Shown piece by piece: positions 1-64,000 of a stretch of 64,000 bases of DNA. The notes under the pieces are model-generated. The model was given only the letters and a program-made list of their open reading frames with translations, had not been told where the DNA came from and ran no database searches. Positions within the stretch are counted from its first letter, which is position 1. Every line of letters begins with the position of its first letter. Origin of the DNA: Shigella phage Sf17. The translations under genes and the position numbers were made by a program. The stretch lies in the sequence record MF327004; one strand, written 5' to 3'.

Positions 1-21
1 TAAAAAACTTAGAAAATTCCC

Positions 22-50
22 TTGACGAAATCATCACAAATCTATAAAGT
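22..50 (+). promoter_or_regulatory. putative sigma70-like promoter
   Basis: TTGACG at 22-27 and TATAAA-like hexamer about 15-16 bp downstream, upstream of first early ORF. Confidence 0.3.
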
Positions 51-56
51 ACTTAT

Positions 57-112
57 CAACGGGGAGGGAGACTTCCCCACTAAAACAAAATTCCTAAACT
101 GGAGAATCTAGA
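57..112 (+). promoter_or_regulatory. conserved early-gene leader cassette (hairpin GGGGAGGGAGACTTCCCC plus cctaaactGGAGA ribosome-binding region)
   Basis: Near-identical copy at 386-441 and related copy at 655-690, each ending 7-9 nt before an ATG. Confidence 0.5.
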
Positions 113-376
113 ATGAATAATCAAGAAATCACTATCCTGTTACAAATCGGTACTGACAAAGAAGATATCCAACTTTGCAAACGTATTGAAAGTGATTGGT
201 TCAACGGTGAAATCATCGCAGAATCTTATGAAGTAGTTGGATTTATGAATGGTGCAATTGTAAGCCATTTCGGTTTAACTAAATCTGAAGCCGTTGCAAA
301 GTATGACGTTTTATCTTGTGAGATTCTTACAAAATACAATGAAAAAAGACTTGCAACTTATGCAGCAATGAATTAA
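113..376 (+). CDS. hypothetical early protein (87 aa)
   Basis: ORF with GGAGA ribosome-binding site 7 nt upstream inside conserved leader cassette. Confidence 0.5.
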   Translation: MNNQEITILLQIGTDKEDIQLCKRIESDWFNGEIIAESYEVVGFMNGAIVSHFGLTKSEAVAKYDVLSCEILTKYNEKRLATYAAMN

Positions 377-441
377 TATTACTTTCAACGGGGAGGGAGA
401 CTTCCCCACTAACCTAAATTCCTAAACTGGAGACTAGAAAG

Positions 442-618
442 ATGAATTTTGAACAGCGTATGATTAGTAAATTTGGTGCTAAACGTTGGGAAGAGATGAA
501 AAAAGAGCACGAAGAAAGAAAAAATGAAGAAACGGTAGTTATCACTGGTGTAGACTTACTAAATCACTCAGTTACTAACTATATCTTATCTGGTAACTCT
601 TATAAGAAAGTTATCTAA
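442..618 (+). CDS. hypothetical small protein (58 aa, below ORF-track cutoff)
   Basis: ATG at 442 preceded by second copy of conserved hairpin and GGAGA cassette; open to TAA at 616-618. Confidence 0.4.
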   Translation: MNFEQRMISKFGAKRWEEMKKEHEERKNEETVVITGVDLLNHSVTNYILSGNSYKKVI

Positions 619-624
619 TAAGTG

Positions 625-653
625 TTGACAAGGGGTGTAAAAGCCCCTACTAT
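625..653 (+). promoter_or_regulatory. putative sigma70-like promoter overlapping hairpin AGGGGTGTAAAAGCCCCT
   Basis: TTGACA 625-630, 17-bp spacer, TACTAT 648-653; hairpin 631-648 lies in the spacer. Confidence 0.4.
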
Positions 654-690
654 TTAGAACCTAAACAATCCTAAACTGGAGAATCTGAAA

Positions 691-942
691 ATGGCTACTA
701 TCCACGCAACTGTTAACAATTTTGGCTTCCATGTATTAGATGTTAAATTTGATATGGTTGGAACTGGCGATGTTTTTGGCATGGTTGATATGTGTCTAAA
801 AGCAACTATTCAGGACTACAATCAATCTGAGTGGTTCTGGAAAGAAGTAAAACAAGAAGTCTTAAAGGATGGCAAATCCTCTTACTATTGGGGTGATTCT
901 CTTATCACGCTTTACTATGAAGTTGACGGCTTCAATAACTAA
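691..942 (+). CDS. hypothetical early protein (83 aa)
   Basis: ORF preceded by cctaaactGGAGAatctgaaa leader. Confidence 0.5.
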   Translation: MATIHATVNNFGFHVLDVKFDMVGTGDVFGMVDMCLKATIQDYNQSEWFWKEVKQEVLKDGKSSYYWGDSLITLYYEVDGFNN

Positions 943-983
943 CAAGTCGCCGCAACGGGGCAAATAGCCCCAGACACCTTTAC

Positions 984-1007
984 AGCCCCTTAGATGGGGC
1001 TTTTTTA
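984..1007 (+). terminator. rho-independent terminator
   Basis: Hairpin GCCCC-ttagat-GGGGC followed by TTTTTT; a second hairpin GGGGCaaataGCCCC sits just upstream at 955-969. Confidence 0.6.
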
Positions 1008-1009
1008 CG

Positions 1010-2500
1010 TCTATAAAGATTCATATCAGACCTTCAGAGCAATAACTCTATAGCTTACTCTATATCCTCTTATCAAATCAACTTAAATATAAGCCCATAA
1101 CCCGAAAGGGAAGGGCAATCTCTAAAACGCTCTATAACGCTCTATACGGGCTTATCATCTCATCTTAAGCAATCATATTAACCTACTCTTAAAAGCCCTT
1201 TATAGAGCTTTCTAGAGCCTTAAAAGAATCTTATAAGGGTATAAGCTTATAAGCTGGATAGAATCTTGTGAATGGTTAAACAGGGGCTTGATAGTTACTT
1301 TAAAGTATGCTATGGAGTCTAAAAAGAGCTTAAAAGTAACGTAAAAGATGCTTAAAAGTAACGTAAAAGTTAGCCCCCTTTACATTCTCTTAACAAAATC
1401 TTAACAAATGCAACATAGTTATGCTTATTAGAGACTTGTTAGCCCCTTGTTAAATCCTTGTTAGAGGTATGTTAAGAGCTTGTTAGACTCTTTGAAGTCC
1501 CTGTATAAGCCCCTAGAAAGCCCTATAAAGAGCTATACAGGTAGTTGGGGTGTAGTTACTAGGGAGAATCTTAGAAGAGGCTATACAGAGCTACAGAGAG
1601 CTTTTAAGAGGGCTTTATAGAGAATCACTAAGAAGGGAAGGGAACTATAGACCAAGAGATAGTGACCATGTTAATAGCTTGTTAAAAAGGTTTAGAACTT
1701 GTTAGCACCTTGTTAATTATCTTAACAAAATAACTCTTAAGATTTAACTATTTAGCAACTTATAAGCAACTTGTTAGACCCTTGTTAGTAATGTTACAGA
1801 CTTGTTAAGCTCTTGTTAGTCCTGTTAAGAAACTGTTAAGAACTCTGAAGAGATGTTAAGAGCTTGTTAGAGTTGTTAAGAAATTGTTAATGATATTTTA
1901 AGATTTTGCAAAGGGGATGTTACAGGGCTGTTAAGGGCTACCAAGCAGATATACACCCTCTGTAGATATTTTTCAGATTCTCCAAAGACCCTAAAAAGTA
2001 ACCTACCTAGTCTATTTTATAAAAATTTTATAATTCTGAATAACTATCTATACACTATCTTATATAAAACAGGAATTAACAGGCTTATAAGAGACCTTGT
2101 TAGTACCGTGTTAGACCTTGTAGGATAAGCCTTAGAAGGGAATACCTGTTTAGTGTTATATAACAGTCTATATAGAGGCTTAGTAATACCTAGTGATTCT
2201 GCTATATAGGGTACTATCGTTTACCTAGAGATTAAGATGAGTATAGGGGCTTCTAAGGGGCTAGGAAGAGGTTAGGAAGGTGATTGTATAGGGTTGATTA
2301 ATGGTAGGCTTAGAAGGCTTTATAGAGGGCTATATAGAGAGCACTATTTAGGGACTAAGAGGTTATATAGATACTATATAATACTATATAGAGATGATGC
2401 TTAGAGAGGGTGTTTAGAAGGGTATAGATATTTTATCACATATCATGGTGACCCAAGATGAACGGAGTGAATCCCAAATTTTATAAAAATTATAAATTTC
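1010..2500. repeat. non-coding repeat-rich region: phased TTGTTA(A/G) repeats and CTATANAG-type repeats
   Basis: No ORF of 60 aa or more; more than 15 copies of (c)TTGTTA(a/g) at roughly 10-12 bp spacing between 1430-1900; many ctatacag/ctataaag/ctatatag units at 1060-1260 and 2140-2400. Confidence 0.7.
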
Positions 2501-2545
2501 GTAAATTTACTCAATAAAAAGCCCCAATTAAGGGGCTGTATAGTC

Positions 2546-3217
2546 TTACATCAATTCACTAAGCATGGCTTGCAATGAAGTTTTAGAAGTCTGGAAGAAG
2601 TGTGTGAACCCACTATGACGTTCTCTTACCTGAATCATTATCTGGTCACCCTTAATCGGGTGTGAACTAATATGGTATTCATTCATGTTCAGTACAACAC
2701 CCAAACCATCTATAATGTGTCTGAGTATGTCATATTCAACAAATTCTTCTTTACCTGTGACCTTGATACAAACACCTTTGTTGGTTCTCTTAGGGTTTAT
2801 ATCTTCCATAACCAGCATTTGTTGTCCACCAAGAGAAATCATAGAGAACTCTTTACGGTTCTGCTGCTTAACATACATCTCAAGTTTCTTCAAAGTATCT
2901 TCAAAGAACGGATAAGATTTCTTGACAAAGATACCTTCAAGTGGCTCTTTACCTGAATCTTCTCGTTCCATCTTAAGTCGATTAACAAGTAAGTCTAAAG
3001 ACCACTTCTCACTTTCGTCAAGATGTGTGTTGATATCATCTAGGCTAAGTACCAGATACTTTCTTTCAAGTTCAAACTTTTTCATCTCTATCAAATCCTT
3101 AAAACATTTCTTAGTAATTGCTTCCCATTCTTCGGAGTTCTTTCTCTTCCTCTTCAGATGGGGAACCATATCTGTTAAGTTCTTCCAACTCTTCTTCAGT
3201 AGGTGTCCCATAATCAC
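2546..3217 (-). CDS. hypothetical protein (223 aa)
   Basis: Long ORF in a co-directional minus-strand gene block. Confidence 0.5.
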   Translation of the reverse strand: MIMGHLLKKSWKNLTDMVPHLKRKRKNSEEWEAITKKCFKDLIEMKKFELERKYLVLSLDDINTHLDESEKWSLDLLVNRLKMEREDSGKEPLEGIFVKKSYPFFEDTLKKLEMYVKQQNRKEFSMISLGGQQMLVMEDINPKRTNKGVCIKVTGKEEFVEYDILRHIIDGLGVVLNMNEYHISSHPIKGDQIMIQVRERHSGFTHFFQTSKTSLQAMLSELM

Positions 3218-3693
3218 ACTTTAATCTGATACTTTGAACGTTGGTAATCAACTGTGATATAACCATCATAACCTACCAACCATCTTCCACCACGACTGAA
3301 TACCGTGTCTAAATCTGCACTATTAATATCACCTTCAAAACCACAATCAGGAACTTCCCTCTCAATCTTGATAGTTGCTACTACCAAATCTGTATGAGTG
3401 TCTCTAATCATGTACACAGTGTTTGTTTTAATGGCACTTTCATGCTCTTGTTCACGTAAGTCATATGGTGCTAACAAGTCTTTATCGGCTTGTAAGTGAG
3501 ATTCTGAAAAAGCTGCATGAACCATGTAAGCTTCTGAACACTCCCAGATAAAGCTATGAAGAAGAACCTTTGCAGCATGTCTTGAACAACCAAATTCTGC
3601 AACGATATCTTTGTACATATCATCTTTAGTTCCGTTGTTAAGCAAAGCTTTACGCACTATATCTTTAACATTCTTCATCTTTCCAATCCTCAT
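3214..3693 (-). CDS. hypothetical protein (start trimmed from 3729 to limit overlap with upstream gene)
   Basis: ORF 3214-3729; internal ATGs at 3693 and 3678 each follow a GAG-rich ribosome-binding site. Confidence 0.4.
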   Translation of the reverse strand: MRIGKMKNVKDIVRKALLNNGTKDDMYKDIVAEFGCSRHAAKVLLHSFIWECSEAYMVHAAFSESHLQADKDLLAPYDLREQEHESAIKTNTVYMIRDTHTDLVVATIKIEREVPDCGFEGDINSADLDTVFSRGGRWLVGYDGYITVDYQRSKYQIKV

Positions 3694-3961
3694 CTCTCTC
3701 AATTTGAAACTCGTCAGGTAACTCTGCAATAGCTTTCAAGTAATAAGCTTCTTGAATATTGCAAAGTTCTTCATAACCACCATTCATAAGCCAGTTGTAA
3801 CCAGCAGGTACACCATTATCATCGCAGAACCCTGTGTAGAACATTGCTTTATGAATCATGTTAAGTGGCTTGTAAGCAACTTCAACGATGTAGAAAGTGT
3901 TATCTTTCCAACCACCCTTTGGAGGATGGATACCTTTAACACCTCTGGATTGTGGAGTCAT
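3665..3961 (-). CDS. hypothetical protein (98 aa)
   Basis: ORF in minus-strand block. Confidence 0.5.
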   Translation of the reverse strand: MTPQSRGVKGIHPPKGGWKDNTFYIVEVAYKPLNMIHKAMFYTGFCDDNGVPAGYNWLMNGGYEELCNIQEAYYLKAIAELPDEFQIERDEDWKDEEC

Positions 3962-3977
3962 AGATTTTCCTCTAAAC

Positions 3978-4000
3978 AGGGGCTTTTACACCCCTTGACA
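3978..4000 (-). promoter_or_regulatory. intergenic hairpin AGGGGTGTAAAAGCCCCT (minus-strand copy of the element at 631-648)
   Basis: Reverse complement of 3978-3995 matches the hairpin at 631-648; lies between two minus-strand genes. Confidence 0.4.
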
Positions 4001-4002
4001 GA

Positions 4003-4212
4003 TTACTCTTCAACAGATTCTTTATCTTTCTTTGAAGAAGCCTTTTTCTCTTTCTTCTTAGGCTCAGTTGCTGCAATAGCAATGTCAACAAGCTGTGCTA
4101 AGTCAGACTTAATCACTGTTACTGGTTGTTCGTTGTAGAAACCTTTCTCAAGGTACTCTTTGAACTCTTCCAGAGTGTTAAAGCCAAAAGGCTTGACAGG
4201 TGTTCTAATCAT
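4003..4212 (-). CDS. hypothetical protein (69 aa, Lys/Glu-rich C-terminus)
   Basis: ORF in minus-strand block. Confidence 0.45.
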   Translation of the reverse strand: MIRTPVKPFGFNTLEEFKEYLEKGFYNEQPVTVIKSDLAQLVDIAIAATEPKKKEKKASSKKDKESVEE

Positions 4213-4282
4213 TTACCCTCCGAGATATCTTTTAAGATTTTCTGGTTAATCATTTCCGCAATAGCATAGCGGATACAAATTA

Positions 4283-4789
4283 CTAAAATTTTAGGTTGCA
4301 TTCTTTACTTACCTCTTCAAACTTACTCTCAAACTCTACAATCTTCTTCTTGTAAGTCGTCATTCTCAAACATGATAGGATGATACCAACTATTGGAATC
4401 ACATACAAGAACCAAATCTCAGAAATTTTCTTCTCAGCTTGGTTAAACGTCAAATCTTGCATGTACACACTTCCAAAAGAGATGATACAAATCATAGCAA
4501 GAACTACAGATAACATAATTGCTATCCCTGCCCATCCTCTGGTGTTATACTCAGCATTTCTACGCTTATTTTCCAGATTGATAAGTTCGTTATAGTCGGC
4601 TGAGAAGTCTCTGTAGAAAGCTTTCAAATACTCTCTGCTGTAACCTTCAAAGCATCCTGTACCAAACCAATTTTCACCTCCGAAGTGTGAAATAGTCCCT
4701 TTATCACCGTTTGCTTTCACAATCTTGAAAGATACATGGTGCTTAGATTGCTCATAAGAAATCTGGTCTCTTGAATCTTCGTAAATCAT
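4283..4789 (-). CDS. putative membrane protein (two predicted transmembrane helices in C-terminal half)
   Basis: Hydrophobic stretches GWAGIAIMLSVVLAMICIISFG and IWFLYVIPIVGIILSCL. Confidence 0.5.
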   Translation of the reverse strand: MIYEDSRDQISYEQSKHHVSFKIVKANGDKGTISHFGGENWFGTGCFEGYSREYLKAFYRDFSADYNELINLENKRRNAEYNTRGWAGIAIMLSVVLAMICIISFGSVYMQDLTFNQAEKKISEIWFLYVIPIVGIILSCLRMTTYKKKIVEFESKFEEVSKECNLKF

Positions 4790-5004
4790 TGTTCAATCCT
4801 CTTTAATCGTGCATTCCACTCTCTGTCAATCATTCTCTGGAATGTCTTACCTCTGGGAGTAACGTTCTTAAGTGATTCTTCAGTACATACTAAGATATCA
4901 CCTCTGGCAATTTTGCCATAACACTGTTTAGTCTTCTTAGCTCGTCTGTACTGCTCAGAAACAGAGAGCTTCCAGTATTCACCTAAAGTTGTAAACTTTT
5001 TCAT
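4786..5004 (-). CDS. hypothetical basic protein (72 aa)
   Basis: ORF with 4-nt overlap to neighbours. Confidence 0.45.
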   Translation of the reverse strand: MKKFTTLGEYWKLSVSEQYRRAKKTKQCYGKIARGDILVCTEESLKNVTPRGKTFQRMIDREWNARLKRIEQ

Positions 5005-5741
5005 TCTTTCACCATTGCGTTGTAGAATTGCCTTTGAATCTCTTCAGCAATCTGATAAGGTGTGAAACCAGCTTTTAACATCATTCTTACTGTGTACTCA
5101 ATGTCATTCTTATTAACCACATGGTCTGTGACACTGATTGCTTCTTTTAACTCTTCCACATTCTTTTTAGCATCTTCACAAGCGCTGGTCAACATGGAGT
5201 TAAATTTCTTTTGTGGTGTAGTCCAAGCATGACTATGTGGATTTGCATCACAGAAATACTTGAAGTAATCTCTGACGTTATCTACAACCAGAGTTTGATG
5301 ACCATCTTCTTTAGTTTGGTATCGAGACTCTTGCTCAGGTACATCTGCAAGTCTGTGTGTAGGAGCCTCTATAGTAACATCAATCGTTCTAACCTTTGGA
5401 GTTGCCTCTTTCTTCAGAGTCGGAGTTGCCTCAAAAGTTGCCTTTTCAGTTTCTTCTTCATCCCCTACCACAGTATCTTGTAAAGAAATACCCAGAATCT
5501 TTCTGAAGCTTCCTGTGAAGGTTAAGTTTTCAATATCAGTGGTCGAATAGACTTTACCAGCCCATAAGTGTGCTTCTGGACCAAGTGATGTTGCTGGATA
5601 AATCTTGAAATGTAATGTCTTCATAGGTCGGAAGTACACAACCCCGCTATCAGACACATACGTAACAAATGCCTTAGTTCTTTGGGCTGGTGAAGCCTTT
5701 ACATAAATGTAAATTGTGTCTGTCTCTTTAACTTTAACCAT
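5001..5741 (-). CDS. hypothetical protein (246 aa)
   Basis: ORF; GGAGAG ribosome-binding site upstream; minus-strand TTGACA promoter-like sequence at about 5775-5805. Confidence 0.5.
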   Translation of the reverse strand: MVKVKETDTIYIYVKASPAQRTKAFVTYVSDSGVVYFRPMKTLHFKIYPATSLGPEAHLWAGKVYSTTDIENLTFTGSFRKILGISLQDTVVGDEEETEKATFEATPTLKKEATPKVRTIDVTIEAPTHRLADVPEQESRYQTKEDGHQTLVVDNVRDYFKYFCDANPHSHAWTTPQKKFNSMLTSACEDAKKNVEELKEAISVTDHVVNKNDIEYTVRMMLKAGFTPYQIAEEIQRQFYNAMVKE

Positions 5742-5811
5742 TTTATCTCTCCAATAAAAAAGGGAACCACCTTTCGATAGCTCCCATCATACAAAATTCT
5801 AGATATTACTG

Positions 5812-6405
5812 TCAAGTATATTTTCTAGGCAGTAATTTACTTTTTCTGCTTCGAACATCTTCAAGGATAGCTATGAAGTCATCAGAAGCACCCTTCCAAG
5901 GGCTGAAGTTTGGGATATGTTGGCGAATAGCTTCAATAATCGTCTTCATACCTGTGTTCTTCATCCACCAATCTGAGCTTGAGGCAGTCATAACAAAGAA
6001 CTGCTCATCATCGGTTAAGATGACCTCTTTAGTGAATGGGGAGGTGTACGTGGTGATAACTGAACCACCATTCATGTAATATGTACGCTTGTGGACTTTA
6101 TCAAGCATATCATGTAGGTCACCAAACAGTTTCACAACCTCTTGGTGGTTAATGTCTTTCTCAAGGTCTAAACGGTACTTCAGAAGTGCTTCATCAACTT
6201 CTTTAGATGAGAACTTAAAGTACTGTACATCTTCAATGATACATGCAGAGATGTTGTTCACATCCATAGTCAATTTGACAACTTTTGCTGGTGAGTTAAT
6301 GTTTGGCTGGAACGCAGCAAGCACACCCTGAACATTACCGTAGTGTTGGACTAATGCAACTTGTGGAGAATCAACTCCACCCTTTTCTTTAATGTGTACA
6401 CTCAT
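5812..6405 (-). CDS. hypothetical protein (197 aa)
   Basis: ORF in minus-strand block. Confidence 0.5.
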   Translation of the reverse strand: MSVHIKEKGGVDSPQVALVQHYGNVQGVLAAFQPNINSPAKVVKLTMDVNNISACIIEDVQYFKFSSKEVDEALLKYRLDLEKDINHQEVVKLFGDLHDMLDKVHKRTYYMNGGSVITTYTSPFTKEVILTDDEQFFVMTASSSDWWMKNTGMKTIIEAIRQHIPNFSPWKGASDDFIAILEDVRSRKSKLLPRKYT

Positions 6406-6406
6406 A

Positions 6407-6757
6407 CTATAACTTCCTCACTAAATACTTTTTAAGTGGTGTCTTTGGTTTTTCAAAGACCTCAATAGAATCTATTTTGATGCCCTCACCACGCATACCT
6501 GTGGATTGGTAGATGTAGAACTCAAGCATCCCTATATTTTTAGCTGGCATATCATGCTTAACAAAGATGGTCACTGACTCTTCACTTTTAAAGATTACTG
6601 TACCATCTTTATACACAAGCTTATCAGGTTGTTTATAGTCAAGCATATCAAACATCAGAAATAGTCTTTGCTGACATTTGTCCAGCCTTGTTGACAGGGC
6701 TTCTTGTATATCTGCAAAATTCTTATAAACAACGATGTGGAGCTTAAGCATCTGCAT
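6407..6757 (-). CDS. hypothetical protein (start trimmed from 6844)
   Basis: ORF 6407-6844 overlaps upstream gene by 100 nt; internal ATG at 6757 removes most of the overlap. Confidence 0.4.
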   Translation of the reverse strand: MQMLKLHIVVYKNFADIQEALSTRLDKCQQRLFLMFDMLDYKQPDKLVYKDGTVIFKSEESVTIFVKHDMPAKNIGMLEFYIYQSTGMRGEGIKIDSIEVFEKPKTPLKKYLVRKL

Positions 6758-7037
6758 ATTCTCTGACGAAGAAGTAGTTGATTTTGTTATCAGATACCAG
6801 AAGGTCATAGCAAGTAATTTCGAACTTACTCTTTTCAGCATCATAGCTTGTGTATGGCTCGGAAACTTGCTTTGTTGACACTTTTGGGTTATTAGGGTTT
6901 AAAAGGCCACCATAAAGTTTCTTAATGGCCTTTGTCACCACACTCCAGATAACATCATCAGTGAGTTCTTCGTACAGGTCAAACTCAGCTTCATAGCTGA
7001 AGTCATTAATTGGAAAGATAACCTGTACTTTACTCAT
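6744..7037 (-). CDS. hypothetical protein (97 aa)
   Basis: ORF in minus-strand block. Confidence 0.45.
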   Translation of the reverse strand: MSKVQVIFPINDFSYEAEFDLYEELTDDVIWSVVTKAIKKLYGGLLNPNNPKVSTKQVSEPYTSYDAEKSKFEITCYDLLVSDNKINYFFVREYADA

Positions 7038-7038
7038 A

Positions 7039-7419
7039 TCAAACTACCTGTGTAACTTGCAACGCTTCTGTTACGGAGATATCACCGACTTTTTCTTCTT
7101 TGATGAAGGTGAAAGTTAGAAGGGTTGGTTCTGAAACCTCATCTTCCAAAGGTACACCATTCAGTTCATCAAAGATAGCCTGTGTAGTCCAATCTTCCTG
7201 ACCGTCTGGGTAGTGGTAAGCATATTTGTGAAAATTCAGGTCAAACCATCCAAAAATTGGACAACCATCTGCATCATCACCACGGTATGATAGTATGCTA
7301 CCTGACTCAAACTGCAATTTCAGTCTTCCATTGTCTTGGAAAATAATTGCTTTTGCAAAATCACCAGACTCATCTAAATCGTGACCGGATGTGTCAACCA
7401 ATACATCAATCTTATTCAT
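7039..7419 (-). CDS. hypothetical protein (start trimmed from 7518)
   Basis: ORF overlaps upstream gene by 107 nt; internal ATG at 7419. Confidence 0.4.
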   Translation of the reverse strand: MNKIDVLVDTSGHDLDESGDFAKAIIFQDNGRLKLQFESGSILSYRGDDADGCPIFGWFDLNFHKYAYHYPDGQEDWTTQAIFDELNGVPLEDEVSEPTLLTFTFIKEEKVGDISVTEALQVTQVV

Positions 7420-7822
7420 AATAACCTCTCTCAGCTTTCTCAATTTTATCCAGAAGTTTGATACACTCATTGTTATGGTATGTAGCCTCACTCTGGTGTA
7501 ACTTCTTCTTCTGCTCAAGTAGAAATTTATAGTAACCTGATAACTGCTCTCTTGTCAAGGGGTGTTCTGAAATAATATCAAGAGAACTTTCACCTAAAGG
7601 TGAGAACATACCATTGTCATCCACGTTGTACAGTTCACCAGCAAAGAAGCCTTTGTTAGCCATTGTGATAGGTGAGCGTTCAATGACCTCAACAACAAAC
7701 TTTGTGAACACCTTGTCACCCATAGTAATCAACTTGGTTCCTGCAATACGAACCTTCATACCACTTCTTGTGTACTTGAAAGTACCATTATCATTCGCCC
7801 AAAGCTTCATAGTTTTCTCCAT
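7412..7822 (-). CDS. hypothetical protein (136 aa)
   Basis: ORF immediately downstream of endolysin. Confidence 0.5.
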   Translation of the reverse strand: MEKTMKLWANDNGTFKYTRSGMKVRIAGTKLITMGDKVFTKFVVEVIERSPITMANKGFFAGELYNVDDNGMFSPLGESSLDIISEHPLTREQLSGYYKFLLEQKKKLHQSEATYHNNECIKLLDKIEKAERGYYE

Positions 7823-7824
7823 AG

Positions 7825-7851
7825 AAATAAAAAAGGCTCCCGAAGGAGCCT
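7825..7851 (-). terminator. rho-independent terminator (minus strand)
   Basis: Minus strand reads AGGCTCC-ttcg-GGAGCCT followed by TTTTTATTT, directly after the endolysin stop. Confidence 0.55.
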
Positions 7852-7860
7852 CTTAATCTA

Positions 7861-8331
7861 CTATTTTGGATAAACAGCGTCAAGGTAAATCTTGGCTTCC
7901 AAACTACGTCTATTTTGTAGACCCTTGGAAGTTACTTTTTGACCATTCACTGTAATCTTGTTCCACCACTGCATAGCTTCTGCACAACCAGCTTTGTTAC
8001 CAGCATTGTGACGCTTGATAAAAGTTGAATCCTGCATAGCACCGATGCCAATGTTGTAAGTCTCTACAACAAGTGCGTCAAATTCGTTCTGCGTAGTTGG
8101 AACCTTAATTGCTCTGTTTACTGCACCTACATAGTTCTCAACATCTGCAAGGAGATATTGTTCAGCTTGCTCGGCAGTAATCTTCATCCCCATCGTAACA
8201 GGTCTTCCGTTGATACGAATTGTACCATAACCAATTGTAGGGATTCCAGCAGAGTCTTTATAGGCTTCTAAACGAAGCCCTTCAAAGAACTTAATGGCTT
8301 CTAAGCCTTTACTTGAGAGTTGCATTATCAA
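7861..8331 (-). CDS. endolysin, T4-lysozyme-like (glycoside hydrolase family 24)
   Basis: N-terminal motif FEGLRLEAYKDSAGIPTIGYGT matches the Glu-Asp-Thr catalytic spacing of T4 lysozyme. Confidence 0.85.
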   Translation of the reverse strand: MIMQLSSKGLEAIKFFEGLRLEAYKDSAGIPTIGYGTIRINGRPVTMGMKITAEQAEQYLLADVENYVGAVNRAIKVPTTQNEFDALVVETYNIGIGAMQDSTFIKRHNAGNKAGCAEAMQWWNKITVNGQKVTSKGLQNRRSLEAKIYLDAVYPK

Positions 8332-9212
8332 CCTCCTACTGCGTTAATAACCACCTTGGCAGATTGGGATGTGATTGAGCCACCTACACCAGTTACAACA
8401 CAAGAGTAAGTACCTTCATCATCAGCTTTAGAAGTCGGTGTCTTTTCATATGTTGCAGATGTTGCTGAAGGGATATCTACATCATCTTTCTTCCACTGAT
8501 AACCAGTTGCACCAGTGGCTACGATGCTAAGGGTGAGTGTATCTCCCTCTGTAATCTCTTGGTTAGTAGGTTGCTGTGTAATCACAGGCAGTGCATTCAC
8601 AGTTACTGTGGCAGCGTTGGAATTAACACTTGAGCCACCTTCACCAGAAACTACACAGGTGTATGCGCCAGCATCAGTAGGGACTACGCCATTCTTAGTA
8701 TATGTTGCAGAGGTTGCTCCAGAGATGTTTGATGCACCTTTCTTCCACTGATAACCAGTTGCACCAGTAGCAACAACTGAAAGTGTAAGTGTTCCACCCT
8801 CGTTAACAGTTTGGTCAGTTGGCTGCTGTGTAATAACTGGAGGTGTGATTGCATCCTTCAACTTTGCATTAAGCATGGAGAAAGGTTTAACCCTTGCCAA
8901 CCATTCACAATAAACTGTGTCAACATCCTTCCCATTGATGATTGCATACTGCAAGTCCATGAAGAAGTCAGCAGTCCTCATCTGAGCACCAACTGAATAT
9001 AAAAGTTCTTCACTAAATGGAACTGTGTAGTCTGGTGTGTAATTGAAGTCAGTAACTTCTGGAATATCAGACTCAGGCCACGGTGAGCTATATGTCAGAG
9101 GCAGAACGGCCTCTTGATACTTTCTGAAGTCGTATCTTTTGCCAGCTTTAACATTCGCTACAAAGTCTTTAACGAACTCTTTAAAATCTGGATATGTCTT
9201 TGCTTTAATCAT
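8328..9212 (-). CDS. hypothetical protein with N-terminal domain paralogous to adjacent gene and two tandem Ig-like C-terminal repeats
   Basis: Two ~90-aa repeats (PVITQQPT.Q...TLTLS.VATGATGYQWKK...Y.CVV.G.GGS) also seen as DNA repeats; N-terminal 120 aa aligns to ORF 9209-9577. Confidence 0.55.
   Translation of the reverse strand: MIKAKTYPDFKEFVKDFVANVKAGKRYDFRKYQEAVLPLTYSSPWPESDIPEVTDFNYTPDYTVPFSEELLYSVGAQMRTADFFMDLQYAIINGKDVDTVYCEWLARVKPFSMLNAKLKDAITPPVITQQPTDQTVNEGGTLTLSVVATGATGYQWKKGASNISGATSATYTKNGVVPTDAGAYTCVVSGEGGSSVNSNAATVTVNALPVITQQPTNQEITEGDTLTLSIVATGATGYQWKKDDVDIPSATSATYEKTPTSKADDEGTYSCVVTGVGGSITSQSAKVVINAVGG
8350..8880 (-). repeat. intragenic tandem duplication (~270 bp x 2) encoding Ig-like domains
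   Basis: Exact repeat ttcttccactgataaccagttgcaccagt occurs twice with similar flanks. Confidence 0.6.
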
Positions 9213-9577
9213 TTCTTAGCCTCTAATCTTGCATTTAGTCTAAAATAACCTTTGTGCTGCGGTGAAACATCACCTACAACAACTCCGTCAATCTTATAGC
9301 CTTTACCCATCACATATTGAATATCCATCAAAAATGTACCAAGACCAACGATATGAAACATTGGGTAAAGAAGTTCTTCAGTATCTGGTAGAGGAATTTT
9401 AGGTGTGTATTCGGAATATGTTTCGGTAGGGTTGATATCCTTCTCAGGCCATTTGCTATCACGCCATGTTAAGGGTGTCGGAAGTACATCATCAAGATTA
9501 TACCTGTCACCTTCTTGAACACTTTGGACATAAGATTGTAGGAAGCAATAAAAGTCTTTTCCACTCTTTGCCTTCAT
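9209..9577 (-). CDS. hypothetical protein, paralog of N-terminal domain of 8328-9212
   Basis: Shared motifs PLTWRDSKWPEKDI/PLTYSSPWPESDI, EELLY, FLMDIQYV/FFMDLQYA, LNARLE/LNAKLK. Confidence 0.5.
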   Translation of the reverse strand: MKAKSGKDFYCFLQSYVQSVQEGDRYNLDDVLPTPLTWRDSKWPEKDINPTETYSEYTPKIPLPDTEELLYPMFHIVGLGTFLMDIQYVMGKGYKIDGVVVGDVSPQHKGYFRLNARLEAKK

Positions 9578-9587
9578 TATCTATCCT

Positions 9588-9614
9588 TAACAAATAAAAG
9601 GGGCTTTCGCCCCA
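9588..9614 (-). terminator. rho-independent terminator (minus strand)
   Basis: Minus strand GGGGCGAAAGCCCC followed by TTTTATTTG, after stop of gene 9621-10211. Confidence 0.55.
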
Positions 9615-9620
9615 TAAAAC

Positions 9621-10211
9621 TTAAGCCATAGTCTTAAGCATGTTTTTAAGTTTTTTGAGATTCATTGTCTCATCCAACTTAAATCCAAATCCATTGACGT
9701 ACTCAATGAAATCAGATTTCTTACTCAGAGATAACGCATAGTTCATGTCGAAGTCATTACTTGGAGTGGACTCTGGAGAGGTGTTCACATCGAAAGAAAT
9801 CTCTGTGGAAGTATCTTCAGACTCTCTGAGGTTATCAATCACAACACATGTGTAGTTTGCTGGAGAGAATGATGTTGAACCAGCTACATAACTGTATTTA
9901 GCATTGTGGATAAGATTTGAGAATACTTTGAAGAATGTTTCTGAATCATGACACACCAGTTTAAATTCACTATTAGCACCTAAAGCCATAAGTGAATATG
10001 GGCTTTCACCATCAATGTTATAATCTGGGTTCATTGACTGAACAGTAACACGCATCAAGTTATTTGCAATTGTTTTCTGTTTAAATGAATTAGGTACGTA
10101 GTGCATACCTCTTTCACATTGATTGACCAACTCTTTAAGAAGGTCATCAGAATATGGTGAAGTGATTGATACAGACCCATCACCATTATAATTAAAACTC
10201 ACGTTTAACAT
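9621..10211 (-). CDS. hypothetical protein (196 aa)
   Basis: ORF in minus-strand block. Confidence 0.5.
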   Translation of the reverse strand: MLNVSFNYNGDGSVSITSPYSDDLLKELVNQCERGMHYVPNSFKQKTIANNLMRVTVQSMNPDYNIDGESPYSLMALGANSEFKLVCHDSETFFKVFSNLIHNAKYSYVAGSTSFSPANYTCVVIDNLRESEDTSTEISFDVNTSPESTPSNDFDMNYALSLSKKSDFIEYVNGFGFKLDETMNLKKLKNMLKTMA

Positions 10212-10438
10212 TTATCAGTTCTCCTACGATTGATAATCTTGCTGCAATAGAGAAATGAAGCAAATTCACTGGAAGAAACCATTAGAACCTGTTCACTAGA
10301 TTGAGCTATTGCTCTGAAATACATACCAGTTAGTGCATCATAGTGCTTATTCTTTCCAATTGAAGTGATATACCCATGACTCTTTGCAGTTTGGTATAAA
10401 TCAATAATATCTGTGATTTCTAGTTGGGAGCTACACAT
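10205..10438 (-). CDS. hypothetical protein (77 aa)
   Basis: First ORF of minus-strand block, facing a divergent intergenic region. Confidence 0.4.
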   Translation of the reverse strand: MCSSQLEITDIIDLYQTAKSHGYITSIGKNKHYDALTGMYFRAIAQSSEQVLMVSSSEFASFLYCSKIINRRRTDKC

Positions 10439-10680
10439 AAATAATCCTCTTGTCGTCTATAATTTTGAAAGTATAGGTACAAACCAATTTCAGAGGATTT
10501 GTAATAGAGTAATTCTACCCGCTTTGATTCCTTACAGTGATTGGTATTATTACCTGTCTTCAATTTTGAATTGTTTCTCATTAAGTCTCCTTTGTAGATA
10601 AAGGCAGACCTACAGCTTTAGTAAGATGGTACAGTAATCCATACAACAAGTCAAGAAGTATTGCAACTAAAAAATTTACT

Positions 10681-10720
10681 TGACATTCCTCTTGACAACG
10701 TGTAGCCTAATAAATACTTA
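10681..10720 (+). promoter_or_regulatory. putative promoter region with two direct cTTGACA boxes
   Basis: ttacTTGACAttcctcTTGACAacg in the divergent intergenic region 10439-10828. Confidence 0.3.
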
Positions 10721-10828
10721 GAAGATTACTTAAAAGACTCTTCTAAAAAGGCTATTTAAACAGATATCTTTCTGGATATCTATCTCTTATCTTAAAAGCC
10801 TTTTAAGAGGTCTTAAAAGAGGTGAAGA

Positions 10829-11200
10829 ATGACGAAACGAACAAACAAAGGCCAATTCAAGAAAGGTCAATCTGGTAACCCATCAGGTAGACCCAAAGGC
10901 TCACGTAACAAGAGTTCACTGGTCAAGGCACAGTTGACTATTGATAACTCAGCAGAGTATGCTGCAAAGCTGTTTGAGGCCATTGTCACACGTAATGCTG
11001 ACAAGCTTGCAGAGTTCGGATTAAAGGCTGAAGATGTAAACTTAAAGTCCATGATGGAAGCTGGTAAAACCATCATGACTCACTCAGCAGGTGAGATGAA
11101 AGCAATTGCAGCAGATAGCAAAAAACCTTCTGAAAATGGAGGACAGGGAGCACAGGAGAACAAACCAACGTTCTCTGCTGTAGCAACTCTGAAAAAATAA
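10829..11200 (+). CDS. hypothetical basic protein with N-terminal GNPSGRPKG motif
   Basis: ORF with GAGG ribosome-binding site; basic Gly/Pro-rich N-terminus KGQSGNPSGRPKGSRNK. Confidence 0.5.
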   Translation: MTKRTNKGQFKKGQSGNPSGRPKGSRNKSSLVKAQLTIDNSAEYAAKLFEAIVTRNADKLAEFGLKAEDVNLKSMMEAGKTIMTHSAGEMKAIAADSKKPSENGGQGAQENKPTFSAVATLKK

Positions 11201-11276
11201 TAAAAAGGTGTTGACAGGTTCTAAATCAAACGTTAGAGTCTGTCTCACCAAAACATTCTAACGAGAGAGAATTAAT

Positions 11277-12692
11277 ATGAGCGAATTATTTAAGCACTCG
11301 CATTTACATGCAGGTTTAACTGAAAATGGTGCTGTTAACCACACCTCTTCAATGTCTGCACTGGTAGATTTCTACAAAGCTGCTGGTTCAAGCAGAACAA
11401 ATGTAGAGGTTCTTCCAAACTTGTTTTACAAGGCAATGCGAGAAGATATTGATGTAGCAGTTCGAATCCTGTTACATATGCGAGATGCACGAGAAGGTAT
11501 GGGTGAGCGTAAAGCGTTCCGTTATACTCTTACTAAAGCAATCTCTGACGGGATTCTTGATGAGTTCCAAGTATTACGTATCATGGACAAGATTTCTGAT
11601 TTAGGTCGTTATGATGACTTTAAAATCTTTGTTGGTACACGTTACGAAACAGATGCTTTCAAGCATTTAGAATCGGCACTGTTAGACCCTGCAACATCGG
11701 CTCTGGCAGCAAAATGGTTACCACGAGTAAAATCACGACACATGCGTTTTGTTCGTCGTTTCTGTAAGTTTGCAAATCTTTCAGAGAAGCAGTATCGAGT
11801 TCTTCTGTCAGCACTGTCTGACACTGTTGAACAAAAGATTTCAGCAAATGAGTTCGGAGAGATTGATTACAGCAAGCTTCCTTCACTGGCTGCTGCACGT
11901 TATCAAAAACTCTTCAGTCGTAAAGATGGTGAGCGTTATGCAGCATACATTGCAGCACTGACTAAAGGTGAGACAAAGATTAATGCTGGTGCAGTCTACC
12001 CTTATGACATTACAAAGTCAGTCGGTTATGGTAATGCAACCGTTGCAAATGAGCAGTGGAAAGCTTTACCAAACTGGATGAAAGAGGGTGAGAACATTCT
12101 GTGCATGGCAGATGTATCTTCATCTATGACTTGGGAGCGACATGGTTCTGTTACAGCGCTAGACATTGGTGTATCTTTAGCCCTGTACGTTTCAGAACGT
12201 AATACAGGTTGCTTTAAAGATGAATTGATGGTTTACTCTAGCAGACCTCACTTCATCACATTGAGTGGTGATTTACAGACTCGCTTACGTCAAGTGAAGA
12301 GTCATGTAGAGTATGGTTCAACTGACCTACAAGCTGCTTTTGCAAGAATCCTTGAGATTGGTGTTAAAAACAACTTGACTCAGAAAGAGATGCCTAGTAA
12401 GCTTATCATCTTCTCTGATATGCAGTTTAATCAGGTTGATGGAGCAGATGGTCGTACTAACTTTGAAGCAATTCAAGAAAAGTACAAGAAAGCTGGATAT
12501 GAGATGCCACAACTGGTATTCTGGTACTTAGCAAACCGTAACGGTACTTGCGAAGTGTCTGTAAAGGATAACGGTGTAGCGATGGTATCTGGTTTCTCTC
12601 CAGCCACTTTAAAAGCTTTGCTTGGTGGTGAGAAGTTTGACCCTATCAGCGTAATGCTCAAAGCAGTAATGGTTGAACGCTACGATTGGTAA
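11277..12692 (+). CDS. von Willebrand factor A (vWA) domain protein with MIDAS motif; N-terminal ~270 aa unassigned (possibly TROVE/Ro60-like, unverified)
   Basis: DxSxS motif in CMADVSSSMTWERHG followed by vWA-like alternation of hydrophobic strands; 471-aa ORF. Confidence 0.55.
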   Translation: MSELFKHSHLHAGLTENGAVNHTSSMSALVDFYKAAGSSRTNVEVLPNLFYKAMREDIDVAVRILLHMRDAREGMGERKAFRYTLTKAISDGILDEFQVLRIMDKISDLGRYDDFKIFVGTRYETDAFKHLESALLDPATSALAAKWLPRVKSRHMRFVRRFCKFANLSEKQYRVLLSALSDTVEQKISANEFGEIDYSKLPSLAAARYQKLFSRKDGERYAAYIAALTKGETKINAGAVYPYDITKSVGYGNATVANEQWKALPNWMKEGENILCMADVSSSMTWERHGSVTALDIGVSLALYVSERNTGCFKDELMVYSSRPHFITLSGDLQTRLRQVKSHVEYGSTDLQAAFARILEIGVKNNLTQKEMPSKLIIFSDMQFNQVDGADGRTNFEAIQEKYKKAGYEMPQLVFWYLANRNGTCEVSVKDNGVAMVSGFSPATLKALLGGEKFDPISVMLKAVMVERYDW

Positions 12693-12710
12693 AAAGTTTT
12701 AAAAAGGGTA

Positions 12711-12739
12711 TTGACAAAGTGTTTAATACCCTTTAATAT
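12711..12739 (+). promoter_or_regulatory. putative sigma70-like promoter embedded in a hairpin
   Basis: TTGACA 12711-12716, 17-bp spacer, TAATAT 12734-12739; flanked by inverted repeat AAGGGTATT/AATACCCTT. Confidence 0.45.
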
Positions 12740-12800
12740 GTTCTACATAGAAACGAAAAAGAAGTTTTCTGAAATAAATCAAATTATTTTAAAAAACCTC

Positions 12801-12830
12801 TTGACAGACACTAAAAAATAGTGTTATAGT
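12801..12830 (+). promoter_or_regulatory. putative sigma70-like promoter for the tRNA array
   Basis: TTGACA 12801-12806, 18-bp spacer, TATAGT 12825-12830, about 28 nt before first tRNA. Confidence 0.5.
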
Positions 12831-12857
12831 TGTTACATAGGTTGTTAAAAAGATTAT

Positions 12858-12937
12858 CTCCGTTTAGCTCAGTTTGGTTTAGCAGCACTTGCTTTGGGAG
12901 CAAGGGGTCGAAGGTTCAAATCCTTCAACGGAGACCA
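12858..12937 (+). tRNA. tRNA-Pro (anticodon TGG)
   Basis: Manual fold: acceptor CTCCGTT/AACGGAG, anticodon loop tt-TGG-ga, T-arm GAAGGTTCAAATCCTTC, encoded CCA. Confidence 0.55.
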
Positions 12938-12944
12938 AATTATA

Positions 12945-13020
12945 TTCCCGTAGACAAATTAGGTAAAGTCAACACCCTTTCAAGGTGTGGTTTGAGGGTT
13001 CAAGTCCCTTCGGGAATGCC
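12945..13020 (+). tRNA. tRNA-Glu (anticodon TTC)
   Basis: Acceptor ATTCCCG/CGGGAAT, anticodon stem ACACC/GGTGT with loop ct-TTC-aa, T-loop TTCAAGT, CCA. Confidence 0.6.
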
Positions 13021-13027
13021 AGTTTTG

Positions 13028-13100
13028 ACAGAAGACCAATTACAGCAAACAAACTTTTCAATTTCGCGCATAGAAATCCAAAAAAGATTTGGTCTGGTCA
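13028..13100 (+). repeat. structured repeat element R1 (candidate small RNA, not a tRNA)
   Basis: Conserved 5-prime cAGAAGACCaaTTACAGCAAACA and 3-prime tttGGTCTGGTca ends that can pair (AGACCAA/TTGGTCT); AT-rich interior. Confidence 0.45.
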
Positions 13101-13108
13101 TTAAGAAT

Positions 13109-13185
13109 TGCGGGTATAGAGAAAGGGTGTCTCACATGTCTCATTAGCATGTTATCGGTAGGTTCGACTCCTACACCCGCCTCCA
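13109..13185 (+). tRNA. tRNA-Met (anticodon CAT)
   Basis: Acceptor with 6 bp plus terminal mismatch, anticodon loop ct-CAT-ta, T-arm GTAGGTTCGACTCCTAC, CCA. Confidence 0.45.
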
Positions 13186-13190
13186 AATTT

Positions 13191-13260
13191 ACAGAAGGCC
13201 GTTTACAGCAAACACTTAAAATTTTTTATAGGCAAAAAATGAAAAGATACGGTCTGGTAA
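13191..13260 (+). repeat. structured repeat element R2
   Basis: Same conserved ends as R1 (cagaaGGCCGTttacagcaaaca ... atACGGTCTGGTaat). Confidence 0.45.
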
Positions 13261-13269
13261 TACTAACAT

Positions 13270-13346
13270 GGTTAGGAAGCACATAAGGCATGTGCGGTCG
13301 GCTGTTAACCGAATGGTACAGGGTTCGAATCCCTGACTAACCGCCA
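13270..13346 (+). tRNA. tRNA-Asn (anticodon GTT), unusual D-arm
   Basis: Anticodon loop ct-GTT-aa, T-arm CAGGGTTCGAATCCCTG, acceptor ACTAACC-G-CCA; D-region forms 5-bp hairpin GCACAtaaggcaTGTGC. Confidence 0.45.
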
Positions 13347-13410
13347 AGATTTGGGAGAGAAGCGATTGCTCACCGATTTGTAAGGTGCAAGTCCTTAGCC
13401 TGAATAGAAT
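13347..13410 (+). other. tRNA-like fragment (T-arm-like AAGGTGCAAGTCCTT without acceptor or CCA)
   Basis: Contains T-arm-like hairpin but no complementary acceptor strands were found. Confidence 0.25.
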
Positions 13411-13415
13411 AAAAT

Positions 13416-13503
13416 GCGTCGTTATCCCGTAGATGGAAGCGGTGGTGACTGTAAATCACTTGTCATTATGACTCGGGAGGTTCGACTCCTTCACGGCGCA
13501 CCA
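13416..13503 (+). tRNA. tRNA-Tyr (anticodon GTA), long variable arm
   Basis: Acceptor GCGTCGT/ACGGCGC, anticodon loop ct-GTA-aa, extra arm, T-arm GGAGGTTCGACTCCTTC, CCA. Confidence 0.5.
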
Positions 13504-13509
13504 AATAAA

Positions 13510-13586
13510 GGTTATGTAGTTTAACTGGTCAAAATACCTCCCTGTCACGGAGGATGATGAGGGTTCGAATCCCTTCGTAACCGCCA
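13510..13586 (+). tRNA. tRNA-Asp (anticodon GTC)
   Basis: Acceptor GGTTATG/CGTAACC, anticodon stem CCTCC/GGAGG with loop ct-GTC-ac, T-arm GAGGGTTCGAATCCCTT, CCA. Confidence 0.55.
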
Positions 13587-13616
13587 AATTTGAGAGGGCT
13601 TTTTAGCCCCTCCCTT

Positions 13617-13648
13617 AAAGAGTTCTTACGAGTATTCTTTAAAGGAGC
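13617..13648 (+). repeat. palindromic spacer element cttaaagaGTTCTTACGAGtattctttaaagg
   Basis: Related copies at 14541-14570 and 16778-16805. Confidence 0.4.
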
Positions 13649-13724
13649 AGAAGACCAAATACAGCAAGCAATTTTAATATTTCAAGCCAATTTAATTTGA
13701 AAAATTTAAAACTTGGTCTGGTTC
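13647..13724 (+). repeat. structured repeat element R3
   Basis: gcAGAAGACCAAatacagcaagca ... acttGGTCTGGTtcc. Confidence 0.45.
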
Positions 13725-13734
13725 CAACAATTTT

Positions 13735-13865
13735 ACAGAAGACCGTTTACAGCAAACAATAAACAATCTATTTCTCTGGTAAAGAAAAGGCGAAGGTTCG
13801 ATTCCTTCACACGTTACGGCGTGTTGGTGTAATGGAAGCACTTAAGATAAATACGGTCTGGTAAT
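13735..13865 (+). repeat. structured repeat element R4 (long variant containing a tRNA T-arm-like hairpin GAAGGTTCGATTCCTTC)
   Basis: Same conserved ends (cagaAGACCGTttacagcaaaca ... atACGGTCTGGTaat); ~110-nt interior includes a perfect T-arm mimic and hairpin ACACGttacggCGTGT. Confidence 0.45.
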
Positions 13866-13868
13866 CCT

Positions 13869-14001
13869 CTTTGCAGTGACTTATGGAGCTAACCAGTCGT
13901 CCCATGAGTGCCGAAGAGTCTCTTGAGCATGATTCTAGATTAGCTTACTAAGAGATGACTCTACAAACCCTTTAGCAAGGTTTGCGTAGGTTACTGCAAA
14001 G
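13869..14001 (+). ncRNA. candidate structured small RNA S1 (closed by 9-bp helix CTTTGCAGT/ACTGCAAAG)
   Basis: Terminal 9-bp inverted repeat about 115 nt apart plus internal hairpins (GAGTCTCTT...AAGAGAtGACTC; CAAACCctttagcaaGGTTTG); no ORF, no tRNA fold. Confidence 0.35.
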
Positions 14002-14011
14002 ATGATTTAAT

Positions 14012-14087
14012 GGAAGTGTAGCAGAATGGTGATGCGGCAGACTTTTAATCTGACAGGCGACGGGTTCGAATCCCTCCACTTCTACCA
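14012..14087 (+). tRNA. tRNA-Lys (anticodon TTT)
   Basis: Acceptor GGAAGTG/CACTTCT, anticodon loop ct-TTT-aa, T-loop TTCGAAT, CCA. Confidence 0.5.
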
Positions 14088-14092
14088 AATTC

Positions 14093-14159
14093 GCCCCTTA
14101 ACTGAAGAACACATGCGCGGCTGGAAACACCCACTCAATCATTTCTCTACAAAGGGGCA
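14093..14159 (+). other. hairpin-bounded spacer element (GCCCCTT ... AAGGGGC, ~55-nt interior)
   Basis: 7-bp inverted repeat enclosing a non-tRNA sequence. Confidence 0.3.
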
Positions 14160-14168
14160 ACTTATAAT

Positions 14169-14245
14169 GGTTCAGTCGCAGATAAGGTAATGCAAGGGTT
14201 TCATAAGCCCTATGAATGTGGGTTCGATTCCCACCTGAACCTCCA
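14169..14245 (+). tRNA. tRNA with anticodon CAT (Met, initiator or Ile2-type)
   Basis: Acceptor GGTTCAG/CTGAACC, anticodon loop tt-CAT-aa, T-arm GTGGGTTCGATTCCCAC, CCA. Confidence 0.55.
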
Positions 14246-14247
14246 AT

Positions 14248-14323
14248 GCTGGTATAGTTAAGAAGGTTATAACACTCCCCTGATAAGGGAATATCGGTGG
14301 TTCGATTCCACCTACCAGTACCA
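14248..14323 (+). tRNA. tRNA-Ile (anticodon GAT)
   Basis: Acceptor GCTGGTA/TACCAGT, anticodon loop ct-GAT-aa, T-arm GGTGGTTCGATTCCACC, CCA. Confidence 0.6.
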
Positions 14324-14337
14324 AATTTCATAAAGTT

Positions 14338-14367
14338 GTTGACATTAAGATGTGACCACTTTAAGAT
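14338..14367 (+). promoter_or_regulatory. putative internal sigma70-like promoter within the tRNA array
   Basis: TTGACA 14338-14343, 18-bp spacer, TAAGAT 14362-14367. Confidence 0.4.
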
Positions 14368-14571
14368 AACCTTAGTTTTCGTTAGCGTAGCGTCTATTTT
14401 AAAAACTTAAAAATAAATGCAAACGATAATGTTTTTCTGGCAGTAGCTTAATAGGCTAAACACCAGCAGGGTATTCCAACCCCCTGTTAAAGAATTTGGC
14501 GTACTAGCCCACGGTATGATTAATAAAGTGGGCATCTTTAAGGGTTTTCTAAGAGAGCCTTTAAAGATAAT

Positions 14572-14648
14572 GCACCCTTAGTTCAAACGGATAGAGCAAC
14601 GGTCTTCTAAACCGTCAGTTACAGGTTCGAATCCTGTAGGGTGTGCCA
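14572..14648 (+). tRNA. tRNA-Arg (anticodon TCT)
   Basis: Acceptor GCACCCT/AGGGTGT, D-arm TAGTTCAAACGGATAGAGC, anticodon loop ct-TCT-aa, T-arm CAGGTTCGAATCCTG, CCA. Confidence 0.6.
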
Positions 14649-14656
14649 ATTTTAAT

Positions 14657-14777
14657 GGTCAAGACAACACGAGTAAGTTATCTTGGATACGCGTTAAGAG
14701 ATAAACGAAAGTCGGATAGTTGCTGAAGGGTAGCTCCCTTTAATAGTAAGTAGGTTCGACTCCTACCTTGACTGCCA
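14657..14777 (+). other. tRNA-like element with T-arm and 3-prime CCA but ambiguous body (too long or missing anticodon arm)
   Basis: 3-prime GTAGGTTCGACTCCTAC-CTTGACT-G-CCA; candidate 5-prime acceptor at 14657 gives ~120 nt, at 14710 gives ~68 nt. Confidence 0.3.
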
Positions 14778-14942
14778 ATTAGTTAGCAGATTACTATGAC
14801 GACCTTTATGGGTCTCCGCATTGACTTGAAAGAGTCAATCTCATAAGGAGGTGGTCTGTATCTCATGTTTTCCAGAACATGTAAATAATCTGAGAAGAAG
14901 CTTGACAGTGTTGAGATAACAGGGTAAGCTTCGAAATATAGT

Positions 14943-15025
14943 ATGGGACGATGTTAAGACACTAAGGCATGTGCGTAAGCCTCCAAAACTTACTCAAAGG
15001 GGTTCGAATCCTCCGTCCCATGCCA
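14943..15025 (+). tRNA. tRNA, probably Trp (anticodon CCA) with mismatched closing pair
   Basis: Acceptor ATGGGAC/GTCCCAT, anticodon region GTAAGc-ctCCAaa-aCTTAC, T-loop TTCGAAT, CCA; D-region hairpin like the Asn tRNA. Confidence 0.4.
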
Positions 15026-15038
15026 AAGTCTTATTAGG

Positions 15039-15126
15039 GGTAGGTAGCGGCTAATGGAAGCCAAACTGTCTTGAAAACAGTTGCCATTGTAGAGATACGG
15101 TGAGGGTTCGACTCCTTTATCTACCG
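15039..15126 (+). tRNA. tRNA-Ser (anticodon TGA), long variable arm, no encoded CCA
   Basis: Acceptor GGTAGGT/ATCTACC, anticodon stem ACTGT/ACAGT loop ct-TGA-aa, long extra arm, T-loop TTCGACT. Confidence 0.55.
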
Positions 15127-15381
15127 CCTAATAAGATTTAAAGCTGAGACTATTTGTTCGAGCAAGTGTTTCAGGTTTCCTCTTCGTGTATTGGCGTACA
15201 CGGCACTGGTAAAGCACCTAGTAGGTGTCACGGAGAAGAGATAGTATCAAGCTCTCCAAAGGTTCTAGTCACCGGATTAAGCAAGACTATGCAAAGGCCA
15301 ATAGGTCTTTTTAGAGAATTGTTAAGGCATTTGATACCATTGTTGCTTTGGCGTCTTAGCAGTTCTCTACAAAGATTTAAT

Positions 15382-15458
15382 GCACCTATAGCCCAATTGG
15401 AAGAGGCAGCAGACTTAGAATCTGCTCAGTGTGAGTTCGAATCTCTCTAGGTGTACCA
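15382..15458 (+). tRNA. tRNA with anticodon TAG (Leu-type anticodon; short variable arm in manual fold)
   Basis: Acceptor GCACCTA/TAGGTGT, anticodon stem GCAGA/TCTGC loop ct-TAG-aa, T-loop TTCGAAT, CCA; 77 nt. Confidence 0.4.
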
Positions 15459-15465
15459 AATTAAT

Positions 15466-15541
15466 GCAGGTGTAGCAAAATGGTTATGCGGCTGACTCTT
15501 AATCAGTAAGACGATGGGTTCAATTCCCTCCACCTGTACCA
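15466..15541 (+). tRNA. tRNA, tentatively Lys (anticodon CTT)
   Basis: Acceptor GCAGGTG/CACCTGT, anticodon loop ct-CTT-aa, T-loop TTCAATT, CCA. Confidence 0.4.
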
Positions 15542-15547
15542 AACAAT

Positions 15548-15623
15548 GGGGATGTAGTTTACATGGTTAAAACATAAGTTTTGCAAACTTAAGTACAGGG
15601 TTCAATTCCCTGCTTCTCCACCA
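15548..15623 (+). tRNA. tRNA-Ala (anticodon TGC)
   Basis: Anticodon stem TAAGT/ACTTA loop tt-TGC-aa, T-arm CAGGGTTCAATTCCCTG, CCA. Confidence 0.55.
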
Positions 15624-15629
15624 ATTAGT

Positions 15630-15704
15630 GCATCCATAGTTTAAATGGGAAAATTACAGTCTTCCAAACTGAGGTTGAGGGTTCGATTCCCTCTGGATGC
15701 TCCA
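15630..15704 (+). tRNA. tRNA-Gly (anticodon TCC)
   Basis: Acceptor GCATCCA/TGGATGC, anticodon loop ct-TCC-aa, T-arm GAGGGTTCGATTCCCTC, CCA. Confidence 0.6.
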
Positions 15705-15710
15705 AATAAT

Positions 15711-15787
15711 GCTGCTTTCGTATAATTGGCTATTGCACATCCCTTGTAAGGATGGAGATGCAGGTTCGAGTCCTGTGAGCAGCACCA
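15711..15787 (+). tRNA. tRNA-Thr (anticodon TGT)
   Basis: Acceptor GCTGCTT/GAGCAGC, anticodon stem CATCC/GGATG loop ct-TGT-aa, T-loop TTCGAGT, CCA. Confidence 0.6.
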
Positions 15788-15792
15788 ATTTT

Positions 15793-15885
15793 GAGGTCAA
15801 GTGAAAGACCGCTTGAGTCAACTGAAGACCGTAACAAATTCCACGGAGTTGAGTTAGCGGCACAGCTTCAGACCTCTTCAAAGCT
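15793..15885 (+). ncRNA. candidate structured element S3 (nested inverted repeats GAGGTC...GACCTC and CTGAAG...CTTCAG)
   Basis: Non-tRNA spacer with nested helices; contains GAAGACCG word shared with R elements. Confidence 0.3.
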
Positions 15886-15892
15886 CGCTTAG

Positions 15893-15967
15893 TTTATATG
15901 GTAAAGCCCCATCCTTACAAGTTGGTGAAGAAGGTTCAAGTCCTTCAGCGAGTACCAAGTTCCAGTA
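15893..15967 (+). tRNA. tRNA-Val (anticodon TAC)
   Basis: Acceptor GCTCGCT/AGCGAGT, anticodon loop ct-TAC-aa, T-arm GAAGGTTCAAGTCCTTC, CCA. Confidence 0.55.
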
Positions 15968-15968
15968 T

Positions 15969-16046
15969 CCCAATTGGCAGAGGATGCAAGCTCAAACCTT
16001 GTATTAGTGACGGTTCGAATCCGTCTTGGAACACCAATTTTAGGAG
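15969..16046 (+). tRNA. tRNA with anticodon CAA (Leu-type anticodon; short variable arm in manual fold)
   Basis: Acceptor GTTCCAG/TTGGAAC, anticodon stem GCAAG/CTTGT loop ct-CAA-ac, T-arm GACGGTTCGAATCCGTC, CCA. Confidence 0.4.
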
Positions 16047-16052
16047 ATTCCT

Positions 16053-16265
16053 ATGAAGCCTTATGGTAGACATGGTAAAGTTGAAATTGCAAGTTGTGGC
16101 TGCTGTGCAGCACATGATGGTGAAGAAGATTATTACAAATGGCGTACAGACCATCGTAAACGCTTTCTCAGAAGAGATAAGAAGAGAGCTAGACAGGAAT
16201 CTCAAAAGGATATTGCAGAATTAGTTCAAATGGACAGAGCAGCAACCTACGAAGTTGTTAGTTAG
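16053..16265 (+). CDS. possible small basic protein (70 aa) whose 3-prime third overlaps tRNA-Arg; may be spurious
   Basis: AGGAGA ribosome-binding site 6 nt upstream of ATG; last ~17 codons lie inside tRNA-Arg(ACG). Confidence 0.25.
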   Translation: MKPYGRHGKVEIASCGCCAAHDGEEDYYKWRTDHRKRFLRRDKKRARQESQKDIAELVQMDRAATYEVVS

Positions 16266-16291
16266 GGGTTCGAATCCTCTATTCTGCACCA
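16215..16291 (+). tRNA. tRNA-Arg (anticodon ACG)
   Basis: Acceptor GCAGAAT/ATTCTGC, anticodon stem GCAAC/GTTGT loop ct-ACG-aa, T-loop TTCGAAT, CCA. Confidence 0.55.
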
Positions 16292-16309
16292 AATTTAATA
16301 GGTAACATT

Positions 16310-16537
16310 ATGTATAAACTCATAGTTGAAAAACATAAAGATGACCACAAGATTGAAACAGGTAGATTTGGAGATACTTTCTTTATAGCGGTTGGTTGGC
16401 AATGTGACCCGTTAGAAGTTAGAAAGATTGTTTATAACTTTGCTGGATTAGAACTTAAGCAAGCTATCTTCGAAACATCACTACCTGAAAATAAGGATAC
16501 TTGCAATAACGCATATATTCTTTCAAGAGTTCGTTAG
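16310..16537 (+). CDS. possible small protein (75 aa) between tRNA genes
   Basis: ORF fills the gap between two tRNAs; weak ribosome-binding site. Confidence 0.3.
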   Translation: MYKLIVEKHKDDHKIETGRFGDTFFIAVGWQCDPLEVRKIVYNFAGLELKQAIFETSLPENKDTCNNAYILSRVR

Positions 16538-16611
16538 GGGATTAGTTTACAAGGTTAAAACCTCGGTCTTTGAAATCGAAGAAGATGGTTCAATTCCATC
16601 ATCCCCCGCCA
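16536..16611 (+). tRNA. tRNA-Gln (anticodon TTG)
   Basis: Anticodon stem TCGGT/ATCGA loop ct-TTG-aa, T-arm GATGGTTCAATTCCATC, CCA; first acceptor pair mismatched. Confidence 0.5.
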
Positions 16612-16613
16612 AT

Positions 16614-16692
16614 GCTCCATTACTCCAATTGGCAGAGAGGCCAGATTTAAAATCTGTGTTATGTATCGGTTCGAATCCGATATGGAGTACCA
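16614..16692 (+). tRNA. tRNA with anticodon TAA (Leu-type anticodon; short variable arm in manual fold)
   Basis: Acceptor GCTCCAT/ATGGAGT, anticodon stem CCAGA/TCTGT loop tt-TAA-aa, T-arm ATCGGTTCGAATCCGAT, CCA. Confidence 0.4.
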
Positions 16693-16698
16693 AATATT

Positions 16699-16774
16699 AG
16701 CAGTATAGCATAACTGGCAATGCTCCAGCCTCTGAAGCTGAAAGATTAAGGTTCAAATCCTTATACTGCTGCCA
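16699..16774 (+). tRNA. tRNA-Gln (anticodon CTG)
   Basis: Acceptor AGCAGTA/TACTGCT, D-arm GCATaactggcaaTGC, anticodon loop ct-CTG-aa, T-arm TAAGGTTCAAATCCTTA, CCA. Confidence 0.55.
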
Positions 16775-16805
16775 CTTCTAAGGGTTCTTACGAGAGTCCT
16801 TAAAT

Positions 16806-16882
16806 GTGGCCTTATCATAAATGGATAATGACCCATGCTGTGAACATGGTCTATACGGGTTCGATTCCCGTAGGTCACCCCA
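16806..16882 (+). tRNA. tRNA-His (anticodon GTG)
   Basis: Acceptor GTGGCCT/AGGTCAC, anticodon stem CCATG/CATGG loop ct-GTG-aa, T-arm ACGGGTTCGATTCCCGT, CCA. Confidence 0.6.
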
Positions 16883-16888
16883 ATTTAA

Positions 16889-16966
16889 TAGCTCAATTAG
16901 CTTATATGGTTAAAGCGCGTGTCTGAAAAACATGAGAACAGGGTTCAAATCCCGATGGGCTACCAA
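16889..16966 (+). tRNA. tRNA, tentatively Phe (anticodon GAA); imperfect T-stem
   Basis: Acceptor TAGCTCA/TGGGCTA, D-stem GCTT/AAGC, anticodon loop ct-GAA-aa, T-loop TTCAAAT. Confidence 0.4.
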
Positions 16967-16981
16967 CTTTATAGGTGCATA

Positions 16982-17716
16982 ATGAAAGAGATGACAGAAC
17001 AAAGTAAAGAGATTTTTAATCTCCTTAAAGCTGGTAATGGTTTCTCAAACCCTCTTATTACTGGTGCAGCAGTTCTTGGTGGTACTATAGCTGCCTCTCA
17101 ATCATTAGTTAACTCAATTAGTTCTGTAACAGACCCAGCTACACAACAGATTTTAGTTGCTGCTGGACTGACAACAGCCTTATTAGGAAGCTTCACAACA
17201 AGCCTTGGAAGTACAACTTCAACGACAAGTACACTTACTGAGTATGGACAAAAGTCTGTAGATGAGTTTTCACAACGTATGCAAGTAGCCAAAGGTTACT
17301 CTAACGTTATGGGAGCAGCAGGTGAACAGGTTGGATGTACACCATTTAGCGGTATCATGGGCGTAGCTACCGAGTACGGTAATAAAGCGATGGATTTGAT
17401 TAATACCTCCATAGACGCTGTAAATGGCGTTCTAAGCGATTTGCAAGATGCAATCGACCAAGGACTAGATACAATCTCTGAACTCGCTACACAGGCCGTT
17501 ACAGCAATTAATGAGGGTATTGCAAAGATTACTGCATATGCTAATGAAGTAACTCAGATGATTGCAGATGAAGCAGCACTGATTGCAGAATACCTGAAAA
17601 CAAATATTAATGGTTTCCTTGCGAATGTTCTACCAAGCTGGTTTGATGATTCATGTAAAACTGGTGTGATTGATACTATCGCAACTCCAGAGATGAAAGA
17701 AGCTCTGAACAAATAA
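16982..17716 (+). CDS. hypothetical Ala/Thr/Ser-rich protein embedded in the tRNA array (start trimmed from 16919)
   Basis: ORF-track start at 16919 is a GTG inside the preceding tRNA; first ATG clear of the tRNA is 16982. Confidence 0.45.
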   Translation: MKEMTEQSKEIFNLLKAGNGFSNPLITGAAVLGGTIAASQSLVNSISSVTDPATQQILVAAGLTTALLGSFTTSLGSTTSTTSTLTEYGQKSVDEFSQRMQVAKGYSNVMGAAGEQVGCTPFSGIMGVATEYGNKAMDLINTSIDAVNGVLSDLQDAIDQGLDTISELATQAVTAINEGIAKITAYANEVTQMIADEAALIAEYLKTNINGFLANVLPSWFDDSCKTGVIDTIATPEMKEALNK

Positions 17717-17717
17717 T

Positions 17718-17810
17718 GGAAGATTAACCCTAAAAGGTAAGGGAGCAGTTTGCTAAACTGCCAGTAACCGAGAAATCGGCGTACCAGTTCAAGTCTGGTA
17801 TCTTCCTCCA
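17718..17810 (+). tRNA. tRNA-Ser (anticodon GCT), long variable arm
   Basis: Acceptor GGAAGAT/ATCTTCC, anticodon stem GCAGT/ACTGC loop tt-GCT-aa, extra arm, T-arm ACCAGTTCAAGTCTGGT, CCA. Confidence 0.6.
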
Positions 17811-17816
17811 AATTAT

Positions 17817-17892
17817 GTGTCGGTGTCAGAAATGGTTATGTGCCTGTCTGCAAAACAGGTTTATGAGGGTTCGAGTCCCTTCCGATACTCCA
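17817..17892 (+). tRNA. tRNA-Cys (anticodon GCA)
   Basis: Acceptor GTGTCGG/CCGATAC, anticodon stem CCTGT/ACAGG loop ct-GCA-aa, T-arm GAGGGTTCGAGTCCCTT, CCA. Confidence 0.6.
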
Positions 17893-17924
17893 ATTTATAT
17901 TAATATCTCTCTCAAAGTTATTAT

Positions 17925-17984
17925 GCCCTGCTATGAGTATTCTCCCTTTCGCTACCGGAGAGTATTTTTAGACAGGGCTTTTTT
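17925..17984 (+). terminator. rho-independent terminator closing the tRNA array
   Basis: Long hairpin GCCCTG...CAGGGC with inner stem, followed by TTTTTT. Confidence 0.6.
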
Positions 17985-18049
17985 ATAGAGTTATACTTTA
18001 TAGGAAGACCTATACAGTATGTCTCTGGCATACATTGTGGTTTCTCCTT

Positions 18050-18073
18050 GACGGTCTCTGCACCGTCTTTTTT
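18050..18073 (+). terminator. second rho-independent terminator before late operon
   Basis: GACGGT-ctctgc-ACCGTC followed by TTTTTT. Confidence 0.5.
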
Positions 18074-18111
18074 CAGGAGAATCACTATAACTTTAATTTT
18101 GGAGAAATACA

Positions 18112-18318
18112 ATGAACGAGACTAATGTTTACAAAGAACTATATGAAACTCAGAAACAGGCTCAGATGCTTCAAGCAACTGTAATGGCTGTGGCTGAACG
18201 TTTAATTGTTGCAACTGGTATTAACCCACAAGAAGCAACGATGGATAAACTTCTTAATTTAGTAGATGAAAAGTTTGGTGTAGAACCTAAACAGGAATCT
18301 GAAGAAGTTTCTGAATAA
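18112..18318 (+). CDS. hypothetical small protein preceding terminase (68 aa)
   Basis: GGAG ribosome-binding site 8 nt upstream; first gene of late operon. Confidence 0.45.
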   Translation: MNETNVYKELYETQKQAQMLQATVMAVAERLIVATGINPQEATMDKLLNLVDEKFGVEPKQESEEVSE

Positions 18319-18324
18319 TTCTAT

Positions 18325-19941
18325 TTGCAGAGGTGCTTAATGGACTTAAATGTTATTAAGCAGAAGCGAGTGGAAGATGTAAGGAAAGTCCTAGCAGGTG
18401 AGTTGGGGCTTTCTGAAGAAGTAAAAGATATTATCAAATCCTTTGGTAAAGACCCCTCTAAATTCCTTCCAACTCAAATTCTGACTTTATTAAGATACAC
18501 CCCAGACCAAGTAAGACTCATCTTTAAATTGATGACTGACAAGAACTATGTAGCTCCACAGCCTGGCTCTCAAGAGGTATTCTTGAACACTAATGCTGAC
18601 TTGGTACTATATGGTGGTGCTGCTGGTGCTGGTAAGACTGCTGCCCTTTTAATGGACTCACTAAGGTTTATTGAAGACCCAAACTATAACGCTGTTTATT
18701 TCCGTCGAAATACAACACAGTTACAAGGTGGTCTGTGGCCTGCGGCTAAAAAGTTATTTGGTAAGTTTGGTGGAGTTCCACATGAACAGAAAATGACTAT
18801 TACTTTCCCTTCTGGAGCAACTATCAAGTTTACTTATTTGGAACTTGAGAAACACTCAGAAGGTCACCAAGGTATCGAATACTCAGCTATTTATTTCGAC
18901 GAAGGTACACACTTCTCGGCTTCACAGATTTCATATCTTCAGACACGTTTACGTTCTGGTGCTGAAGGTGACTCATATATGAAAATCTCAATGAACCCAG
19001 ATAGAGACCACTTTATTTATGATTGGGTAGAACCTTTCCTAGATGATGCTGGATATCCAGACCCAGAGAAGTGCGGCAGGATTCGTTGGTATGTTATGAA
19101 TGATGGTGTCATGGTTTCTGATTGGGATAGAGATAAAATTCTTGAAATGTTCCCTCTTGAGATTCCTCAAACATATACCTTTATTTCCGGTACAATCGAT
19201 GACAACCCTATTCTAGATTTCCTTGAACCTAAGTATCGTGGTAAATTAGAAAACAACACACCAGTTAACGTTGCACGTTTACGTTTTGGTAACTGGAAAG
19301 CTCGTGCTGAAGGTTCAAACTACTGGCAAAGACAATGGTGTGAAATTGTTGATAGTGTTCCAGCAGACGTATTTGACGTAAGAGCATGGGACTTAGCAGC
19401 AACATTACCTTCTGAGGTTAACCCTAACCCTGACTGGACAGCAGGTGTTAAAATGGGTAAATCTAAAAAAGATGGTTGCTATTATGTGATTAACGTAGTA
19501 AGATTTAGAGATAGACCTTCTGGAGTTGAAACACAAATTAACCAAACTGCTGAAGGTGATGGTAAGCGCACAGGTATTTTTATCCCTCAAGACCCCGGCG
19601 CTGCTGGTAAATCCTACGCAACCTCCCTTATTAGAAAACTTGCTGAGAAAGGTTTCCGAGCAAGAGCTAAACCAACAAATAAAGATAAAGTCACCCGTTT
19701 TGCGGGTTTCTCTGCTGCTTCTGAAGCAGGACTTGTCAAAATTGTTAGAGGCTCTTGGAATGAAGCATATTTCCAAGAACTAGAAGGTTTTTGTGGTGAT
19801 GGTCGTACTAAGGATGACCAAGTGGATGCTACCAGTGATGCTTTCAACAGTCTAAACGAAGTTAAACTATTCAAGCCACCTTCAATGGGTGCTCATACAG
19901 ATATTATGAAGAGTAATCCATATCAGGGGCTAAGACGATAA
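18325..19941 (+). CDS. terminase large subunit
   Basis: Walker A LYGGAAGAGKT, Walker B-like AIYFDEGTH, C-terminal acidic nuclease-like region; 538 aa at head of structural operon. Confidence 0.8.
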   Translation: MQRCLMDLNVIKQKRVEDVRKVLAGELGLSEEVKDIIKSFGKDPSKFLPTQILTLLRYTPDQVRLIFKLMTDKNYVAPQPGSQEVFLNTNADLVLYGGAAGAGKTAALLMDSLRFIEDPNYNAVYFRRNTTQLQGGLWPAAKKLFGKFGGVPHEQKMTITFPSGATIKFTYLELEKHSEGHQGIEYSAIYFDEGTHFSASQISYLQTRLRSGAEGDSYMKISMNPDRDHFIYDWVEPFLDDAGYPDPEKCGRIRWYVMNDGVMVSDWDRDKILEMFPLEIPQTYTFISGTIDDNPILDFLEPKYRGKLENNTPVNVARLRFGNWKARAEGSNYWQRQWCEIVDSVPADVFDVRAWDLAATLPSEVNPNPDWTAGVKMGKSKKDGCYYVINVVRFRDRPSGVETQINQTAEGDGKRTGIFIPQDPGAAGKSYATSLIRKLAEKGFRARAKPTNKDKVTRFAGFSAASEAGLVKIVRGSWNEAYFQELEGFCGDGRTKDDQVDATSDAFNSLNEVKLFKPPSMGAHTDIMKSNPYQGLRR

Positions 19942-19953
19942 TAGGTAGAAAGA

Positions 19954-21420
19954 ATGGCAGATATCACAGAAACACAAGAAAGCCTTCCTCCATTCAGAAT
20001 GGGTGAGGTTGGGAGTCTTGGCCTTAAAGTTCGCTCAGGAAGAATCTATGAAGAACCTAGACAGGCTTTAAGATTCCCAGAAAGTATTAAGACTTTCCAA
20101 CTTATGATGAGAGACCCTTCAGTAGCAGCCTCTGTAAATATTATTAAGATGTTTGTCAGAAAGGTTAACTGGAGATTCGTACCACCGAAGGGAAAAGAGA
20201 AAGATGCCAAGATGATTGAAAGGGCTAATTTCTTTAACTCACTAATGAATGACATGGAGCACGATTGGGCTGACTTTATTAACTCTGTAATGTCATTCTG
20301 TACTTACGGTTTCTGTGTAAACGAGAAAGTTTATAAGAAACGTCAAGGTAAGAAAGGTAAGTACCCTTCAAAATATAATGATGGTTTAATTGGTTGGGCT
20401 AAATTACCAATCCGTAATCAGACTACATTAGACAAATGGTACTTTGACTCTGACTATAGAAAAGTTATTGGTGTTAGACAGAACCTGCGTAATGTTTCCC
20501 ATATTGCAGGAGCAATTAATCTTGGTGAACAACCATTGACAAGAAAGCTTCCTAGAAGTAAATTCTTATTGTTCAAGTATGACGATGAATATGGAAACCC
20601 AGAGGGACGTTCACCATTGCTTAATGCTTATGTTCCTTGGAAATACAAAGTTCAAATTGAAGAGTTTGAAGCAGTTGGTGTTTCCAGAGACTTAGTAGGT
20701 ATGCCAAAGATTGGTCTTCCACCTGATTACTTAGGTGAAGATGCAGAACCTGAAAAGAAAGCTTTTGTTAAATACTGCCAAGAAGTAGTAAATGATTTAA
20801 TTGCTAATGACAGAGCAGGTTTAATTTGGCCTAGATTTATCGACCCAGAAACTAAAGAAGATATCTTTGAGTTCTCATTAGTTTCTCGACAGGGTGCTAA
20901 AGCTTATGATACAGGTTCTATCATTGATAGATACTCTAAGCAGATTATGATGGCGTTTATGTCTGATGTTCTTGCTATGGGACAGTCAAAATATGGCTCG
21001 TTCTCTCTGGCAGATTCTAAGACAAGCTTACTGGCAATGTCAGTGGATATTCTGCTGAAGCAAGTGAAGAATGTAATTAACCGTGATTTGGTTGCTCAGA
21101 CTTATGCACTAAATATGTGGGATGATGAAGAACACGTAGAAATTGTGTACGATGATATTGAGACACCAGACCTTGAAGCTATTGCATCATTCATTCAGAA
21201 AACAGTTGCAGTTGGTGCTCTGGAAGTTGACAAGCCATTGTCTGACAAGCTTAGAGAATATCTTGACCTTGAACCTGCTGATGAGTCTAAACCAGTATCT
21301 GAGAAACTATCTCCAAACACTCAAAGTCGTTCTGGTGATGGTTATCAAACTGCTGGAGAAGGGACTGCTAATACTCCTTCAGCTAAAGACCCAAGTACAG
21401 CTAATAAGGCAAACAAATAA
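19954..21420 (+). CDS. portal protein (putative)
   Basis: 488-aa ORF directly after terminase; acidic C-terminal region; assignment by synteny and size. Confidence 0.6.
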   Translation: MADITETQESLPPFRMGEVGSLGLKVRSGRIYEEPRQALRFPESIKTFQLMMRDPSVAASVNIIKMFVRKVNWRFVPPKGKEKDAKMIERANFFNSLMNDMEHDWADFINSVMSFCTYGFCVNEKVYKKRQGKKGKYPSKYNDGLIGWAKLPIRNQTTLDKWYFDSDYRKVIGVRQNLRNVSHIAGAINLGEQPLTRKLPRSKFLLFKYDDEYGNPEGRSPLLNAYVPWKYKVQIEEFEAVGVSRDLVGMPKIGLPPDYLGEDAEPEKKAFVKYCQEVVNDLIANDRAGLIWPRFIDPETKEDIFEFSLVSRQGAKAYDTGSIIDRYSKQIMMAFMSDVLAMGQSKYGSFSLADSKTSLLAMSVDILLKQVKNVINRDLVAQTYALNMWDDEEHVEIVYDDIETPDLEAIASFIQKTVAVGALEVDKPLSDKLREYLDLEPADESKPVSEKLSPNTQSRSGDGYQTAGEGTANTPSAKDPSTANKANK

Positions 21421-21920
21421 TGGCAGAAGTTATCTCTATTTCCAATGCTACGCGAGTGCATTCTTATAGAGGTGTCTTAATTATCACTGATGAATTAACT
21501 GTAGAGGCTGGCTCAAGGGTCAGCCTTTCAGGGTATGTTAGTGATGGTGGAACCTCTGACGTTTTCACTATTTGCAGGTTACTTGATGCTCCAATGAGCG
21601 GAAAACAGTTTATTTCAAACAATTGTAACGAAATTGTTAAAATTCCATTTGACAGTTCATGCCTTTTGGGTGTAAAGTTATATAACTGTGAGAATAAACG
21701 TGTTAACGTTAATAGTGTTGAAGCTGCATTCATTACCATTGATACAGCATTTCAATCTCCAATGACAGTAAATAAAGAGTCTAACAGACTTGAGTACATT
21801 TTTTCACAAAATGATTACAAAGTACTTGTCAAAGGTAAAGTTTATGATATGATTGTAAATGTGGTAGATGAATCTGGTAACCATTCAACAATCCTTAAAC
21901 AAAAAGTAAGGTTTAATTAA
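21420..21920 (+). CDS. hypothetical head-region protein (166 aa)
   Basis: ORF with start overlapping portal stop. Confidence 0.45.
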   Translation: MAEVISISNATRVHSYRGVLIITDELTVEAGSRVSLSGYVSDGGTSDVFTICRLLDAPMSGKQFISNNCNEIVKIPFDSSCLLGVKLYNCENKRVNVNSVEAAFITIDTAFQSPMTVNKESNRLEYIFSQNDYKVLVKGKVYDMIVNVVDESGNHSTILKQKVRFN

Positions 21921-22252
21921 TGGGAACATTAACGATTGATGGTAAGAATAAAATCCTAGCCACACTAACCCCGACAACTATTGTATTACACAATGTAGAC
22001 CCAACGGCAGACCCTACAGCAAACAAGGTTACTCAGCCAGTGGCTATCTTCTTCTCAGAACCTAATAATGGATTAATTGCTTCAGAAGACACAGTTAATA
22101 TTACTGTTCCGGCTTCTGCTACAGTTTCTCATTTTAGCTTATGGGATGACAACTCTAAGTGCGTGGCAACAGGTGCTCTAAGTAGCCCTCAGTTCTTTGC
22201 TGAAGAAGGAATTTATGTTATCTCTTCAGTATCCATTGACTTAAATAAATAG
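21920..22252 (+). CDS. hypothetical head-region protein (110 aa)
   Basis: ORF with start overlapping previous stop. Confidence 0.45.
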   Translation: MGTLTIDGKNKILATLTPTTIVLHNVDPTADPTANKVTQPVAIFFSEPNNGLIASEDTVNITVPASATVSHFSLWDDNSKCVATGALSSPQFFAEEGIYVISSVSIDLNK

Positions 22253-22263
22253 GGTGAGTAAAA

Positions 22264-23610
22264 ATGAGTTCGAATATCTTCAGACTTGCTGACAGATTAT
22301 TCAACCAACCTTTACTAGCTACAGAATCATTAGCCCACTCAGCAGCGACTTATGTTAATAACCGCTTGTTAGGTGAGGTACAAGCAGCAGTAAACTTCGA
22401 TAAGCCAAAAGGTGAAGCAAGAAGTCTTTTAAAAGTTAAAGAAGACATTGCTATCATCCCTATTATGGGTGGCCTAACACATCGTATGACCTTCATGGAT
22501 GCAATGTGTACTGGTGGACTAAGTTCTTATGAAGGTTTACGCAGAGGCTTTGACGAAGCCCTAGCAGACGAGTCTATTAAGACTATCGTGCTGCACGTTG
22601 ATTCAGGTGGTGGTGAAGCGTCAGGTTGTTTTGAGTTGGCACGTCACATCATGGCTTCAAGAGGCCAAAAGAAAATTATTGCTTATGTAGATGAGTTTGC
22701 TTGCTCTGCTGCATACGCTCTTGCATCTTCCGCTGAAGAAATTATTGCATCACCAGATGCAGATGTTGGTTCAATTGGTGTGATTATGGTTCACCAAGAA
22801 TTAACTAAAGCATTTGAAAAGAATGGCGTAACTATTAACGTTATTAAAGCTGGTGAATTTAAAGGTATGGGTTCCCCATTCCAAGCATTATCAGAAGAAA
22901 GCAAGAATAGACTTCAAAAGAGAATTGATGACACTTACAAGACTTTTACTAGTTTTGTTGCAGACTCACGTAATATCTCTGAAGAAGCTGTAAAGAATAC
23001 TGAGGCGAATGTTTATTCTGCTCAGGAAGCTCTTGAACTTGGTTTAATTAACTCTATCATGTCTCAAGATGATTTCTTAAATTACTTACAAGGTTCTGAA
23101 GAAGCTCCTGTAAGTTTAAACACAAACAATTCAGGTGAAGAAATGACTGAACAAGAAAAGCAAGAACTAGAAGCTCTGCGTCTTCAGGTTGCTCAAATGA
23201 AAGCTAAGGAACAGGAAACAGTTCTTACAGATTTAACTGGTAAGATTTCTGCATCTGCTGAAGCTTTTGGGTTTGATGCAAAAGAAGCTGCAACAGCTAT
23301 TTTAGGTGCTGGTCTTGACAACCCTCTGAGTGTTCTGTTTATGAATGCTATGGAAGGTGCTAACCAGAAACTTAATGAAACTATCGCGTCCCACGCTTCT
23401 GCCATGTCTGAGAAGGATTCTGAAATCACTAAGCTGAAAGAAACTGCTGGTGCTGTTCTGGAACACTCAAACGCTATGGAAGAACTTGGCAATGACGGCG
23501 AAGCAGAAGTGGATGACGGTAAAGACACCGCTCCAGAAGCAAATGCTAATGCTAACGCTGACCAACGCAAACTGGCTCTCCAGAATGCTTTGAAAACTCT
23601 TATCAAATAA
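22264..23610 (+). CDS. prohead protease (S49/ClpP-like) fused to scaffold-like coiled-coil C-terminal region
   Basis: S49-type motif FACSAAYALASSAEEIIASPDADVGSIGVIM in N-terminal half; C-terminal half Ala/Glu-rich and predicted helical. Confidence 0.65.
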   Translation: MSSNIFRLADRLFNQPLLATESLAHSAATYVNNRLLGEVQAAVNFDKPKGEARSLLKVKEDIAIIPIMGGLTHRMTFMDAMCTGGLSSYEGLRRGFDEALADESIKTIVLHVDSGGGEASGCFELARHIMASRGQKKIIAYVDEFACSAAYALASSAEEIIASPDADVGSIGVIMVHQELTKAFEKNGVTINVIKAGEFKGMGSPFQALSEESKNRLQKRIDDTYKTFTSFVADSRNISEEAVKNTEANVYSAQEALELGLINSIMSQDDFLNYLQGSEEAPVSLNTNNSGEEMTEQEKQELEALRLQVAQMKAKEQETVLTDLTGKISASAEAFGFDAKEAATAILGAGLDNPLSVLFMNAMEGANQKLNETIASHASAMSEKDSEITKLKETAGAVLEHSNAMEELGNDGEAEVDDGKDTAPEANANANADQRKLALQNALKTLIK

Positions 23611-23622
23611 GGAACACAAATA

Positions 23623-24000
23623 ATGGCATATCAAGGTTTTACTAAATTAGGTAACAGAGAACCTCTGAACGATATCATCCTTTGGGAACAGATTACACCA
23701 ACTGGTCACTCTCGTAAAGAGTACGCTCCAGTAGCCAGCACTGAATATCGTGTAGGTGAAGTTCTGAAAGCTGATGGTACTAAAGTCGCAGCAGGTGAAG
23801 AAGCTCAGGCAGATTCTGTATGTATCGTTAACTTCTACGCAGACCTACAACTGTCTTACCACGGTCAGTTAAAAGTTGTTGGTATTTACCGTGACGCTGA
23901 ACTGAAAGACATGCTAACTCTGGCAGATAGTGTTGATGCTGCTGCTGTCAAGTCTGCTCTTAAGGCGAAAGGTATTGATTTCGTCCCAACTGGCCTGTAA
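23623..24000 (+). CDS. putative head decoration protein (lambda gpD-like position)
   Basis: 125-aa ORF between protease/scaffold and major capsid gene; assignment by synteny only. Confidence 0.4.
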   Translation: MAYQGFTKLGNREPLNDIILWEQITPTGHSRKEYAPVASTEYRVGEVLKADGTKVAAGEEAQADSVCIVNFYADLQLSYHGQLKVVGIYRDAELKDMLTLADSVDAAAVKSALKAKGIDFVPTGL

Positions 24001-24031
24001 TTAATAATAAGACATTCTGGAGAATTTTACA

Positions 24032-25135
24032 ATGTTGACTAATTCTGAAAAAAGCAGATTTTTCCTTGCTGACTTAACTGGTGAAGTCCAGTCTATTCCA
24101 AATACTTACGGATATATCTCTGGTCTGGGACTGTTCCGTTCTGCTCCACAAACACAGACTACTTTCCTGATGGACTTGACTGATTGGGATATCAGTTTAC
24201 TGGATGCGGTAGACCGTACCAGCCGTAAAGCTGAGACTAGCGCTCCTGAGCGTGTTCGTCAGATTAGCTTCCCGATGATGTACTTCAAGGAAGTTGAAAG
24301 CATCACTCCTGATGAGATTCAGGGTGTTCGTCAGCCAGGCACTGCAAATGAACTGACTACTGAAGCAGTTGTACGTGCTAAGAAGCTGATGAAGATTCGT
24401 ACCAAGTTTGATATTACTCGTGAGTTCTTGTTTATGCAAGCTCTGAAGGGTAAAGTTATCGACGCTAACGGTGTTCTGTACGCAGACCTGTACAAGCAGT
24501 TCGATGTAACTAAGAAGACTATCTACTTCGACTTGGACAACCCGAACTCTGATATCGATGCGCACATTGAAGACCTGCGTATGCACATGGAAGATGAAGC
24601 TAAGACAGGCACTGTAATCAACGGTGAAGAAATTCACATCGTTGTTGACAGAACTTTCTTCAGCAAGCTTATCAAGCATCCTAAGATTCGTGACGCATAC
24701 CTTGCACAACAGACTCCGCTGGCTTGGCAACAGATTACTGGTTCTCTGAGAACTGGTGGTACTGACGGTGTTCAGGCTCACATGAACCGTTTCTACTACG
24801 GTGGTGTTGTATTCGTACAGTACAACGGTAAGTTCAAAGACAAGCGTGGCAAGACTCATACTCTGGTTAGCATTGATGGTGTATCTGATACTAATGTTGG
24901 TGTAGGTCACGCATTCCCTAACGTAGCAATGTTGGGTGAAGCTAACAACATCTTCGAAGTTGCTTACGCTCCATGTCCTAAGATGGGTTATGCAAACACT
25001 CTGGGTCAGGAACTGTATGTGTTCGAATATGAGAAAGACCGTGACGAAGGTATTGACTTCGAAGCCCACTCTTACATGCTGCCATACTGCACACGTCCTC
25101 AACTGCTTGTTGACGTTCGTTCAGACGCTGAGTAA
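24032..25135 (+). CDS. major capsid protein (putative, lambda gpE-like position)
   Basis: 367-aa ORF after protease and decoration genes; GGAG ribosome-binding site; assignment by synteny and size. Confidence 0.6.
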   Translation: MLTNSEKSRFFLADLTGEVQSIPNTYGYISGLGLFRSAPQTQTTFLMDLTDWDISLLDAVDRTSRKAETSAPERVRQISFPMMYFKEVESITPDEIQGVRQPGTANELTTEAVVRAKKLMKIRTKFDITREFLFMQALKGKVIDANGVLYADLYKQFDVTKKTIYFDLDNPNSDIDAHIEDLRMHMEDEAKTGTVINGEEIHIVVDRTFFSKLIKHPKIRDAYLAQQTPLAWQQITGSLRTGGTDGVQAHMNRFYYGGVVFVQYNGKFKDKRGKTHTLVSIDGVSDTNVGVGHAFPNVAMLGEANNIFEVAYAPCPKMGYANTLGQELYVFEYEKDRDEGIDFEAHSYMLPYCTRPQLLVDVRSDAE

Positions 25136-25157
25136 TAACTTGAAAGGAGGGTTATAA

Positions 25158-25607
25158 ATGTGTTATACAGGCGACCCCGCTAATAACCCTCTTGATAGAG
25201 TTCGAATCCTCTGCACCGATACTGACAACAATGAAATCCTCATTGACCAATCGGTGCTAGAGTGGTTCTACCAAGAATCTGGAAAGGATGAAAAGAAAGC
25301 AGCCATCAAAGCTCTTAAATATTTACTCTTTCAAGTAGCCAAGATGGGAGATGAGAAAGTTGGTGGTGTTTATTTACGAAACTCTTCCAGATTCAAATCT
25401 CTGAAAGCTGTCTATGACGACCTAGTTAAAAGCTCTGTTAGTGGCCTCCCTTATGCGGGTGGTATTAACCAGTGTGATATTGACATGCGTCGTCAAAATC
25501 CTTGCTCTGTCAAGAAATATACTGAATATGGCGATGCTGTTAGATACTACGGTAGAGATTACTGTGAACGTGTCAATGGTGTATTTATTATCGAGCGAGA
25601 TGAATAA
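25158..25607 (+). CDS. hypothetical head-tail joining protein
   Basis: ORF between capsid and tail genes. Confidence 0.45.
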   Translation: MCYTGDPANNPLDRVRILCTDTDNNEILIDQSVLEWFYQESGKDEKKAAIKALKYLLFQVAKMGDEKVGGVYLRNSSRFKSLKAVYDDLVKSSVSGLPYAGGINQCDIDMRRQNPCSVKKYTEYGDAVRYYGRDYCERVNGVFIIERDE

Positions 25608-26089
25608 TGGTTAAAAGGGTTATTCACCCCGCTAGAGCTAAATTAGTCGGGGCTATGAAGAACTTGCATACGGCTAATGCTCAAGTTGGGTATTTTCAGG
25701 AACAAGGTCAACATAGCTCTGGTTTTTCTTACTCTGCTTTAATGTACTTGCATGAAGTTATTGGTGTACCAGCAGCTTCAGGTAAAGTATATCGTAGGTT
25801 GTTTGAAATTACTATGATGTTACACAGACAGACCTTGTTAGAGCAGACTAAGAAGAATCTCTATAAGCAATTAAACAGTCTTAATACTGACCCCTCAGAT
25901 ACTTTAGAAGCATTTGCAAAGAGTGCTCAGAAAGCAATTAAAAGAGGTTTTGGTAATACGGCTATATTACCTCCTAACGCTCCATCTACAGTTAAAAAGA
26001 AAGGCTTCAATGCCCCTCTTGTAGAAACTGGAGATTTACGAGATAACCTTGCTTATAAAATCTCTACTAAGAAAGGTATTAAAAAATGA
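25607..26089 (+). CDS. hypothetical head-tail joining protein
   Basis: ORF with overlapping start/stop. Confidence 0.45.
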   Translation: MVKRVIHPARAKLVGAMKNLHTANAQVGYFQEQGQHSSGFSYSALMYLHEVIGVPAASGKVYRRLFEITMMLHRQTLLEQTKKNLYKQLNSLNTDPSDTLEAFAKSAQKAIKRGFGNTAILPPNAPSTVKKKGFNAPLVETGDLRDNLAYKISTKKGIKK

Positions 26090-26487
26090 GACTCTTAAAT
26101 AGACACAGCTTTGTAGTTAAAAGAAAGGTATCTGAAGATGGTCATTACAATGAAGATGGTGATTGGGTAGTTTCACAGGATATTGTATCAATTAACTGCA
26201 AAGGTAATATCCAACCTTATATTAAGGGTTCTGTAAAGAATGGTACACAGATTGTTTTACCTGAAGGTATCAGACTGACAGATACAAGAATCCTTTTCAC
26301 TGTAGCTGAGTTAAGAACGTCTGATGATGTTGATTGGACTGAAGCTGATATTGTCATGATTAAGGGACACGAATACGAAGTCTTTATGACAATGGATTGG
26401 TCTGAACAATTAGCTCACACATCCCATTATGAGTATATCATTATTAGAAGGGATAAGATGAATGCAGTTAGAAACAGCAGAACTTGA
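26086..26487 (+). CDS. hypothetical head-tail joining protein
   Basis: ORF with overlapping start/stop. Confidence 0.45.
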   Translation: MRLLNRHSFVVKRKVSEDGHYNEDGDWVVSQDIVSINCKGNIQPYIKGSVKNGTQIVLPEGIRLTDTRILFTVAELRTSDDVDWTEADIVMIKGHEYEVFMTMDWSEQLAHTSHYEYIIIRRDKMNAVRNSRT

Positions 26488-27061
26488 GAAAGGTATTGTC
26501 CGAGTTTTGGTTGATGTTATTGGTCACCGTTTAGCGAGAGACAAGAATAACAGACCAAATGTTATTAGGGCTTACCCTTCAGATAATTCCAATGATAAAG
26601 GTCTGAAACCAGACCAACCTTTTATTACAGTATACTGTCAAGATGCTACCACACCTTATGGTTGGGTTCTTGATAAGTTCGTGGAAGATGATGTAGTTTG
26701 TTATAGAATTGCTTTTCAGATTCCTGTACTGATTACTGTAAATGGTAAAGGTGCTCACAGTATTATGCTTGAGCTAAAACAAAGATTAGAGATGAGTACT
26801 ACAAGAGATTATCTAGCTGACATGACAGGTGCTTCAGTACTTGATACAGGGGCTATCCCGAATGATTATACTTATCTCAACACAGATTTTGAAAATTCTG
26901 CACCTCTTGTTGTAACCCTTGTAAAAAATTCAGTATTAAAAGATGAGCGTGGAAGTATTATCGAGCGTATCATTGTGGATGGTGAATTGGTTTACGAGGA
27001 AGGACAGGAGCCACCAGAATATACTATCCATCTAGATGTAGACTCCAAAGGGGTAAAATAA
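26462..27061 (+). CDS. hypothetical tail completion protein
   Basis: ORF immediately before putative sheath gene. Confidence 0.45.
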   Translation: MQLETAELEKGIVRVLVDVIGHRLARDKNNRPNVIRAYPSDNSNDKGLKPDQPFITVYCQDATTPYGWVLDKFVEDDVVCYRIAFQIPVLITVNGKGAHSIMLELKQRLEMSTTRDYLADMTGASVLDTGAIPNDYTYLNTDFENSAPLVVTLVKNSVLKDERGSIIERIIVDGELVYEEGQEPPEYTIHLDVDSKGVK

Positions 27062-28414
27062 ATGTGGAATCCAATTGTTAATGTAGATATTACATTGAAC
27101 ACAGCAGGAACTACAAGAGAAGGTTTTGGTTTACCATTATTCCTTGCTTCAACAGATAACTTTGAAGAAAGAATCCGTGGTTATACTTCATTAACAGAAG
27201 TAGCTGAAGACTTTGATGAAAGCACTGCTGCGTATAAAGCTGCAAAACAGCTATGGAGCCAAACTCCAAAAGTAACTCAACTGTATATTGGTAGAAGAAC
27301 TATGCAATATACTGTTTCTATTCCCGACACAGTGGCTGAAGGGAGTGAATATTCATTGACAGTTGCTATTGGTGGTGGTGTTTCTCAGCCATTCCAGTAC
27401 ACTGCAAAAGAAAGCGACACAGCACTTATTGTCTTGAATGAGTTTAAATCACAGATTGAAGCAAGCCCAACAATTAAAGATGGTGTTAATGTTAGTGTAA
27501 CAGGTACTGGTGCTTCTGCGACGATGATTATTACTAAAGCTGGTGATAATGACTTCGTAAAAGTAACGTCTATTACACCTACAACATCTATTGCAGCAAC
27601 AACTGCTGACACGGCTTCCGCTGCTCTGGCATCCATTGAAACATATTCAACAGATTGGTACTTCATCTCAGCAGAAGACAGAACTCAACAGTTTGTCTTA
27701 GCAATGGCTTCAGAGATTCAGGCTCGTAAGAAGATTTTCTTCACAGCTAATGCTGACGTTAAGGCTCTGCAAGGCACTGATTTGACCTCTGCAACAGATG
27801 TTCCAGCACAGTTAGCTAAGAGCAAGTACACTCGTACAGTTTGCTTGTGGCATCACACAGCCGAGTTTGACTACCCAGAAATGGCTTACATTGCATATGG
27901 TGCTCCATACGATGCAGGTTCAATTGCTTGGGGTAACGCTCAGTTAACTGGTGTTGCAGCATCCCTACAACCTGCTAACCAGAGACCACTGACAAGCATT
28001 CAGAAGTCAGCTTTGGATACCCGTAGCTGTAACTTCATTGACCTCGATGGTGGGGTTCCTGTAGTGCGCAGAGGTATCACTTCTGGTGGTGAATGGATTG
28101 ATATTGTACGTGGTGTTGATTGGCTTGAATCTGATTTGAAAACATCTCTGAGAGACTTGCTAATTAATCAGAAGGGTGGTAAGATTACTTATGATGATAC
28201 TGGTATTACCCGTATTCGTCAGGTCATTGAAACATCTCTTCAGCGAGCAGTTAACAGAAACTTTTTGTCAACTTACACCGTTACTGTTCCTAAAGCCTCA
28301 CAAGTTGCATTGGCAGATAAGAAAGCACGTATCCTGAAAGACATTACCTTCCACGGTATTCTTGCAGGGGCTATCTTGGATGTTGACTTGAAAGGCACAG
28401 TGGCTTACGAATAA
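27062..28414 (+). CDS. putative tail sheath protein
   Basis: 450-aa ORF followed by a ~148-aa tube-sized gene, frameshifted chaperone pair and tape measure; contractile-tail gene order. Confidence 0.5.
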   Translation: MWNPIVNVDITLNTAGTTREGFGLPLFLASTDNFEERIRGYTSLTEVAEDFDESTAAYKAAKQLWSQTPKVTQLYIGRRTMQYTVSIPDTVAEGSEYSLTVAIGGGVSQPFQYTAKESDTALIVLNEFKSQIEASPTIKDGVNVSVTGTGASATMIITKAGDNDFVKVTSITPTTSIAATTADTASAALASIETYSTDWYFISAEDRTQQFVLAMASEIQARKKIFFTANADVKALQGTDLTSATDVPAQLAKSKYTRTVCLWHHTAEFDYPEMAYIAYGAPYDAGSIAWGNAQLTGVAASLQPANQRPLTSIQKSALDTRSCNFIDLDGGVPVVRRGITSGGEWIDIVRGVDWLESDLKTSLRDLLINQKGGKITYDDTGITRIRQVIETSLQRAVNRNFLSTYTVTVPKASQVALADKKARILKDITFHGILAGAILDVDLKGTVAYE

Positions 28415-28428
28415 AGGAGTAATTAGGA

Positions 28429-28875
28429 ATGGCTATGTATCAGCAATATTCCCCTAAAGATGTAGTTTGTAGCTGGAATGGCATTGCCATTGAAGGTTTT
28501 GCACCAGACTCATTCTTGCGTCTTCAGAGAAACTCTCCACTTGTTACGCAAGTTGTAGGTGCAGGTGGTCAAGTGGCTCTGACAAGAAATGCAGACAAGA
28601 CAGGTACGATTGAGATTGAGCTAATGCAGACTTCTCTATCAAACCAGATGCTTTCTGCAATTCAAGCTAAACAAGATGACATGGAACTTGAAGAAGATAT
28701 CTCATCTAACTTTGTAATTTACGACCCATCTGGTTCAGTTCTGGCAACAGGTATTAATGCTTGGTTGCAAGAGCTTCCACAGATTGAATTAGGTCGTGAC
28801 CAGAACTCGAAAACTTGGATTTTCGGTTGTGAGAAGTTAGACTACACTTCAACAATCCCTGCGTCAAGCGTTTAA
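28429..28875 (+). CDS. putative tail tube protein
   Basis: 148-aa ORF between sheath and chaperone genes. Confidence 0.45.
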   Translation: MAMYQQYSPKDVVCSWNGIAIEGFAPDSFLRLQRNSPLVTQVVGAGGQVALTRNADKTGTIEIELMQTSLSNQMLSAIQAKQDDMELEEDISSNFVIYDPSGSVLATGINAWLQELPQIELGRDQNSKTWIFGCEKLDYTSTIPASSV

Positions 28876-28951
28876 CAAATCCTAATAAGGGGGAGACTGT
28901 AAAAGGTCTTCCCCTTTTGTGTTTTTATAGCATAACTTTTAAGGAATCACA

Positions 28952-29353
28952 ATGAAGACTGAAACTAAAATGATTAACGGCAAGAAGGTAACTATTATTC
29001 TTCTTGGAGCAAGAGATGGTATCCGTATCTCTATGAAACTTGGTAAAGCAGTTGTACCAGCATTTGCACAGATGTTCTCTGGTTTAACCTCTAAAGATGG
29101 GGAAGCTAAAATCCCATTTAAAGAACTCGTTGAAGCTTGCTTTGAAAAGGTTGACGAACTAGATATTGATGCAATGGCAGAGACACTATTTCAGGGGGCA
29201 ACAGTTAACGACTTCCCACTGAAAATTGATAGTTACTTCCAAGCGAACTACGGTGAATTTATTGACTTCTTAGCTTTTGCTTTGGAGGCAAACTTCGGAA
29301 GTTTTTTCGAGGCAAGCATTTTCAAAAGCCTAACTTCTCAGCAGGAAGCTTAA
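28952..29353 (+). CDS. tail assembly chaperone (G/E-type, zero-frame product)
   Basis: 133-aa ORF immediately upstream of tape measure gene with slippery site near its 3-prime end. Confidence 0.6.
   Translation: MKTETKMINGKKVTIILLGARDGIRISMKLGKAVVPAFAQMFSGLTSKDGEAKIPFKELVEACFEKVDELDIDAMAETLFQGATVNDFPLKIDSYFQANYGEFIDFLAFALEANFGSFFEASIFKSLTSQQEA
29302..29308 (+). promoter_or_regulatory. -1 programmed ribosomal frameshift slippery heptamer T_TTT_TTC
   Basis: Zero-frame codons TTT-TTC at 29303-29308; -1 frame from 29308 is open through ORF 29362-29589. Confidence 0.6.
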
Positions 29354-29589
29354 GTTATTCTATGCAGACCCCGCTGACTGACGGGGCTGTAAAGGCAACT
29401 TATGATGAAGCAGATGAGATGAAATTTGTGCTTGCTATTTATGGTATGGATGGGTGTAAAGAAACACTCAACCAACTTTTTGATATGACCTTCGTTGATT
29501 TATTATCTCTACGTCAGTATTTAGAAATTCAGAAGTCATATAAAGAAGAAATGGCTTACAACGAACTCAGAAAAGCAGGTAAAATTTAA
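29308..29589 (+). CDS. -1 frame extension of tail assembly chaperone (GT/E-prime-type fusion segment)
   Basis: Frame entered from slippery site is uninterrupted to TAA at 29587-29589, which overlaps the tape measure start. Confidence 0.5.
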   Translation, partial: RGKHFQKPNFSAGSLSYSMQTPLTDGAVKATYDEADEMKFVLAIYGMDGCKETLNQLFDMTFVDLLSLRQYLEIQKSYKEEMAYNELRKAGKI

Positions 29590-31825
29590 TGGCACAATAT
29601 ACAGTTGATAGTTTTATTGTTGAACTTGGATTCAGTGAAAAGGTTGTTAAGGGTTTGCAAAGAGTTGAGAAAATGGCTATGCAGTCTGCTCAACGTATCG
29701 AACGTAATATCAATAAAGCCTTTGATGTGAAGCCTAATAGAAGTTCACAAGACGCTCTAAACAGACTTGTAAAAAACGCTCAGACTGCTTCAGGCAGAAT
29801 CAATAAATCCCTAAACAATGCTATGAATTTAGATTCACAAGGTGTAAAATCACTTCGTAGATTAGAAACACAGGGTAAGAAAACAGCCAAAGAAATTAAT
29901 AAGGCTCTAAGACAAGCTATGAATGTTGAAGGTAAAGTCAATGTTCGTGGTGGAGTTGGTAGAGGCCGTGGTAATACTATCCCTCCGGTTGGAGGTGGTG
30001 GTTCACCTAGAGTTAGACCTGATATTGCTCAAAGACAGATGGAAAGAATGTTTAATAACAACTTCTACTCTGGTTTGACTCGTCGTCTTGAAACAATTGG
30101 TGGACAAGGTAACCAAATGGCTACTTCCTTCAGAGGAAGCTTACAAGGAATCTATAATAAGTACAAAGGTAGTGGTAAAGTTGGTGAGTATGAGATGGAA
30201 GTCAAGAAACTCATTGACACTACCAAACGTTGGGTTATTGCAGAAAATGCTAGACTTAAGGCAGTCAGAGAGTCAGCTTGGTTACAAGACAGAGCAAACT
30301 CTTCACTAAGACAGCTTGTAGGTGGTTTTGTTTCAGCGTATGCTATGCTGGAATTAGCTCAGAAGACTATTGATGCAGGTGTAAAGAGACAGTCTGCACA
30401 GTTAGCCTCAACAGCTATCTTTGGAGGGGATACACAGCAAGCTAGAATGTTCGCTGCTACGTTCTCTCACCAGATTGGTCAGAACTACACAGACACTATG
30501 AAGCAGTACTCAAACTTCGCTGCTGGTGCTCAACCAGAGTTAGGTTTTAAAGGGACTCAAGAGTTCTATAAGAATGCTGCTATGTTCTCACGTATTCGTG
30601 GTGCTTCTGATGAAGACTTGAAAGGTATCATGGTTGCTTTCCAGCAAATGGCATCTAAAGGTAAGATTCAGGCTGAAGAACTTCGTGGACAGTTAGGTGA
30701 CCGTTTGGCAGGTGCTGTTCAGTTATTCTCTGATGCTATTGGTAAAACTCCACAAGAACTTGACAAGATGATGAAAGATGGTCAGCTTCTTGCTAAAGAC
30801 GTTCTACCAAAAGTCTCAGAAAAAATGAGAGAGCTTGTTGAAGCAGCAGGTGGTATGAATGCAGTTTCTAAGCAGACAGCCACCTCTATGGGTCAAGCAA
30901 AAGCTATGTGGGATAACACTCTTGTAGCACTTTTCAACAACTCTAGCGAAGGTATTTCACAACTCTCTAACTCAGTTGCAATGTTCTTGCAAGGTTCCCT
31001 TGGTACATCTGAAGCACTTGGTACAGGTATTGGTTACCTTTTAAAAGGTGCTAGTAACCTTCTAGACTTCGTGACAGATATCATGTACCGCATTTCTTCA
31101 TTGTACTATACCTCAATGGGCTATTTCAAGGAATTAGATGCTAGTCAACAGAAACTAATCAAGGATTCTGCTGAGTTAGTTGCTACGTTCACCGCTATTG
31201 GTGTCTCAATTGCAGCTATTACAAAAGTCGCTAAAATCTTTGGTGGTACTGTAGCATTTGTCAAGAGTATCTTTGAAGAAGGTATCTTAGCTAAGATTGC
31301 ACAGAAGTTTGGATTAACTACAGCAGCAGAAACAGCAGCTACAACGGCTGGTGTATCAGCAACCAGAATGGCTCTTGGTGTAGGTGGTTCTGCATTAATG
31401 TTATCTGGTTCAGTTGACAAGAATGCTGGAAAGAGATTTAACGAGGTTAACACACCTAATCCTTTCAATGAAGCTATCTCAGGAATCACTAATCCAAAAC
31501 GTCCAATGTTCTTTGACCAGAATGGACAACTTCAGTTTGCACAATATACCACAGACACTTCTGGAAATATTCAGAGAGTTGATAATGGTTTGTCAAATTG
31601 GGATATTATCATGAACAACCTGTCTGAGTCTCTAAATAACTTTGCAAACAAGTTTAACCAGACACCTATGATGATGACTCCTTCTGGACTACCATTGCAA
31701 ACTAAGCAGACGCTTCACGTTTCCTTTAATCTGGATGGTAAGCAGATTGCTACTAAGATGGTGGATATCACTGATAAGAGTCAGGAAGATATTCTGTTAA
31801 ACTCTAGCTACCCAGAGGATGAATA

Positions 31826-31826
<1 letters not shown>
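29589..31826 (+). CDS. tail tape measure protein
   Basis: 745-aa Ala/Gly-rich largely helical protein directly after frameshifted chaperone genes. Confidence 0.7.
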
Positions 31827-34587
<2,761 letters not shown>

Positions 34588-34588
<1 letters not shown>

Positions 34589-35004
34589 TGAAAACAGATT
34601 TTGCAATCAATCTTGGTGGTGACTACGTAGCTAAATTAGGAAATGATTCTGTATACGTTGCTCACGGAGATTTAAAAATTACGGGTAATCAGATTAGAAT
34701 TATCCCAGAAGACGATAAAGCTACTCAGGTAGCTCAAAGATTACATATTAGGTGTCTTCTAAGGGCTGGAGAAGTATTCTTTAATACATCTGCTGGATTC
34801 CCTTATTTACAGCTTGCGAAGTTCAAGCAGAAGACCTCTATTTTTGATAATTATATGAAAGGTTACCTTGTTGAAACGAGAGATGTAACAAACATCTACA
34901 ACTACTCTTCAACAATGGATAATGCAATGAGAAAAGTGTCAGTAAGATTTAATGCAACGACAACTGCTGACGATGTTGAAATTAATACAGAGGTAAACAT
35001 TTAA
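34588..35004 (+). CDS. putative baseplate wedge protein (gp25/gpW-like)
   Basis: 138-aa ORF between spike-like and J-like genes. Confidence 0.4.
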
Positions 35005-36473
35005 TGGCTGGATTAACAACTACAGGTTTACAAACAAAAAGATATCAAGAAATCTTGGATGATGTTAAAGCAAGTCTGTATAGAGATATCTCACCAAACC
35101 TTGATGTTTCTGAAGATAGCGAACTTGGGTTATTCTTAGCTTCTGTTTGCCGAGGTCTTGCAGACGTTCATGAAATCTTGTCAGAAATCTATGATGGTGG
35201 TACTATTGACAAAGCTGAAGGATTCAGTTTAGATGATGTAACAGCTTTGAATGCTGTATACAGATATGTGGCACAGGCTACAAGAGGTCAAGCTGAGTTC
35301 ACTGGTAATTCTGGTGCTCCTGTACCAGCCACTACAAGATTAAGAAGCACAGCAGGTAACATCTTTTACCCTGTGTCAACTTTCACACTGACTCCATCTT
35401 ACTGTGTAGAGGCAAACTTAGAAGTTAACTCTTTACGAACAGATGCAAACTATGTTATTATCATTGACAACATTGAGTATTCATATCAGCCGACTAGTTC
35501 TGATACCATTACAACATTGCTACAGAAACTTGCAGATGCTATTAATGGTGGTATTATTGCAAAGGCTGAAGTTACTAATGATGGTTCAGTTCTGAGAATC
35601 TATAAAGACACTGGAGATATCATTGCCAGAACTAACCCTATGGTTGTTACTGCAACGACATTCTTAACATTTACAAAGATTACTTCAATCAGTGACGTTG
35701 TAGCAGATGAAACTGGAGCTATCCAGACTCTTGCAGGAACCTTGATTGAGATTGAAACAACTGTAGATGGTCTCGATAGTGTTTTCAACAGATATGACTT
35801 GACAACAGGTCGTGATGAGGAAACTGACACAGAACTGAGACAACGTTACTTAGAATCTCTGGCTGTTACTGGTGTAGGTACTCTAGATGCTATTGTAGCT
35901 GCTGTCAAGAGAGTTCAAGGTGTGTCTGATGCTTCTGGTGTAGAAAATGATACTGAGACAACAAACTCTGATGGTCTTCCTCCGAAGTCTTTTAAGATTG
36001 TTGTAGTTGGTGGTCAGAATGATAATATTGCACAGGCAATCTGGGACACGAAACCTGCTGGTATTCGCCCATATGGTTCAATCTTTGGGACTGCATATGA
36101 CTTAGGTTCTCTCCCTCACGACGTTTACTTTAGTAGACCAATGCCTAAATACGTTTTTGTCAAGGTTACTTACTCTCTTTACGATGAAGAAACTCTTAAC
36201 ATCCCTGAGCAGGATATTCATGACAGAATTGTTCAAGGTATTAATGCCTACGGTAGAACTTTGAAAGTTGGTAACGATGTAATCCCTAACAGAATCTATG
36301 GACATATCTATGATGTGATTCAAGGTATCGAGATTAATGAGATTAAGGTTGCACTTTCAAATAACCAAGCAATTCCACCTGCTGAGGGGCAGTACACAAC
36401 CTCAAGAATCACTATTGATGGTGACCAGTACACTGTTTGGGAAAGCTCACAGTATACAATTACCAAGGAGTAA
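35004..36473 (+). CDS. putative baseplate J-like protein
   Basis: 489-aa ORF in conserved baseplate position. Confidence 0.5.
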
Positions 36474-36475
36474 CA

Positions 36476-37333
36476 ATGTTTAAAAAGATTGAAAACTTTT
36501 ATGAGAAAACATTGGACGAAAGAACTGTAACTCAATTCAAAGATAAGTTTATTTACACAAGTCTATTGAAATCTATCACAGATGAGTTACAATTATTAGA
36601 GGATATCAGTAATCAGTTATATACTGAAAGAAATATTCGTGTAGGTGTTGGCACACAACTTGATAACATCGGGGCTTTGATTAAAGTCCCTAGACCTATT
36701 GGTGCTGATGATGACACTTACAGAGCTATCCTCTACATTCAAATTTTCTTAAGACGTTCTGACACCACACCAAGCTTCTTACAAAGAGCTGTTATGACTC
36801 TTTACAACGCATCATTCAGCCAGATTTTTGAGCACATTACGCCAATGACTGGTGGAATTGTTATCCGTGTAAACACTCGTAATAACGTGTTAGATACAGC
36901 ATACACACTTTCTAAGATTGCTGCAACAACTATTGGTTCAGCAGTTATCCTTAGAGATGTTACCTTAAATGGTACTGCTTGGACTCCTGTAGAGGTTGCT
37001 GATTCATCTCTGGCAATTACTGATGAGAACAATAACTGGTTTGTAACAAACACTAACAAGGGTCTTATTACGAACAACACAGGTGGCTCTCTAGAAGCAA
37101 ATAAATTAGGTAGTTTTGCAGATGCAGGTGTAAGGGATGGTTATGTAAGAGTGGATAAAACTGGTGGAAGTACCAGTAAAGATTATTTAAAAGTCAGCAA
37201 AACAAACAATAGCAACGACTATTTCATTGCTGGTAAAGAAACAGTAGCAGGTGGTGATTATGGGATTATGGCAGAAGTCGCCCAAATCGTCAAAGGCAGA
37301 AAAGATAAATCTCAACAAGAAGGAAGTTCATAA
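36476..37333 (+). CDS. putative baseplate/tail fiber-associated protein (start trimmed from 36437)
   Basis: AAGGAG ribosome-binding site before ATG at 36476, after the upstream stop. Confidence 0.45.
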
Positions 37334-37632
37334 TGTCTCTTTCATGGTCTACAGATACAGTTGATGCTGATGGTAACCAGCTTAAAGTTTTACCACCTCC
37401 AGAAATTCAAGCCACTGGCCTATTAAGGGGTGAGCCTATGGGTCGTCAGTGGTTTAACTATATTATCAACTATTTGCTTAACAAAGTAAATGGTACGGTT
37501 GGAGAGGTTCGTTCATTTGCTACGGAGCAACCTGATTTAGTTTCCAATGGTTGGGAATTAATTGACACAGTAACAGGAACTGCACCCACTAGCACGACTA
37601 ACCTTTACACATACGAATATAAAGGGAGCTAA
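37333..37632 (+). CDS. hypothetical tail protein (99 aa)
   Basis: ORF between baseplate and tail fiber genes. Confidence 0.45.
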
Positions 37633-37634
37633 TA

Positions 37635-38810
37635 ATGCCAGTAGGTGAAATTCAAATTAGTGCATTGCCTCAAGCCTCGTTGCCTATTGATTTAAGTGAT
37701 ATCTTTCACCTTAAGCAAGGTATTGAGGATAAACGATGCACACTTGAGCAATTACTTGCTCCACACGCATCTTTAAGAAATAACCCACACGGTGTTACAA
37801 AGGTTCACGTAGAACTTGGTAATGTTGTTAACGCACTCCAATTAGTGGCTGCTAATAACTTGTCAGACGTGGTTAGTGTTGAAGAGGCTAGGCAGAACCT
37901 TAATATTCTATCAAGTGATGAAGTTAATGCTCTTATCCAGAATCACATTAATGACAAGAATAACCCTCACAACACTAACAAGATTCAAGTAGGTTTGTCT
38001 AATATTCAAAACTGGACATATTCAAACTCTTACTCTGAAGACGCTGATAAGTATGCTACTGCAAAAGCTGTGAATGCTTTATATAGAGCTATCCAGAATA
38101 GCTATCCAATCGGTACTATTCATTTGTCAGTTAACCCTGCAAACCCATCTACATATTTACTTTGTGGTGGTACTTGGGAGTTAGTTTCTAAAGGAAGGTC
38201 TCTTGTCGGTTATGACACAGATACAAGACCTGTAGAATCAGTATTTGGTTCTGCTACTGTAACACTTACACAAAATAACATTCCAAGTCACACACACTCT
38301 GTATTACTAACTGGTGGTGGACACTCCCACAATGCAACAGTAGTAATTTCTAACTTTGACTATGGGACTAAGAGCACATCAAGTTTTGATTATGGTTCTA
38401 AGGCCACAAACGACTCTGGAAGCCACGCTCATAACGTTAATGGTTCTGTAAGCAGTGCTGGTAGTCACAGCCACAGGATTCCATTGAGGGGTTCTGACAG
38501 GGGTGGTGTGAATGCTATTACGGCAACGGCTGATGCAGGTGTTGGTAATGCGTCATATACAGACTTTGATGGGGTTCACACACATACCTTCAACGTTAAT
38601 TCTTCAGTTGGTGGTAACCACTCTCACAGTGTGTATATCGGAGCACATGGACACAGTGTTGCAATTGGTTCACATGGACACTCAGGTACTGTGACAGTTC
38701 AATCTTCTGAGCACACTCACTCAGGTACAACTGGTGCATTTGGTGCTGGACAAGCATTTAATATTGAGCAACCTTCTTATGTTGTATATGTTTGGAAGAG
38801 AACTGCGTAA
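37635..38810 (+). CDS. tail fiber protein with C-terminal His-x-His repeat region
   Basis: C-terminal HTHSV, GHSHNA, SHAHNV, SHSHRI, HTHTF, NHSHSV, GAHGHSVAIGSHGHSG, EHTHSG; ends ...VWKRTA like the next gene. Confidence 0.65.
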   Translation: MPVGEIQISALPQASLPIDLSDIFHLKQGIEDKRCTLEQLLAPHASLRNNPHGVTKVHVELGNVVNALQLVAANNLSDVVSVEEARQNLNILSSDEVNALIQNHINDKNNPHNTNKIQVGLSNIQNWTYSNSYSEDADKYATAKAVNALYRAIQNSYPIGTIHLSVNPANPSTYLLCGGTWELVSKGRSLVGYDTDTRPVESVFGSATVTLTQNNIPSHTHSVLLTGGGHSHNATVVISNFDYGTKSTSSFDYGSKATNDSGSHAHNVNGSVSSAGSHSHRIPLRGSDRGGVNAITATADAGVGNASYTDFDGVHTHTFNVNSSVGGNHSHSVYIGAHGHSVAIGSHGHSGTVTVQSSEHTHSGTTGAFGAGQAFNIEQPSYVVYVWKRTA

Positions 38811-38855
38811 TTATTTTATAAGGGGCTACACAGCCCCTAGAAAGAGGATTTATAA

Positions 38856-41234
38856 ATGGCTGAATATAAGCTAAGTGAGCTAAACAGTATTGATACAGTT
38901 CGCTCAGAAGATTTACTTCACCTAAGAATTATCAAAAGGTCTGATATGCTAGGTGATGAAGACCGTAAAATGACCTATGCAAATTTCCTTGCCTCTTTCA
39001 AACTAGAAAGATTCTTACAACTAACTGGTGGGGATATGACAGGGAATCTTGGCATCGTTAAATTAAGATACGGTGGAAAAGACTTATTAGACCCAACAGG
39101 TTCTTCTGAGGTTATTCTCGGTGACACTGCCAAGACCTTTAGAATTAATGCAAGTGCTTTAAGATTAACTGTAAATGATGCCACAAGGTCTGCAACAGTT
39201 TATCACACACTTAATAAACCATCTCCTAATGAATTAGGTATGAGAACTAACACTGAAAATGATGCAAGATATGCTATGAAGGAAACTGAAAATACCTTCT
39301 TGGCAAGACAAATCATTAATATCAACGGTGTTGGTTTGACACTTAAAAGTATCTTACCAGATGGTGGAGCATATATTGAAGCAAGAGATTCAAATAATGC
39401 TTTGAGATTCACAGTTGGTAACTTGACTTCTGGTACTGATGTTACATTAGTTAACAGCAAAGGTGCTACGTTGACTCTTGGTACAAACTCTGTTAGTGTT
39501 GACAAGAACTTTGAAATCAATGGTCAGGTTCAGCCTAATAACTGGAATAACCTTGATGCAAGATTCTTTACACAGACTGCTGCTGACCAGAGATTTGCAC
39601 GACTTAATGCAAGTAATAACTTTGTTGGGGTTAACAACTTCAACGGGAAGACTTACGTTATTGCAGATAGTAATGCACTTAACTTAAGAGCGGCTACAGA
39701 GAATGCTGCATTATTTATGCGTGGTTATAACAGTGCTGGGACAGGTGCTTGGTATGTAGGTCAACCAGATGGTACGCAGTCTGAGGTTGTTTTAGCAAAC
39801 CAGATGACAAATGTTAACTTGAAAATTGCTACAGAGTTTTCATTTAACAAAGCTATCAACGTAACTGGTCAGGTAAAACCAAGTGACTTTGCAAACTTTG
39901 ATACAAGATATGTTCCAAGCTCTTTAACGAACGTTCTTGCAAGAACTAATGCTGCAAACGTTTTTACTAACCCACAAACTATTGTTACTACAGATGCGGC
40001 TTTCACATTGCAAAGTGGGACAGCTAATTCATCACTGTATATTGTTGGTGCTAATGCAGACGGCAATAGACGTTGGTATGTTGGTAACGGTGAAGGTAGC
40101 AGACCAAATTCCCTGTTCCTATACAACTATTCAAGTGGTGGTGTGCAGTTAGAAATTGCTGAGACTTTCATGTTTAATAGAAGCGTATCAGTATCTGGTC
40201 AGGTTCAGCCTACAGATTGGACAAACTTTGACTCAAGATATTACACACAATCTGCTGCAAACTCAAGATATATGTTGTCTGGTGTGTCTGGAACTGGAAC
40301 AGAAGTAGGTGATGCAACAGGTATTGCTTGGAATTCAAAAACAGGTTTGTACAGTGTTACAAATTCAACTGGTGGGTCTACTCACTTAGTTTACCAAATG
40401 CACCTTGGAGTTGGTACATCTACACCGACTGCACAGTTTAAATTTAACTACAAGAATACTGGAATCTATTATAGAACAGCAAGGGATGGATTTGGTTTTG
40501 AAGAGGTTTGGGCTAAAATCTACACAGACCAAGACAAACCTACACCCTCTGAACTTGGTGCTTACACCAAGGCTGAAGTAGACCAACGTATTGCCTCTGC
40601 GGTAACTGATTCTACAGACCTCAAGAAAGTGTATCCAGTAGGAATTGTGACGTTCTTTGCTTCTAATGTCAACCCAAATACAGCTTTCCCAGGCACTACT
40701 TGGACTTACTTGACAGAGGGTGCAAACAGAACTATTAGAATCGGTTCTGCAAATGGTTCCGATGTGAAAGGGCTTGGTGGTGCTGATACAGTTGCATTAA
40801 GTGTTGGTCATATTCCTGCACACACTCATAGCTTCTCTGGAACAACAAGTACATTTGATTATGGCACTAAGTACACAGACGCTCAAGGTGCTCACGACCA
40901 TGACAGAGGTAACATGGAAATCTCTGGTGACTTTGGTTTCTTCAGAAGTGATGCAAATAGCTTCTATACAGCAAGTGGGGCATTCGCTATCTCAGGTTCA
41001 CAAGCCTCTAGGGGTTATACTGGTTCACAATTCACTTATGGTACACCTGTCAACTTCTACGCATCAAGAACTTGGACAGGGAGAACAAGTTGGGTAGGTG
41101 CTCACGGTCACGGTGTAGGTATTGGTGCTCACAACCACACATTCAGTGGTAACACTGGTGCAACTGGTTCTGGTGCAGCATTCAGTGTTCTTAACACTTA
41201 CATTAAATTAATGGCTTGGGTAAGAACTGCATAA
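38856..41234 (+). CDS. long tail fiber protein with three internal repeats and C-terminal His-x-His region
   Basis: Three repeats GQV(Q/K)P.(D/N)(W/F).N(F/L)D.R(Y/F); C-terminal AHTHSF, GAHDHD, GAHGHGVGIGAHNHTF; ends ...MAWVRTA. Confidence 0.65.
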   Translation: MAEYKLSELNSIDTVRSEDLLHLRIIKRSDMLGDEDRKMTYANFLASFKLERFLQLTGGDMTGNLGIVKLRYGGKDLLDPTGSSEVILGDTAKTFRINASALRLTVNDATRSATVYHTLNKPSPNELGMRTNTENDARYAMKETENTFLARQIININGVGLTLKSILPDGGAYIEARDSNNALRFTVGNLTSGTDVTLVNSKGATLTLGTNSVSVDKNFEINGQVQPNNWNNLDARFFTQTAADQRFARLNASNNFVGVNNFNGKTYVIADSNALNLRAATENAALFMRGYNSAGTGAWYVGQPDGTQSEVVLANQMTNVNLKIATEFSFNKAINVTGQVKPSDFANFDTRYVPSSLTNVLARTNAANVFTNPQTIVTTDAAFTLQSGTANSSLYIVGANADGNRRWYVGNGEGSRPNSLFLYNYSSGGVQLEIAETFMFNRSVSVSGQVQPTDWTNFDSRYYTQSAANSRYMLSGVSGTGTEVGDATGIAWNSKTGLYSVTNSTGGSTHLVYQMHLGVGTSTPTAQFKFNYKNTGIYYRTARDGFGFEEVWAKIYTDQDKPTPSELGAYTKAEVDQRIASAVTDSTDLKKVYPVGIVTFFASNVNPNTAFPGTTWTYLTEGANRTIRIGSANGSDVKGLGGADTVALSVGHIPAHTHSFSGTTSTFDYGTKYTDAQGAHDHDRGNMEISGDFGFFRSDANSFYTASGAFAISGSQASRGYTGSQFTYGTPVNFYASRTWTGRTSWVGAHGHGVGIGAHNHTFSGNTGATGSGAAFSVLNTYIKLMAWVRTA

Positions 41235-41242
41235 TTACCTTG

Positions 41243-41300
41243 TTGACTAACTGTCAAGATGGTGTTAATATTTCTTAGTAGGTATTCTCACCATCTTGGC
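41243..41300 (+). promoter_or_regulatory. intergenic region with palindrome TTGAC-taact-GTCAA and 10-bp inverted repeat CAAGATGGTG...CACCATCTTG
   Basis: Operator-like dyad overlapping a TTGACT -35-like box. Confidence 0.35.
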
Positions 41301-41320
41301 TCAAGAAGTAAGGTGATTAA

Positions 41321-41515
41321 ATGCCAACCATTCTAGCAATCCTCATGAAAAACCTTGGGGCATTCTTTTGGAAGCTTCTTTTTTCTCTTCTCAGTGAATA
41401 CATGATTGAAAAAGTGTTCTTTAAGCTTGCAAGATACCTTGCGAGTAAAACAGATACACCTATTGATGATGAATTTGTAGATACCTTGGAAAAGGCTTTT
41501 AAAGGTGAGAAATAA
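41321..41515 (+). CDS. small membrane protein (holin-like candidate)
   Basis: 64 aa, one predicted transmembrane helix (ILAILMKNLGAFFWKLLFSLL), charged C-terminus. Confidence 0.4.
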   Translation: MPTILAILMKNLGAFFWKLLFSLLSEYMIEKVFFKLARYLASKTDTPIDDEFVDTLEKAFKGEK

Positions 41516-41889
41516 TGAAGTGGCTTGAAGATGCTTTTAAGAATAATATTGGTGCAATCGTTGTAGGTATTTTCAGTGTAATTGGTATGTACACTACAAT
41601 GCAGGTCTCTGATGGTAAACAGGAAGTGTCTATCACAAATAAGTTACAGCAGTTGGATGGTTACTCAAAAGGTAACTATTCAGCTATTCGTGACTTACAA
41701 TCTGATATGAAGCTCCTACAATTAGGGATGGAGAACCAGAAAGTTCAGCTAGAGAATGTTAAGGGAGAAAACGCTAAGTTGACTAAGACCCTTGATAAGT
41801 TCTCTGACAGTGTTAACAACTTAGCACAATCTGTATCAGCTTTGCAAGCAATTACAGAACAAAATACCCAAAGCACTAAAAAGAAATAA
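41515..41889 (+). CDS. membrane-anchored coiled-coil protein (i-spanin-like candidate)
   Basis: N-terminal transmembrane helix (IGAIVVGIFSVIGMY) followed by ~100 aa helical/coiled-coil region. Confidence 0.4.
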   Translation: MKWLEDAFKNNIGAIVVGIFSVIGMYTTMQVSDGKQEVSITNKLQQLDGYSKGNYSAIRDLQSDMKLLQLGMENQKVQLENVKGENAKLTKTLDKFSDSVNNLAQSVSALQAITEQNTQSTKKK

Positions 41890-41894
41890 TTCTA

Positions 41895-41925
41895 AGGCTC
41901 CTTTTTACGGGAGCCTTTTTTGTTT
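41895..41925 (+). terminator. rho-independent terminator at convergence of late operon and minus-strand block
   Basis: AGGCTCC-tttttacg-GGAGCCT followed by TTTTTTG. Confidence 0.65.
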
Positions 41926-42825
41926 CTACTTACCTACTGATAAAGGTGCTTCAATCTTACCAGCATGTTTATACCCTTTCAACCCACCTAGGAAGTCATC
42001 TGCTGTCATATGTCTCAAGTCTTCAAGAGACTTCAAATCTTGATGAATTTCAAACTTAGGTGCTGGGAACTCTTCATTACCAAGAAGCTGAAAAACCTGT
42101 GACATATGGTTCTGGTAGATTTGAGTATCACCATAAGTCCCTACCAGATATCGCGGTGTATACCCCGTCAGTTTACACAACACTTCCAAGATAAAGGCAT
42201 AGGAAGCAATGTTAAATGGTAATCCTAAGAACGTATCACAAGAGCGCTGATACCATTTCAAATCTACCTCATTAGTGTTCGAGATGTAAATCTGAAAAAG
42301 TACATGGCAAGGTGCTAATGCCATAGAGTTACTTGATATATCTGCTGCATTCCATGCGTTAACGAGCATGTAACGGTCTGTAGGAGACTTTCTCATCTTC
42401 TCTACAAGATTACTCAACTGGTCTACAACAACTCCACCATGACCTTCGTAGGCTCTCCATTGGACTCCATAGATTCTTCCTCCAGCGTCCTCCAGCCAAT
42501 CATTCTCTGTAGCATAGGTTGTTTTCAACCAACGTTTAAAATCATCTGTCCAGATAGTCCAACGCTCTCCGTCATTCTCCCCCCAAGTTCTGTAACGCAA
42601 ATGGCCTAGTTGGTTTTCACCGTTCATAAACCATAATGCTTCACCGAGGACTTGACGCATAAACGTTTGTTTTGAGGTGATTAATGGAAATCCACTACGC
42701 ATATCAAAACGGAACTCAGGTGGAGCAAAGGTAGAAATCACTGAGCCAGTTCTGGTTTTACGCAACTCACCAACTGATAAAACATGGTTTAAAATAGCTT
42801 TGTAGCTTACATCTGCTTGTGACAT
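41926..42825 (-). CDS. thyA: thymidylate synthase
   Basis: Motifs ALAPCHVLFQIY (active-site Cys) and QRSCDTFLGLPFNIASYA (Asn retained, so dUMP-specific). Confidence 0.9.
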   Translation of the reverse strand: MSQADVSYKAILNHVLSVGELRKTRTGSVISTFAPPEFRFDMRSGFPLITSKQTFMRQVLGEALWFMNGENQLGHLRYRTWGENDGERWTIWTDDFKRWLKTTYATENDWLEDAGGRIYGVQWRAYEGHGGVVVDQLSNLVEKMRKSPTDRYMLVNAWNAADISSNSMALAPCHVLFQIYISNTNEVDLKWYQRSCDTFLGLPFNIASYAFILEVLCKLTGYTPRYLVGTYGDTQIYQNHMSQVFQLLGNEEFPAPKFEIHQDLKSLEDLRHMTADDFLGGLKGYKHAGKIEAPLSVGK

Positions 42826-42826
42826 A

Positions 42827-43372
42827 TTAGAAAAGCCCTCTTACTTGTGGAACATAGGTATCAAACACCACAGACTTATCTTCTGAAGGTTTGGACTGTA
42901 CTTTAGCAAATAAATCTGTGTCATACAAGTACTGGAAGAAACCCTCATAAGGTAGCTTGACAGTAGCCTCTTCAGTAACTTCCTTAATAACACTGTGGAA
43001 AACTACGTCAGCATACGGCAAAGCTGAGATTAAGATATTGGCTCCACCGATTACTAAAACATCTTCATCAATAGAGCTATCAATATACTTCAGGAAAGCC
43101 CCAAAAGCTTCAGGCTTAACTCTTGCTTTACAATGAGAGTCATCTTTAAAATCCAGACCATAAAAGTCAAGAGAGTTTGTCAAGACAATGTTCTCACGGT
43201 TTGGCAAAGGCTTGCTCCCAAGAGTCTTCCAAGTTTCGCTACCCATCAAGACTAACTGGTTAACAGTCTGCTTCTTAAACTCTGCCATATCTTGTTTATT
43301 ACGAGGCCAAGGCATTCCAGTAGCTGTGCCAAACTCCCCGTTAATACCACTTGCAAAAATTAACTTAATCAT
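42827..43372 (-). CDS. folA: dihydrofolate reductase
   Basis: MIKLIFA...GMPWP...LVLMGSETWKTLG...PLPNRENIVLT...VIGGANI matches DHFR core motifs; adjacent to thyA. Confidence 0.85.
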   Translation of the reverse strand: MIKLIFASGINGEFGTATGMPWPRNKQDMAEFKKQTVNQLVLMGSETWKTLGSKPLPNRENIVLTNSLDFYGLDFKDDSHCKARVKPEAFGAFLKYIDSSIDEDVLVIGGANILISALPYADVVFHSVIKEVTEEATVKLPYEGFFQYLYDTDLFAKVQSKPSEDKSVVFDTYVPQVRGLF

Positions 43373-43641
43373 TTTGTAAATCCTTTGATAATGAACCAGT
43401 TCAGAACACGCTTCACAATCCTGTTTGGATGGTAAATAAGGTGGGGTTGTGGTTCATAACTTCCATAAGCCCAAAAAGATAAAATCTTTCCACATCCACA
43501 GCAACGGGTGTACTCTTCAGCGATATTGCCAGAGACAATCTCTGAAACTTCACCTTGGAAGTTCTCACCTCCACAATGGCAGCATTTAACTGGCTCACCA
43601 TCATTCATGTAACACTGTGATACTCCGCTTAAGATTTTCAT
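43369..43641 (-). CDS. zinc-ribbon-like Cys-rich small protein
   Basis: Paired Cys clusters CCHCGG and CCGCG about 30 residues apart. Confidence 0.45.
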   Translation of the reverse strand: MKILSGVSQCYMNDGEPVKCCHCGGENFQGEVSEIVSGNIAEEYTRCCGCGKILSFWAYGSYEPQPHLIYHPNRIVKRVLNWFIIKGFTK

Positions 43642-44153
43642 TTTTTGTTTACCTTAAAAGTGCGTTCAAATTTTAGTATGAAATCAAGGTCATCAACTTC
43701 ACTTGACAGGAAGTCTTCAAAGTGTTTTGGAACAAAGTCTAAGAAACTCATAGAACCAAAATCACCTGTCAGCTTGATAGTGCCTTGTTCACACTCAGCA
43801 GTTACTACATGACCACCTTCAGTTTGCTTAACAATCTCTACAATATCAGCTATGAAGATGTTTAGCAATGCTTTAAAACTTCTTGGATACTGTGTATCTG
43901 AGTACAGTTCAATACTTGGCTCAAGATTAACTTCAATAGAACGACTATCCCGTAGCTCTGGAGTAAATAAGTGAGCAGGAAGAACACACAGAGAATCAGC
44001 AGTGTCTTCATCAATGAACTCAATAGTTCCTGCATCATAGTTAGTGTCAATCAAGAATGTCTTCTCAGTATGATTTGTGGACTTCATATGCTCAGACAAC
44101 ATTGATTTCAAGAACTCTGCTTCAGGCTGGCAAAGGGTAATTCCAATTTTCAT
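43638..44153 (-). CDS. hypothetical protein (171 aa)
   Basis: ORF with 4-nt overlaps to neighbours. Confidence 0.5.
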   Translation of the reverse strand: MKIGITLCQPEAEFLKSMLSEHMKSTNHTEKTFLIDTNYDAGTIEFIDEDTADSLCVLPAHLFTPELRDSRSIEVNLEPSIELYSDTQYPRSFKALLNIFIADIVEIVKQTEGGHVVTAECEQGTIKLTGDFGSMSFLDFVPKHFEDFLSSEVDDLDFILKFERTFKVNKK

Positions 44154-44154
44154 G

Positions 44155-44658
44155 TTAAACCTCTACAAAAGTATCTTTGTCATTATCGTACTTGAAGAAT
44201 TTTATACACTTTTGTGTCTTCCAGTCAACCTTTTCATCATAAGCAAGACCTTTTGCTACACGCTTTCCAATGGTCTGTATAATGATTTCACGGAGTTTTT
44301 CATATTCCTTCCAAGCTCTTGATACAACAGTTAGGTTATATTTGCGATAACTTTCAACAGATTGTTCGTTATAGCGTATCTCCATAGGGCTTGCAGGCTT
44401 GTACAGATGGGGTAGTAAATCCCAACCCATATGCCCTTCTTCTTTGGCTAGTTCTAGTTGGTGAAGATATTCATTCAACCGTCCATCTTCCTCAAGCCAC
44501 CTGTGAAGTGTCTGCAAGCCTAAGATATTGTTGTTAAAGTGTGATGCACGTTTCACAGAACCTAAATCACAACGATAATCTGACTTTGGTAGTGATAGTA
44601 TACTGCCTTGCAATACACTGTACCCAAAGTATAAATCGAGTTTTAAGGGAAGAGACAT
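44155..44658 (-). CDS. hypothetical protein (167 aa)
   Basis: ORF in minus-strand block. Confidence 0.5.
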   Translation of the reverse strand: MSLPLKLDLYFGYSVLQGSILSLPKSDYRCDLGSVKRASHFNNNILGLQTLHRWLEEDGRLNEYLHQLELAKEEGHMGWDLLPHLYKPASPMEIRYNEQSVESYRKYNLTVVSRAWKEYEKLREIIIQTIGKRVAKGLAYDEKVDWKTQKCIKFFKYDNDKDTFVEV

Positions 44659-45002
44659 TTGATATCCTCATTTTTAAACACAAAAGTTGTATAGTTGTGA
44701 CCATCAACATCTAACCAGACAGCCTTGACTTCAACACCATCTAGGTTCTCTGACAACTCTTTGATGAAGTGGTCTCGCACCTTTTTAGCACTTGTAGTTT
44801 CAAGTTTGATGTTAGAGATTGCAGAGCCAATTGCCATATAACCTCTTACACGATTTGCTTCAGTATGCTTCATACCACCAGTTGTGTAAACCTCTTTCAA
44901 GGTCTCCAGAATTGCATTACCATAAAGCTTCTCTGCTGGAGTTGGTTTACCATAGAAGCCAATTGCAAAGTTATCGTTAAAGATTGCATTTTCACGTTTC
45001 AT
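44643..45002 (-). CDS. hypothetical protein (119 aa)
   Basis: ORF in minus-strand block. Confidence 0.45.
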   Translation of the reverse strand: MKRENAIFNDNFAIGFYGKPTPAEKLYGNAILETLKEVYTTGGMKHTEANRVRGYMAIGSAISNIKLETTSAKKVRDHFIKELSENLDGVEVKAVWLDVDGHNYTTFVFKNEDIKCLFP

Positions 45003-45003
45003 A

Positions 45004-45303
45004 TTAATCTGCCAGCCTTAAGTTAAAGTTTACACCAAGTTTTGTACAAGCATTAAGCATGTACTCTAAAGAAATCTTTTGAGGGTCGTTAATGATATTT
45101 GACACACGACTCTGTGAGATTTCACAAACAGTTGCTACTTGAGCCTGAGAAAGTTTTAGCTTCTCAATCTCTTTAGAGAATCTGAAAGATACAAAATCTT
45201 TCATCTCTTCTATATCCATTGGACAGATATAACTCTCCATTTCCGCCTCTCTATCAGCCTCCCAAGAATCTTGAGGTGCATATGGGTCAAAGACTTCATT
45301 CAT
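45004..45303 (-). CDS. putative helix-turn-helix DNA-binding protein
   Basis: C-terminal segment LSQAQVATVCEISQSRVSNIIN resembles XRE-type helix-turn-helix. Confidence 0.4.
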   Translation of the reverse strand: MNEVFDPYAPQDSWEADREAEMESYICPMDIEEMKDFVSFRFSKEIEKLKLSQAQVATVCEISQSRVSNIINDPQKISLEYMLNACTKLGVNFNLRLAD

Positions 45304-45499
45304 CTTTCTTTCTCCGTTTTCGAGAAGTGTCTATTAACGAATCAAGATTAGTTGCTCTGACGTTTTCACGAGTCCCATTGATGTAGTTATCTAAAGACTC
45401 TACAACGGTTGAATAATCACTTGCCCAAACTCTGTAAATAACTACTCCGTCATCATCGACTACTTCACCGTAGTCTACTCTACAGATGTTCTTCTTCAT
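45296..45499 (-). CDS. hypothetical protein (67 aa)
   Basis: ORF overlapping start of the HTH gene. Confidence 0.4.
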   Translation of the reverse strand: MKKNICRVDYGEVVDDDGVVIYRVWASDYSTVVESLDNYINGTRENVRATNLDSLIDTSRKRRKKDE

Positions 45500-45501
45500 G
45501 A

Positions 45502-45882
45502 TTATAAACCCATGCAGTGACGATTTTCAATAAAGTATTGAACACCTTTGAAAGACTCACGCATAAAATTATCTTTCACATCTTCTACAGTTTCGATACC
45601 TTTACTATCAAGAAGGTCAACGTTCTGAGTAACCATCTCATCTGCTAATCTGTCATAGTAATCTCCCATAAAATGGTAGTTGTAGTCAACCATCTTATCA
45701 GTCATTTCTTGAACAGTCTGAGCAGATAACGGTTTAGTTAACTCTCCAGCATTTGATGCAATTTTCTGTACAATCTTACAAGATTCTAAAGCAACACCAC
45801 TAAAGTTTGCTTCAGGCATCTTCATAGCTGCTGCACTAAAACTCATACCAAGAGCAATGATACCAACAAGTAACTTTTTCAT
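45502..45882 (-). CDS. secreted/periplasmic protein with Sec signal peptide
   Basis: N-terminus MKKLLVGIIALGMSFSAAA with predicted cleavage after AAA; two Cys in mature part. Confidence 0.55.
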   Translation of the reverse strand: MKKLLVGIIALGMSFSAAAMKMPEANFSGVALESCKIVQKIASNAGELTKPLSAQTVQEMTDKMVDYNYHFMGDYYDRLADEMVTQNVDLLDSKGIETVEDVKDNFMRESFKGVQYFIENRHCMGL

Positions 45883-46239
45883 AACTACCTCCTATATAAA
45901 ATTTTGTATACATTTGAGTATAAAAATAAGCTATAACACCTGACTTGTCAACAGATTTTATAGCTTATTTGGCAGATTTTTTATAAGGCTACTGCCATCC
46001 TTCCGCACCCGACCTGACCTCGCCCAACCTTACCTGACTGAACCACACCCGACCAAACATCACTTAAAAACCCTTTTCAAAGACTCTTAAGTGATGTAAT
46101 CGAATTTTTATGTAGCTCCGATTAACTACCCATACCTAACCCCACCTTGCCACACCGAACCAGACCAAACCCAGCCTCATTAAAAGACCCTTTTAAAGAC
46201 CTTTTAAAAAGGAGCCTCCGAAGAGGCTACCTAGTCAAC
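45883..46239. repeat. structured non-coding region A (C/A-rich tracts plus three hairpins)
   Basis: Shares with region B: 10-bp-stem hairpin CATCACTTAA...TTAAGTGATG, hairpin with conserved loop ttttaatgtagc and 3-prime AACTACCC, AT-stem hairpin TTAAAAG-acccttttaaagac-CTTTTAA, and ACC-rich tracts. Confidence 0.6.
46211..46232 (-). terminator. rho-independent terminator (minus strand) after gene 46240-46680
   Basis: Minus strand AGCCTC-ttcg-GAGGCT followed by CCTTTTT. Confidence 0.55.
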
Positions 46240-46680
46240 TTAGAAAGGTTTTCTACGTTGCTTGTTAATGTTAGCTTTCATGGCAGCTAAATGGTTTTGC
46301 TGTTCAATCAGTCGTGAACGTTCTTGATGACTAAGTACCATAGTGTTCACATTCTCAATCGCTTGAGTGGCTTGTTTTAAAGCACGACCAATCTTACTAG
46401 ACATTTTACGTTTTGCAATAGTTGCTTGATGTTTAGGTTCCACCACACGATAACCAACACCCATTGAAGTGACCAGATAAATCTTCTCTTCTTTAAGAAG
46501 CTTCTCAATAAACTTCTCAAGTCGATTTAGGCGTGTAAGTGCGTAAGCTTTCATTTCATCTTCGTACTTAACAATGTCACCTTGATAAGTCGGCTTCACA
46601 ATACCTAAGAAGGTGTCCATCTCAGAGTGTGATACAGTATCACCGTAACTGAACTTTGCTGCTAATGCTTTTGTATTCAT
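46240..46680 (-). CDS. hypothetical protein (146 aa, basic C-terminus) in repeat-bracketed cassette
   Basis: ORF; no recognisable motif. Confidence 0.5.
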   Translation of the reverse strand: MNTKALAAKFSYGDTVSHSEMDTFLGIVKPTYQGDIVKYEDEMKAYALTRLNRLEKFIEKLLKEEKIYLVTSMGVGYRVVEPKHQATIAKRKMSSKIGRALKQATQAIENVNTMVLSHQERSRLIEQQNHLAAMKANINKQRRKPF

Positions 46681-46682
46681 AA

Positions 46683-47640
<958 letters not shown>

Positions 47641-47850
47641 CCGTTGGTTTATGCTGCTCAGTATACTCACCAAATTTTCTATGTCAACAACTTTATATTA
47701 AAAATTCTCTGACTACTGCATTTACTACAAATGATAACAGAGTAAGGGCTAAGGCTGATTTGTATGTTATGCTTAACAGTTTACTTATGAAGTAAGATAA
47801 TGATAAAACAACAAAAACAAACAGGATAATTGCGCTAAACATGCTAACCT

Positions 47851-48951
47851 CTATTCATAATCTCGTATAACAAGCCCAACAGGGAACTGTAAAGACCCCT
47901 TACGAGTCATCTTCTGGAACTGAACCGTTAAAGGCTTCCCGATAAACTCTTCAGGATGTTCAGCAAGATACTTTTTCTTCTCGTGTGTAGTTTTCCATGA
48001 AACATCTACAAAGACGTTAGGAAGAGTCTCTACAACGAACTTACCATGACCACGTTTATCAGTCTTTACACCAGTTACTTTAAATTCCTGTGTGTGCATC
48101 TTCTTGTGCTTAATCAGGAAGTAAGAGCGATGACCACACTCATAGAACGAATCTGGTGAGATTGACCGATACATTGCCCCTTCAAACTTGAGTTTAACCC
48201 AGTTGTCATGAGCATTATCAAATTCTTCCCAAGAGTTAACACGGATTGTCTGAACAGGTACAACCCTGCAAGCATCACCGAGTTCAACGATTGGTGAATT
48301 ATCAATAACTTCACGACGCTCAGGCCAAGATTTAGTCTTGTCACAGATATCATACCAGTAGAATTTAAGAAGGTGACGGTCTGGATTGTCAGCATTCTTA
48401 ATCATAGATACAATATCTTCCAAGTCCCAACCATGAGCATAAATCTCCCCGTCGAAATCCTCAACATCTTTGTGCAGTTTCAGCATAAGAAGAACATCAG
48501 GAATCAACTCTACAGGAATGTTGTATACCGTGTTCTCACGAGAATATGCCGTAAAACTTTCTGAGTCAGCATCTCTTGAAATCCTGCAACGAACACCATC
48601 AAGTTTAGGTTGAGCATCGGCAGGGAATACCAGATACTTCTTGTGACTTATCTTGGAAGCATCCTGAGCAAGCTGTACACCAACCTTCTCAACATTCTCT
48701 GCTTCAGATTTTGTGTAAGCATATCCTTTACGGTCAACCTGCTTCTTGTACTTAGCAGCAACTTCAAAGAGAGCTTGCTGTTCAGCATTACGCTCATTCT
48801 TTTTACCGATGTTCTTAGGTTCTGCTGTGTACTCTTCAAACATCATCTTGCCATTTTCTTTACCATAAGTTGTGACGACTTTATCACCTACAGCAACACA
48901 TGACCAGACGTTGAAAGAACCATCTTTATTTTGTTTGTACAGAATTGTCAT
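47851..48951 (-). CDS. ATP-dependent DNA ligase
   Basis: Adenylation motif I PKLDGVRC; 366 aa, similar in size to T7-type ligases. Confidence 0.8.
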   Translation of the reverse strand: MTILYKQNKDGSFNVWSCVAVGDKVVTTYGKENGKMMFEEYTAEPKNIGKKNERNAEQQALFEVAAKYKKQVDRKGYAYTKSEAENVEKVGVQLAQDASKISHKKYLVFPADAQPKLDGVRCRISRDADSESFTAYSRENTVYNIPVELIPDVLLMLKLHKDVEDFDGEIYAHGWDLEDIVSMIKNADNPDRHLLKFYWYDICDKTKSWPERREVIDNSPIVELGDACRVVPVQTIRVNSWEEFDNAHDNWVKLKFEGAMYRSISPDSFYECGHRSYFLIKHKKMHTQEFKVTGVKTDKRGHGKFVVETLPNVFVDVSWKTTHEKKKYLAEHPEEFIGKPLTVQFQKMTRKGSLQFPVGLVIRDYE

Positions 48952-49154
48952 TTACGTTTCCCACCAATTTCTACATCAATAACTTGTGTGTCTCCACAAA
49001 CATCAAACTTATGAATGATATTCTCTACAGTGTAAGTCCAACCATCAATCCTTACCCATTCACCTTCTCGTGGCACTATTGGGTTACGTTGTGCTACAGT
49101 TGTAGTTGAGTGAACAACGTCATACTTATAGATAAAATTTACCAGAACCTGCAT
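48948..49154 (-). CDS. hypothetical protein (start trimmed from 49205)
   Basis: Internal ATG avoids 50-nt overlap with upstream lipoprotein gene. Confidence 0.35.
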   Translation of the reverse strand: MQVLVNFIYKYDVVHSTTTVAQRNPIVPREGEWVRIDGWTYTVENIIHKFDVCGDTQVIDVEIGGKRK

Positions 49155-49155
49155 A

Positions 49156-49401
49156 TCAATATCCTCCATCAAAAACTGTGGTGTGTGACTGACTATTCTT
49201 CCCATACTTGTAAGAAGTTGTAGTCTGAGAATTTGGGCAGCGAACTACAATAACATCCCTGCTAATGGCATCACCATTAAGCTTATAAATCTTGCAGTCT
49301 TGCATTTCTGGAGGAAGTCTGTAAGAGGCATCCTTATTCTCATAAGAAGGGTTGCACCCCACCAGTAAGACTACTAAAGCTGGTATCAATAATTTTAACA
49401 T
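49156..49401 (-). CDS. putative lipoprotein
   Basis: N-terminus MLKLLIPALVVLLVGCNPSY: signal peptide with lipobox-like LVGC. Confidence 0.55.
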   Translation of the reverse strand: MLKLLIPALVVLLVGCNPSYENKDASYRLPPEMQDCKIYKLNGDAISRDVIVVRCPNSQTTTSYKYGKNSQSHTTVFDGGY

Positions 49402-49411
49402 TTTAAACCTC

Positions 49412-49663
49412 TCAATAAAATAAGTCTGAAGCTTTTGAATTTACAGGATTCAAAGAACCTTCGTAATGTTCTTCATAACCCTCTTGGCAGATATTATACA
49501 GTTCTTTGAATCGGGTTTCATCAACTGGTTTAACATCTTTCTTAGCGCATAAGAAGAGATACCAATCATACCCCAAATCCCTGCACCAAGCCTCTGAGAC
49601 AAAAGCTATTGATTTGTCTTCGCTCTTGAAGATTGCTAAAGCTTCTTGCTCTTTATTGCTCAC
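49412..49663 (-). CDS. hypothetical protein (83 aa)
   Basis: ORF in small-gene island. Confidence 0.45.
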   Translation of the reverse strand: MSNKEQEALAIFKSEDKSIAFVSEAWCRDLGYDWYLFLCAKKDVKPVDETRFKELYNICQEGYEEHYEGSLNPVNSKASDLFY

Positions 49664-49874
49664 GATACTCTACCTCTCTAAAAGTTTTATGGTAATAGAT
49701 TTTGTAGTAAGCTATCTCGTTACTTTTAACATTTGTTTTAAGAAGAGTCCAGTCATAACCTTCACCAACTCTTCCCCAAATGCTATAAAGTTTCATTAAA
49801 GATACTCCATCCAGTTTTCTGCCAAGGTTCCCCCTTGTACCATGCAGCCATTGGGTAACCCATTTCACATACAA
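49653..49874 (-). CDS. hypothetical ORF (73 aa), overlaps neighbour by 92 nt; possibly shorter or spurious
   Basis: ORF-track call; 3-prime-proximal internal ATG at 49796 would remove the overlap. Confidence 0.25.
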   Translation of the reverse strand: MYVKWVTQWLHGTRGNLGRKLDGVSLMKLYSIWGRVGEGYDWTLLKTNVKSNEIAYYKIYYHKTFREVEYREQ

Positions 49875-49974
49875 CCTTTCCGTCTTTTATTTCAAAGAAC
49901 TCATCAGATGTGAAATTTTCATTTCGAACTTTCTTGCCCTGTTTCATAGCTTCGAGAGCTTCTTCGTATGTCAT
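49783..49974 (-). CDS. small protein tentatively resembling DUF2829-type phage proteins (start trimmed from 49989)
   Basis: N-terminus MTYEEALEAMKQGKKVRNENF...; resemblance to DUF2829 is from memory, not a search; ATG at 49974 gives 4-nt overlap with upstream gene. Confidence 0.35.
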   Translation of the reverse strand: MTYEEALEAMKQGKKVRNENFTSDEFFEIKDGKVVCEMGYPMAAWYKGEPWQKTGWSIFNETL

Positions 49975-50180
49975 TTTTGGTGTCTCCAAAATTCAATGTC
50001 AATAAGTTCCTGTGCAATACTCTTCAGATTCCCTTTCAAGAAAACCTTTTCAGAGTTAGGTAGGCTTGCATTATCAATGAGTCTATTCATTCTGTCAAAA
50101 AGAGTTTTCTTCCGATTCTTGATAGTCTCTTTTGAAGCACCTTGCATCATGGCAAGATGAGTTCTTCCACGGTGGCTCAT
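49971..50180 (-). CDS. hypothetical basic protein (69 aa)
   Basis: ORF in small-gene island. Confidence 0.4.
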   Translation of the reverse strand: MSHRGRTHLAMMQGASKETIKNRKKTLFDRMNRLIDNASLPNSEKVFLKGNLKSIAQELIDIEFWRHQK

Positions 50181-50377
50181 AGACGTTCACCTTTAAGGTA
50201 ACCTGTCTTATCCTTGATAATCTTACCTCCAGCAATAAAAATATCAACCTTGCGAAGATTTTCATTAGAAAGCTTGAGGTGCTTATGGCTACTGCAAATG
50301 ATGATGCACATAGTCTCAATCTCACTTTGAGAATATCCAGCACATTGCAGTTGAACTTCAATTTCTGAAATAGTCAT
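50177..50377 (-). CDS. hypothetical protein (66 aa)
   Basis: ORF immediately downstream of DNA polymerase gene. Confidence 0.4.
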   Translation of the reverse strand: MTISEIEVQLQCAGYSQSEIETMCIIICSSHKHLKLSNENLRKVDIFIAGGKIIKDKTGYLKGERL

Positions 50378-50438
50378 ACAAGTCTCCTATACAATATATA
50401 GTATAAGGTACTCTTCCATGAGCACCTTGTCAACACTA

Positions 50439-53138
50439 TTAGTGGACTTCAAGCCACGATTTACCAACTTTCCCTGCACCTGTGACCAATGTCTCTTTTC
50501 TTAGCCCAAGGTTCTTAGATGCTTGACCATAATACCAGTCAGTTACTGCTTTCACATCTGCTGTCATGCTCTCTGGACATTCCCAGCTTGTTTCATCGTG
50601 GTAAGCACAGAGTAAGCGAGCACCAATAGCTGGTTTACGACCATTCAACTTCATCAAACCTTCGTCAATCATACGACGACATGCAAGGTTGATTGCTTCA
50701 TTCTGAACTTGTGCTTCTGAACCCATCAGCAAATAGTTCAAGAGTTTGTGTGGAGACTTACACCACAGCCAAGCCCCAGCAACCTTCACAAAACCACCTT
50801 TAGAGATTGCAGCAGTTTTACCAAACACCTCTTCAAGTGCTTTCTTAGTTGCTTTGAAATCAGCTTCCAAGTTGTCTAACAGTTTCTTAATCTTCGGCAA
50901 ACGCACAAAGTAAGTCTGCTTAGTCAATGCACCTTCCTGAGTAGTTGCTGCTTTAATTGTCTTGGCAAACTTCTCATCACCTGCACCGAACAACAAAGCA
51001 TAGATACCATTCTTAGCTTTCTTACGTCCCTTGCTAATCTCATGAAGAAGATTCTCATCCTGAGTAGCACGACAAGTCAAGATATCTTGCTCATCATTAA
51101 GGCTGAAGTAGATACTGTTCAGAGTGTGAGCATCAGTCCCTGAGTAAACTACGTACAAATCGTTTTCAGAGTCGTAACGCAGATACTTGTCAATCTCTGG
51201 ATTCAGATACTGGTCAAAGTGTTTACAGTAGTATCTTCCATCCTCTTGACGGACAAACTCAATCTCTTCTTTACCCTCTGTTACCGCTTTGGTGAAGTCT
51301 TTATCACCCATGAAGTTACAGAGTAGTACAAGCTGTGCAGAGTTCATATCAACAGATACTACGTTGGTTCCCTCTTCACAAATCCACACTGCCCTCATTG
51401 GCTCACCGTACACGGCAGCACCAGAAGGTACGTTTACAATACCATACTGAGTCATACGTCCAGTAGAAGTACCAAACACCATTGCACCTGCACTCAAACG
51501 ACCATCTGGACGAATCTGGTTCAGCCAACCTTTCTCATCATCCTTTGAGTTCTCAATAGTCCTGCGTCGGTGCATCAAAGTATAGTACTTCGCAATCTTC
51601 TGTCCAAGCTCACCTTCGATTGTATCATAAGAAGACTCTGTAAGCTTTGGTGAAGTCCTAATCAAGCAAGGCTCAAGCACATCTGTGTACTTCTTAACAG
51701 ACCAGTTATGCTCAATGTAATAGACACCTTCATGCTCAATGTAATTCAATCCACAACGTTCAACCATCTCATCCCACTTAGGATGTTTGCGAATCATCTT
51801 TTTGTTGTCTTTGAATCTGCAAACCTTGATAGGACGACCATCAGAATCTTTTTTATAGTTCCAATCATCAGGAATCCAACCAACGGATTTTAAGTAATCC
51901 TTCACCACAGCTACCTGAGTCATTCGTGAAACTTCAAACTCAATTGGTGTGAATGGTGCATCAATCAAACCAGTGTAGCGACTAGACTCTAACTCAAAGT
52001 GGTTAACAACGTGAACATTGTAGTACTTCACAGTTTTCACAGTCTTAACTGGCTTCCAATCTTTACACTTCTTGCCAATCTTCTCATTCAGTTCATTACA
52101 AACTGCACGAGCATCTTTCATTGCTACAAAACCTTCAGGGTACTCTTCTTTTGTGACCGTGTTAGTTGGAGTGTAGCAGTTGCGTTTCTCAACATTAAAA
52201 ATCTTTGTAGTTGGCTTACCATACGGCTTGATAGGGTACTGCTTCAACTCGCCTTCACGCATCTGTTCACGATACTTTGTCTTAGGGTACTTGGTAATCC
52301 TTTTTAAACCGTCAACGTGACCAAATGTATCTACATACTCATTCCAAGACTTGGCAAATTCTTCACCTGTGACTTTACCTTTTGTCTTAATAGTTGGTGG
52401 AAGGTGTGGTTCAACCTCAGCAGCCAACTCATTAGTTAACTTGTCAAGCTCTTTAACGTGGAACTGCATAAGCTCTACATCAGCTTTCCAACCGTTGATA
52501 GCTTGCTGACTCATCCAGAAAGATGTTTCTTTAGCTCGCATGTAGGTTTCATAAGTGTCAACACCACACTTCTTAAGCTTGAGGTACTCATTATCAAGAG
52601 CACGTTTAGTTTTGGCGTTAATCTTAATATCTTCTACAACACGAGTAAGAATCTCTGCATTCCAGACACCCCACTCTTCAATCTCTGGTTTACGGACACC
52701 TACACGAGCACCCCATGCAGCCAAACCATGAGCACCTTTGTAACCTTTTGGTGTAGGTCTATCCATCCACTGTACGCGAGATTGGATAAGTGAATCCTGA
52801 AAGAAGTCACCCCAAGGCTTACACTTAGGATTCTCAAAGTTCCACAGGTCAGGTGCAATGTGATTAAACACCCACCAGTCATAACCAAGACCATTATGGA
52901 TACAAAGACGTTTAGCTTTCAGTGCAAACTCAACCCCTTCACGCAGACCACCTTTGATGTACTTCGTGTACTTGTGACCAAGGATAGGCTCATCAGTGAA
53001 CACCCACACAGCAGGTTCGTCACTGTCATCTTTATAGTCTGCGAAAGCCATTACGTGTGCTTTTGTAAACTCAAGGAGCAACCCATCAGTTTCTGTATCA
53101 CCAACCAAATGTAATTTTTCGAAATCTACATTGTCCAT
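50439..53138 (-). CDS. DNA polymerase, family A, with 3-prime to 5-prime exonuclease domain
   Basis: Exo I motif VGDTETDGL near N-terminus; motif B-like KAKNGIYALLFGAG; motif C LLCAYHDETSWE. Confidence 0.9.
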   Translation of the reverse strand: MDNVDFEKLHLVGDTETDGLLLEFTKAHVMAFADYKDDSDEPAVWVFTDEPILGHKYTKYIKGGLREGVEFALKAKRLCIHNGLGYDWWVFNHIAPDLWNFENPKCKPWGDFFQDSLIQSRVQWMDRPTPKGYKGAHGLAAWGARVGVRKPEIEEWGVWNAEILTRVVEDIKINAKTKRALDNEYLKLKKCGVDTYETYMRAKETSFWMSQQAINGWKADVELMQFHVKELDKLTNELAAEVEPHLPPTIKTKGKVTGEEFAKSWNEYVDTFGHVDGLKRITKYPKTKYREQMREGELKQYPIKPYGKPTTKIFNVEKRNCYTPTNTVTKEEYPEGFVAMKDARAVCNELNEKIGKKCKDWKPVKTVKTVKYYNVHVVNHFELESSRYTGLIDAPFTPIEFEVSRMTQVAVVKDYLKSVGWIPDDWNYKKDSDGRPIKVCRFKDNKKMIRKHPKWDEMVERCGLNYIEHEGVYYIEHNWSVKKYTDVLEPCLIRTSPKLTESSYDTIEGELGQKIAKYYTLMHRRRTIENSKDDEKGWLNQIRPDGRLSAGAMVFGTSTGRMTQYGIVNVPSGAAVYGEPMRAVWICEEGTNVVSVDMNSAQLVLLCNFMGDKDFTKAVTEGKEEIEFVRQEDGRYYCKHFDQYLNPEIDKYLRYDSENDLYVVYSGTDAHTLNSIYFSLNDEQDILTCRATQDENLLHEISKGRKKAKNGIYALLFGAGDEKFAKTIKAATTQEGALTKQTYFVRLPKIKKLLDNLEADFKATKKALEEVFGKTAAISKGGFVKVAGAWLWCKSPHKLLNYLLMGSEAQVQNEAINLACRRMIDEGLMKLNGRKPAIGARLLCAYHDETSWECPESMTADVKAVTDWYYGQASKNLGLRKETLVTGAGKVGKSWLEVH

Positions 53139-53397
53139 TTTTACTCCCTCTCAAATCATTCTGGGTAATACCCTACAGCAATTTTCTGCAAAAAGCAAGT
53201 TGACAAACTGCTTGACAAGGTGTTAGTCTTTTCGAAGTGGGTTTTATCTTAATAGACTCCCTTTATAGATTAACTATACAGTTTCTTTAAAAGTCTTAAA
53301 AGATTTTTAATAGCTTTTAAAAAGCTTTAAAGTTATATGTATAACATACATAAAGATAAGAGATTAAAATCTTTATAGATACTTAACAGAGGCAATC
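53139..53397. promoter_or_regulatory. divergent intergenic control region (tandem TTGACAA boxes, AT-rich palindromes)
   Basis: agTTGACAAactgcTTGACAAgg at 53198-53219; repeated cttaaaag / ctttatag words; separates minus-strand polymerase from plus-strand block. Confidence 0.35.
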
Positions 53398-53838
53398 ATG
53401 CAGAGGATGTACGTTCACCCAGATATCAATAACCTTGTCCAAGCTTTAGAAAGAGTTGAAGCACTTTACATCGAGGCTCAGAAGGAGTATGCTTATCAAC
53501 ATCGTCGAATGGTTGATGTTCAGCATGAGATAGAACTATCAAGTGGATACGACGAAGGTTTAAAGTGCTCGGTATTTGAGCACATGAAAGAGATATCTTC
53601 AGAAAGACGTAAAGCGAAAGACACAATCTTTTTGATAGATACCTTAAAAAATAAGTTGCAAAATGGAACGGACTTAGATAGTCTATCCCAACTGCTTCAG
53701 GATGCAGAGAATACATGGGACAGAAATTACTTCCCACGGTCTGAAAAAGGACTTGACTTCTCTTCACAAGAAAGCTTAAGATTGTCACGACTTACTATTA
53801 ACAAAATGAGAGAGATTAAAGATGAAAACTGTAAATGA
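53398..53838 (+). CDS. hypothetical protein (146 aa)
   Basis: First ORF of plus-strand replication block. Confidence 0.45.
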   Translation: MQRMYVHPDINNLVQALERVEALYIEAQKEYAYQHRRMVDVQHEIELSSGYDEGLKCSVFEHMKEISSERRKAKDTIFLIDTLKNKLQNGTDLDSLSQLLQDAENTWDRNYFPRSEKGLDFSSQESLRLSRLTINKMREIKDENCK

Positions 53839-54616
53839 GATTCTTGAAGAAAAAGGTATTGACGAAGCATTCATGCTGAACACTGTTGAGACTCTTGCTA
53901 TCATTATGCGTAGCAACTCACTGTCAGGAAAATTTATCCCTGAATCTCTGCGTGTTGTAGAAAACGCTGTAGAGAATGACGAAGATTTCCGTAAAGAGGT
54001 TGAATACCTGCTGGCTAATAAGACTGATGCTCTGAAAACCATCCTCATTGGTGTTGATGCCTTTGCAACATACATCTTTGATGAAATGTATTCAGGTGGA
54101 TACATCCAGATTACTGAGAAGGGTATTAAAGAGCTTGATAACATGAGTGATGAAGACCTTCTGAAAGCTATTTGTACGCCAGTTGCTGCTGTAATGGCAT
54201 CGCTAGAGAAGCGTATGAATGATAAGTCACCACGTTATGCAAAACTGGATTGGGGCTTTGATGAAGTATCTGACAAGGCAATTCAGTATGCTGATGAGAC
54301 AATGAATAAGCTGTCAGAGATTACTAATGGTCTCTCTTTAGACCCTATTCAGGTTAAGGTAACTTCACTGTTAAATGCTATCTTTAGCATCATGGGTATC
54401 CATGCTTTACTTGAAGTGTCAAAAATGTTAGAGTCTGACCCAAGCTTTGTAGAGAGCATTTCACAAGGTGCTCATACAGCAGCACTCGGGGATGTATTTA
54501 GCCAAACTGGTGCAGCAGTTCTTAGCACCAAGATTGCAATCAACTTCGGTGAAGAGTTTGTTCAGCAGTTAGAAGCAATGTCTGAGCGTGAACTCACTGG
54601 TTCTAAACTACAATAA
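53822..54616 (+). CDS. hypothetical protein (264 aa)
   Basis: ORF followed by hairpin plus T-run at about 54630-54658. Confidence 0.5.
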   Translation: MKTVNEILEEKGIDEAFMLNTVETLAIIMRSNSLSGKFIPESLRVVENAVENDEDFRKEVEYLLANKTDALKTILIGVDAFATYIFDEMYSGGYIQITEKGIKELDNMSDEDLLKAICTPVAAVMASLEKRMNDKSPRYAKLDWGFDEVSDKAIQYADETMNKLSEITNGLSLDPIQVKVTSLLNAIFSIMGIHALLEVSKMLESDPSFVESISQGAHTAALGDVFSQTGAAVLSTKIAINFGEEFVQQLEAMSERELTGSKLQ

Positions 54617-54673
54617 TTGTGGCATACCCTTAAGCCTCCTTAATTGGGGGCTTTTTATTATGGAGTGAACGAT

Positions 54674-55414
54674 ATGAAAAGTGTTATTGCATTTACTGGA
54701 AAAGCTCGTTCTGGAAAGGATACATCTTGCAGCATTGTAAAAAATCTATTGAATGAGGCTGGATACACTGTTAAAGTGTTTGCGTTTGCCGATAACTTAA
54801 AAGCAACTGCTGGATTTATCTTTGACTTGAACTGGCAAGACCTGTATGGTGATACGAAAGAAACACCTAAAAAGTTTAGCTTAGATTTTGACAATCTTAA
54901 CTCCCGTGTGGCATGGGCTTTCCAGCTAAACATGAAAAGTAAGGGCATCCATGAAGATGCAAAACTTTGTGGGGAAATCACAGACAGGCTTATCAAAGAG
55001 TTAAAGAAAGTTGGTAAACCTACATTGCTTACAAAGCTTGGTTTGAAAAATGAATATATGATTTCCTCAAGACAAATACAGCAAGTCTGGGGTAGTGAGG
55101 TTATCCGTAAAATTCTTGGAGAGCGTTTCTGGATTACAGACTTGGCAGAACGTATTGAAAAATTCTATGGTGATTGTGTTAAGAAAAGTCACATAGGTAT
55201 TGCACTGATATGTGATTTAAGGTTTGATATTGAAGCTGAGTTCCTTCAAAGCTATGATAGCCAGATAATTGAGATTACAAGAAAAGATGCTATTCAGGTG
55301 GCTTCCCATAGCTCTGAACGTGGTATTTCCACTAACTTCTCTCGTGATATTATCCAGAATAATGGAACGATGGAAGAATTAGAGAGTAAACTTAAAACCA
55401 TTATCAATCTATAA
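54674..55414 (+). CDS. deoxynucleoside monophosphate kinase (T4 gp1-like), start trimmed from 54644
   Basis: P-loop IAFTGKARSGKDT and C-terminal NNGTMEELESKLKTIINL parallel T4 dNMP kinase; GGAG ribosome-binding site before ATG 54674. Confidence 0.75.
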   Translation: MKSVIAFTGKARSGKDTSCSIVKNLLNEAGYTVKVFAFADNLKATAGFIFDLNWQDLYGDTKETPKKFSLDFDNLNSRVAWAFQLNMKSKGIHEDAKLCGEITDRLIKELKKVGKPTLLTKLGLKNEYMISSRQIQQVWGSEVIRKILGERFWITDLAERIEKFYGDCVKKSHIGIALICDLRFDIEAEFLQSYDSQIIEITRKDAIQVASHSSERGISTNFSRDIIQNNGTMEELESKLKTIINL

Positions 55415-55417
55415 AAG

Positions 55418-55618
55418 GTGTTGAAGATGAGAGAGAATAACTTTAAAGTAATTGACCACCGTACAGTGGAACTCTCATCTCTTTCCAAAGAAGTTATGAT
55501 GGAGCGACTTGAAAGGGTCGCTTCAAGAAGGAAAGAGATTGCAGAAGAAATCCATGAGCTTGATAAGATTGAAAACGGTCTTAAGGCAGAACTACAACGA
55601 AGAGGTGTGAATGGCTAA
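55418..55618 (+). CDS. hypothetical coiled-coil protein (66 aa)
   Basis: ORF between kinase and primase-helicase. Confidence 0.4.
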   Translation: MLKMRENNFKVIDHRTVELSSLSKEVMMERLERVASRRKEIAEEIHELDKIENGLKAELQRRGVNG

Positions 55619-57602
55619 ACAGAGAAAACTGAAAGATGCTGGAACATTTGTAGGTCACTGTGCATGTCCACGCCATCAATGTTTATCTTCAGATGCAGGT
55701 TCTATATATCGTCATGATGACGGTTCATATTCAATGACATGTTTCAGTTGTGGAAAAGGTTTTCCAGAGTGGGATTTTGATAAAGGGCAGATTGTGAGTA
55801 CTCATACTTCAGGTTCAGAGAATAAAAACCGTACATTTCGTGGTATGGATTTAGATGATGTGAAAGAAAACCTAGAAGCAATGGATTTAAAAGACAGGAA
55901 GATTCCTGCAAAAGTCCTTGAGCGTCTTGGTATTAAAGTTGATATTGATGATAACGGTGATATTGATGCACATTTCTATCCAACATACAAAAAGGATGAA
56001 GATGGGAAGTTGCAACATGTAGGTTATCGTGTTCGTCACAAATATCCAGATGACTATCATAAAGAGCACTTACGTGGGAAGTTGAAAGATTTTTCTGGTG
56101 GTGTCGGAGATATTAAAGGTGAACTGGCTATGTTCGGTTCATGGATTGCTCCAGAAGGTGGTAACCGTCTTTTCATCTGGGAAGGTGAGATGGAATGTGC
56201 TACAGCAATCTACATGACTTCTTTAGCAATTAAAGATAAGTCTAGACGTAAGAATTACTGCCACGTTTCTGTACCATCTGGTGCTAATGTTAAGTCTATC
56301 AAAGAGAACTATCAGTATATTACTTCCTTTGATGAAATCTACCTGTGCTTTGATAATGATGAAGCAGGGGCTAAAGCAACTAAGGAAGCTGCTGGTATCT
56401 TACCTATTGAGAAAGTAAGACTGTTCCAGTATCCTGAAGGTATTAAAGACCTTAGTGAGTGGTGGACTAAGTTCTTCAAAGACAAAGATACAGTCTTAGA
56501 AGGATTTAAACAACGAATCTACAATGCACCTCGTTACTGTCCTGCTGGTATCAAGAACTTTGCAGACGGTTTCGATGCTATGAAGAATCGTGGTCAGATT
56601 CCTTTAATTCCTTTCCCAGATTCTTTCGGGGATTTGAATAAGCTGACTTATGGCGGGTATGGTTTAGGTGAAATTACAACCCTTGCTGCACCTTCATCTG
56701 TAGGTAAATCTGCATATACTCGTGAGATGATTTACAAAGCATGGAAAGATACCGAGTACAACATTGGTGTGATTCCTGTAGAAGATACTTACGAAGAACT
56801 CATGGAAATGCTCTGTGCAATCCATCTTAGTAAGCAGATTTCAGAGATTCCTTACGATGAGCGTAATTGGGATGAGATTAAGGTTGCACATGCTGAGTTA
56901 TCAAAAGGTCGTCGTATTCACATCGTAGACCACCAAGGGGCAATTGACCAAGATAACCTGCTGGAGTTTGTTGACTATCTGGTTAACAGTCTCGATTGTA
57001 AGATTATCATCCTTGACCCTATTACATTGGCACTGTCACGCTCTGATACAGATGAAGAAGAAGTTCTGTCTGAGTTACTTCGTCGCTGTAAGCGTTATCA
57101 GTATGCTCAGGTAAACGTATGTCACGTTCGTAAGAGTGCAGGTGGTCAAAAGGCCAACTCTGAAGGTGGTGATATTTCTGAAGAAGATATCAAGGGTTCT
57201 GGTGCATACTTCCAGATTTCCATGAACAACATTTTGCTTATGCGTAACAAGGTTGACCCAGACCCTGTTAAAAAGAACTTGACAAAAATCAAGCTAACGA
57301 AGTGTCGTCGTCATGGTAAATCAACTGGTATTGCTGGTCACACTTGGTACAATCCAGATACAGGCCGTCTTGTAAAGGCTGCTGGATGCGGTGTTGATAT
57401 TGATGGTGCAGCAGAGAATATTCGTCAGCAGTTTGGTATTGGTGAGGCTGAAGACCATTACGATGACTCTATGCCACACTATGAAGATGTTGATTTTGAC
57501 CGTGAATCTGGAGAGATTTACACACAAGAGCAACGTGAAAGCTCCACCATTCCACCTGTGATTAACGAGGATAATGATGACTGTCCGTTCGAAACTGATT
57601 GA
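55611..57602 (+). CDS. bifunctional DNA primase-helicase (T7 gp4-like)
   Basis: N-terminal Cys4 zinc-binding element (CACPRHQC...CFSCG), TOPRIM motifs (IWEGEMECATAI, CFDNDEAG), helicase Walker A PSSVGKSAYT and Walker B IIILDPIT. Confidence 0.85.
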   Translation: MAKQRKLKDAGTFVGHCACPRHQCLSSDAGSIYRHDDGSYSMTCFSCGKGFPEWDFDKGQIVSTHTSGSENKNRTFRGMDLDDVKENLEAMDLKDRKIPAKVLERLGIKVDIDDNGDIDAHFYPTYKKDEDGKLQHVGYRVRHKYPDDYHKEHLRGKLKDFSGGVGDIKGELAMFGSWIAPEGGNRLFIWEGEMECATAIYMTSLAIKDKSRRKNYCHVSVPSGANVKSIKENYQYITSFDEIYLCFDNDEAGAKATKEAAGILPIEKVRLFQYPEGIKDLSEWWTKFFKDKDTVLEGFKQRIYNAPRYCPAGIKNFADGFDAMKNRGQIPLIPFPDSFGDLNKLTYGGYGLGEITTLAAPSSVGKSAYTREMIYKAWKDTEYNIGVIPVEDTYEELMEMLCAIHLSKQISEIPYDERNWDEIKVAHAELSKGRRIHIVDHQGAIDQDNLLEFVDYLVNSLDCKIIILDPITLALSRSDTDEEEVLSELLRRCKRYQYAQVNVCHVRKSAGGQKANSEGGDISEEDIKGSGAYFQISMNNILLMRNKVDPDPVKKNLTKIKLTKCRRHGKSTGIAGHTWYNPDTGRLVKAAGCGVDIDGAAENIRQQFGIGEAEDHYDDSMPHYEDVDFDRESGEIYTQEQRESSTIPPVINEDNDDCPFETD

Positions 57603-57855
57603 TAGTTATCTGAAGGAGGGTTTTGAACCCTTCTATTCAGAAGAAAGCAGAGAAAAATTTGTAAAAGAGTGCTTGACTAAGATAGAGCAGTTCGGTAAAG
57701 TACTCATCAACAAGGGACATGAAGTAAAGTTTGAACACTTATCAAAAGATAATGTTGAGCAGTTTGCATTAGCGATTGATGGTTTATCTACAGTTTACAT
57801 CTTTACCTTGACTAATAAACATTTTGAATATGAAATATATCGGAGAGATTCATGA
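57574..57855 (+). CDS. hypothetical protein (93 aa)
   Basis: ORF overlapping primase-helicase 3-prime end. Confidence 0.4.
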   Translation: MMTVRSKLIDSYLKEGFEPFYSEESREKFVKECLTKIEQFGKVLINKGHEVKFEHLSKDNVEQFALAIDGLSTVYIFTLTNKHFEYEIYRRDS

Positions 57856-58074
57856 AACATTCTAAAGCATTCGAGAAAGTATTTGGCGATTCCATGAAAG
57901 CAACTGCTGGTAAATCTGCTGAACACTATGTACAGAAGCGAGTTCGTACAGGTAAGACGGCTCGTAAAGCAGCTAAGAAATCTGCTTAAAGTGTTTGACA
58001 AGGGAGTACGAAGTCTGTAAGATTGTACTCCTTGATAGTTGAGTTGAAAGTTAATTTGAGAAAGAGGTATTAAA

Positions 58075-58938
58075 ATGTCTAAAGTTGTTAAAATGAAAGC
58101 TCCGGTAGAGAAGTACAATGGTCAAGAACGTGAGACTCTGCGTTACCTGCTGAAAGATGTTTGGTTCTATTACCTGAACACTATTCCACGCCCTCAAAAG
58201 GGTAAATCTGTGGATAAGCATTTTCCGGGCAAAGATTGTAACTACAGCGTTTCAATTCTGGCAAAAGATGGTAACAAGCTCTTTAAAGAGTTCACCAAGT
58301 CTAAAAAGAGTCCTGAAGGTTGGGATAAAGTTACTACAGAGGCTGTTGATGCAGATGACTTCGAAGAGAAGTTTGGTTGTGAGCCTCCGTTTGAAGCTGA
58401 CACCTATCACATCCTGAAGGTTAGCCGTTCAGCAGCATATAAAGATGGTGCTGTGTGGTCAGCAAAACAGAGTTTCCCTGTAATGCTGGTTGAAGAAATC
58501 AACGGTAAGCGTGTTGCAGTTAAGCAGCCTATGAAGAAAATCAAGGCAGCAAAATCTGATAAGCACGATGATGATAAGACTTACGATGTAATTCATCCAG
58601 ATATTGCAGTTGGTAACGGTTCATTTGGTAGTGTGATTCTGGCGACTCACTTCTACACATTTGAAGGTAACGTTCTGACCAAGCCAATTCAGGAACAATT
58701 TATCATTGATACTCTGGTTCCTTACACTGGTGGTACTGGTGGTGCTACTGAGACTGAACTGGATGAAGATGAACTGGCAATGCTTGGTCTTGCAGGTGTT
58801 GAAGACAACGGTGAAATCACTGAAGAAGATGCAAAAGATTCTGGTGATGAAGGTAAAGGTGGTGATGACGACGATGACGACGACCTGCCAAACCCAGATG
58901 ATGACGACGAAGATGATTTCGAAACTGACGACGAGTAA
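58075..58938 (+). CDS. putative single-stranded DNA-binding protein with acidic C-terminal tail
   Basis: C-terminus GDDDDDDDLPNPDDDDEDDFETDDE resembles acidic tails of phage SSBs; located within the replication block. Confidence 0.5.
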   Translation: MSKVVKMKAPVEKYNGQERETLRYLLKDVWFYYLNTIPRPQKGKSVDKHFPGKDCNYSVSILAKDGNKLFKEFTKSKKSPEGWDKVTTEAVDADDFEEKFGCEPPFEADTYHILKVSRSAAYKDGAVWSAKQSFPVMLVEEINGKRVAVKQPMKKIKAAKSDKHDDDKTYDVIHPDIAVGNGSFGSVILATHFYTFEGNVLTKPIQEQFIIDTLVPYTGGTGGATETELDEDELAMLGLAGVEDNGEITEEDAKDSGDEGKGGDDDDDDDLPNPDDDDEDDFETDDE

Positions 58939-58973
58939 TAGTCAGTAACTACTACAAAGCCCTGTACAGACGT

Positions 58974-60041
58974 ATGGGGCTTTTTCGTATGGAGAGTACA
59001 ATGGAACAATACACCTTAACAAAGCTCCCAGAGAGCGTTACACACGTCTTTATTGACTCTGATAGCATTGCTTACAAAGGTGCTTGTGTAGTTGAAAAAG
59101 CAAAGTACAAGTATGTGAATAAAATCACTGCTGAAGAATCCGACGCTTTTGATAGTGCAAAACTGGCAGCACAATGGCTGTCTGACCAAAGAGTTTTAAC
59201 TGAAGAGTTAGGACTTGACTTTGATGAAGATGAATGGGAAAGACAGACTTGGAAGGAGGCTAAGAGTGAAGCTGAAGCAATTATGGCTACACAGCAAGTT
59301 CTTCAGGAGTGGTTGAAAGTCGTTGGTAAAGAACGCAAATGGATGGGTTACCTTACTGAGAAAGGTGTTCACAAACACAAGGATATCAAAGGTCTTGAAC
59401 ACCAATACCAAGGTAACAGAAAAGAAGCTGTAACACCTACACACCTAGTTGCTTGTCGTGAGTATCTTCTGTCACGACCAGAGTTTAAGCTCCTAAAGGG
59501 GGGCTTCGAAGCAGACTCTATCGTTATTGCAAAAGCTGAGAAGATGGGTAAAAAAGCTGCTCTGATGAGTATTGATAAAGACCTTCGTCAAGCTGAAGGA
59601 ACTTACTGTATTGATATGACTTACGAGAAAGCTCCATTAATTTTCATTGCAGATAATAACGTTGGTGAGATTTGGGATTGCCCTATCAAATCTAAACCGA
59701 AAGCTAAGAAGACAGTCGGAGTAGGTTTTAAATTCCTCTGCTATCAAGCTGTAGCAGGTGATAATGCAGATAACTACTTCGGTTTAAAAGGTGCTGGTAA
59801 GGTTGCAGTGATGAATGCACTGGAAGGTAAAACTACCTACAAAGAGTGCTTAGACGCAATCTATGAGCTTTATGCTAAGAAAGAGTCATACACCTATGAA
59901 TCATGGGATGGTCAGATTGTGACAAGAACTCCACTAGAATTAATGGAGCAACACTTCTGGATTGCTTATCAAGAACGAAATCCTAAAGATGATTTTACGT
60001 TTAAAAAATACAATTGGGAGCCAGTTATGAATGAAGATTAA
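58974..60041 (+). CDS. 5-prime to 3-prime exonuclease / flap endonuclease (RNase H-like)
   Basis: N-terminal acidic cluster VFIDSDSIAY and H3TH-like motif GDNADNYFGLKGAGKVAV; true start may be an internal Met near 59001. Confidence 0.6.
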   Translation: MGLFRMESTMEQYTLTKLPESVTHVFIDSDSIAYKGACVVEKAKYKYVNKITAEESDAFDSAKLAAQWLSDQRVLTEELGLDFDEDEWERQTWKEAKSEAEAIMATQQVLQEWLKVVGKERKWMGYLTEKGVHKHKDIKGLEHQYQGNRKEAVTPTHLVACREYLLSRPEFKLLKGGFEADSIVIAKAEKMGKKAALMSIDKDLRQAEGTYCIDMTYEKAPLIFIADNNVGEIWDCPIKSKPKAKKTVGVGFKFLCYQAVAGDNADNYFGLKGAGKVAVMNALEGKTTYKECLDAIYELYAKKESYTYESWDGQIVTRTPLELMEQHFWIAYQERNPKDDFTFKKYNWEPVMNED

Positions 60042-60531
60042 AGGATTTGGAAATTGCCCTGTTTATGGACATTGGGTTTCACTGTGCGGGGAAATTGACC
60101 CCGCTAACTATTTTGGTTTTGTCTATTTAGTATACTGTAAGAAAACTGGACAATATTATATTGGAAAGAAACAATTTAATAACGTCACTAAGAAAAAGGT
60201 TGCTGGAAAGACCAGACGTAAAGTCGTGACAAAAGAAAGTGATTGGATGACTTATCAAACATCTTCTGAATACATTAAGAAAGATATTGAATCTTTTGGT
60301 GAAAAAGAGTTTGACTTCTACATCATCCAGACTTACTATACGCGAGGTGGCTTAGTTTATGGCGAAGCTAACCTACAACATAAGTTTGACGTCATGACAA
60401 AAAGGATTGACTCTAAGCTTCGACTCTTCTACAATGCAAACATTGCAGCAATCAAGTTTCTTACAAAAGAGACTTATGATGAAGCTGAGAAGAGAATCAC
60501 TAAAATCATGAAACTTAATGAGAGAGTTTAA
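60031..60531 (+). CDS. GIY-YIG-type nuclease domain protein
   Basis: FGFVYLVYCKKTGQYYIGKK fits GIY-(10-11 aa)-YIG spacing, followed by conserved Arg/Glu/Asn positions. Confidence 0.45.
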   Translation: MKIKGFGNCPVYGHWVSLCGEIDPANYFGFVYLVYCKKTGQYYIGKKQFNNVTKKKVAGKTRRKVVTKESDWMTYQTSSEYIKKDIESFGEKEFDFYIIQTYYTRGGLVYGEANLQHKFDVMTKRIDSKLRLFYNANIAAIKFLTKETYDEAEKRITKIMKLNERV

Positions 60532-60532
60532 A

Positions 60533-60748
60533 ATGTTTAATAAAATCAAAAATGACCATGTTTCTAAAATCCAGAGTGGTGTAGCAGCACTGAAGGAAAC
60601 TATCAGTAAAGCTAAGTCAGCTACAGAAGCTGAGATGGATGCTCTGGAATCACAAATTCAACATCTGTTAAGCAAACGTGTTGAACTCAAAGAACGAATG
60701 GACTATATTGAGTCTCAACAAAAGTTGTTTGAAGATAAGGAGGCTTAA
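60533..60748 (+). CDS. hypothetical coiled-coil protein (start trimmed from 60518)
   Basis: ATG at 60533 follows upstream stop. Confidence 0.4.
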   Translation: MFNKIKNDHVSKIQSGVAALKETISKAKSATEAEMDALESQIQHLLSKRVELKERMDYIESQQKLFEDKEA

Positions 60749-61503
60749 TGTTTAATTCCAGAGAATCCGTAAGAAATTGGAATCTACGTTGTGGCAATAA
60801 TCCAAAAGAACCATACAGCACAGAGTATTGGGAATCACTGAAAAGCCAATCTCTGTGTATGCTTGAAGAAGCTAGAGAGTTAGTCGCAGCAGTAGAAGCC
60901 AAAGACCCTGTTGAGACCCTTGATGCTCAAGCTGATTTGCAGTATGTACTTGATGGTTTAATTTTCCTGACACAACATGACCATGATGGTGCTATCAAGG
61001 CTGTTTGTGAAAACAACAACCTCAAATACACAGACGACTATCAAGAAGCTCTACAGCGAATGTTTGATATTGAGAAACGTACTGGTGATGAATGTTACCT
61101 GCGTCAATCAATCATCGAAGGTAAAGAGTGGTTTGCGATTATTCGCAAGTCTGATGGTAAGATTATGAAACAGTCTAATCTTCCAAAAGTTCAACTTGAA
61201 AGTTTTATTGCAGAAGTTGACGCAAAAGAATTATTTGTGGTAACATCTGACACATGCGTTATCTGCCAAGGACTGATTGGAAGTCTTGGTAGTCTTGGCA
61301 TTAAAAACTTTTCTAAAGTTGAACCAATCTCTTCAAAAGCAGATAAAGATTTCTGCCGTGAGAATGGATTATGGCTTGCGGATATTGTGTACTATGATGG
61401 TGAGAAGTTCCATGTAACCTCATATCCGAAATTGAATTATGATGCAATCAACCTCAAGCAGTGGTTGAAAGGAGTCGGTTATAATGGATTCACAGAACAT
61501 TAA
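60748..61503 (+). CDS. putative MazG-like NTP pyrophosphohydrolase domain fused to C-terminal CxxC redoxin-like domain
   Basis: N-terminal LEEARELVAAVEAKDPVETLDAQADLQYVLDGLIFL resembles MazG helices; C-terminal FVVTSDTCVICQGL has CxxC; just upstream of nrdA. Confidence 0.4.
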   Translation: MFNSRESVRNWNLRCGNNPKEPYSTEYWESLKSQSLCMLEEARELVAAVEAKDPVETLDAQADLQYVLDGLIFLTQHDHDGAIKAVCENNNLKYTDDYQEALQRMFDIEKRTGDECYLRQSIIEGKEWFAIIRKSDGKIMKQSNLPKVQLESFIAEVDAKELFVVTSDTCVICQGLIGSLGSLGIKNFSKVEPISSKADKDFCRENGLWLADIVYYDGEKFHVTSYPKLNYDAINLKQWLKGVGYNGFTEH

Positions 61504-61810
61504 TAAAGGTGAAGAAGTGGTGGCAAAAAGCCACTTCTCCAACTACAACCTCTCTATGACAGTGTTTATGAATGATTCACTGTTAGACAAGTACGGAGAG
61601 AAGCCAGAAACGATTCTGGATAATGAACAAGTATTAGCAGCAGTGTTGTATAAGTATGGCTTAAATATTGATAAACCGTACTCTTACGAGATTTGCCAGC
61701 ACAGAAATACTTTTGGTAAAGTTGTTGTAGCCCCCCTGTTCATGGGTGTAGAGCGCACAGATGACCAGTGGATTTACTTGAAACGAAACTTGGATAGATA
61801 TCATGTCTAA
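61484..61810 (+). CDS. hypothetical protein (108 aa)
   Basis: ORF; start may be an internal Met to avoid overlap. Confidence 0.4.
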   Translation: MDSQNINKGEEVVAKSHFSNYNLSMTVFMNDSLLDKYGEKPETILDNEQVLAAVLYKYGLNIDKPYSYEICQHRNTFGKVVVAPLFMGVERTDDQWIYLKRNLDRYHV

Positions 61811-62138
61811 AATTAAGAAGTTAACTAAAGAAGAAATCAAAGCTGGTGAAGAACTAGGCAATGATAAGTTTGGTGAGACATTACATCATGGTGACTTTGT
61901 AATGTACACTGAAGATTGCAAAGGTCGCAGCGATATCAAATTTGGACGAGTTGTCTGCAAAGTACGTGGTAACTTTTCAATTGCAAGACTTGAAGAAGAT
62001 ATTAGTGAGAAACTTGACATGGCATTCGATGAAGGTAAACGTTACTGGTACATGAATACAATGTCTAAAGGTTCACTAACAAAAGTGTCACAGAAGTTCA
62101 TTGAACTCTGGGAAAGTAAAAAGATTTTTAGCATTTAA
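61803..62138 (+). CDS. hypothetical protein (111 aa)
   Basis: ORF followed by strong terminator. Confidence 0.45.
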   Translation: MSKIKKLTKEEIKAGEELGNDKFGETLHHGDFVMYTEDCKGRSDIKFGRVVCKVRGNFSIARLEEDISEKLDMAFDEGKRYWYMNTMSKGSLTKVSQKFIELWESKKIFSI

Positions 62139-62145
62139 TCTCTAA

Positions 62146-62170
62146 GGGGTCTCTTCGGAGACCCTTTTTC
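62146..62170 (+). terminator. rho-independent terminator
   Basis: GGGGTCTC-ttcg-GAGACCC followed by TTTTT. Confidence 0.65.
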
Positions 62171-62189
62171 ACCTGTAGGATTTAATATA

Positions 62190-64000
62190 ATGATTACTAC
62201 TATTCGCAAATCAGACGGTACAATCGTACCATTCGAACCAGAACGTTTAAATAAGTGGGCTTCATGGGCTGACAAGAGAGGAATTATCTGGTCAGAAGTT
62301 GTAATGGAAGCTATGAAGCGTGTCTATGAAGGTTGCACAACAAAAGAAATGCACCAAGCTATGATTGACGTTTGTATTGATAAGCAAACTCAAGAGTACT
62401 CTGATATGGCTGGGAGACTACTTCTTGGCATTATCTACAAAGAAGCTTTTGGTGGATTTACAAAGGTTCCTCAATTACTTCCATTTGTGATGAAGATGGA
62501 GCAGATGGGGCTTTGGGAGCATATGGATTACACACCTGAAGAGATTGACTATTTACAAGGTCACATTGTACATTCAAAAGATATCTCTTATGGGTATGCA
62601 GTACTGAAGCAGTTCCGTGATAAGTATGGAATCCGTGACATTAAAAGTGGTAAGCTGTTTGAGTCTCCACAGTTTATGTTCATGGGTATGGCTATGAAAT
62701 CCTTTGAAAGACAGCCTAAACAGCGCCGTTTAGATGATGTTATTAAGCTCTACACATATCTATCTGACCTGAAGATTAATGCCCCTACACCGTATCTGAA
62801 TGGTCTGAGAGCTACAAAATCTGGCTATGCTTCATGCTGCCTAATTAAAGCAAACGATACTGCTGAATCTCTTGGCATTGCTACAAAAGTAGCTTATGAC
62901 ATGACCACTAAGCAAGCAGGTATTGGTATGCTGATGGAGACCAGAACAATTGGTGATGGAATCCGACAAAATACTATTGAGCATATGGGAAAACTCCCTT
63001 ATTATAAGCTTGTACGTGCTGCTGTAGAAGCTAATAAGCAGAAGAGTCGTGGTGGTTCAGCTAATAACTTCTTCACTGCATTAGACCCACAGATTGAGGA
63101 TTTGCTACGCTTGAAGCACCCTACAACGGTTCCTGCAAAGCGTATTAATGAAATGGATTACTCATTTGGTGCAAATGATTACTTCTGGCAATGTGTACAG
63201 TACGATACAGATTGGTTGCTATTCTCTTACAAAGACGCACCAAGACTGTATGATATGTTCTACACAGCAAGTGCTGATGAATTTGCTATGGCAGTAGGTC
63301 ACGCAGTTCATACAGGTGTTAAACATAAACGTGTAAAGGCTCGTGAGGTTGCCAAGTTGTTTATTCAGCAACGTTATGCTACAGGACGTGTTTACCCGTT
63401 CTTTACTAACAACGCAAACTATCATACACCTTTCAAAGAGCCTTTGAAAATGTCAAACCTGTGTATGGAGATTGTCTTACCAGTTCATGGTTTTGAGGAT
63501 GAAAGAGACCTGTATAGCTACACAGCCAAGAAAGAAGATGGTGAAGTTGCTCTTTGCTTCCTAGCTAGTTTGGTTGCAGGGAGAATCACAGAAGATGAAT
63601 ACGCTGACGTTGCTTATTATGCTCTTGCAATGGTTGACTCCGTTATTGACCTTATGGATTATCCGTATCCGTCAATGCGTAACCATGTTCAGAAGCGTCG
63701 TTCTGTTGGTATTGGCCTTACTAATGTGGCTCATTACCTTGCGAAGAACTATGTGAACTACTCATCAAGGGCTGGTAAAACTAAACTTCATGAGTTGGCT
63801 GAGATGCACTCTTACTTCTTGCATGAAGCATCTTTAAGACTCGCAAAAGAGCGTGGTGTACCAGAGTACATGCAGTTTACTAAGTACCCTGACGGTTGGG
63901 TTCCACCAAAGACTGCTAACAAGAAAATTGATGAAAAGCACGATGCAAAACTTCGTTATGATTGGGATGACCTGTCACATCGAATCAAAGAAAATGGAGG
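62190..64000 (+). CDS. nrdA: ribonucleotide reductase class I large subunit (partial, runs off window end)
   Basis: N-terminal ATP-cone-like IRKSDGTIVPFEPERL, catalytic motif SNLCMEIVLP, frame open from ATG 62190 to 64000. Confidence 0.9.
   Translation, partial: MITTIRKSDGTIVPFEPERLNKWASWADKRGIIWSEVVMEAMKRVYEGCTTKEMHQAMIDVCIDKQTQEYSDMAGRLLLGIIYKEAFGGFTKVPQLLPFVMKMEQMGLWEHMDYTPEEIDYLQGHIVHSKDISYGYAVLKQFRDKYGIRDIKSGKLFESPQFMFMGMAMKSFERQPKQRRLDDVIKLYTYLSDLKINAPTPYLNGLRATKSGYASCCLIKANDTAESLGIATKVAYDMTTKQAGIGMLMETRTIGDGIRQNTIEHMGKLPYYKLVRAAVEANKQKSRGGSANNFFTALDPQIEDLLRLKHPTTVPAKRINEMDYSFGANDYFWQCVQYDTDWLLFSYKDAPRLYDMFYTASADEFAMAVGHAVHTGVKHKRVKAREVAKLFIQQRYATGRVYPFFTNNANYHTPFKEPLKMSNLCMEIVLPVHGFEDERDLYSYTAKKEDGEVALCFLASLVAGRITEDEYADVAYYALAMVDSVIDLMDYPYPSMRNHVQKRRSVGIGLTNVAHYLAKNYVNYSSRAGKTKLHELAEMHSYFLHEASLRLAKERGVPEYMQFTKYPDGWVPPKTANKKIDEKHDAKLRYDWDDLSHRIKENG

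What the first reader, a model, noticed from the sequence alone, without database searches (positions are those of the whole stretch)
13028..13865. Four copies of a conserved structured element (R1-R4) interleaved with tRNA genes
Each element starts with cAGAAGACC(a/g)(a/t)TTACAGCAAACA and ends with (a/t)(c/t)GGTCTGGT(a/c)a; the AGACCNN and NNGGTCT words can pair to close a stem. R1-R3 have ~40-nt AT-rich interiors; R4 carries a ~110-nt insert including a perfect tRNA T-arm mimic. They are not tRNAs and not coding, and resemble a family of small structured RNAs or processing or recognition modules.
Basis: seen in the sequence. Interest (0 to 1): 0.7.

Follow-up and report, generated by a model that had tools for sequence, protein, structure and literature searches.

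The report
Phage Y-like RNAs beside Ro60-like gene
The four repeats are probably small non-coding RNAs that partner with the Ro60-like RNA-binding protein encoded just upstream; the same RNA design sits next to that gene in many unrelated phages and closely resembles the unexplained "Class I" RNAs of social amoebae.

Summary
Four copies of AGAAGRCCNNWTACAGCAARCA lie at 13030, 13193, 13649 and 13737 on the + strand, against 0.09 expected by chance, and they are interleaved with tRNA genes of a Felix-O1-like (Ounavirinae) phage.

Each copy has the same frame:
- an outer 4-bp helix;
- an AGA/G internal loop;
- a 7-bp helix (A-G-N5 / N5'-C-U);
- a single-stranded UACAGCAA;
- a variable interior.

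R4's interior is a complete circularly permuted tRNA mimic: an anticodon-like hairpin, a T arm, a capped acceptor-like hairpin and a D arm.

The same RNA frame flanks homologues of this gene in phages whose proteins are only 30-50% identical. Always on the gene's strand, it has different but complementary stems (98.6% of stem positions paired, 121 positions changed on both sides). A covariance model built without Ounavirinae sequences ranks R2, R3 and R1 as the three best hits in the window. Long forms in other lineages hit Rfam YrlA below threshold.

Best reading: these are Y-RNA-like partners of a divergent phage Ro60, released by tRNA processing. This is a new variant of a known kind.

The frame also matches the defining features of Dictyostelium Class I RNAs. 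That link is not proven.

The parts
11277..12692 (+). Ro60-like protein gene (471 aa; HEAT-repeat ring + vWA/MIDAS; Pfam DUF2828+DUF7788; PHROG 850 'RNA-binding protein')
12711..12830 (+). Two sigma-70-like promoters (TTGACA-17-TAATAT at 12711-12739; TTGACA-18-TG-TATAGT at 12801-12830) that head the tRNA/R transcription unit
   Evidence: scores them 10/12 and 11/12. It reports no + strand terminator-like site before 18017. The next + strand promoter-like site scoring at least 10 of 12 is at 14339. These are consensus matches only.
13026..13100 (+). R1, short Y-like RNA (75 nt). Outer helix 13026-13029/13097-13100; inner helix 13033-13039/13089-13095; UUACAGCAA 13040-13048.
   Evidence: CM R1, built without Ounavirinae, scores it 29.2 bits, E 2e-4.
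13189..13260 (+). R2, short Y-like RNA (72 nt). Its inner helix AGGCCGU/ACGGUCU contains a G.U pair.
   Evidence: CM 34.8 bits, E 1e-5. It aligns end to end with Rfam RF01414 at 22.2 bits.
13645..13724 (+). R3, short Y-like RNA (80 nt).
   Evidence: CM 31.7 bits, E 5e-5.
13733..13864 (+). R4, long YrlA-like RNA (132 nt): the same frame enclosing a circularly permuted tRNA mimic. Modules: anticodon-like hairpin 13771-13787 (loop CUGGUAA), T arm 13792-13808, acceptor-like hairpin 13809-13824 (UACG loop), U8-G9 13825-13826, D-like arm 13827-13841.
   Evidence: The Rfam tRNA model gives 28.8 bits (threshold 29) over the anticodon, variable and T portion. The same module order occurs in other lineages, and the elements tested there (KP13-16, L026, Lolly9, JoeDirt) hit Rfam YrlA at 38-40 bits.

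Best explanation
R1-R4 are four small non-coding RNAs of the Y-RNA kind. They are the dedicated RNA partners of the phage's Ro60-like protein, encoded 334 nt upstream at 11277-12692.

Proposed steps:
1. They are transcribed with the tRNA array from the promoters at 12711-12830 (inferred).
2. They are cut out by the enzymes that mature the flanking tRNAs, RNase P and 3' processing (inferred). Only 4-8 nt separate R1 and R2 from their neighbouring tRNAs.
3. The terminal bulged helix (outer 4 bp, AGA/G loop, inner 7 bp closed by A-U and G-C) plus the adjacent single-stranded UACAGCAA is the module the protein recognises (inferred from conservation).
4. The variable interior is the effector module. 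In R4 it is a complete permuted tRNA mimic, as in bacterial YrlA. In R1-R3 it is a short AU-rich segment, as in YrlB-type Y RNAs.

By analogy with the Ro60/Y RNA/PNPase complexes of Deinococcus, Salmonella and Thermus phage phiLo, the RNPs would gate or tether the ring protein to host exoribonucleases or tRNA-handling enzymes. Their task would be to survey or degrade structured RNA, most plausibly tRNA-related, during infection.

Shown here: the repeats, their structure, the covariation, the protein fold and the cross-phage linkage. Inferred: expression, binding and function.
For: 1. The repeats are real and the structure is consistent. Across 64 Ounavirinae copies the outer helix pairs 4/4, in six pair combinations including UUAC/GUAA versus UUGC/GCAA. 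Six inner-helix variants carry G.U pairs, which would be C.A mismatches on the other strand.

2. The protein has the Ro60 fold. The MIDAS residues D279, S281, S283, T349 and D381 are invariant.

3. Linkage to the gene. In 88 loci that carry homologues of the gene, the frame (6-bp stem, WCAGCAA, complement, UG) occurs 117 times on the gene strand and 8 times on the other. A reversed-sequence control gives 2 and 8.

4. A CM built from 20 non-Ounavirinae elements gives 55 hits at E<=0.1 in 42 of 71 loci, all on the gene strand. It ranks R2, R3 and R1 as the top three hits in the 64-kb window.

5. The stems covary: 98.6% of stem positions form a standard pair, 121 show a change on both sides, and slid controls pair at only 35-56%.

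6. Long forms in Klebsiella phage KP13-16, viral contig L026 and mycobacteriophages Lolly9 and JoeDirt hit Rfam YrlA at 38-40 bits (E about 1e-5) right next to the gene. They share R4's module order.

7. In T4-like vibriophages the frame lies in the gene's own 5' leader. Its 3' strand contains the start codon (GACAUU...AAUGUC). This fits autoregulation by the protein binding a mimic of its RNA ligand.

8. Within Ounavirinae the frames are as conserved as the tRNAs (0.82-1.0 against 0.71-0.95). The interiors of R1 and R2 are not (0.59-0.69).

9. Published precedent exists. Y RNAs lie within 4 kb of Ro60 on the same strand, include tRNA mimics, and are found in phages (PMC4201824). Phage phiLo Ro60 binds two Y-like RNAs and PNPase (PMC12135203).
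Against: - There are no expression or binding data.
- R4 itself gives no Rfam YrlA hit at E<10. Its relatives stay far below the YrlA threshold of 69 bits.
- The published Ro-binding motif GNCGAAN0-1G is absent from the family consensus.
- 29 of 71 homologous loci show no element within about 5 kb.
- The interior hairpins of R1-R3 are no more stable than shuffles (z -1.0 to -1.9).
- The look-alike Dictyostelium RNAs are known to bind an RRM protein, not a Ro-like one.
- The seed elements for the CM were chosen for complementarity, so part of the pairing statistic is circular.
Confidence: 0.7

Rival explanations
1. The elements are trans-acting base-pairing sRNAs, or sponges for a host RNA-binding protein. 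The exposed UACAGCAA and the repeated AGCAA words would be the seed or binding site. The Ro-like protein would be only a neighbour, or a chaperone without specificity.
For: The motif is predicted to be single-stranded. Interiors in other lineages repeat AGCAA or UACAGCAA two or three times. The similar Dictyostelium RNAs bind an RRM protein.
Against: This does not explain the strict same-strand adjacency to the Ro-like gene across lineages. It does not explain the leader copies that occlude that gene's start codon, or the nested YrlA-like tRNA mimic. No target was identified.
Confidence: 0.1
2. The elements are processing or punctuation modules of phage tRNA operons: recognition sites for RNase III, RNase E or RNase P that shape tRNA maturation, with no life of their own.
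For: R1 and R2 sit 4-8 nt from flanking tRNAs. Several other lineages place the elements at the head of, or inside, tRNA arrays: KP13-16, L028, L058 and L076.
Against: 27 of 43 loci with elements have no tRNA gene in the stretch fetched, up to 5 kb either side of the gene. The constant neighbour is the Ro-like gene. A conserved 8-nt single-stranded motif and an embedded tRNA mimic are not needed for a cleavage site. In 50 kb of KP13-16 the short-form model gives E<0.01 only for the two short elements beside the gene and places no hit in the tRNA array at 16.3-23.8 kb; a weaker hit (21.3 bits, E 0.013) lies at 32109.
Confidence: 0.08
3. The elements are cis-regulatory operators only: sites on the mRNA or precursor where the protein, or a ribosome, controls expression of the Ro-like gene or of downstream genes.
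For: Leader-type copies lie directly upstream of the ORF, and in vibriophages they overlap the start codon.
Against: In this window the four copies are 334-1172 nt downstream of the stop codon. tRNAs that must be excised separate them from each other and from any ORF.
Confidence: 0.06
4. The elements are decayed tRNA genes, or recombination scars of tRNA-array shuffling, or DNA-level repeats such as protein-binding or recombination sites.
For: Part of R4 scores 28.8 bits with the tRNA model. Some GenBank relatives annotate tRNA pseudogenes in the wider 12700-14100 region; their positions relative to R4 were not checked.
Against: R1-R3 have no tRNA features. The frame is conserved between phage subfamilies while the stems covary. 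G.U pairs and complete strand bias argue for an RNA rather than a DNA element. The T arm and D arm keep tertiary-interaction nucleotides, and the acceptor-like hairpin shows compensatory changes.
Confidence: 0.04

Closest known systems
Bacterial and phage Y RNAs of the YrlA/YrlB type (Rfam RF02553; Chen et al. 2014, PMC4201824)
   Same: They are encoded within about 1.2 kb of a Ro60-fold gene on the same strand. The 5' and 3' ends form a terminal helix. There are several RNAs per locus: one carries a tRNA-like domain (T arm, capped acceptor-like stem, D arm) and the others are short. Relatives of R4 in other phages hit the YrlA model at 38-40 bits.
   Different: The conserved recognition module is A-G-stem plus UACAGCAA plus C-U-G, not GNCGAAN0-1G. 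The partner protein is Pfam DUF2828/DUF7788, not Pfam TROVE. There are four copies, interleaved with tRNA genes. R4 keeps an anticodon-like hairpin as well. Scores lie below Rfam's threshold.
Class I RNAs of dictyostelid social amoebae (Rfam RF01414; Kjellin et al. 2021, PMC7919456)
   Same: Near nucleotide-level agreement in design: 5' AAG, with the G as first stem base; a 6-bp terminal stem of free sequence that covaries; an adjacent (C)UUACAGCAA; an AU-rich variable part of about 30-45 nt; a 3' stem ending in C followed by UG. Size is about 60-70 nt, GC about 30-35%, and there are many paralogues. RF01414 is the only Rfam family that aligns end to end with R2.
   Different: Class I RNAs are eukaryotic nuclear genes with the DUSE promoter. 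Their known direct binder is the RRM protein CIBP/Rnp1A. They were reported as absent outside Dictyostelia. The phage scores (17-24 bits) are below the threshold of 41.5. No link between Class I RNAs and a Ro-like protein is known.
Metazoan Y RNAs bound by Ro60 (from established knowledge and PMC12135203)
   Same: A terminal helix with an asymmetric bulge or internal loop, formed by the RNA's two ends, serves as the Ro60 docking site. The variable loop recruits other factors.
   Different: There is no sequence similarity in the docking helix (GGUCCGA/UUGACU against ACAGAAGACC/GGUCUGGU). Metazoan Y RNAs are Pol III genes.
Stable 'species 1 and 2' RNAs in the phage T4 tRNA cluster (from my own knowledge, not tested here)
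   Same: They are small stable RNAs of unknown function, co-transcribed and co-processed with phage tRNAs.
   Different: No comparison was run here, and no Ro-like gene is known to me next to them.

Membership tests
YrlA-type Y RNA (RF02553) | Encoded within about 4 kb of a Ro60 orthologue, on the same strand | tested here: met
   R1-R4 lie 334-1172 nt downstream of the Ro60-fold gene on the same strand.
YrlA-type Y RNA (RF02553) | tRNA-like domain with T arm, D arm and a capped acceptor-like stem | tested here: met
   R4 has a T arm at 13792-13808, an acceptor-like hairpin at 13809-13824 and a D-like arm with GG at 13827-13841. The order is the same in 11 relatives. R1-R3 lack this domain.
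YrlA-type Y RNA (RF02553) | GNCGAAN0-1G motif near the 5' end | tested here: not met
   By inspection of the sequence, the R elements have (N)ACAGAAG, which fits only with a one-base insertion. The motif is absent from the family consensus uAAAGGaUgcUUACAGCAA.
YrlA-type Y RNA (RF02553) | Reaches Rfam's gathering score of 69 bits | tested here: not met
   R4 has no hit at E<10. Related long forms score 37.7-39.8 bits.
YrlA-type Y RNA (RF02553) | Bound by the Ro60 protein in vivo | not testable with these tools
   Needs co-immunoprecipitation or EMSA.
Dictyostelium Class I RNA (RF01414) | Short (6-bp) stem joining the 5' and 3' ends, conserved in structure but not in sequence, with an invariant 5'-most G paired to C | tested here: met
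   GC makes up 49 of 50 pairs at the first stem position, and the other positions covary.
Dictyostelium Class I RNA (RF01414) | 11-nt motif CCUUACAGCAA next to the 5' stem strand, with near-invariant U3, C6, C9, A10 and A11 | tested here: met
   UUACAGCAA or WUWCAGCAA follows the stem directly. CAGCAA is invariant in the seed alignment, and all five key positions are present (PMC7919456).
Dictyostelium Class I RNA (RF01414) | Conserved ends AAG and CUGU | tested here: inconclusive
   The genomic flanks are (G/A)AAG and C-UG-N, and the fourth base varies. True RNA ends are unknown.
Dictyostelium Class I RNA (RF01414) | Reaches Rfam's gathering score of 41.5 bits | tested here: not met
   Scores are 17.6-24.4 bits.
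Dictyostelium Class I RNA (RF01414) | DUSE promoter about 60 nt upstream; dictyostelid nuclear gene | tested here: not met
   This is a phage genome. The elements lie inside a sigma-70-type tRNA operon.
Ro60 / TROVE-vWA protein family (for the upstream ORF) | HEAT-repeat ring plus a C-terminal vWA domain with a MIDAS motif | tested here: met
Ro60 / TROVE-vWA protein family (for the upstream ORF) | Matches the Pfam TROVE domain by sequence | tested here: not met
   Pfam reports only DUF2828 and DUF7788. The family profile's only PDB sequence hit is the vWA region of Ro60, at E 0.78.

The most novel reading that the evidence does not exclude
The phage RNAs and the dictyostelid Class I RNAs would be one kind of RNA: ligands of DUF2828-type Ro60 paralogues. 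The DUF2828 family also has plant homologues; a GenBank note on the phage Aeh1 gene calls it similar to Arabidopsis T31B5.30. Class I RNAs, whose mechanism has been open since 2004, would then be the Y RNAs of a eukaryotic Ro-like protein. The AG-stem/UACAGCAA/CUG frame would be an ancient protein-recognition module shared, or exchanged, between viruses and eukaryotes.
Probability: 0.2. Interest if true: 0.9.

Novelty: new variant of a known kind. Interest (0 to 1): 0.7.

Why it matters
- It gives a concrete RNA partner and a concrete recognition motif to a large uncharacterised phage protein family: DUF2828, PHROG 850, found in 708 phage records including Felix O1-like, T4-like, Listeria, Staphylococcus and Campylobacter phages and mycobacteriophages.
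- It extends the Ro60/Y RNA system to a divergent branch with its own docking code.
- It shows that phage tRNA arrays carry passenger non-coding RNAs that current annotation misses, or miscalls as small ORFs or tRNA pseudogenes.
- It offers a directly testable hypothesis for the function of Dictyostelium Class I RNAs.
- It also bears on how phages manage tRNA and structured RNA during infection, a topic relevant to anti-phage tRNA-cleaving defences.

Tried and rejected
RNA-level checks that did not explain the elements:
- Rfam at gathering thresholds finds only tRNAs.
- At relaxed thresholds, the only family resembling R1, R2 and R4 is RF01414. YrlA does not hit R4.
- Minus-strand folds are inconsistent between copies.
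- The ORFs overlapping the region (65 aa +, 42 aa - and 49 aa -) overlap tRNA genes and are not credible, although the ESh20 record annotates such ORFs.
- A tRNA-pseudogene reading was rejected for R1-R3 and is insufficient for R4.

Literature:
- Searches for DUF2828, its Pfam and InterPro ids, DDB_G0281243, and the motif itself gave nothing relevant. The motif search returned only siRNA sequences.
- Avesson 2011, Sim 2020 and Burroughs & Aravind 2016 are not held, and the supplement of Chen 2014 is not held.

Unavailable or limited tools:
- The afdb50 fold library, which could have shown a Dictyostelium DUF2828 protein, was unavailable.
- The short-form CM does not capture long forms. R4 gets only a partial hit of 16.8 bits.

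Not done:
- A negative control on phage tRNA arrays that lack the gene (T4, T5).
- A whole-collection co-occurrence test.
Full report
**Context.** The window is 99.9% identical, over the region studied, to Shigella phage Sf15 and Escherichia phage 3HA14. These are Felix-O1-like phages (Ounavirinae, Mooglevirus). The region is conserved in 266 phage records. The window carries 26 tRNA genes between 12858 and 17892, all on the + strand.

- AGAAGRCCNNWTACAGCAARCA occurs four times, at 13030, 13193, 13649 and 13737, all on the + strand. Shuffles give 0.09 on average.
- Each copy is followed 37-97 nt later by NNGGTCTGGT.
- All four fold the same way: an outer 4-bp helix, an internal loop (AGA against G), a 7-bp helix AGRCCNN/NNGGUCU, a single-stranded UUACAGCAAACA, and an interior.
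- With the outer helix included, the elements span 13026-13100, 13189-13260, 13645-13724 and 13733-13864.
- In 64 copies from 17 Ounavirinae genomes the outer helix always pairs 4/4, in six pair combinations. These include the compensatory pairs UUAC/GUAA, UUGC/GCAA, UGAC/GUCA and GAGC/GCUC. Six inner-helix variants contain G.U pairs, which makes sense only for a + strand RNA.
- Across these genomes the frames are as conserved as the tRNAs (0.82-1.0 against 0.71-0.95). The interiors of R1 and R2 drift (0.59-0.69).

**R4 contains a whole tRNA mimic, not only a T arm.** Its interior reads, in order:
- an anticodon-like hairpin, UUUCU-CUGGUAA-AGAAA;
- AGGC;
- a T arm, GAAGG-UUCGAUU-CCUUC;
- an acceptor-like hairpin, ACACGU-UACG-GCGUGU;
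- UG;
- a D-like arm, GUGU-AAUGGAA-GCAC.

This is a tRNA circularly permuted at position 26/27, with the acceptor stem capped by a loop. The Rfam tRNA model gives 28.8 bits, just under its threshold of 29, for the anticodon, variable and T portion. In relatives the acceptor-like stem changes by compensation: ACACGU/GCGUGU, ACUCGGC/GUCGAGU and ACCCUUC/GAAGGGU. In the Michonne-like genome L009 the acceptor-like stem is followed by GCCA.

**The upstream protein is Ro60-like.**
- ORF 11277-12692 matches Pfam DUF2828 and DUF7788 and PHROG 850, 'RNA-binding protein'.
- An AlphaFold model built from 42 homologues has pLDDT 88.
- Its eight best Foldseek matches in the PDB are all Ro60 structures, aligned over the full length, with E 1e-7 to 2e-5.
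- The MIDAS residues are invariant.
- By tblastn the family is in 708 phage records. Mycobacteriophage members (33-35% identity, full length) are annotated 'Ro-like RNA binding protein'. They too are DUF2828/DUF7788 by Pfam.

**The RNA frame travels with this gene.**
- *Klebsiella phage KP13-16* (protein 50% identical): the 680-nt gap between the gene and a tRNA array holds five elements framed GAAGnn-UUACAGCAA...nnCUUC-UG. Three of them have T arm, acceptor-like hairpin and D arm modules.
- *Campylobacter phage F358* (37% identical): two elements sit directly upstream of the gene.
- *Pattern scan of 88 loci holding homologues:* the scan asked for a 6-bp stem, WCAGCAA, the stem's complement, then UG. 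It finds 117 hits on the gene strand and 8 on the other. Reversed sequences give 2 and 8.
- *Covariance model:* built from 20 elements, none from Ounavirinae. It gives 55 hits at E<=0.1 in 42 of 71 loci, every one on the gene strand and mostly within about 500 nt of the gene. In the 64-kb window its top three hits are R2, R3 and R1 (E 1e-5 to 2e-4), with a partial hit on R4.
- *Covariation in that alignment:* 98.6% of stem positions pair, 121 show changes on both sides, all seven pairs covary, and slid controls pair at 35-56%. The first stem pair is G-C in 49 of 50 sequences. Some circularity remains, because the seeds were picked for complementarity.
- *tRNA genes are not the constant neighbour:* only 16 of 43 element-bearing loci have a tRNA gene in the stretch fetched, up to 5 kb either side of the gene.

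**Link to known Y RNAs.** Rfam's YrlA model hits, below threshold (37.7-39.8 bits, E about 1e-5), exactly the long elements next to the gene in JoeDirt, Lolly9, KP13-16 and L026. Lolly9 has three framed elements, short, YrlA-like and short, each with GGACnnn-(N)ACAGCAA...nnnGUCC-AG. Chen et al. 2014 showed several relevant points (PMC4201824):
- Y RNAs lie within 4 kb of Ro60 on the same strand.
- At least one per species mimics tRNA.
- Species usually have a second, shorter Y RNA.
- Mycobacteriophages carry them.

Phage phiLo Ro60 binds two Y-like RNAs and host PNPase (PMC12135203). The architecture here fits: R4 is YrlA-like and R1-R3 are YrlB-like. The docking module differs, because the published GNCGAAN0-1G motif is not part of this family's consensus.

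**A hint that the protein reads the frame.** In T4-like vibriophages (KVP40-like L024 and L027, and L006) the frame lies in the gene's own leader. Its 3' strand contains the start codon: GACAUU-UUACAGCAA-...GAGGAA...-AAUGUC. In L034, L039 and L029 the frame ends a few bases before the Shine-Dalgarno sequence. This is the classic layout of translational autoregulation by ligand mimicry. It is an inference, not a demonstration.

**Transcription and release (inferred).** Two strong sigma-70-like promoters (12711-12739 and 12801-12830) precede tRNA-Pro. No + strand terminator-like site appears before 18017. R1 and R2 are 4-8 nt from the neighbouring tRNAs. RNase P and 3' maturation of those tRNAs would therefore free them, and the terminal helix would protect their ends.

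**The unexpected resemblance.** The only Rfam family that resembles the elements is RF01414, Dictyostelium Class I RNA.
- R2 aligns to it end to end at 22.2 bits. E is 0.018 when the 83-nt element alone is scanned against all 4227 families, and the next best family scores 10.5 bits.
- Two KP13-16 elements score 24.4 and 23.6 bits.
- All these scores are below the threshold of 41.5.

Kjellin et al. 2021 define Class I RNAs by the following features (PMC7919456):
- a 6-bp terminal stem of free but covarying sequence;
- an invariant first G paired to C;
- conserved ends AAG and CUGU;
- the adjacent 11-nt motif CCUUACAGCAA, with U3, C6, C9, A10 and A11 nearly invariant;
- a variable remainder;
- a length of about 60 nt.

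The phage consensus is AAAG-N5-UUACAGCAA...N5-C-UG. It meets each of these features except the promoter and the score.

One Class I RNA pulled down CIBP (an RRM protein), GuaB, NdkC and the uncharacterised DDB_G0281243. I could not determine whether Dictyostelium has a DUF2828 protein. The family does have plant homologues, according to the GenBank note on the Aeh1 gene. The resemblance may be chance, convergence or shared ancestry. I rate a real relationship at about 0.2.

**Verdict.** These are most likely Y-RNA-like partners of a divergent phage Ro60. They belong to a widespread family with its own docking module that is neither curated in Rfam 15 nor annotated in the GenBank records examined. 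None of the papers retrieved in the literature searches describes it, but several key papers were not available. Expression, binding and function remain to be shown.

Noticed in passing
window 13865-14011 (+): Directly after R4 and before tRNA-Lys lies a 147-nt closed multibranch structure with a long terminal stem. Its MFE is -49.1 kcal/mol with z -5.07, and 0 of 200 shuffles fold as well. It is unannotated, only 64% conserved among Ounavirinae, and has no Rfam match.
   Followed up: partly
window 14088-14168 (+) and 13587-13647 (+): Two more tRNA-array spacers fold much better than shuffles (z -3.69 and -3.92). The second is 95% conserved among Ounavirinae and begins with a G+C-rich hairpin right after tRNA-Asp.
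   Followed up: no
window 14263-14505 (+); L004 6390-6465: There are weak tmRNA-type Rfam hits in the tRNA array: tmRNA_permuted at 30.4 bits and alpha_tmRNA at 20 bits. KP13-16 has a tmRNA-like tRNA-like piece at 31.6 bits. All are below threshold. Viral contig L075 carries a full tmRNA gene by ARAGORN.
   Followed up: no
window 13776-13782 versus L001 (phage ESh20): The anticodon-like loop of R4 is CUGGUAA here and in one KP13-16 element. It is CUUAUAA in ESh20, which is otherwise 99.8% identical, CCGGUAA or CGGUAA in Felixounavirus genomes, and AGGGUAU in the Michonne-like genome. The loop changes faster than its surroundings.
   Followed up: partly
L009/L010 about 7460-7580; L026 4376-4506; L049 7155-7289; L004 5831-5974: In several lineages the acceptor-like stem of the tRNA mimic has 7-8 bp and is followed by an encoded NCCA (GCCA or ACCA). 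That makes it a literal permuted tRNA. Like M. smegmatis YrlA, it might be cut by RNase P into two paired halves. The Michonne-like phage has this form although its Ro-like protein is 96% identical to the window's.
   Followed up: partly
L024 about 4960-5000, L027 about 4920-4965, L006 about 3965-4005: In T4-like vibriophages a single copy of the frame forms the 5' leader of the Ro-like gene. The start codon lies in the 3' stem strand and the Shine-Dalgarno sequence lies in the loop. This suggests translational autoregulation.
   Followed up: partly
L025 2103-2197, L029 3134-3233, L032 4708-4806, L053 4735-4829: A third interior subtype has a conserved CCUUUCCGGAGGGGAAAGCAAAAACUCGCCAAAA segment. 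It is neither tRNA-like nor a simple AU-rich segment.
   Followed up: no
L033 6794-6851, L074 4795-4851, L075 6728-6784, L057 4795-4844: The interiors of many short elements are A/C-rich, poor in G, and repeat AGCAA or even the whole UACAGCAA two or three times. This looks like multiple binding sites.
   Followed up: no
window 6558-6613 (-): The family model gives a weak hit on the minus strand (21.7 bits, E 0.014). It has GUACAGUAA in place of UACAGCAA and lies far from the Ro-like gene. It is probably chance.
   Followed up: no
L001 (ESh20) 3359-3487, 3993-4142 and 4108-4206; other GenBank relatives: Public records annotate small minus-strand 'hypothetical proteins' over the R1-R4 region and tRNA pseudogenes in the wider tRNA region. 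These are likely annotation artefacts.
   Followed up: partly

What the first reader, a model, noticed from the sequence alone, without database searches (positions are those of the whole stretch)
13869..14159. Additional non-tRNA structured RNA candidates in the array
The segment 13869-14001 is closed by a 9-bp helix (CTTTGCAGT/ACTGCAAAG) around internal hairpins, and 14093-14159 is closed by GCCCCTT/AAGGGGC. A third element at 15793-15885 has nested inverted repeats. These are sized like the small stable RNAs of unknown function found in some phage tRNA clusters.
Basis: seen in the sequence. Interest (0 to 1): 0.5.

Follow-up and report, generated by a model that had tools for sequence, protein, structure and literature searches.

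The report
Ro-linked small RNAs in phage tRNA array
The three flagged spacers in this Felix-O1-like phage tRNA array are conserved, folded, non-tRNA RNA candidates lying just downstream of a phage Ro60-like protein gene, next to an unannotated hairpin-RNA family that accompanies such genes in many phages and resembles the "Class I" RNAs of social amoebae.

Summary
The window is a Mooglevirus (Ounavirinae) with 26 tRNAs on the + strand.

- **Element 1 (13866-14004):** real structured RNA. Its 15-bp closing helix and a hairpin with the loop CUUUAGCAA both keep pairing through compensatory changes in relatives.
- **Element 2 (14093-14158):** hairpin with an invariant 18-nt core. It recurs in tRNA arrays of three phage subfamilies, its stems covary, and it is present or absent between close relatives.
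- **Element 3 (15793-15876):** at least 95% conserved but invariant, so its fold is unproven.

**Context:** the ORF just upstream (11277-12692) models as a Ro60-like ring plus vWA domain. Four further spacers (Y1-Y4) share one design: a terminal stem AG-N5/N5'-CUG plus the motif UUACAGCAA. Y4 also holds a YrlA-like permuted tRNA domain. The same module sits beside Ro-like genes in distant phages and matches Rfam's Dictyostelium Class I RNA below threshold.

**Best reading:** these RNAs are cut out of the tRNA transcript, and element 1 and Y1-Y4 are Y-RNA-like partners of the phage Ro-like protein. Expression and binding are untested.

The parts
11277..12692 (+). Ro60-like protein gene (471 aa; DUF2828 + DUF7788; PHROG 850 'RNA-binding protein'), immediately upstream of the tRNA array
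   Evidence: Pfam and PHROG hits. AF2 model with pLDDT 88. The top 7 PDB Foldseek hits are all Ro60/Rsr, TM 0.50-0.64. Mycobacteriophage homologues are annotated 'Ro-like RNA binding protein'.
12711..12830 (+). Two sigma-70-like promoter matches (12711-12739 and 12801-12830) upstream of the first tRNA; likely start of the polycistronic tRNA/ncRNA transcript
   Evidence: Consensus scan gives TTGACA-18-TATAGT (11 of 12, with TG) and TTGACA-17-TAATAT. The next + strand terminator-like sites are at 18017 and 18050. These are consensus matches only.
13026..13100 (+). Y1: hairpin RNA with lower stem UGAC/GUCA, loop AGA/G, upper stem AGACCAA/UUGGUCU and motif UUACAGCAA
   Evidence: Pattern scan. CM R2, built from distant phages only: 23.3 bits, E 4e-4. 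Rfam Class I RNA 21.3 bits, below threshold.
13189..13260 (+). Y2: same module (UUAC/GUAA; AGGCCGU/ACGGUCU)
   Evidence: R2 29.6 bits, E 5e-6. Rfam Class I RNA 22.2 bits.
13645..13724 (+). Y3: same module (GAGC/GUUC; AGACCAA/UUGGUCU; AUACAGCAA)
   Evidence: R2 25.4 bits, E 9e-5.
13733..13864 (+). Y4: same terminal module enclosing a permuted tRNA-like domain, in the order V hairpin, T arm GAAGGUUCGAUUCCUUC, closed acceptor-like stem CACG/CGUG, D arm GGUGUAAUGGAAGCAC. This is YrlA-like architecture.
   Evidence: 97.5% of cells paired, 12 pairs with compensatory change, 0 of 500 shuffles reach this. Rfam tRNA 28.8 bits on the 3' part and Class I RNA 17.6 bits. YrlA architecture is taken from PMC4201824.
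13866..14004 (+). Element 1 of the finding, a multi-helix RNA. P1 is 13869-13883 with 13987-14001. P3 is 13915-13962, with conserved apical AUUCUAGAUU. P4 is 13964-13969 with 13979-13984, with loop CUUUAGCAA at 13970-13978.
   Evidence: z -3.9. CM R1 finds divergent homologues at the same array position. P1 is 98% paired with 10 of 15 pairs compensatory; P4 is 100% paired with 4 of 6 compensatory. P4 is a miniature AG...CUG plus CUU(A/U)AGCAA module in relatives.
14093..14158 (+). Element 2 of the finding, a hairpin. P1 is 14093-14099 with 14152-14158. P2 is 14104-14110 with 14142-14147. The invariant core GCGGCUGGAAACACCCAC is at 14117-14134.
   Evidence: z -3.5. Present or absent between Lys and Met tRNAs in relatives. 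57 phage records in Ounavirinae, Vequintavirinae and Stephanstirmvirinae. All 14 variants fold alike with compensatory changes in P1 and P2.
15793..15876 (+). Element 3 of the finding: an 84-nt interrupted hairpin in the Thr-Val spacer carrying three AGACC motifs (AAAGACCGC, GAAGACCGU, CAGACCUC)
   Evidence: z -3.2. The spacer is 94-99 nt in all Moogle-, Susp- and Felixounavirus loci. 95-100% identical with no compensatory change. No U-tract follows it.

Best explanation
The flagged segments are genes for small non-tRNA RNAs carried as passengers in a phage tRNA operon.

**Steps that are shown**
- They lie on the tRNA strand, between tRNAs, downstream of strong promoter-like sites. No terminator-like site follows on that strand until about 18017-18050.
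- Elements 1 and 2 keep their helices through compensatory changes in relatives.
- The gene just upstream models as a Ro60-like HEAT ring plus vWA domain.
- The array holds four copies of a hairpin module: stem AG-N5/N5'-CUG followed by UUACAGCAA. The same module sits next to Ro-like genes, on the same strand, in very distant phages.
- One copy (Y4) encloses a YrlA-type permuted tRNA domain.
- Element 1 carries a miniature copy of the module in its P4 hairpin. Its counterpart in one relative (L095) is enclosed by a canonical module stem.

**Steps that are inferred**
- The RNAs are released when RNase P and the 3' tRNA-processing nucleases cut the flanking tRNAs. Their closed terminal helices then protect them.
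- Y1-Y4 and element 1 bind the phage Ro-like protein through the stem-plus-motif, as Y RNAs bind Ro60.
- Their variable apical parts tether or gate other factors, such as host exoribonucleases or tRNA-handling enzymes. Candidates are the tRNA-like domain in Y4 and the conserved loops CUUUAGCAA and AUUCUAGAUU in element 1.
- In this way the RNP would tune RNA decay or quality control, or counter a host defence.

**The other two elements**
- Element 2 is a separate, tRNA-sized minihelix-like RNA. Its invariant 18-nt apical core is most likely a recognition site for a protein or RNA that is not yet known.
- Element 3 is a conserved long hairpin. It is either a degenerate double copy of the module or a processing site.
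For: - **Identity and layout:** the window is a Mooglevirus. The array has 26 tRNAs with fixed 'slots' for the elements in 13 relatives.
- **Ro-like protein:**
- **Conserved gene-array linkage:** in relatives with 40-62% protein identity the gene is followed by same-strand tRNAs.
- **Module near Ro-like genes:** 60 pattern hits in 75 distant loci against a mean of 6.9 in 20 shuffles. 55 of 60 are on the gene's strand and most lie within about 650 nt of it.
- **Independent model test:** a CM built only from distant phages hits exactly Y1-Y3, plus the 5' part of Y4, in the 64-kb window at E 5e-6 to 0.03. It gives 30 same-strand hits in loci not used to train it.
- **Tandem copies in unrelated phages:** next to the Ro-like gene in a Listeria phage and in a mycobacteriophage. 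One mycobacteriophage copy has a tRNA-like domain.
- **Y4 covariation:**
- **Element 1:**
- **Element 2:**
- **Strand:** G.U-type non-Watson-Crick pairs outnumber A.C-type 12 to 4.
- **Prior art:** a preprint on Felixounavirus Bas63 reports that the orthologous gp130 resembles Ro60, sits upstream of the tRNAs and counters the Ppl defence, and it speculates that some 'tRNAs' are Y RNAs (PMC11482910). Phage Ro60 plus Y-like RNAs are documented for mycobacteriophages and for Thermus phage phiLo, which forms a complex with host PNPase (PMC4201824, PMC12135203).
Against: - There are no expression, end-mapping or binding data, so a stable product and Ro-like binding are both inferred.
- Elements 1-3 are not detected by the family model R2. 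Element 1's membership rests on a variant motif and on one hybrid homologue (L095) that I read by eye.
- The YrlA sequence motif GNCGAAN0-1G is absent, and the Rfam YrlA model does not hit any of the elements.
- Element 2 also occurs in three Vequintavirinae loci (L099, L103, L104) with no Ro-like gene within about 6-10 kb. It is also dispensable in close relatives. It may therefore have nothing to do with Ro.
- Element 3 shows no covariation.
- The sequences used to describe the module were picked by a pattern that demands pairing, so the 100% pairing is circular.
- The alignment behind one search was fitted to the model, and it includes one reverse-strand row.
Confidence: 0.6

Rival explanations
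1. The segments are decayed tRNA genes or plain processed spacers. They were left by gain and loss of tRNA units, make no stable product and have no function of their own.
For: - The spacers are tRNA-sized 'slots' (about 80-95 nt, against about 6 nt between adjacent tRNAs), and element 2 is present or absent between close relatives.
- In three lineages element 2 ends with ACCA or ACCC after its 6-7 bp closing stem, like an acceptor end.
- Y4 scores 28.8 bits against the tRNA model.
Against: - Compensatory substitutions maintain non-tRNA helices in elements 1 and 2.
- An 18-nt core of element 2 is invariant across three phage subfamilies, while the surrounding stems change.
- Element 3 is more conserved (95-100%) than the array as a whole (about 85%).
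- None of the three has a T loop or cloverleaf.
Confidence: 0.1
2. The elements act at the DNA level. They could be miniature mobile elements, homing-endonuclease targets or footprints, or recombination sites that shuffle tRNA units, with the inverted repeats serving as DNA hairpins or terminal repeats.
For: - Arrays of relatives carry HNH or PD-(D/E)XK endonuclease genes at varying positions.
- Element 2 is an indel polymorphism and has spread across phage subfamilies.
Against: - No target-site duplication is visible at the filled versus empty site.
- The helices use G.U wobbles that would be A.C mismatches on the other strand.
- The elements are always on the tRNA strand.
- The internal conserved loops are not palindromic ends.
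Confidence: 0.08
3. The hairpins are only cis-acting processing signals, such as RNase III or RNase E entry sites, that help separate tRNAs in the polycistronic precursor. This applies especially to element 3, an 84-nt interrupted duplex.
For: - Element 3 is a long imperfect duplex with internal loops, no covariation and no motif match.
- It sits between two tRNAs inside one transcription unit.
Against: - Most tRNAs in the array are separated by about 6 nt and need no such signal.
- Related phages lack element 3 altogether, with Thr-Val gaps of 6 or 35 nt.
- Elements 1 and 2 have conserved single-stranded loops that a duplex-recognising nuclease would not require.
Confidence: 0.15
4. The segments encode small proteins, as some deposited annotations of relatives imply.
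For: Short ORFs overlap the elements, and ESh20 and other records annotate 'hypothetical proteins' across them.
Against: - Variation consists of paired compensatory changes and 1-2 nt indels.
- No ORF is conserved across relatives.
- The annotated ORFs are mostly on the opposite strand and overlap tRNAs.
Confidence: 0.02

Closest known systems
Bacterial and phage Y RNAs of the YrlA type (Rfam RF02553; Chen et al. 2014, PMC4201824)
   Same: They are encoded within a few kb of, and on the same strand as, a Ro60-type gene. A 5'/3' terminal stem carries a conserved motif next to its 5' strand. One RNA per locus (here Y4; also in L095, L096 and the mycobacteriophage Moostard) encloses V, T, closed-acceptor and D stem-loops. 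Several paralogues with different apical modules occur per genome.
   Different: The protein is DUF2828/DUF7788, related to Ro60 by fold only, with about 10-13% identity. The motif is (U)UACAGCAA with AG...CUG, not GNCGAAN0-1G. The Rfam YrlA model gives no hit on the window elements. The RNAs are interleaved with 26 tRNAs. Elements 1-3 lack the tRNA-like domain.
Dictyostelium Class I RNAs (Rfam RF01414; Kjellin et al. 2021, PMC7919456)
   Same: For Y1-Y4 and their phage relatives: about 55-70 nt, low G+C, a short terminal stem whose invariant 5' G pairs with the C of a 3' CUG(U), the motif (C)UUACAGCAA directly after the 5' strand, and a variable interior. The Rfam model aligns full length (1-56) to exactly these elements. 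The P4 loop of element 1 (CUUUAGCAA, CUUAAGCAA or CCUUAGCAA) is a shortened form of the motif.
   Different: Scores are 17-29 bits against a gathering score of 41.5. The elements are phage-encoded and operon-embedded rather than DUSE-promoted nuclear genes. The only proven Class I binder is the RRM protein Rnp1A. Whether Dictyostelia have a DUF2828 protein was not tested. Elements 1-3 themselves give no hit.
Stable non-tRNA RNAs of the T4 tRNA cluster (species 1 and 2 RNAs, rnaC/rnaD; from my own knowledge)
   Same: Small structured RNAs of unknown function that are co-transcribed with phage tRNAs and excised by tRNA-processing enzymes.
   Different: No sequence comparison was made here. T4 is not among the phages in which I found the Ro-like gene (one search lists other Straboviridae such as Aeh1).
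Thermus phage phiLo Ro60 with Yrl1/Yrl2 (PMC12135203)
   Same: A phage Ro60-type ring protein with adjacent stem-bulge-stem RNAs that bind it. The RNP engages host PNPase, which gives a precedent for the proposed mechanism.
   Different: phiLo has a TROVE-type Ro60 and a CGAA-motif RNA located upstream of the gene, with no tRNA array.

Membership tests
YrlA / bacterial Y RNA | Encoded near (within about 4 kb) and on the same strand as a Ro60 orthologue | tested here: met
   Elements 1, 2 and 3 start 1.2, 1.4 and 3.1 kb downstream of ORF 11277-12692, on the same strand. The ORF is Ro60-like by fold but is not a Pfam TROVE protein.
YrlA / bacterial Y RNA | Terminal stem with a GNCGAAN0-1G motif on the 5' strand; match to Rfam RF02553 | tested here: not met
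   No RF02553 hit on any element at E <= 10. The motif found instead is AG-N5-UUACAGCAA.
YrlA / bacterial Y RNA | tRNA-like domain with V, T, closed acceptor (AS) and D stem-loops | tested here: not met
   Absent from elements 1-3. It is present, with covariation, in the neighbouring Y4 (13733-13864).
YrlA / bacterial Y RNA | Binds Ro60 | not testable with these tools
   Needs immunoprecipitation or gel-shift assays with the 471-aa protein.
Dictyostelium Class I RNA (RF01414) | About 60 nt, a terminal stem with 5' G paired to the C of 3' CUGU, and the 11-nt motif CCUUACAGCAA next to the 5' strand | tested here: inconclusive
   Met in form by Y1-Y3 and by distant-phage copies. For the flagged elements, only P4 of element 1 has a shortened version. 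Elements 2 and 3 have none.
Dictyostelium Class I RNA (RF01414) | Infernal score at or above Rfam's gathering score of 41.5 | tested here: not met
   Best scores are 22.2 bits in the window (Y2) and 29.1 bits in L091. There are no hits on elements 1-3.
Phage Ro-like-associated hairpin module (defined here, model R2) | Stem AG-N5/N5'-CU(G) directly followed by WWNCAGCAA; hit by CM R2 | tested here: not met
   In the window R2 hits Y1-Y3, the 5' part of Y4 and one weak site inside the Ro-like ORF (11858-11889, E 0.26). It does not hit elements 1-3. Element 1 retains AG-UGACU...GGUUA-CU-G and a mini-module in P4, and its L095 counterpart has a canonical stem.
tRNA | Cloverleaf with a T loop; detection by ARAGORN or RF00005 | tested here: not met
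   No call in 13866-14004, 14093-14158 or 15793-15876.
Self-cleaving ribozymes known from phage tRNA arrays (hammerhead, HDV-like) | Match to the Rfam ribozyme models | tested here: not met
   No such hit at E <= 10 over 12600-18000. Element 2 contains CUGAAGA and GAAAC, but the segment that would have to form hammerhead stem III has no G at all (read directly).
Intrinsic terminator | G+C-rich hairpin followed by a U tract | tested here: not met
   The scan reports no + strand terminator-like site at any of the three elements.
T4 species 1/2 stable RNAs | Sequence or structure similarity to rnaC/rnaD | not tested
   No reference sequence was fetched. Only the positional analogy holds.

The most novel reading that the evidence does not exclude
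The stem-plus-UUACAGCAA hairpin RNAs (Y1-Y4, and the mini-module in element 1) may be the cognate RNA ligands of the DUF2828 branch of Ro60-like proteins. On this reading the RNP is ancient and widespread, found in phages of Proteobacteria, Firmicutes and Actinobacteria. The 'Dictyostelia-specific' Class I RNAs would then be the eukaryotic members of the same RNA family, pointing to a DUF2828-type partner and a Y-RNA-like function for them. Separately, element 2 would be a new cross-family phage RNA with an invariant 18-nt recognition loop.
Probability: 0.3. Interest if true: 0.85.

Novelty: new variant of a known kind. Interest (0 to 1): 0.68.

Why it matters
**Annotation.** Phage tRNA arrays are usually annotated as tRNAs plus junk spacers. 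Here at least seven tRNA-sized slots hold conserved non-tRNA RNAs, and none of these slots carries an RNA annotation in the relatives' records inspected.

**A testable hypothesis.** A recent knockout screen suggested that the Felixounavirus Ro60-like protein counters a host defence, and guessed that some 'tRNAs' are Y RNAs. This analysis names concrete candidate RNAs, their boundaries and their recognition motif. The hypothesis can now be tested directly with pull-downs, motif mutants and deletions.

**A wider family.** The module recurs next to Ro-like genes in unrelated phages. That defines an RNA family missing from Rfam and a probable ligand for a large protein family of unknown function (708 phage records, plus plant homologues).

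**A link to amoebae.** The match to Dictyostelium Class I RNAs, whose molecular function has been open since 2004, offers a new lead if it proves real.

**Element 2.** It is a second unannotated RNA, shared by three phage subfamilies.

Tried and rejected
- **Rfam on the elements:** at gathering score over the window and at E <= 10 over 12600-18000, nothing matched elements 1-3.
- **Hammerhead reading of element 2:** rejected. It contains CUGAAGA and GAAAC, but the would-be stem III segment has no G.
- **T-loop or anticodon-arm reading of element 2's core:** no consistent pairing was found.
- **Antisense target in E. coli:** blastn of the element 2 loop against 5,426 E. coli genomes gave no match at E <= 10.
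- **Repeat copies as sigma-70 promoters:** I considered TTTACA-17-AACAAT. I rejected it because the flanking stems covary and the copies are co-oriented with Ro-like genes in distant phages.
- **MAFFT alignments:** those of element 1 and of the hairpin family misplaced the 3' strands. For the hairpin family I used interior-trimmed sequences of equal length. For element 1 I used a CM-guided alignment.
- **R1 did not recover the L095 homologue.** That link rests on reading.
- **Missing sources:** I could not obtain Avesson 2011, which lists the four Class I RNA-binding proteins, or the Chen 2014 supplement.
- **Dictyostelia and DUF2828:** I could not determine whether Dictyostelia encode a DUF2828 protein. 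Literature searches found nothing.
- **Sequence-only search of the protein against PDB:** no significant hits. Only the fold search was decisive.
Full report
**What the window is.** The region is nearly identical to Shigella phages Sf13 and ESh20 (Mooglevirus, Ounavirinae, the Felix O1 group). ARAGORN finds 26 tRNAs, all on the + strand, between 12858 and 17892. Rfam confirms them and reports nothing else at gathering score. Most neighbouring tRNAs are about 6 nt apart. A few spacers are 69-95 nt or several hundred nt long, and these lengths are kept in 13 relatives from three genera. Strong sigma-70-like matches lie just upstream of the first tRNA (12711-12739 and 12801-12830). The next terminator-like sites on that strand are at 18017 and 18050. 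The spacers are therefore almost certainly transcribed together with the tRNAs, although this is inferred.

**Checking the observation.**
- The closing helix of the first is really 15 bp long (13869-13883 with 13987-14001). It includes G.U pairs that would be mismatches on the other strand.
- The third element ends at 15876, not 15885.
- On the + strand the three segments fold with z-scores of -3.9, -3.5 and -3.2 against dinucleotide shuffles.
- None is a tRNA or any Rfam family.

**Element 1 (13866-14004).**
- Close copies (86-100% identical) occur in 58 phage records.
- A covariance model built from nine of them (R1) also finds divergent versions at the same array position, directly upstream of tRNA-Lys(UUU). 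These are in other Felixounaviruses (39-46 bits), in an uncultured relative L094 (25.6 bits) and in Yersinia phage P778 (L096, 31.8 bits).
- On the model-guided alignment the 15-bp closing helix is 98% paired, with compensatory changes at 10 of 15 pairs. Hairpin P4 is 100% paired, with 4 of 6 pairs compensatory. The apical part of P3 is 94% paired. The outer part of P3 is not conserved, at 69% paired.
- Caveats: that alignment was fitted to the model and contains one stray reverse-strand row. An unguided RNAalifold run on a MAFFT alignment nevertheless recovers the lower part of P1 and P4 with compensatory pairs.
- Two loops are conserved while their stems change: AUUCUAGAUU, and CUUUAGCAA / CUUAAGCAA / CCUUAGCAA.

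**Element 2 (14093-14158).**
- Between tRNA-Lys and tRNA-Met, relatives have either a 78-81 nt spacer holding this element or a 4-6 nt spacer without it.
- The 18-nt core GCGGCUGGAAACACCCAC is invariant in every copy found. That includes copies in tRNA arrays of Vequintavirinae (ABPH49, KE23, BIS47-like), Stephanstirmvirinae (phi1_175008) and Yersinia phage P778, 57 phage records in all, none annotated as RNA.
- All 14 distinct variants fold into the same P1-P2-core hairpin, and both stems show compensatory changes. Examples are GCCCCUU/AAGGGGC, ACCCU/AGGGU and GCCUCU/AGAGGC for P1, and GAAGAAC/GUUCUUC against GAAGAAU/AUUCUUC for P2.
- In three lineages the closing stem is followed by ACCA or ACCC, like a tRNA acceptor end.
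- A Ro-like gene lies nearby in the Stephanstirmvirinae locus L105 and the similar uncultured locus L097. None lies within about 6-10 kb in the three Vequintavirinae loci.
- No complementary sequence exists in E. coli genomes.
- Element 2 is thus a real, mobile or dispensable RNA of tRNA size whose function I cannot assign.

**Element 3 (15793-15876).** The Thr-Val spacer is 94-99 nt in all Moogle-, Susp- and Felixounavirus loci. It is 95-100% identical among them, which is more conserved than the array overall at about 85%. The few differences are single-sided or unpaired, so covariation cannot test the fold. More distant relatives lack it. It contains AAAGACCGC, GAAGACCGU and CAGACCUC, which echo the AGACC stems described below. 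This is suggestive only.

**The surroundings change the interpretation.**
- The ORF ending 166 nt before the first tRNA (11277-12692, 471 aa) belongs to DUF2828/DUF7788 and to PHROG 850.
- An AlphaFold model from a 33-sequence alignment has pLDDT 88 and a conserved DxSxS MIDAS motif. Its seven best PDB matches are all Ro60/Rsr, full length, with TM 0.50-0.64.
- Homologues occur in 708 phage records. Those in mycobacteriophages are annotated 'Ro-like RNA binding protein'.
- In relatives sharing only 40-62% protein identity, the gene is still followed by same-strand tRNAs.

**A repeated hairpin module.** Four other spacers hold copies of one design: Y1 13026-13100, Y2 13189-13260, Y3 13645-13724 and Y4 13733-13864.
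- The design is a 4-5 bp lower stem, an asymmetric loop (AGA against G), a 7-bp upper stem AG-N5/N5'-CU, then UUACAGCAA.
- Both stems covary between copies and between genomes. Apart from one unrelated reverse-strand pattern match at 61118-61280, these are the only such sites in the 64 kb, and all four are on the + strand.
- Y4 additionally encloses a hairpin, a T arm (GAAGGUUCGAUUCCUUC), a closed acceptor-like stem that covaries (CACG/CGUG, CUCG/CGAG, CCCUUC/GAAGGG, GCUCCCA/UGGGAGU) and a D arm. That is the order described for YrlA RNAs.
- The Y4 structure is 97.5% paired, with 12 compensatory pairs, and 0 of 500 shuffles reach this.

**The module follows Ro-like genes across phages.**
- A strict pattern for it gives 60 hits in 75 IMG/VR loci that were chosen only for encoding a 39-45%-identical Ro-like protein. 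Twenty shuffles gave a mean of 6.9. Of the 60 hits, 55 are on the gene's strand and most abut the gene.
- G.U-type exceptions outnumber A.C-type exceptions 12 to 4.
- A covariance model built only from such distant copies (R2) hits Y2, Y3 and Y1 in the window at E 5e-6 to 4e-4, the 5' part of Y4 at E 0.03, and otherwise only one weak site. The interiors of the training sequences were trimmed to equal length, a modelling shortcut.
- In 63 loci not used for training, apart from L107, R2 gives 30 hits at E <= 0.01, all on the Ro-gene strand.
- Three tandem copies precede the Ro-like gene of Listeria phage LMSP-25. Three follow that of mycobacteriophage Moostard, and the middle one has a tRNA-like domain.
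- The 100% pairing is circular, because those sequences were selected for pairing. The independent evidence is the placement, the strand bias, the enrichment over shuffles and the cross-prediction by R2.

**How element 1 fits.**
- R2 does not hit element 1, so it is not a canonical member.
- It does keep the signature at the top of P1 (AG-UGACU...GGUUA-CU-G).
- Its P4 hairpin is a miniature of the module: AG-ACC-CUUUAGCAA-GGU-CU-G in JLBYU32, AG-AC-CUUAAGCAA-GU-CU-G in Ro111lw and AG-UC-...-GA-CU-G in L094. In the window it reads AA-ACC...GGU-UU-G, where both pairs changed together.
- In L095 the counterpart, which has the same CUUAAGCAA hairpin, is enclosed by a canonical stem reading AAAG-AAUCU-UUCAGCAU...GAGAUUC. 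I read this link by eye.

**Comparison with known families.**
- The closest functional analogue is the Y RNA/YrlA system: a Ro60-type protein plus adjacent same-strand stem-motif RNAs, one of which has a tRNA-like domain (PMC4201824). A phage precedent exists in which the RNP engages host PNPase (PMC12135203).
- Membership in YrlA fails on the sequence motif and on the Rfam model.
- Unexpectedly, the only Rfam model that aligns full length to Y1, Y2, Y4 and the distant copies is the Dictyostelium Class I RNA model, at 17-29 bits against a gathering score of 41.5.
- The published definition of Class I RNAs matches the phage module point for point: about 60 nt, a terminal stem whose invariant 5' G pairs with the C of a 3' CUGU, the motif CCUUACAGCAA next to the 5' strand, and a variable remainder (PMC7919456).
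- That paper reports Class I RNAs as unique to Dictyostelia. I found no paper linking them to Ro60 or DUF2828. DUF2828 has plant homologues. Whether Dictyostelia have one was not testable here.

**Prior art and novelty.** A 2024 preprint on Felixounavirus Bas63 noted that gp130 resembles Ro60, lies upstream of the tRNAs and counters the Ppl defence. It guessed that some annotated tRNAs might be Y RNAs (PMC11482910). The candidates identified here are the spacers rather than the tRNAs. Their motif, boundaries and cross-phage distribution, and elements 1 and 2 as conserved RNAs, appear not to have been described in the literature I could search.

**Verdict.** Element 3 is conserved but structurally unproven. 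The mechanism is inferred, not shown: excision by tRNA processing, then action of element 1 and Y1-Y4 as Y-RNA-like partners of the phage Ro-like protein.

Noticed in passing
window 14324-14571 (+), especially about 14418-14456: The Ile-Arg spacer contains GCA AAC GAT AAT GTT TTT CTG GCA GTA GCT TAA TAG, which reads ANDNVFLAVA-stop-stop. This looks like a tmRNA tag reading frame (E. coli: ANDENYALAA). Rfam gives sub-threshold hits to permuted tmRNA (14263-14451, 30.4 bits) and alpha tmRNA (14368-14505). ARAGORN calls no tmRNA. The region is conserved even in the Kolesnikvirus locus L003 and in L094, and a TTGACA-17-TAAGAT promoter-like site precedes it at 14339. It may be a phage two-piece or divergent tmRNA.
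   Followed up: partly
window 14658-14777 and 14944-15027 (+): Two tRNA-like sequences that ARAGORN does not call. One has the acceptor stem GGTCAAG/CTTGACT, a T arm GTAGGTTCGACTCCTAC, GCCA and a long internal insert (about 120 nt). The other has TGGGACG/CGTCCCA with a T arm and GCCA. Counterparts are visible in L094 and L096.
   Followed up: no
window 13593-13646 and 16780-16804 (+): A hairpin GAGAGGGCTTTTTAGCCCCTCCC is followed by the palindromic TTAAAGAGTTCTTACGAGTATTCTTTAAAGG. The GTTCTTACGAG unit is repeated at 16780-16804 and recurs in L003, L094 and L096. It is a conserved short motif inside the array with unknown role, possibly a processing signal.
   Followed up: no
window 11858-11889 (+), inside the Ro-like ORF: Weak match of the hairpin-module model R2 (13.7 bits, E 0.26): AGAGAUUGA-UUACAGCAAGC...UCACUGG. 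It could be chance, since a 9-mer is expected about 0.5 times per window, or it could be a binding site within the protein's own mRNA.
   Followed up: no
window 16053-16265 (+) against tRNA-Arg 16215-16291: A 70-codon ORF with a Shine-Dalgarno-like AGGAG runs into and overlaps tRNA-Arg(ACG). Relatives annotate the same ORF (for example Moogle gp84 and CHB7 gp87).
   Followed up: no
loci L004 3993-4445, L013 553-909, L011 3726-4067, L094 about 10030-10430: HNH or PD-(D/E)XK endonuclease genes sit at different positions inside the tRNA arrays of relatives. In Meda one takes the place of tRNA-Glu. They are probably drivers of the gain and loss of array units.
   Followed up: no
L095 9950-10087: This relative's Y4 counterpart has a 7-bp closed acceptor stem followed by an encoded CCA (GCTCCCA-CCA-ACTA-TGGGAGT). 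RNase P cleavage could therefore split it into a two-piece RNA with a tRNA-like 3' end, as reported for M. smegmatis YrlA.
   Followed up: partly
L107 (Listeria phage LMSP-25) 2345-7013; L084 9696-10187: In the Listeria phage the Ro-like gene and its three hairpin RNAs lie beside tRNAs, a ribosome-associated-inhibitor-like gene and an RtcB 'tRNA splicing ligase'. This recalls the bacterial rsr-yrlA-rtcBA operon. IMG/VR locus L084 has a full tmRNA (85.5 bits) 2.3 kb downstream of its Ro-like gene.
   Followed up: no

Follow-up and report, generated by a model that had tools for sequence, protein, structure and literature searches.

Short-armed type I tRNALeu genes in the tRNA cluster of a Felix O1-like phage, probable leucine carriers of an old lineage

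A long extra arm is described in textbooks and in the primary literature as a hallmark of bacterial tRNALeu. Type I tRNALeu, which lacks this arm, has been studied experimentally in Streptomyces and was framed as a rare peculiarity of that genus, dependent on a special LeuRS (Fan, Huang, Ji & Wang, NAR 2019, PMC6614811). In S. coelicolor, LeuRS charges the type I tRNALeu(CAA) with leucine. E. coli LeuRS (EcLeuRS) failed on it, and was stated to be an enzyme that "only charges type II" (PMC6614811). The minimum length of the type I variable loop is 5 nt, including nucleotide 48 (PMC6614811). Bacterial LeuRS reads A73 and the corner formed by the D and T loops (U8:A14, A15:U48, G18G19, A20a) and ignores the anticodon and the extra arm (PMC9976931). 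As summarized in the same source, Larkin et al. 2002 found that E. coli LeuRS charges and edits tRNALeu without the variable and anticodon arms when A73 and the D/T-loop interactions are intact. Full-text literature searches found no mention of short-arm tRNALeu in phages, and the paper on the tRNAs of phage Sf14 never has the word "variable" (PMC12482277). Type I tRNALeu is a known, under-appreciated kind of tRNA, to which the phage genes described here add new members.

The sequence analyzed (the window) is a stretch of 64,000 nt from a Mooglevirus/Felix-O1-like phage. Coliphages resembling Felix O1, Moogle, and Sf13 are represented by hundreds of sequenced isolates, some of which are used in therapy and Salmonella typing. 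ARAGORN was run over the whole window with cloverleaves drawn, and candidates were scored with the Rfam tRNA model (RF00005, gathering score 29). The tRNA gene cluster (Table 1) is 99.2% identical to that of Shigella phage ESh20 and is matched by 302 Ounavirinae-type records.

Table 1. Coordinates of the tRNA cluster, the three type I tRNA-Leu genes, internal controls, and other elements in the window
Feature	Coordinates	Strand	Length	Characteristics	Source
Phage tRNA gene cluster	12858..17892	+		26 tRNAs, 19 amino acids, Trp missing	ARAGORN
Type I tRNA-Leu, anticodon UAG	15382..15458	+	77 nt	Rfam tRNA 56.1 bits	ARAGORN; Rfam
Type I tRNA-Leu, anticodon CAA	15959..16036	+	78 nt	Rfam tRNA 44.0 bits	ARAGORN; Rfam
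Type I tRNA-Leu, anticodon UAA	16614..16692	+	79 nt	Rfam tRNA 46.9 bits	ARAGORN; Rfam
tRNA-Tyr(GUA)	13416..13503	+	88 nt	Long extra arm kept; internal control	ARAGORN
tRNA-Ser(UGA)	15039..15128	+	90 nt	Long extra arm kept; internal control	ARAGORN
tRNA-Ser(GCU)	17718..17810	+	93 nt	Long extra arm kept; internal control	ARAGORN
Conserved spacer element	13347..13410	+		98% identical in Felix O1, vs 83% at aligned non-tRNA positions	
Degenerate tRNA-like element	14655..14781	+		7-bp acceptor-like stem, T arm, GCCA 3' end	
Trp-like degenerate tRNA-like sequence	14938-15027				

All three Leu genes score above the Rfam gathering threshold. Their variable regions are TCAGT (5 nt), ATTAGT (6 nt), and GTTATGT (7 nt) for the UAG, CAA, and UAA species, respectively, and the ARAGORN folds contain no extra stem. 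Each gene has the type I shape, with a Leu anticodon and a loop of 5 nt or more containing nucleotide 48, and none has the variable region longer than 10 nt, with a stem of its own, that marks type II tRNALeu. The features of Ser and Tyr class II tRNAs (a long arm, a Ser or Tyr anticodon, and G73 for Ser) are also missing, as the loops are short, position 73 is A, and the anticodons are those of Leu. The first-pass annotation had described three short-armed tRNAs of 77–79 nt with Leu anticodons, which ARAGORN and Rfam bear out (variable loops of 5–7 nt). It placed the UAG and UAA genes correctly and the CAA gene 10 nt off, at 15969-16046. One of its two explanations was that the anticodons had been misread by hand, in which case automated folding would assign others or find long arms; ARAGORN did neither and yielded the identical three anticodons with short variable loops. 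A hidden long arm or a misassigned anticodon is ruled out by ARAGORN, Rfam, and RNAalifold. The five tRNALeu isoacceptor genes of the E. coli host are 85–87 nt in length. Because these and the Ser and Tyr tRNAs of the cluster have long arms, the shortness of the phage arms is real and specific to Leu.

CCA is encoded in all three Leu genes. There are small irregularities, including G1.U72 in the UAG and UAA species, a U.U mismatch in the T stem of the UAG species, a C27.U43 mismatch at the top of the anticodon stem of the UAA species, A37 in the UAG species as opposed to the G37 (m1G37) of E. coli CUN-reading tRNALeu, and variable loops of 6–7 nt in two of the three genes compared to the 5 nt typical of the family. 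Stem mismatches of this kind in the UAG and UAA species, and the two degenerate tRNA-like neighbors in the cluster, are what might be expected if these were decaying tRNALeu pseudogenes that have lost the extra arm and are drifting. Such genes would lose pairing and conservation and change at the rate of the spacers, and the three Leu genes do none of these. The Leu(CAA) gene is 100% identical to its Felix O1 counterpart, whereas aligned non-tRNA positions are 83% identical, and it is at least 95% identical in about 247 phage records. The Leu(UAA) gene is at least 95% identical in 247 of the 260 matching phage records. Between the window and Felix O1, identity is 89% for tRNA genes and 83% for aligned spacers, and the alignable fractions are 97% and 79%. 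RNAalifold recovered a cloverleaf from 27 diverse family members, with double compensatory changes in 18 of its 21 pairs. Additionally, three type I Leu genes occur in Erwinia phage phiEa104, where the acceptor stems are altogether different, and in the Ounavirinae examined (the window, Felix O1, and phiEa104) the Leu genes are exclusively type I. Near-perfect conservation over hundreds of genomes in excess of spacers, abundant compensatory covariation, Rfam scores well over threshold, and the restriction of these three phages to type I Leu genes leave the decaying-gene reading strongly disfavored.

Other elements in the cluster are less regular. Two of them, at or near the positions of the conserved spacer element and the element with a GCCA end, had been called incomplete tRNA-like sequences. 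This description suits the second, in which ~85 nt occupy the place where the D and anticodon arms are expected (MFE fold z = -1.35). ARAGORN called a tRNA-Ala(agc) at 14699-14777 within it at the relaxed setting -ps80 only, and the element is absent from Felix O1. Annotated "tRNA-like stable RNAs" in the T5 tRNA region are comparable. For the conserved spacer element, no tRNA-like fold was obtained with Rfam, ARAGORN (including relaxed settings), or MFE folding (z = -1.29), and its interpretation as a tRNA fragment was rejected. A conserved small RNA resembling a tmRNA tag, without a tRNA-like domain, lies at 14372-14561, with ANDNVFLAVA as its candidate tag peptide.

A73, U8, A14, A15, G18G19, and a loop-final U (U48) are present in all three Leu genes. 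The D stem has 3 bp, and the 11-nt D loop, C-AAUUGG-(A/C)-AGA, matches the E. coli G-AAUUGG-U-AGA in length and register. All the sequence-level features of tRNALeu (a Leu anticodon, A73, U8:A14, A15:U48, G18G19/A20a, and the 11-nt D loop) occur in each of the three. Published tRNAscan-SE isotype models also place Leu at the top for the three Leu tRNAs of phage Sf14, with scores of 67.4, 49.1, and 60.2 (PMC12482277). The Sf14 cluster has 98.2% identity to the window over 92% of the cluster; Leu(CAA) is 100% identical in Sf14, and Leu(UAA) is 100% identical in the sister phage Sf13. The three tRNAs have a core signature of A9, C12-G23, and C13. We scanned for this signature by requiring the D-arm motif and the T loop while leaving the anticodon and the variable length free. 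In IMG/VR, the scan returned 122 motif tRNAs with a Leu anticodon in 116, and in 185,579 species genomes 120 of 122 had a Leu anticodon; every one was short-looped. A73 occurs in 136 of 136 unique well-parsed family sequences and U48 in 134. A cruder parser applied to the same loci gave A73 in 134 of 145 short Leu tRNAs, compared to 52% of non-Leu tRNAs. These features point to leucine identity for the three phage tRNAs, as judged from sequence.

The other explanation in the first-pass annotation, that these are atypical tRNAs with an identity that might not be the one their anticodons suggest, is right about the shape; on identity, the signature, A73 and core elements, and isotype models favor Leu. 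A switch in which another synthetase charges these tRNAs and Leu codons are recoded is highly improbable. The tRNAs are class I-shaped, and PheRS would be the obvious candidate for the UAA and CAA species, which differ from the Phe anticodon GAA at position 34 only and have A35, A36, and A73 in common with tRNAPhe. Non-Leu isotype scores in Sf14 are also appreciable (Ile2 65.7 and Lys 63.4 for the UAG species, Lys 54.2 for the UAA species), but Leu ranks first for all three (PMC12482277), and the D-arm signature is Leu-specific over 240 independent matches. G3:U70 (Ala) and the long arm (Ser) are absent, and synthetases that read the anticodon would not find their cognate anticodons here. In 41 long ORFs, TTA, TTG, and CTA together make up 49% of Leu codons; recoding them throughout the proteome would be very harmful, and no sign of it is seen in conserved phage proteins.

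Family members are found in phages infecting Proteobacteria, Firmicutes, Actinobacteria, and Cyanobacteria. They also occur on chromosomes of Actinomycetota, where many of the members from the cellular scan are solitary genes. The tRNA-Leu(UAG) is 80% identical (59/74) to a chromosomal type I tRNALeu of Gordonia. The shared signature (A9, C12-G23, C13, AAUUGG-N-AGA) and a common fold in which 18 of 21 pairs covary suggest that the phage and bacterial type I genes are related by descent. Recent deletion of the arm from a host tRNALeu was rejected, as the core differs systematically at 9, 12-23, and 13 and the nearest relatives are other type I genes and not E. coli genes. A search of 5,426 E. 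coli genomes (28 Gb) found no similar sequence, although a query of 77 nt gives such a search limited sensitivity. The genes would belong to an old lineage that spread horizontally among phages of many bacterial phyla, tRNA arrays, and the chromosomal tRNALeu(UAA/CAA/UAG) of many Actinomycetota.

A less biased IMG/VR viral sample contained 21 short and 44 long Leu tRNAs, compared to 0 of 37 short for Ser and 1 of 19 short for Tyr. Arm loss in these counts follows the requirements of the synthetases. Type I accounts for roughly one-third to one-half of the tRNALeu genes found within viral tRNA clusters. It is not the case that every phage tRNALeu is armless, given the 44 long forms in this sample and the 85-nt type II gene of T5. 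Some tRNAs that have lost the arm retain type II-like D arms, a sign that the loss may have happened independently several times.

We consider the three genes to be functional type I Leu isoacceptors, and likely elongators of the old type I lineage that are leucylated by the host (probability roughly 75%). With gene structure, conservation, covariation, distribution, and identity elements as observed, charging by the enterobacterial LeuRS and a role in translation are most likely. Each tRNA would fold as a normal cloverleaf with a 5–7-nt variable loop replacing the long extra arm, be leucylated by the LeuRS of E. coli, Shigella, or Citrobacter, and enter ordinary elongation. The host enzyme would be expected to accept them because A73 and the D/T-loop corner are kept and neither the anticodon nor the extra arm is read. 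The codons read would be UUA, UUG, and CUA(/CUG), and UUA, UUG, and CUA are far commoner in the phage, which has a GC content of 39%, than the CUG-biased usage of E. coli would supply. No phage-encoded LeuRS or other aminoacyl-tRNA synthetase was found among the 8 of 14 ORFs of ≥350 aa scanned in the window, which covers 64 kb of the ~88-kb genome. The only ORFs of 745–899 aa encode the tape-measure protein, a tail fiber, and a family A DNA polymerase, and the upstream "RNA-binding protein" had no match when its sequence was searched against the PDB.

The failure of EcLeuRS on the Streptomyces tRNA counts against host leucylation, as it is direct biochemical evidence and the only published cross-test (PMC6614811). 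This negative may not transfer to the phage tRNAs because the Streptomyces tRNA has C48 in place of U48 and an actinobacterial acceptor stem. The sub-optimal details listed above (A37, U.U, C27.U43, and the 6–7-nt loops) also count against it. The same biochemical result would fit tRNAs that are produced but not accepted by enterobacterial LeuRS, and that act as decoys or sponges for host toxins and nucleases directed at tRNAs, as regulators, or only in hosts with a LeuRS that accepts type I tRNALeu. The phage anticodon loops are unlike those of the host, nuclease evasion has been discussed for such tRNAs (PMC12482277), and clearly non-canonical tRNA-like RNAs are present in the same cluster. 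A decoy would not need the known E. coli LeuRS determinants, which are all conserved, with A73 invariant across the family. CCA is encoded, the anticodon loops are intact, the choice of anticodons suits phage codon usage, and the family extends over phages of four host phyla and includes a native chromosomal isoacceptor in Actinomycetota. We judge such non-substrate roles to be quite unlikely, and host-leucylated elongators remain the preferred reading.

Loss of the long arm from phage tRNALeu could be an adaptation and not neutral streamlining, although we regard this as doubtful. LeuRS would be the sole synthetase for class II tRNAs that tolerates arm loss. This tolerance could allow phage Leu-tRNAs to evade host enzymes that select long-armed class II tRNAs, such as abortive-infection toxins of the AbiEii/MenT nucleotidyltransferase type, whose choice of substrate relies on the long variable arm (PMC11541572; bioRxiv 10.64898/2026.01.19.700257). 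Leu decoding would then survive when host tRNALeu is disabled. The distribution of short arms (Leu often, Ser never, Tyr almost never) fits this idea without proving it.

These genes indicate that in a very well-known group of coliphages all tRNALeu genes are type I and subject to strong purifying selection. If ordinary bacterial LeuRS does accept type I tRNAs with A73 and U48, the current view would be corrected and the design of orthogonal tRNAs simplified. If the tRNAs are not leucine carriers, abundant phage tRNAs must have some other task. The presence of type I genes also matters for annotation (isotype models and genes called "pseudo" or "undetermined") and for explanations of tRNA carriage by phages.

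Compared to known systems, the phage tRNAs resemble type I tRNALeu of S. coelicolor, with a bacterial cloverleaf, a Leu anticodon, U8:A14, and a short loop (5 nt in Streptomyces). The Streptomyces loop ends in C48 and the phage loops in U48. A73 does not serve as an identity element in Streptomyces, where the leucine-specific domain of a specialized LeuRS is implicated (PMC6614811). S. coelicolor type I tRNALeu also shares its cell with type II tRNALeu, whereas the phage has three type I isoacceptors and no type II, and enterobacterial LeuRS must serve them. Chromosomal relatives in Actinobacteria have the same D-arm signature as the phage genes (U8-A9, C12-C13-AAUUGG-N-AGA-G23), and their identity to the UAG species reaches 80%. 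A mycobacterial tRNALeu(TAG) with a short variable loop belongs to a mobile tRNA array that has HNH endonuclease genes next to it (Behra et al. 2019, PMC6582537), the setting also seen in Felix O1-like phages. That case is a passing mention in a bacterial genome and was not linked to phages, identity elements, or a wider family (PMC6582537).

The E. coli genes leuW (UAG), leuX (CAA), and leuZ (UAA) have the same anticodons, A73, U8:A14, A15, U48, and 3-bp D stem as the phage genes, along with an AAUUGG-N-AGA D loop of identical length and register, and G1.U72 also occurs in leuZ and leuU. They differ in the long extra arm (85–87 nt in total length), in the core (G9, G12-C23, and G/A13 in E. 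coli; A9, C12-G23, and C13 in the phage), and, for the UAG species, at position 37 (G37 in the host, A37 in the phage). Animal mitochondrial type I tRNALeu(UUR) also lacks a long arm, with identity residing mainly in A73 and A14 (PMC9976931), but it has a reduced, floppy D/T-loop core and a dedicated mitochondrial LeuRS, whereas the phage tRNAs have canonical G18G19 and T-loop elements. Among coliphages, T5 has a type II tRNALeu, so function in E. coli does not depend on the type I form. Notes in the T5 GenBank record describe amber-suppressor tests of the T5 tRNAs by replacement of their anticodons. The minimal constructs of Larkin et al. 2002, as described in PMC9976931, were artificial and derived from type II tRNA, while the phage tRNAs are natural type I molecules; that result would provide the mechanistic basis for their leucylation by the host LeuRS.

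According to ARAGORN, the + strand from 12858 to 17892 carries 26 tRNA genes, including three tRNALeu genes with short variable regions. All three encode CCA, which is counted in their lengths, and the ARAGORN cloverleaves show no extra stem in any of the variable regions. The first-pass annotation had given these genes the anticodons TAG, CAA and TAA and short variable arms, with tRNA lengths of 77–79 nt. The anticodons are exact, and the short arms are upheld by both the cloverleaves and the Rfam tRNA model (gathering score, 29 bits). Its positions for the UAG and UAA genes were also exact, while the CAA gene had been set 10 nt too far right; its concern that the anticodons were misassigned was not borne out, as ARAGORN gives the same three. 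The short arm is real and Leu-specific, because the tRNASer pair (90 and 93 nt) and the tRNATyr (88 nt) of the same cluster keep long extra arms and the five tRNALeu isoacceptor genes of E. coli K-12 measure 85–87 nt. The whole cluster is 99.2% identical to that of Shigella phage ESh20, and essentially all of the 302 phage records that it matches belong to Ounavirinae (Felix O1, Moogle, Sf13, Sf14, and Erwinia Kolesnikviruses). The three genes are already labelled tRNA-Leu in GenBank records.

Short-armed tRNALeu genes and other RNA features of the cluster
Feature	Position	Strand	Details
tRNA-Leu(UAG)	15382-15458	+	ARAGORN; 77 nt; variable region TCAGT; Rfam tRNA 56.1 bits
tRNA-Leu(CAA)	15959-16036	+	ARAGORN; 78 nt; variable region ATTAGT; Rfam tRNA 44.0 bits
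tRNA-Leu(UAA)	16614-16692	+	ARAGORN; 79 nt; variable region GTTATGT; Rfam tRNA 46.9 bits
Tag-like small RNA	14339-14561	+	promoter 14339-14367; RNA about 14372-14561; tag frame from 14418
Degenerate tRNATrp-like sequence	about 14938-15027		A1-U72, G73, CCA, T arm

Single-gene BLAST searches returned colinear matches, with no arm gap, to annotated tRNA-Leu genes of phages on many hosts (Mycobacterium, 131 records; Streptomyces, 60; Vibrio, 25; also Erwinia, Enterococcus, Lactobacillus, Cronobacter, Pantoea, Gordonia, and Prochlorococcus). The UAG, UAA, and CAA trio recurs in Lactobacillus phage Bacchae and a KVP40-like Vibrio phage, in which the Leu genes are 74–77 nt and the adjoining Ser and Tyr genes 87–90 and 86–88 nt. 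All these phage genes for type I (short-loop) tRNALeu share the D-arm string CCAATTGG-N-AGAG. An IMG/VR scan for this string followed by a T loop, with the anticodon free and a variable region of 4–34 nt, matched at least 120 contigs. Among the matches listed, 116 of 122 motif tRNAs have Leu anticodons (43 UAG, 34 CAA, 29 UAA, 6 AAG, 2 GAG, and 2 CAG), all short. The unique, well-parsed sequences among these listed matches (n = 136) have A73 without exception, a 5-nt loop in 124 cases and U as the last variable-loop base in 134; a cruder parser found A73 in 134 of 145 short Leu tRNAs at the same listed loci, compared with 52% of non-Leu tRNAs.

Applied to one genome per bacterial species, the same motif retrieved at least 122 tRNAs, and among the matches listed 120 of 122 were Leu, all short. 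Many of the listed matches (L128–L247, genome-contig scan matches) are tRNALeu(UAA/CAA/UAG) genes that stand alone on the chromosomes of Actinomycetota, including Nocardia, Mycobacterium, Rhodococcus, Gordonia, Corynebacterium, Arthrobacter, Bifidobacterium, and Rothia; others form part of tRNA arrays in cyanobacteria, Planctomycetota, and myxobacteria. The solitary genes indicate that type I tRNALeu is spread far more widely among bacteria than in the "Streptomyces only" picture of Fan et al. 2019 (PMC6614811), from which the type is already known. The UAG species of the window is identical to a Gordonia chromosomal gene at 59 of 74 positions and to E. coli leuW at 50 of 74. Type I has the core A9, C12-G23, C13, whereas type II (long-armed) tRNALeu in the same viral contigs consistently has G9, G12-C23, G/A13. 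Behra et al. 2019 (PMC6582537) mentioned in passing a mycobacterial tRNA cluster with a short-loop tRNALeu(TAG), and a full-text literature search found no paper noting short-arm tRNALeu in phages.

A less biased sample of 119 newly fetched IMG/VR contigs was obtained with a generic T-arm/ACCA pattern as bait, leaving out the tRNAs that themselves matched it. It contained 44 long and 21 short tRNALeu (20 and 17 at loci with at least 10 tRNAs), and the arm was long in 37 of 37 tRNASer and 18 of 19 tRNATyr. These counts, together with the type II tRNALeu of T5 (85 nt), indicate that armless tRNALeu is frequent, not universal, in phages. A type II-like D arm persists in several of the sampled short Leu tRNAs, which suggests that the arm was lost more than once. 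Arm loss follows the tolerance of the cognate synthetases: the major identity element for SerRS is the size of the long arm (PMC9976931), and LeuRS can spare the arm. MenT3 and AbiEii, abortive-infection-type nucleotidyltransferase toxins, act preferentially on class II tRNAs, with the long arm serving as their anchor (PMC11541572; bioRxiv 10.64898/2026.01.19.700257). Armless Leu tRNAs would evade MenT3/AbiEii-like enzymes, a speculative explanation that fits the arm lengths seen in Leu, Ser, and Tyr tRNAs and that we consider improbable.

The Leu(CAA) gene is 100% identical to that of Felix O1; identity of 95% or more is seen in 247 records for Leu(CAA) and in 247 of 260 records for Leu(UAA). 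In the alignment of the window with Felix O1, tRNA positions show 89% identity, with 97% alignable, compared with 83% and 79% for other positions. The CAA and UAA genes are 99–100% identical between the two phages, unlike the UAG gene, which is type I but completely different at the syntenic Felix O1 position (3500–3577 of sequence L249) and has thus been replaced within Ounavirinae. Erwinia phage phiEa104 has three type I genes (CAA, AAG, and UAA) with unrelated acceptor stems. RNAalifold analysis of 27 diverse members, among them the window's three and three actinobacterial genes, produced a cloverleaf with double compensatory changes in 18 of 21 pairs and a covariation term of −10.2 kcal/mol. 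Counts for each pair in the 136 sequences gave 4–6 pair types at most positions; only sequences with 17 or more of 20 pairs had been admitted to this set, which makes its pairing percentages partly circular and leaves its pair-type diversity unaffected.

Two incomplete tRNA-like elements had also been proposed from manual folding. The one at 14655–14781 is partly tRNA-like: it has an acceptor-like stem of 7 bp and a T arm, ends in GCCA, and contains about 85 nt where the D and anticodon arms would sit; ARAGORN recognizes a tRNA in part of it at a relaxed threshold only, and no counterpart was found in Felix O1. No tRNA-like fold was seen at 13347–13410, which is 98% conserved in Felix O1. The degenerate tRNATrp-like sequence has a 9-nt anticodon loop that includes CCA, is missed by ARAGORN at default settings, and is 85% conserved in Felix O1. 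A tRNATrp is otherwise missing from the cluster, and phiEa104 carries a normal tRNATrp.

An intergenic element occurs four times between tRNA genes (13021–13105, 13184–13265, 13640–13727, and 13727–13875), each copy bounded by ACAGAAGACC-NN-TTACAGCAAACA and NN-GGTCTGGT, with ends AGACC and GGTCT able to pair; all four are conserved in Felix O1. Within the fourth, 13770–13845 resembles a circularly permuted tRNA-like module, in the order T arm (GAAGGTTCGATTCCTTC), acceptor-type helix capped with a 4-nt loop (ACACGT-TACG-GCGTGT), and D-arm-like hairpin; the Rfam tRNA model gives 28.8 bits at 13742–13816, slightly below threshold. Small + strand ORFs at 16053–16210 and 16311–16535, each preceded by a Shine-Dalgarno-like sequence, also lie between tRNA genes; Felix O1 instead carries HNH endonuclease genes in several of the gaps between its tRNAs. 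Immediately upstream of the cluster, a 471-aa ORF (11277–12692, +) matches DUF2828, DUF7788, and PHROG 850 "RNA-binding protein," with no relative found by PDB sequence search. A DUF2828 protein also flanks a tRNA cluster in the unrelated Vibrio phage 1.081.O, and a tRNA- or small-RNA-linked role for the ORF is possible.

The tag-like small RNA is conserved, has a TTGACA-N17-TAAGAT promoter of its own, and encodes a tmRNA-like tag in the frame GCA AAC GAT AAT GTT TTT CTG GCA GTA GCT TAA TAG (ANDNVFLAVA and two stops). The frame is preserved through synonymous and stop-to-stop changes in Felix O1, Erwinia phiEa104, a Klebsiella Jedunavirus, Salmonella Akira, and the Ackermannviridae phage Menlow. 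BLAST matched the RNA in 629 phage records; among the matches listed, it is unannotated or falls under "hypothetical protein" calls. In 120 IMG/VR contigs, the tag has exactly 10 codons plus stop in 115, and codon 10 is always Ala, with all four Ala codons used. The stop codons form part of a helix, and the hairpins that come after it show compensatory changes. No tRNA-like domain was detectable in the RNA, and 66 of the 120 loci are without any tRNA. The Rfam tmRNA_permuted model gives 30.4 bits (gathering score, 47), essentially from the tag region, and such phages are missing from an exhaustive ssrA survey (PMC4131195). The RNA thus resembles a tmRNA message domain without a tRNA-like domain and seems to be of an undescribed kind; it may be more novel than the type I tRNALeu finding.

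E. coli LeuRS recognizes A73, U8:A14, and the Levitt pair A15:U48, and also reads D-loop G18G19, A20a, and D/T-loop contacts (Giege and Eriani review, PMC9976931), a list supported by the introductions of PMC2377443 and PMC6614811. According to the same review and introductions, the anticodon and long arm are unused, and tRNALeu variants without the long arm and anticodon arm stay active. All three phage Leu tRNAs have A73, U8, A14, A15, and a U-ending variable loop. Their 3-bp D stem closes an 11-nt loop, C-AAUUGG-(A/C)-AGA, equal in length and register to the E. coli tRNALeu D loop (G-AAUUGG-U-AGA), and two share G1.U72 with E. coli leuZ and leuU. The alternative raised in the first-pass annotation, an identity differing from the anticodon, is unsupported: these elements and the Sf14 isotype models favour Leu. 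Ala and Ser identities are ruled out by the absence of G3:U70 and of a long arm, respectively, from all three. Leu was the top tRNAscan-SE isotype for the three Leu species of Sf14 (67.4, 49.1, and 60.2) in a 2025 paper silent on the variable arm (PMC12482277). The Sf14 cluster is 98.2% identical to the window's across 92% of the cluster, and the two Leu(CAA) genes are 100% identical.

The window has a GC content of 39%, and Leu codons in its 41 long ORFs include 24% TTA, 17% TTG, and 8% CTA. CUG makes up about half of E. coli Leu codons. All three phage Leu tRNAs were classed as consistent with codon-usage compensation in the Sf14 paper (PMC12482277). No synthetase-sized ORF with an aaRS domain was found within the window, in a scan covering 8 of its 14 ORFs of at least 350 aa. 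Because the phage tRNAs hold the A73 and U48 needed by E. coli LeuRS, we consider that the host enzyme would likely charge them (probability about three in four).

Bacterial tRNALeu is described as almost all type II, and the only prokaryotic LeuRS known to charge both types as that of Streptomyces (PMC6614811). The S. coelicolor type I tRNALeu(CAA), with the 5-nt loop ACAGC, is charged by its own LeuRS, and E. coli LeuRS reportedly left Streptomyces type I tRNALeu uncharged (PMC6614811). This sole published cross-test of E. coli LeuRS on type I tRNALeu runs against charging of the phage tRNAs. The Streptomyces tRNA has C48, whereas the phage tRNAs have U48 together with A73, which is no identity element in Streptomyces (PMC6614811). 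The three genes are further members of a known, under-appreciated kind of tRNALeu, and their significance is that a classic coliphage group bears it though the host synthetase reportedly rejects such tRNAs.
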